Shown: positions 1-11,361 of the stretch, piece by piece
Position numbering within the stretch: the stretch's first letter is position 1
How the letters are laid out: every line of letters begins with the position of its first letter
Source: Myxococcales bacterium
GTDB lineage: Bacteria > Desulfobacterota > Binatia > HRBIN30
Direction of reading: 5' to 3'
Length of the DNA stretch: 11,361 bases
Assembly (NCBI GenBank): GCA_037445065.1
Contig: JBBILD010000037.1
Coordinates: forward strand, 1 to 11,361
Notes under the pieces: model-generated
Databases searched by the model: none
What the model saw: only the letters and a program-made list of their open reading frames with translations
Told to the model about the DNA's origin: nothing
Program-made: the position numbers and the translations under genes

Positions 1-993
1 GCGTTTACGGGTCAGCCACCGAACTGCCAGTTGAGCTTCCAGGTGACGCCGCAACCTGGGGATGCGCTGTCGTGTGTGAAGTACCTGGCGACGCTGCAGG
101 GGCAGACGGTACGGGTGCGGGCGCGGGTACAGACGCCGAGTGGGTTCATCCAGGACGAGCGGGATGTGCTGCTGCTCGACCTGCGGCCCACCGCCACACC
201 GACCTCGACCCGAACGCCGACCAGCACATTTACCCCGACGCCCACCTTCACGCCGACACATACTCCGACCAACACTCTGACTCCGACGCTAACTCCGACT
301 CCGACGCAGACTCCGACCTCAACCTTCACTCCGACACCGACGCCTGCGTTGCCGGTGATCGCGCCGAGCGTCGTGACACTGTACGCGGGTGTGAACGGGA
401 GCCCGAGCTGCGACGGATCCGCCCAGATCCTCACTGTGACCGGCAGCGCGCCACCGTTCACTTTGACCGCTACAGGCAATGCGTGCTTGTCTGCCACGGT
501 CTTGGCGAACTCGGGTGACACGGTCATCGTTCGTGCGGGCGACCAGGTGGGAACGTTCCAGGTGACGGTTACCGACGCCTTGGGCCGCACGGCGAATGCG
601 ACTTTGGTTCAGCAGGCTGTGAACGCTGCCTTCATGGACGTGGATGCGCTACCAAACGTCACGGACAACGGAGATGGGAGCTGCACTTTGGTGGTTGGTG
701 CATTGGTGACGGACTCTCTGGGTCGCGCGGTGGCAGACGGCGTGCCGGTTGCCTTTAGCTTGCAGCCACCGAGTGCGGGCGTGTCCATCACTAGCCCCGG
801 GCTCACGAACCGGGCCGCACCGTGCGACACTGGCACCCTGAACATTACGCCACAACCTGGTGACGCCTTGGCCTGCCTCAAGTACACCGCCTCGAACTCC
901 GGGAACACGGTTACCGTGCGTGCGGAGGTGCGAACCGGCAACGCAAGCACGTTGTCCGACACGCAGTCCATCCTGTTGCCCAATTGTCCCTGA
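1..993 (+). CDS. C-terminal part of a large secreted/surface protein with repeated Cys-containing Ig-like (Big-1/invasin-like) domains and a Thr/Pro-rich linker; 5' end lies outside the window
   Basis: The frame is open from base 1 (AFTGQPPNCQLSFQ...) to TGA at 991-993. It contains the Big-1-like motif 'ALVTDSLGRAVADGVPVAFS' and a duplicated motif TPQPGDAL(S/A)C(V/L)KY...TV(R/T)VRA.V.T. The sequence is rich in Thr, Val and Gly, consistent with beta strands. Confidence 0.8.
   Translation, partial: AFTGQPPNCQLSFQVTPQPGDALSCVKYLATLQGQTVRVRARVQTPSGFIQDERDVLLLDLRPTATPTSTRTPTSTFTPTPTFTPTHTPTNTLTPTLTPTPTQTPTSTFTPTPTPALPVIAPSVVTLYAGVNGSPSCDGSAQILTVTGSAPPFTLTATGNACLSATVLANSGDTVIVRAGDQVGTFQVTVTDALGRTANATLVQQAVNAAFMDVDALPNVTDNGDGSCTLVVGALVTDSLGRAVADGVPVAFSLQPPSAGVSITSPGLTNRAAPCDTGTLNITPQPGDALACLKYTASNSGNTVTVRAEVRTGNASTLSDTQSILLPNCP
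187..345 (+). repeat. Low-complexity Thr/Pro linker (TPTxT repeats)
   Basis: Translates as PTATPTSTRTPTSTFTPTPTFTPTHTPTNTLTPTLTPTPTQTPTSTFTPTPTP, with degenerate ACN-CCG periodicity in the DNA. Confidence 0.9.
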
Positions 994-1012
994 CGGCTAG
1001 CCCATGGGCCGG

Positions 1013-1046
1013 ACGAGGGGTGGCTTCGGCCACCCCTCGTGCTTTT
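1013..1046 (+). terminator. Rho-independent terminator
   Basis: Perfect 12-bp stem ACGAGGGGTGGC (1013-1024) / GCCACCCCTCGT (1029-1040) with a cUUCGg tetraloop, followed by GCTTTT, about 20 nt after the stop codon. Confidence 0.85.
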
Positions 1047-1182
1047 GACATCTTGCCTCTGTCACGCCCCCTGGTAGCCGCGCGGAGCAGTCTCGCAAAC
1101 TGTTCTCAGCGTGCCGGGCGTAGCGCATTCTCAGCCTCGCCCAGGTGGCCAGCAGCCACGGGCCCTGGCCAGTGCCGCTGGC

Positions 1183-2304
1183 TTACGCAGCGACTTCTGG
1201 CCACAGTTTTTTCCCGCGACGCAGTTCGTGGCGGGCGAGGGCGAGTTCGATGAGGGCGCTGACAAGCTCGGGCAAAGCAAGCCCGGAGAGTTCCCAAAGT
1301 CGCGGGTACATGCTGATGGAGGTAAAGCCCGGGATGGTGTTGATCTCGTTTACGAAGAGCGCCCCGGTTTTGCGTTCCAAGAAGAAGTCCACGCGCGCCA
1401 TGCCGTAACACTGTAAGGTGCGAAAGGCTTGCACTGCTAAGTCGCGAACGTGCTCTGCCGTCTCGCGGTCCAGCTCTGCTGGTGCGATGAGTTCCGCGCC
1501 CGCCGGATCCAGGTATTTGGCTGCGTACGAGTAGAAGCCCCCACGGGCCCGGATCTCGCCGGGAGCGGATGCGCGCACCTCGCTGCCTCCCAGCACCGAA
1601 CATTCGATCTCGCGGGCCTCCAGCCCTTGCTCGATTACCACCTTGCTGTCGTAGGCGAGGGCCGCCTCGATGGCGGCTCCGAGTTCGGACAACGCCTCCA
1701 CCTTGCTCACGCCCACCGAGGAGCCGAGCCGGGCGGGTTTCACGAAAAGCGGCAGAGGGAGTGCCCGAGCCCGCTCGAGGACAGAGCGGGCGTCAGCGCG
1801 CCATTCCCATTCGTGGCAAGTCGCAAACGGCACGACCGGGAGACCAGCTTCGCGCAGCAGGCGCTTTTGCACGTCTTTATCCATCCCCAGCGCTGAACCC
1901 AAGACGTCCGCACCCGCGTACGGCACCCCGAGAAGTTCAAGGAGCCCTTGCACCGTGCCGTCTTCCCCGTACGAGCCATGCAGGACGGGGAAAACGACGT
2001 CAATGGGAGGAGTGGCTGGGGAGCCACTGTCCAAATGGTAGAGCCGCGGCGGCTCTCTGCCCGGTACAAAGGCGCATGGTCGTGACACCTCGGGCACGGC
2101 TGGCAGGCGCTCCTGAGTTAGCCGTTCGAAGGCAGATGGCTCGAAGACGTGCCAGGTGCCAGAGCGAGCGATGCCCAGCAACACAGGCTCGAAGCGAGCG
2201 CGGTCGAGCGCGGCGAATACGGTTGCCGCCGAACGGACGGAAATTTCATGCTCGGCTGAGCGGCCGCCAAAAAGGAGCGCCACCACCATTTTGCCTCTGT
2301 TCAT
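1183..2304 (-). CDS. ddl: D-alanine--D-alanine ligase (long, DdlA-type)
   Basis: Motifs ALLFGGRSAEHEISVRSA, VFPVLHGSYGEDGTVQGLLE, MDKDVQK, FVKPARLGSSVGVSKV, REIECSVLG, omega loop FYSYAAKY, GMARVDFF and NEINTIPGFTSISMYP. Likely start is ATG at 2304 (MNRGKM), alternatively 2289; the ORF-track start at 2514 is an over-extension. Confidence 0.97.
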   Translation of the reverse strand: MNRGKMVVALLFGGRSAEHEISVRSAATVFAALDRARFEPVLLGIARSGTWHVFEPSAFERLTQERLPAVPEVSRPCAFVPGREPPRLYHLDSGSPATPPIDVVFPVLHGSYGEDGTVQGLLELLGVPYAGADVLGSALGMDKDVQKRLLREAGLPVVPFATCHEWEWRADARSVLERARALPLPLFVKPARLGSSVGVSKVEALSELGAAIEAALAYDSKVVIEQGLEAREIECSVLGGSEVRASAPGEIRARGGFYSYAAKYLDPAGAELIAPAELDRETAEHVRDLAVQAFRTLQCYGMARVDFFLERKTGALFVNEINTIPGFTSISMYPRLWELSGLALPELVSALIELALARHELRRGKKLWPEVAA

Positions 2305-2431
2305 GGCCGAGCGCCTACCACAATCGAGGCGCTCGCGCATTGGCGAAAGGGACGGTTGCTGCGAACAAAGCACACGCTCCGATGGCGGGCTGCCATTCGC
2401 CAGCGTTTTACAATCGTGGGAACGGAGGGGC

Positions 2432-2471
2432 TTGCAAAAGAGGAAGGGTCCGTGGATATATAGGGTCCACG
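2432..2471 (+). promoter_or_regulatory. Putative sigma70-type promoter for the leader/XRE transcript, overlapped by an inverted repeat
   Basis: TTGCAA at 2432-2437 is followed by the locally AT-rich GATATATA (2455-2462). The inverted repeat CGTGGA-N9-TCCACG (2451-2471) brackets this -10 region. The -10 match is imperfect. Confidence 0.45.
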
Positions 2472-2503
2472 CGAGAAGCGGAGAACAAAGGATAGTCGAG
2501 AAC

Positions 2504-2686
2504 ATGAAGATCAAGGGTCACACAGGCGATCGGTCGCGAGGGGCGCAGAAGGTGCACGCGGTTCGTGTGCCAGTCTTCCAAGTGCTCCGTGGCCGTTTCA
2601 TTGCCAGCGAGTGTACGTGTCCGGTGATGACGTGCACGGACTGGAACGCGGTCGCCGGTGGCCCGCGCGAGGAGGAGGTCCCGTAG
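2504..2686 (+). CDS. Putative leader peptide (uORF), 60 aa
   Basis: ATG 2504 (preceded by AAGGA) to TAG 2686: MKIKGHTGDRSRGAQKVHAVRVPVFQVLRGRFIASECTCPVMTCTDWNAVAGGPREEEVP. It ends 32 nt before a terminator and contains the antiterminator strand. Confidence 0.6.
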   Translation: MKIKGHTGDRSRGAQKVHAVRVPVFQVLRGRFIASECTCPVMTCTDWNAVAGGPREEEVP

Positions 2687-2732
2687 AGATTCTTAGCTAC
2701 TGAACTCGATCCGAAACGCGAAGGGCCACCGG
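2655..2732 (+). promoter_or_regulatory. Antiterminator hairpin of a transcription attenuator
   Basis: CCGGTGGCCC (2655-2664) is the exact reverse complement of GGGCCACCGG (2723-2732) in the 5' arm of the terminator. Nested pairs extend it: CGCG 2666-2669/2717-2720, GGA 2671-2673/TCC 2710-2712, GTAG 2683-2686/CTAC 2697-2700. Confidence 0.75.
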
Positions 2733-2761
2733 AGGCAGTCTCCGGTGGCCCTTTCGTTTTT
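2719..2761 (+). terminator. Intrinsic terminator (attenuator) upstream of the XRE gene
   Basis: Perfect 14-bp stem AAGGGCCACCGGAG (2721-2734) / CTCCGGTGGCCCTT (2740-2753), followed by TCGTTTTT. Confidence 0.9.
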
Positions 2762-2826
2762 GGGCAAAGCCAATGGTTGTTTCAGTGGGCAGACGCAAGA
2801 TCCGTTTGGAGAAAGGAGGAGGAGCT

Positions 2827-3084
2827 ATGGAACGGATCGATCCAAAGGTGTTCGCGGAACGGTTGCGCCAGGTCGTAAACGACGAACCGAAAGCCTTCGC
2901 TTACGACATCGGAATCAGCTTGTCGGCGCTGTATAATTATCTCAATGGTCGTGTCCCGGCGACGGACGTCCTGTTTCGCATCGCTCGGTACACGGGGCGC
3001 CCGATGGAATGGTTTCTCTGCGCCGACGAGGCGCAAGCAATGCAGCCGACGGGTGCGGCAACTCCTCAATCTGTGGCGGCCTAG
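2827..3084 (+). CDS. Small XRE/Cro-C1-type helix-turn-helix transcriptional regulator, 85 aa
   Basis: Strong SD (AAGGAGGAGGAG) before ATG 2827. The sequence FAERLRQVV...KAFAYDIGISLSALYNYLNGRVPATDVLFRIARYTGRPMEWFL matches the HTH_XRE pattern. Confidence 0.9.
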   Translation: MERIDPKVFAERLRQVVNDEPKAFAYDIGISLSALYNYLNGRVPATDVLFRIARYTGRPMEWFLCADEAQAMQPTGAATPQSVAA

Positions 3085-3215
3085 CCTCGCCCAATCAGCC
3101 GTCCGCAGCCGCGTAGAAAGTGTGCACGGCCGAATGCGAGGGTGAGGGAAACATCGGGCGCGCCACGCGAGGTGACGATCATAGTCCGGGCCAACTTGGC
3201 AGGAAGGAAAGGCAA

Positions 3216-3419
3216 ATGGAATCGAGCATACTTTTGAATTCGCTGGTTCCGCCCATCGTTCGCTTTGGTGGGCAGGAACTCTTAGGAATCGCTGCACTGG
3301 TGGCGGCGTTTGTTCCGCTCGCCGTGCTGCTCAAAGCTAGGTGGACGCCCCTCCCGCGCTGCTCCGCGCGAGTCCCCTCCCTCCGCGTAGTCGGAGCAGT
3401 GAAATCGCGTCCCGCCTGA
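3216..3419 (+). CDS. Small single-pass membrane protein, 67 aa
   Basis: Purine-rich SD AGGAAGGAAAGG before ATG 3216. One hydrophobic helix (LLGIAALVAAFVPLAVLL) is followed by a basic tail, and a hairpin lies directly after the stop. Confidence 0.65.
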   Translation: MESSILLNSLVPPIVRFGGQELLGIAALVAAFVPLAVLLKARWTPLPRCSARVPSLRVVGAVKSRPA

Positions 3420-3427
3420 AGCCGAAG

Positions 3428-3460
3428 TTCTGGGGCGGGCCGCCCCGGCCCGCCTCAGAA
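3428..3460. terminator. GC-rich hairpin between convergent genes (probable terminator)
   Basis: TTCTGGGGCGGGCCG (3428-3442) / CGGCCCGCCTCAGAA (3446-3460): 15 bp with one G-U pair. There is no clear U tract, and it overlaps the stop codon of the minus-strand gene. Confidence 0.55.
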
Positions 3461-4156
3461 CCCGGCTCGATAGCGGAACACCCGGCCGCGGCGACTCGTG
3501 CTGGACAGTTCGAGGAACAAGAGCCCCCGCATGACCATGGCGAAGTACACGAAGAGGGGCGTGAGCAGGGCAGGAACGATGCTGGCGACACCCTGCACCG
3601 GTAAGGACGCGATAGCCCAGATCAGTGCTGCGGCCGCGCAATTCGCCGGTAACCATTCGATCCAATTGTTCGCCATGAACTGGTAGCTCTCGCCCAGAAG
3701 GGCCAACGCGTGCGAGCGGCCAATGTAGATCAGCTCCGGCACAGCGTTGAAGAACACAAACGCAGCGAGCAAGAGGCAAAGCCAAATCACCTCCCCCTGT
3801 GGCAACTGGAGTACCGCGGGAGCCAGCAGCAAGGAAGCAAGCCAAGCCACGAAAGACAGGGCCAGCACGTCCCAAAGGTACACGCCAAAGCTACGCTGGA
3901 AATCTGCCCAGTTCACCCGCCCGCTCCGTACCATCGTCTCGATCAAGTACAGGAACGAGCTGGCGCAAGCTGCAAACACCAGGCTGGTGAGAATTCCCGC
4001 GAAGATCCCTAGTGGCCCAGCCAAGAAGGCAGTGAGGCGCAAGAGACCCGAATAGACGAAGGTGGTGAACAACACCGGCCAGTTCCGCAACGCCAAGAGG
4101 GCAGCGCGCGTAAACACGCGCCGATAGAGGTCCCAAGTCACGATCAGCCAGTCCAC
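3455..4156 (-). CDS. Hypothetical multi-pass integral membrane protein (~233 aa)
   Basis: About six hydrophobic segments with typical codon usage. GTG start at 4156 is preceded by GGAG (the ORF track uses TTG 4180). It lies directly downstream of the DMT gene on the same strand. Confidence 0.85.
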   Translation of the reverse strand: MDWLIVTWDLYRRVFTRAALLALRNWPVLFTTFVYSGLLRLTAFLAGPLGIFAGILTSLVFAACASSFLYLIETMVRSGRVNWADFQRSFGVYLWDVLALSFVAWLASLLLAPAVLQLPQGEVIWLCLLLAAFVFFNAVPELIYIGRSHALALLGESYQFMANNWIEWLPANCAAAALIWAIASLPVQGVASIVPALLTPLFVYFAMVMRGLLFLELSSTSRRGRVFRYRAGF

Positions 4157-4204
4157 TGCCGCTCCGCGGTTCGCGCGCAATCTAGTGAAGCGCTGGAGTG
4201 AGCG

Positions 4205-5146
4205 TCAACGGAAGACCTCGTTCGGATTCGGGAGAGGGGCGCTGATGGTTGCCCCGCTGGCCGGGTGGCGTGCGCTTTCACGCGCGATCATGGCGACCCC
4301 GGCAATGACGAGAGCGGTGGCGATCAAACGGGTAGCGGTCAGACTCTCCCCGAGCAGCACGGCCGCAAAGATCAGGTTGAAGACCGGGATCGCACTCAGT
4401 AAAACCGCCAGCACGCTCACCTCGAGACACTGCTGGGCGCGCGCGTAGACACCGTAAACGCCGACCGTGCAGAACAGCACGAGGAGAACGAGGAAGCCCC
4501 AGGCCGGTGCTTGTGACTCCGAGAAGCGCGCGAAGGGGATGGTGAACGGCGCACTGATCCAGAACCCCACGGAAAAAATGCCAGCGAGCCTTTGCCAGAG
4601 GCCGGCGTGTGCGGCCGCGCGCCGCTGGCTCACGGCGTACACCGACCAGGCAACGGCTGCCAGCAGTACGGCTGCGTTTCCCAGCATGTGGTTCGAACGC
4701 CACACTTCGTTCCAGCGAATGCCCTCGCTGGCCACCAGGATGACGCCCGCAAGGGTGAGCGCCGAGCCGATCAGGCGATGAGGCGTGAGGTGTTCGGCGA
4801 GCAGCCAGCGAGCGAGCAGAATCGTGACCACCGGTTCCGCATTGACCAGCAGGCCCGCGACGACCGCCTCTGTGTACTGGATGCCGTAGGTGTACAGCAG
4901 AAAATCCGCTGCTAACGCGGTGCCGCCAATCCAGGTCCACCGATCCCACTGACTCCGAGCCGCTCGACCTTGCGCAAAAACGCGGAACAACAAGGCCGCG
5001 ATTCCGAGCCGCAAGAACACGACGGCCCCGGGGCTGGCGGCAGCAAGCGCCCCTTTGGTCGCGGTCGGGCCGAGACCCCAGAGCGCTGCAGCAACGAATG
5101 CGAGCAGAAAACCCTCGGCACGAGCCGCGTCTGAGAGCCGGTGCAC
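4205..5146 (-). CDS. EamA/DMT (drug/metabolite transporter) family protein
   Basis: Ten predicted TM helices in two repeats, with motifs 'AAALWG', 'FLRLGIA', 'LLVNAEPVVTILLARWLLAEHLT...GVILV' and 'IPVFNLIFAAVLLGESLT...GVAMI'. Confidence 0.93.
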   Translation of the reverse strand: MHRLSDAARAEGFLLAFVAAALWGLGPTATKGALAAASPGAVVFLRLGIAALLFRVFAQGRAARSQWDRWTWIGGTALAADFLLYTYGIQYTEAVVAGLLVNAEPVVTILLARWLLAEHLTPHRLIGSALTLAGVILVASEGIRWNEVWRSNHMLGNAAVLLAAVAWSVYAVSQRRAAAHAGLWQRLAGIFSVGFWISAPFTIPFARFSESQAPAWGFLVLLVLFCTVGVYGVYARAQQCLEVSVLAVLLSAIPVFNLIFAAVLLGESLTATRLIATALVIAGVAMIARESARHPASGATISAPLPNPNEVFR

Positions 5147-5490
5147 GCCCCGGCCTCAAGCAGTCCGTGGCGCCGAGTACCAGGGGCCTGCGCGCAATGA
5201 GCCGTAGGGGTGTTACAGGCGGACAAGGAAAAAATCCTGCGCCGGCGCATCTCGACAATGCTTGTTACTGGAGGGAGGGCCGGCTGTGGGTGGTCGTTCG
5301 TTGGTTCTTTGGTGCCCTTGGGAGGAGCGGGGCTGTTTTCTGCTCGGCCCGTGGTAAAGCGGCCGCGGGCTGCTGCTCGGGTACGCGGGAAGCGAGGCAA
5401 TCGGTTGTGCCAGGAATGGTTACGGGCAGCCTGTGAGAAGCAAGGTGGCCAAAGGGCCTGATACCGCTTCGTTGGGCGTCCCGAGTAGGA

Positions 5491-5682
5491 TCAGGGTAAC
5501 GTTTGTGCGGCACCAGGGGTTGCTGACCAGGTAACCACAAGAGCCGAAGATTGAGGACCGAGAAAGGTACCGTTGCCCACCTCGAGCGCTCTTGTCAGCT
5601 CGTTCGTGCAGCCCCGGGCCATGGTGGTCTCAGTGGCAACATCGCTCTCGACGTCGGCAATCGCCGGCGCGACCAGATTGGG
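5491..5682 (-). pseudogene. Highly degenerate FG-GAP repeat gene relic
   Basis: PNLVAPAIADVESDVATETTMARGCTNELTRALEVGNGTFLGPQSSA has the spacing of an FG-GAP blade (AIADVxxD...GNGTF..PQS). It ends in AAQTL, as does the neighbouring FG-GAP gene. Confidence 0.45.
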
Positions 5683-5954
5683 TGAGTTGGCTGCTGGAGT
5701 TGGAGAAAGCCGAAGAAGAGGTTGCAACGCTTGCGCTTGTTGGGCAAAGACGCACACCCGTTAGGGCTGGAAACGGTCCGCATCTCTGCCCAGGTCCGCG
5801 TCACCGACGCCCACAGCAAGATGGGTAGTCCCTTCAACTTAGGCCCTCCTGCGGTGCGCGCTGCCAACAGCGGTCCGCTTGCTGCGAACAGCGGAAGGGC
5901 GGTCTGGGGTTGGCCCGGTACCCAGGGGCAAATCGCGCTCGCCTCTGTTCACAA

Positions 5955-6032
5955 CGGAGAGCCTCGGTCGTCCCTCGGGGTCAAGGTCGGCGGTCTTAAA
6001 GACCCCGGGAAGGCCGAGGCGCGGCGTCTCCG
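5955..6032 (+). other. Long imperfect rod-like hairpin in intergenic DNA (candidate structured RNA)
   Basis: Nested stems: CGGAGA/TCTCCG, GCCTCGGTC/GGCCGAGGC, TCCC/GGGA, GGGGTC/GACCCC and AAGGTC/GGTCTT. Confidence 0.45.
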
Positions 6033-6154
6033 CGCGGCAACACCAACCGAACGCCCGGAGGGTCGTCGCGCAGTGTCAAAAGCGCCACTCGCTCCAGTGC
6101 CTGCGAGGCGCAGGCCGCACGCGTGCGCCGGACCGCTCCCCGATCGTAAGGAGT

Positions 6155-8625
6155 TCAATGAGCCCCGGCGCCGGCCACGGACAACGTTTGCGCGGCGCTC
6201 GACGTCGGGCAGCCACCAAGGGCATTGTTGACTCCATGGACGAGTTCGTCGACGGTCACCTGCCCATCCGCACTTTCGTCGGCAAGTACACAAGTGGCAA
6301 CACTCGCCTCTCCGAGGGCGATGTTCACGGAACGAATCAGTTCATGGATTTCCACCGTCCCATCGCCATCGCAATCAGTCGTGCAAAGCCGTGCTCGGCG
6401 AATCGGGGAGGCCAGTAACACCGAAATGTGATCGTAAAAATCAGCCACCACGGCATCGAGCGCCCCGTCGCCGTTCAGGTCTTCGAGTAAAAAGGTGCTG
6501 GGGTTGGAGGCGCCGGCGGCAAAGGACTGCGGCGGCCCAAACGTTCCGTCGCCGCGGCCAGCCAGCACCGAAAGCGCCCTGTCTTCCAGCCTCACCAGAT
6601 CGAGGTGGCCATCACCCGTTAGTTCGCCAAGGCCCAGGTCAGTCCCTCCGAGAGTGGCTGAAATCCACGGTCCGAAGGTACCATCACCGCGACCGAGCAA
6701 CGCCCCGTCCTTGTCAATCAAATCGAGATTGAGATCACCGTTCACGTCACCCAACGCAACAGAGCTCGGATCCGCAACGACCGACACCGGCTCCGCGAAC
6801 GTGCCATCACCTTTTCCGAACAGGACCACAACGTGCTCAAAGCTGCCCGTCACCACGTCGGGCCTTCTGTCCCGGTTCAGGTCTGCCACCGCTAACGTCT
6901 GTGTGGGCTCTTGCAACGGAGTCTCGATTGGCGGTTCGAATGTGCCGTCTCCGTTTCCACGAAGTACCGACACCGCGCCCGTGTGGGGAAGTGAGCTTAC
7001 GCGAGTATTGGTGACCACGTCGAGGTGACCGTCATCGTCGAAATCAGCAACCGAAAGGCCGCCGATCGACCCAACTCCCGCGGGAAACGTTCGCCGGGGC
7101 CCGAGCGCGCCATCTCCCGTGCCGAGCAGCACCACAATGTGTCTATCCTCTCTGTCGGTTACCAGAACATCAGGCCAACCGTCCTCGTTCACGTCGGCCA
7201 CCGCCTTGGCTTTGAGTGCCCCATTCCCAGCTTCAATGACCGACCCCAGTGCGAACGTGCCATCGCCAGCACCCAACAGCACGCGCACCTCGCCGGCTTA
7301 GGTGGCTACCACCAGGTCAGGCCGACGATCCCGGTTCATATCGGCTGAAGCCATGCTGGTCACAGGCAGCTTCATGCTCACCGGTGCCACGAAGGTGCCG
7401 TCACCACGGCCAAAGAACACAAACCCCCCGCTCACCAGGTCCAAAACGCCATCTGAATCGAGGTCGGCAAGAGCAAGCAACTCACCACCGGCGCCATCAA
7501 AAACCTGGCGGATTGCGAAGCCGCCCTCGCCGTCACCTAGGAGCACGAAGACTCGTTCGTCCGAGAAGCGACCGCTGGCGACGACGTCACCGTTACCGTC
7601 ACCGTCCACGTCCCCCACCGTTACCCCGGCAAACAAAGCGGAGTTTGGCGGTACGGTGAAGGTGGCCGGGGTGCGAAACGAGCCGTCCCCAGTCCCCAGC
7701 AAGACAGACAGGCCTGCCCCCGCAACGACAATGTCAGGCACGTTGTCGTGGTTGAAGTCATGAATCGTCGCCTTCTCGGCGCTCGTTGGGAGCGGTAGGG
7801 TCGTCGGCGCTCCGAAGGTCCCGTCCCCATTCCCAAGCAAAATCGAGAGATACTGCCAGTTTACCGCAACGAGGTCCAGAGCACCGTCCGCGTTGAGGTC
7901 AGCGATGCGTACCGTGTGGGGCGCCTGTTGCACCGAGACGTCCATCGGTGGGACTACGGAGAAAGTGCGCGCCGGATCTACAGTCCCATCTCCACGGCCT
8001 AAGAGTACAGAAGCCGTCTCGAGATACGTGTCGGCCGTCACGAGGTCCGGGACACCGTCGTGATTTACATCCGCCACGGTCACATCGCCAAACCTTGGGA
8101 CCGCGTCTAGGCGCGTGGCCTGCTCCATCCCAACGAAGCCGCCGTCGCCAGTGCCTAAGAACACCTGTACGGCCCCTCCACCCCAATCCCGCCGAGTCTT
8201 TCCACCCGAACCCAGTTGGCCACACCGTCCAGGTTCAGGTCTGCGAGCGTTTGCGAAGAAATCAACGCGAATGGTAAGGCAAACCGTGGTCCGGGAACAA
8301 ACTTCCCGTCGCCGCGCCCGAACAACACAAAGTGGCTTTGACTGAGCAGGTCAATGCGGCCGTCTCCGTTGAAGTCGGCTATCCCCACGCTGGCCTTGAC
8401 ATCCAGCCCAGGATATTGAGCTTGCCCGGCAAACAAGTCGCGAACCTCCCGAAGAGTCAGAGCGGTTGCATCTCTTGATAGAAAACGTCCCCGGAGATTT
8501 GCGCTCGACACGCTGCCGCTCGCATTCCCCACGGCAAGAAGAGCGACCAGGATGAGTGCGCCCCCCGGCACAAGCACTCGATGTACTGCGACACGGTCTG
8601 TAGGAGGAACGAGAGGGATCTTCAT
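6155..8625 (-). pseudogene. Secreted FG-GAP/VCBS-repeat beta-propeller protein with C-terminal dockerin-like domain (~823 aa if repaired), disrupted by one frameshift and one nonsense codon
   Basis: ATG 8625 overlaps the upstream stop (ATGA). A signal-peptide-like segment GGALILVALLAVGNASG is followed by more than ten D(F/L/V)NxDGxxD...LLGxGDGTF repeats running across three track ORFs. There is a frameshift at about 8170-8215, and an in-frame TAA at 7298-7300 within PDLVVAT*AGEVRVLLGAGDG. Confidence 0.88.
6206..6385 (-). other. Cys-flanked dockerin-like (duplicated EF-hand-like) C-terminal domain
   Basis: CTTDCDGDGTVEIHELIRSVNIALG...CVLADESADGQVTVDELVHGVNNALGGCP contains two DxxxDGxVxxxEL...VN.ALG repeats. 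Confidence 0.85.
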
Positions 8626-10300
8626 TGCGCATCCCCCTGTTGGCACTTTGGGGGCGTGGTGTTGATAAAGACTCTGTATCCGTCGCACCGCCCCTGGAAG
8701 AGGTCGAGACAGTCGTCACCGTTGATGTCCAGGAAAGCGAAATCATGCACGGGTTCCCCTGTCTGAAAGTTCTGGTCTTGCGTTGCCAGCGGCCAGGGAT
8801 CTTGTAACGGCGAGCAGTCCGTATTGACCGCGCACGCTTCACCGGTCACCGCGCATTCCCCACCTTGACACAGATTTGTGGCCACAACGTTGCGCAGGAG
8901 GGCGAAGGTACAATGGGGCGACAGCGGGTTCTCGTTACTCGGCCGAGCGCATGAGGTGGCGAAATCCACATCGACGTCGGCAACGGCTAAATCCATATAT
9001 CCATCGCCGTCGATGTCGGTTATTTGGACGTTTCCGCCGAAAACCTGGGTGCGCTGGCTTGGCGCCGTGTAAGCGCGGTATGAAGTTGGCCCCGCGGCGA
9101 GGTAGACCTTGTCCTCGTGGTCGTCCACGACGTAGAAATCCAGCCGTCCGTCGTTGTTCAGATTCCCAGTGGTGAACATGTAAGGCTCTTTCAGATCGAG
9201 GATATCCTGGGTGCTGGATGCGCCCCTCCAAGTAAAGTGAGCGTCGCCACTGTTGCGCAGGATGAATACCCCGGTGCCGTCGGTGCTCGAGAGCACGTTC
9301 GGCTTCCACGGGAAGACGGAGTCGAGGGTGGATATCTTGATGATACCCATCGTGTTGGTCGTTCCACTCTGGCGAAGGTTGCGAATTTCGGCCGCCGTTC
9401 CGAACGCAACGTTGGCGTATAAACCGAGCCGGTTCACGGGCGACTGACTCTCGTCAACAAACCTGCCGGTCGCGTCTGCCCCTATGATCTTGTTCATCAA
9501 CAACACGTTCTTGTCGGACCGGATCGTTGTGTCTGCTTCGCCAGCGCAGGCTTTAGCGTAGTTAGAGAAGTAAAGATCGAGGTCGCCGTCCTGATCCACG
9601 TCACCGCCCGCAACCGCGCAGAAGCGCTTGGCCGGCACTGAAAACCCTCCCGGCGTCGGAGACACCGGGGGCAGCCAATTATCTGCGAGGGTGAATCCCT
9701 GCCAGGCCGAGCAACGCCCCCCTTGTTGCGGTAGAAAGTCGGGTTTTCGTTGCACGTGTTGGCAATGGCCAGGTCCGCAGTGCCATCCCGCTTCAGGTCG
9801 GCTACAAACACGTCGCGCGCATTGGTGTGCGCCGGCGGTGCAGGCTCGCTGCTCGAAGCAGCCACAAACTTGCTGCTGCTGGCGTCGGTCAGCACCCCGT
9901 TCCGATTGAGAAGAAGCAACGCCGCTCTTGGGCCATTCGTTGAAGAGGGCTCCTTGCGCACAACGATGATGTCCTGCCATCCGTCGCCATCGAAGTCCCC
10001 TACCGCCATGTCCTTTTCCTCCGGGTCCCCCGCGGGAACACTGGCCAACACGAGGCGCCTTGCCGTCTCGTCCCGGAAGGTCACCCAGGCAGGGGTGGGT
10101 GGCGGCGGGCCAGGGGTCGGTGTGGGCTCACTCCAACTCACTCGGAGCACCGGCCGATTCTCGGGCGTGGGGTCTTCACCGCTGCGAGTGCGGATCCGAT
10201 CGCCCCGGTGCTCGGCTGCCACCCGCAACACCGGGGTTATTTGCCCGCTAACTCTGAGCCCACCTAACTGCCAACCTAGCCGCCGCCGTGCGGTGTACAT
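8622..10300 (-). pseudogene. FG-GAP/VCBS-repeat protein (~559 aa if repaired) split by a frameshift, with a probably truncated N-terminus
   Basis: SD GGGAGG before ATG 10300. FG-GAP motifs GDFDGDGWQD and ADLKRDGTAD are in the 9497..10300 frame up to FYRNKGG. GDVDQDGDLD, GNLNNDGRLD, DIDGDGYMD and DINGDDCLD are in the 8622..9980 frame. The switch falls at or near a G6 run (9717-9722). Confidence 0.85.
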
Positions 10301-10417
10301 GGCCGTGTCCTCCCCTCCCTTTGATTGGCTTTTCTCACCGTGCTCTGTGCGGACTGCTCGACCTTCCGTTTCTGCACCGAACCTGCCTTCTTAAACGCTC
10401 GCGACGGCCAAAAAGTT

Positions 10418-10442
10418 CCCAGAAAATGCATTTTTTTCTGGG
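10418..10442. promoter_or_regulatory. AT-rich palindrome upstream of the FG-GAP operon (possible operator)
   Basis: CCCAGAAAA-N7-TTTTCTGGG containing the perfect palindrome AAAATGCATTTT (10423-10434), about 120 nt upstream of ATG 10300. Confidence 0.4.
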
Positions 10443-11060
10443 CCGGCTGCTTGGGCTTTGCTGCCGGAGTTGTATGCATTGCCTCTGCGCGGGAGCCTGC
10501 CTGCACAAACGCCCCAGGGGCTAGGGGTTGCTTCTACCCGACGTGCCGGGTTGGCTGCCCATCCTGGAACGGCCAGTGCGAGGCGGGCCACGGGGGCCAA
10601 TGAACGATGCAGGGCTTTCCGGGCAGCGTCGAGCAACTCGGTGGTGTAGGCGAGGCTCTTTTGCCCTCGGACACGACTCTTTGCGGGCGTTTCCCACCGG
10701 AGTGGCGCCTCGTCGGGCACGGTCTGCGAAAGCAGGAGTGCGCTGCACTGCACAGCACAGCGCGCTGTGGGTTTCCCAGTCGCGGCACAGCACCGCGGTG
10801 GGGGCGGCTCGGTACAAGCGCTGCGCGCCGGCTCCCGGGCGGCCCGCTGTTGCCACAGGGGCCCGGTGCCAACATCTCCACGCGCGCAGAGTGGCCTGTG
10901 ATGCGCCGTGGCCTCAACACGGCCCGCATTAAGGGGTGGCACGGGTCATCGCGAGCCGGCCCGCATGCAAAGGAGAGCGATAAGTGAGACCCGCCGTGGT
11001 TGCTCGTCTTCCAGTCACCGGCGATCACCGCGCAACGGTGGTTCCCTGGAACGCCCATGA

Positions 11061-11361
11061 GTGCACGTGTGCGAGCGAGAGAAATCGCGCGCTCTGGTGG
11101 GCGAGGAAGGCGCGGGCGGCAAGCCGACTTTGCCAGAACAGGTGGTCCATCTCGACCCGATCGGAGCTTCGACCGACTTCGCCGTGCTCGCGCGCGAGCG
11201 CGCCTTGTTCTGGAGCTATCGGGCCGACCCTGAGGTGTTGGGACTGCTCGATCGCGCCCACCAGCGGCTGCGCAAAAAGCCCATTCCCGTGCTTGATCTC
11301 AGTGGGCTCACCGATGCCTGGTCGTTCTTGCGTGCCGGCCGCCCTGCGGCCACGGTGTTGA
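11061..11361 (+). pseudogene. C-terminal fragment of an M28-family (Zn) peptidase-like gene, running off the right edge
   Basis: Manual translation of the frame after TGA 11058-11060: VHVCEREKSRALVGEEGAGGKPTLPEQVVHLDPIGASTDFAVLARERALFWSYRADPEVLGLLDRAHQRLRKKPIPVLDLSGLTDAWSFLRAGRPAATVL. This matches the M28 pattern GSR...vxNLDxiG...(S/T)DxxxFxxxGxPa. It is absent from the ORF track because no stop lies within the window. Confidence 0.6.

Follow-up and report, generated by a model that had tools for sequence, protein, structure and literature searches.

How is a stand-alone XRE-type regulator gene controlled in Candidatus Binatia, and what part does the short reading frame in front of it play? 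The question arises from a stretch of 11,361 nucleotides (the window), in which a 60-codon upstream open reading frame (uORF; 2504-2686), an intrinsic terminator (2720-2761) and an HTH_3/XRE gene (2827-3084) stand in one row. The initial annotation had read this row as a leader-peptide attenuator, and every element that it claimed was found where it had been placed.

The leader of the HTH gene

The features of the locus are the following (coordinates in the window, strand, description):

1183..2304, minus strand: ddl (D-alanine--D-alanine ligase), divergent neighbour, assigned by Pfam matches; context, outside the switch
2407..2420, no strand: degenerate copy of the TCCACG-NN-CGTGGA palindrome, 4 mismatches, upstream of the leader promoter
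2432..2461, plus strand: promoter-like block, TTGCAA (2432-2437), 18-nt spacer, ATATAT (2456-2461)
2504..2686, plus strand: uORF or leader peptide, 60 codons plus TAG, from translation and from conservation in 66 leaders
2655..2664, plus strand: antiterminator 5' strand (region 2), within uORF codons 51-54, a copy of the terminator 3' arm
2655..2732, plus strand: whole antiterminator, 78 nt, enclosing the uORF stop codon, predicted from fold energy
2720..2761, plus strand: intrinsic terminator, 5' arm core 2723-2732, 3' arm core 2742-2751
2752..2761, plus strand: terminator T tract, TTTCGTTTTT
2815..2824, plus strand: Shine-Dalgarno (SD) sequence of the HTH gene, GGAGGAGGAG, a strong SD kept in relatives
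2827..3084, plus strand: XRE-type HTH gene, 85 aa, Pfam HTH_3, the gene regulated in the proposed switch

Translation confirms the uORF, which runs from the ATG at 2504 to the TAG at 2684-2686. The terminator is present as well, but the 14 bp ascribed to it have to be corrected: the stem at 2720-2754 counts 16 pairs, 10 of them G-C, and the tail after it reads CGTTTTTGGG. Central to the locus is the 10-mer CCGGTGGCCC, which lies on the plus strand at 2655-2664 and, as had been noticed, is an exact copy of part of the terminator 3' arm (2742-2751, plus strand), with its complement at 2723-2732. The whole 11.4 kb window holds three matches to this 10-mer, all of them inside the leader, where 0.10 are expected, and three matches were reached in none of 200 window shuffles. 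The postulated nested antiterminator of about 78 nt is also borne out: folded alone, 2651-2734 pairs 2655-2664 with 2723-2732 and forms further helices inside this pairing, with an energy of -39.2 kcal/mol (z -3.27). Finally, the HTH gene carries the strong SD attributed to it (GGAGGAGGAG at 2815-2824), and its product matches Pfam HTH_3 (E 1.9e-6, 28.2 bits, cut-off 23), which makes it a member of XRE/HTH_3. The leader architecture in the window is real and far beyond chance.

Conservation in Candidatus Binatia

The comparative set consisted of 72 distinct HTH loci from Candidatus Binatia, from which 66 leaders were analysed. Of these 72 loci, 66 to 69 show the same architecture before their HTH orthologue; the leader model R1 matches at full length with E<=3e-8 in 66 and more weakly in three more. 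There is one leader copy in the window's own genome, and the leader always lies before the HTH gene. Neither the uORF nor the 10-nt complementarity, the two features whose conservation the initial annotation had treated as decisive, is lost among the relatives: the frame, start and stop of the former are kept across the 66 leaders, while the latter is kept and co-varies with both terminator arms. The HTH orthologue is a single-copy gene present in 38 of 41 related genomes and is nearly invariant over residues 1-64; searches for the protein returned no NCBIfam and no specific PDB relative, and its relatives, of which there are 679, go by generic database names.

In a wider sample of the phylum (E<=1e-5), 4 of 151 genomes matched, two of them from the window's own order. 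We discarded the other two, which are plain terminators behind unrelated genes, without an HTH gene. In the window, Rfam yielded no match at E<=1; five relatives gave only sub-threshold hits, which fall on the terminator hairpin. Judged from sequence, the leaders form a cis-regulatory RNA family with good support and no entry in Rfam.

Two competing helices

Folded alone, the antiterminator reaches a mean of -38.1 kcal/mol over the 66 relatives, and the terminator hairpin is predicted at -30.8 kcal/mol in the window and at a mean of -27.1 kcal/mol in the relatives. In some relatives the antiterminator survives in the minimum free energy (MFE) structure of the full sequence, as expected for a switch that is decided kinetically. 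The antiterminator helix is paired in 92.5% of 791 cells, and 8 of its 12 pairs show compensatory changes, in 72 cells; on each single measure, none of 500 shuffles reached the observed value, and controls in which the helix was slid were 27-52% paired. Moreover, when only the antiterminator segments were aligned, without a structure model, RNAalifold returned 11 pairs, 7 of them with compensatory changes. For the terminator, 6 of 12 pairs are compensatory and 96.8% of cells are paired. Covariation is three-way and joins the upstream copy to both arms of the terminator: the three strands change together, as in CCGGTGGCC/GGCCACCGG and CCGGCGG/CCGCCGG, and further CCCAGCGGCC/GGCCGCTGGG and TTCGGTGGCT/AGCCACCGAA. 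As predicted structures, the antiterminator and terminator helices are mutually exclusive. The inner antiterminator helices appear in single-sequence folds but were not recovered as consensus pairs by RNAalifold, and we therefore claim covariation for the outer helix only. Additionally, the helices account only in part for two conserved stretches that flank the antiterminator strand, AAG..ACCCG on its 5' side and GGAGG on its 3' side.

A conserved region 1, that is an anti-antiterminator, was considered and rejected: region 2 pairs with the 5'-most 110 nt no better than with shuffled versions of that part (mean z +0.21), the best duplex being predicted at -15.6 kcal/mol compared with -13.9 kcal/mol for the one with the middle part. 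The window's own MFE structure does pair 2514-2527 with region 2, and in the partial transcript region 2 has a mean predicted pairing probability of 0.73, with partners scattered over the leader. With no conserved region 1, an untranslated leader would be ON by default, unlike trp. The geometry of the other end of the uORF also bears on how the switch might be thrown. From the end of the antiterminator 5' strand to the uORF stop there are 18-30 nt, and we estimate from commonly quoted footprint sizes that a lone ribosome parked at the stop would not cover the strand. Blocking would then need a ribosome over codons ~46-56, a trailing ribosome, or steric exclusion.

An open frame around a nearly neutral peptide

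Is the uORF translated? Its SD-like signal, AAGGA at 2488-2492 in the window, is weak, as it is across the leaders (-4.5 kcal/mol vs -2.4 kcal/mol in the control), and in the window no stop interrupts the frame upstream, back to 2156; in alignments, the start that is conserved among the relatives falls on the ATG at 2504. The frame itself leaves a clear signature. Frame 0 is open over at least 60 codons in all 66 leaders, compared with at least 45 codons in 23 and 25 of the 66 for the other two frames. In-frame ATGs 45-67 codons upstream number 102 and occur in 63 of the 66 loci, whereas the other two frames have 7 and 4 such ATGs. The stop falls within the antiterminator loop, 24-36 nt past the Gly-Gly codons, in 66 of 66 leaders (30 of 66 in each other frame), and the three stop codons interchange (TAA 28, TAG 24, TGA 14). 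The uORF spans 40-67 codons in the 66 analysed leaders, mostly 50-65, and holds the antiterminator 5' strand inside it.

The peptide has a pN/pS of 0.84, the shifted frames giving 0.98 and 0.95, and found no Pfam or NCBIfam match; by this measure its evolution is nearly neutral. A functional small protein or an arrest peptide was rejected on the same pN/pS of 0.84 and absent family match. Gly-Gly changes to Ser-Gly precisely at the positions where the RNA helix co-varies, and the nucleotides AAG..ACCCG are retained across subfamilies with different reading frames, which places the constraint on the RNA and on an open frame, not on the peptide. Likewise, we set aside the peptide motif T-A/K-K-I-N-P..GG as an RNA-level constraint, one subfamily reading it in another frame. 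A coding-frame signature combined with a near-neutral peptide points to a regulatory leader peptide, neither a protein nor an aptamer.

Compared with a proxy proteome, the first 20 codons are enriched in His (4.0x), Thr (2.0x), Asn (2.0x) and Gln (1.9x). No regulatory codon runs were found in the uORFs, and the His residues are scattered. The first 45 nt (A 26.5, C 35.6, G 25.5, T 12.4%) are A/C-rich and G/T-poor, a composition that could serve ribosome loading, and the His enrichment may be no more than a by-product of an initiation region that is rich in A and C and free of structure. The idea that a rare ATT codon marks a programmed site of slow translation was dropped, given that ATT makes up 31% of the Ile codons in the long ORFs of the genome and is not rare.

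Where transcription could start

The promoter-like block of the window aligns with a conserved TTGCA..N17-19..TGGCTAAAT in the relatives, upstream of the uORF, and we infer that transcription starts there; a consensus promoter scan of the window did not call the block at 2432-2461. The distance between terminator and HTH ATG is only 33-44 nt in 9 of the 66 loci, which leaves no room for a separate HTH promoter in those nine relatives. In the window itself, where the spacer between T tract and HTH start measures 65 nt, a promoter could lie inside it. A look through sequencing runs for this stretch turned up nine of DNA type and none of RNA.

Probable ribosome-mediated attenuation and its alternatives

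The leader combines a leader ORF, an intrinsic terminator, an exclusive antiterminator and an overlap between ORF and switch, the hallmarks of a ribosome-mediated attenuator. We consider it probable that it works as one, with the gene OFF while ribosomes translate the end of the uORF and ON once they stall or fall behind. Within the uORF, which has roughly 60 codons and is likely translated, lies the 5' strand of an antiterminator in competition with the terminator. Ribosomes on its last ten or so codons would block the antiterminator, and transcription would end before the XRE gene; with ribosomes stalled, lagging or absent, the antiterminator would form and RNA polymerase would read through. 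The sensor would thus be the position of the ribosome, with translation giving OFF and stalling ON, and the signal would probably be translation stress in general, or a lack of amino acids that is not specific to one of them. Once induced, the HTH protein would act on DNA. What the comparison of sequences shows is two mutually exclusive helices with three-way covariation, a uORF kept in its frame, start and stop, a peptide that evolves nearly neutrally, and one copy per genome, always before this gene.

Alternatively, the switch may be real but set by a ligand (a riboswitch), an RNA-binding protein or a small RNA acting on AAG..ACCCG/GGAGG, the frame being incidental or secondary. These two conserved elements are not accounted for by the two helices, and the weak SD of the uORF would suit such a sensor. 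Nonetheless, we hold this to be improbable: the 5' ~110 nt of the leader are poorly conserved in sequence and in this do not resemble an aptamer, no Rfam covariance model reaches its threshold, and the signatures of frame, start and stop would go unexplained without translation. Most riboswitch classes control several operons, whereas this leader occurs only once per genome.

We also give little credence to a ribosome-mediated attenuator that is tuned to particular amino acids (histidine, threonine) in the manner of the his and thr leaders. Stalling within the first 20 codons, where His, Thr, Asn and Gln are enriched, would free the antiterminator strand. However, these residues are scattered and form no runs, the same codons simply yield the A/C-rich first 45 nt that possibly aid ribosome loading, and the regulated gene encodes a regulator and no biosynthetic operon. 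Finally, that the uORF is an ordinary small-protein gene followed by a constitutive terminator, with the HTH gene using its own promoter and the 10-mer copy being coincidental, is hardly credible: the ORF is conserved with a terminator directly behind it, and the 65 nt before the HTH start in the window would allow it, but the peptide is near neutral and without family match, covariation ties the upstream copy to the 5' arm of the terminator, nine loci offer only 33-44 nt for a promoter, and the 10-mer is confined to the leader.

Comparison with known attenuators

The closest parallel to the proposed ribosome-mediated attenuation of the HTH gene is found in actinobacterial whiB7/wblC, where, as outlined in PMC10274678, a distal promoter, a uORF, a rho-independent terminator and a competing antiterminator precede the gene of a stand-alone transcription factor. 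According to the same outline, efficient translation of the uORF leads to the terminator and translation stress to the antiterminator, after which WhiB7 activates its own promoter. The parallel drawn in the initial annotation fits this published model in the form summarised there (PMC10274678). Like whiB7, the Binatia leader places a uORF and an antiterminator/terminator pair before a transcription factor gene, with a palindrome adjoining the promoter. Unlike whiB7, which encodes a WhiB-like Fe-S protein in Actinobacteria, it serves an XRE-type HTH gene of Candidatus Binatia, and the two share no sequence relation. A significant Ala enrichment is reported for the whiB7/wblC uORF in that summary (PMC10274678), whereas Ala is enriched only 1.22x in the Binatia uORF. 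The Binatia leader is convergent with whiB7, working alike but being no member.

Leader-peptide attenuation in amino-acid operons (trp, his, leu, thr, pheA) is summarised in PMC10274678. In common with these, the Binatia leader has an ORF and two helices that exclude each other, and the position of the ribosome is presumed to choose between them. Classical leaders have 14-32 codons with runs of cognate codons, and pairing of region 1 with region 2 brings about termination without translation. In contrast, the Binatia uORF has 40-67 codons, no codon runs and no supported region 1; its stop lies downstream of the antiterminator 5' strand, where that of classical leaders lies upstream, and its target is an HTH regulator, which sets it outside the amino-acid operon leaders. 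The bmrB leader of B. subtilis bmrCD, as described in PMC4191407, likewise joins a leader ORF to a terminator/antiterminator that answers slowed translation, and the Binatia leader has the same components. Leaders of the bmrB type control resistance transporters or rRNA methylases in Firmicutes; here a DNA-binding regulator in an uncultured lineage is concerned.

Literature searches found no description of the Binatia leader; a Deinococcus paper mentions XRE and leader peptides, as unrelated items. The mechanism is textbook, and the leader family appears to be undescribed. It adds 66 distinct leader sequences with three-way covariation from an uncultured, globally distributed lineage, and it would mean that a uORF attenuator before a transcription factor, known from actinobacterial whiB7, arose again on an unrelated regulator family. 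With its long uORF, no codon runs and no anti-antiterminator, the leader makes a clean candidate for a sensor that monitors transcription-translation coupling in general.

A candidate operator shared with ddl

The palindrome TCCACG-NN-CGTGGA occurs in 60 of 66 relatives with at most 3 mismatches of 12 (9.5% in shuffles), and in 53 of these 60 its centre lies 17-18 nt before the TTGNNN hexamer. We regard it as a candidate operator in the intergenic region shared with ddl, and its position just upstream of the leader promoter makes autoregulation as in whiB7 possible. Counts of palindrome matches against a reversed-pattern control in five relatives were 23/5, 39/4, 12/3, 23/10 and 5/10, an excess in four of the five. 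A palindrome regulon was rejected: recurrent matches lie within identical multi-copy IS/transposase sequences and the list from the window's own genome amounts to noise, and hence no regulon is proposed.

Food for speculation is whether Binatia evolved a whiB7-like master switch for translation stress, with the XRE regulator acting on the palindrome and on ddl, which we think unlikely. The 60-codon uORF, loaded with polysomes, would report whether ribosomes keep up with RNA polymerase; loss of coupling would release a short-lived XRE regulator with an Ala-Ala degron-like tail, and this regulator, on TCCACG-NN-CGTGGA, would boost its own synthesis and adjust the divergent cell-wall gene ddl. 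If true, such a switch would tie translation status to peptidoglycan synthesis. Apart from that scenario, the regulator is nearly universal and single-copy in these families and located beside ddl, so that the leader points to a stress regulon, which might be mapped even without cultures. The ddl gene of the window is identified by two Pfam domains, Dala_Dala_lig_C (E 9e-70) and Dala_Dala_lig_N (E 7.6e-32), and of 73 distinct loci 45 have ddl as their divergent neighbour.

Layout of the leader

Downstream of a divergent intergenic region, the plus strand carries the uORF, a terminator, a Shine-Dalgarno sequence and the HTH gene, in that order:

1183-2304, minus strand: ddl, D-alanine--D-alanine ligase (Pfam E-values 9e-70 and 7.6e-32)
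2504-2686, plus strand: uORF of 60 codons (ORF translation)
2720-2754, plus strand: strong terminator-like hairpin of 16 pairs (10 G-C) with tail CGTTTTTGGG (terminator scan)
2815-2824, plus strand: strong Shine-Dalgarno sequence GGAGGAGGAG (read from the sequence)
2827-3084, plus strand: HTH gene of 85 codons (Pfam HTH_3, 28.2 bits against a cut-off of 23)

The initial annotation had described a uORF, a terminator and an HTH gene with a strong Shine-Dalgarno sequence in a row, and every detail of this layout is borne out by the coordinates and Pfam. It had also claimed that the end of the uORF holds an exact copy of part of the terminator 3' arm. Indeed, the 10-mer CCGGTGGCCC lies at 2655-2664 and again at 2742-2751, with its complement at 2723-2732 and no further match in the 11.4-kb window (0.10 expected by chance; three matches in 0 of 200 shuffles). 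Folding of 2651-2734, the RNA available until the terminator 3' arm is transcribed, yields the nested antiterminator of ~78 nt that had been proposed (-39.2 kcal/mol, z -3.27); the terminator hairpin alone reaches -30.8 kcal/mol. The original observation is confirmed, and its interpretation as an attenuator has all the support that comparing sequences can give.

Distribution among relatives

A single-copy HTH orthologue (63-80% identity) is present in 38 of 41 related genomes, from four families of one order. Residues 1-64 of the protein are almost invariant among relatives. The tail beyond is variable and ends in Ala-Ala in 31 of 65 complete genes (SVAA in the window, 3070-3084), which we take to recall ssrA/ClgR-type C-terminal protease tags. 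PDB and NCBIfam searches with the protein returned nothing specific, and its 679 relatives bear generic database names.

A scan with one genome per species yielded 65 loci, mostly from MAGs labelled Candidatus Binatia or 'Deltaproteobacteria bacterium'; the distinct loci numbered 73 once identical upstream regions were dropped. A covariance model, R1 (150 positions, terminator as sole structure), was built from the 3' parts of 53 leaders and searched against 72 of the 73, omitting L016, which is nearly identical to L005. Full-length matches at E<=3e-8 were obtained at 66 of the 72 loci and weak ones at L064, L087 and L076. The same search found nothing at L092, L094 and L095, the latter two carrying more distantly related HTH genes under Saccharibacteria and Patescibacteria titles. 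The window's own genome holds one full-length copy (E 1.9e-13), its four other matches being terminator-only or at E>=0.3. In the phylum sample, R1 matched at E<=1e-5 in 4 of 151 genomes: the own genome, one of the same order, and two others whose matches were rejected as leaders, being plain terminators behind unrelated genes. In the class sample, 30 of 121 genomes carry the HTH gene, mainly within six families. By these distributions, leader and gene travel together in part of the Binatia.

Two competing helices

Across the 66 leaders, in an alignment fitted to the terminator alone, the upstream copy and both terminator arms change together. This three-way covariation is seen in the strand sets (upstream/5' arm/3' arm) CCGGTGGCC / GGCCACCGG / CCGGTGGCC, CCGGCGG / CCGCCGG / CCGGCGG, CCCAGCGGCC / GGCCGCTGGG / CCCAGCGGCC and TTCGGTGGCT / AGCCACCGAA / TTCGGTGGCT. 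The antiterminator outer helix has standard pairs in 92.5% of 791 cells, with both-sided changes at 8 of 12 pairs (72 cells), and its pairing falls to 27-52% when the partner is slid by 1-3 columns. On five measures the observed value was reached by 0 of 500 column shuffles, which ignore relatedness and so do not amount to probabilities. In the terminator, pairing holds in 96.8% of cells, with double changes at 6 of 12 pairs. RNAalifold returned the antiterminator helix (11 pairs, 7 compensatory) from segments that cover the antiterminator alone and were aligned with MAFFT free of any structural model. At one locus, L069, the shared 5' arm has changed in a way that improves an antiterminator pair and breaks a terminator pair. 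With slid controls and several independent pair types, the comparative case for the helices is strong, and the check on relatives suggested in the initial annotation found both a conserved uORF and arm covariation in the 66 leaders.

In single-sequence folds of the relatives, mean energies are -38.1 kcal/mol (antiterminator) and -27.1 kcal/mol (terminator). Since the antiterminator persists in some relatives even when the MFE is computed for the whole leader, the choice of fold is expected to be kinetic. Directly 5' of the antiterminator strand is a small hairpin (window 2640-2654; alignment columns 51-66). Many relatives have it as ACCC-loop-GGGT, and the variants CGCCA/TGGCG and CGTC/GACG also occur; it may be a polymerase pause hairpin.

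A conserved frame with a variable peptide

In all 66 leaders, 60 or more codons of frame 0 ahead of the conserved stop are free of stops; the two alternative frames stay open over 45 codons or more in 23 and 25 leaders. The frame-0 stop (TAA 28, TAG 24, TGA 14) follows the Gly-Gly codons, which sit in the antiterminator strand, by 24-36 nt and falls within the antiterminator loop in 66/66, compared with 30/66 in each other frame. In the interval 45-67 codons before the stop there are 102 frame-0 ATGs, spread over 63/66 loci, compared with 7 and 4 ATGs in the alternative frames; the three loci without a frame-0 ATG have a GTG/TTG start or a shorter frame.

The peptide itself is almost free to vary. 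Over 89 sequence pairs, pN/pS is 0.84 in frame, and 0.98 and 0.95 when the frame is shifted; alignment at the peptide level, if anything, biases the in-frame value downward. The C-terminal motif T-A/K-K-I-N-P, four residues, Gly-Gly was rejected as a peptide constraint in favour of one on the RNA: AAG..ACCCG is kept in a subfamily with a different reading frame (KRTRIW, not KINP), and Gly-Gly becomes Ser-Gly exactly at positions of helix covariation. An open, properly started and stopped frame with an immaterial product is what marks a regulatory leader peptide.

The first 45 nt of the uORF (window 2507-2551, and relatives) are A/C-rich and G/T-poor, a composition that favours an unstructured ribosome loading site. 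The region may serve to load ribosomes, to sense His/Thr or to load Rho. Specific sensing of His/Thr is possible, His being enriched 4-fold and Thr, Asn and Gln about 2-fold in the first 20 codons, an enrichment that follows from the A/C-rich composition. Control by a ligand or protein is likewise possible; a ligand-binding aptamer is opposed by the frame signature, by the poor conservation of the leader's 5' ~110 nt among relatives and by an Rfam search in which no model matched the leader. A functional small protein is likewise argued against by the combination of a conserved frame and an immaterial product.

Proposed mechanism and comparison with known attenuators

The antiterminator 5' strand corresponds to uORF codons 51-54, with the last uORF codons and the stop lying in the inner helices and loop. 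A ribosome translating the uORF end would melt the antiterminator and free the 5' arm for the terminator; one stalled further upstream, far behind the polymerase or never started would let the antiterminator form first, giving read-through. A search of the relatives' leaders for a conserved pairing partner upstream of this strand came up empty (mean z +0.21), so that an untranslated leader should be ON, unlike trp. The leader would report whether translation keeps pace with transcription, and the A/C-rich uORF start and the strand-to-stop distance fit such a ribosome-traffic sensor. That distance, 24-36 nt, is about the footprint of a ribosome. With one ribosome at the stop, the next in the queue would lie exactly over the antiterminator strand, whereas a lone ribosome at the stop would, by the footprint estimate, leave it uncovered, which is the weakest point of the geometry. 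We infer the ribosome as sensor, as well as the polarity and the inducing signal.

The published whiB7 model combines a uORF, a terminator, an antiterminator, translation-stress induction and positive autoregulation (PMC10274678). The logic proposed for the Binatia leader matches this model, in line with the earlier suggestion of whiB7/wblC-like logic on another transcription factor family. The leader falls outside the whiB7 class in its XRE-type HTH regulator, its host lineage and its uORF, where Ala is enriched only 1.22-fold, whereas significant Ala enrichment is reported for whiB7. Classical amino-acid leaders differ from it in length, codon runs, region 1 and target. The initial annotation knew of no described attenuated XRE regulator, and the openly accessible full-text literature likewise yielded no description of one or of this leader; a Deinococcus paper naming both XRE and leader peptides treats the two separately. 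Judged by comparative evidence, the leader appears to be a well-supported new case in the ribosome-mediated attenuator class, convergent with whiB7 and from an uncultured lineage.

Transcription and genomic neighbourhood

Two further elements lie upstream of the uORF:

2407-2420: degenerate copy of the relatives' palindrome, with 4 mismatches (read from the sequence)
2432-2437 and 2456-2461, plus strand: promoter-like block (counterpart of the relatives' block)

The promoter-like block common to relatives, TTGCA..N17-19..TGGCTAAAT, is probably where leader transcription starts. The HTH gene may have a promoter within the window's 65-nt spacer, where no sigma-70-like site was called by a scan that also misses the upstream block. 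A 30-locus alignment showed no conserved promoter-like block between terminator and HTH gene, and in nine loci only 33-44 nt, T tract and Shine-Dalgarno sequence included, separate the terminator 3' arm from the HTH ATG, so that transcription of the gene there is hardly possible except by read-through. Many of the spacers in L004-L027 contain a further hairpin, rich in GC (CCGC-ATGGG-GCGG, for instance), along with a GACCGGCCGGCG motif; both belong to the read-through part of the relatives' leaders and are absent from the window.

Just upstream of the promoter-like block, 60 of 66 leaders carry the palindrome TCCACG-NN-CGTGGA with at most 3 mismatches of 12 (against 9.5% of shuffles), centred 17-18 nt ahead of the TTG hexamer (TTGCA) in 53 of the 60. 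In relatives it precedes the uORF ATG by about 75-100 nt. The HTH protein itself may bind this candidate operator. In 45 of 73 distinct loci the divergent neighbour of the uORF-HTH unit is ddl, with ~500 nt between start codons, which places the palindrome in a shared control region; this adjacency could point to cell-wall synthesis as a target of the regulator. A regulon drawn from a genome-wide palindrome search was unusable owing to recurrent matches inside multi-copy IS elements: IS/transposase copies with identical flanks in genomes G026 and G039 (L118-L129) carry a near-perfect 14-nt palindrome, which inflated the counts.

At the window start, an ORF (1-993, plus strand) runs off the edge; it combines repeated domains with long linkers rich in Thr and Pro, and a Pfam search found nothing at E<=0.01. 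Convergent to the HTH gene lies a predicted membrane protein of 241 aa (3455-4180, minus strand) without a Pfam match, a relative of which adjoins the HTH gene in 28 of 95 fetched loci, duplicates counted.
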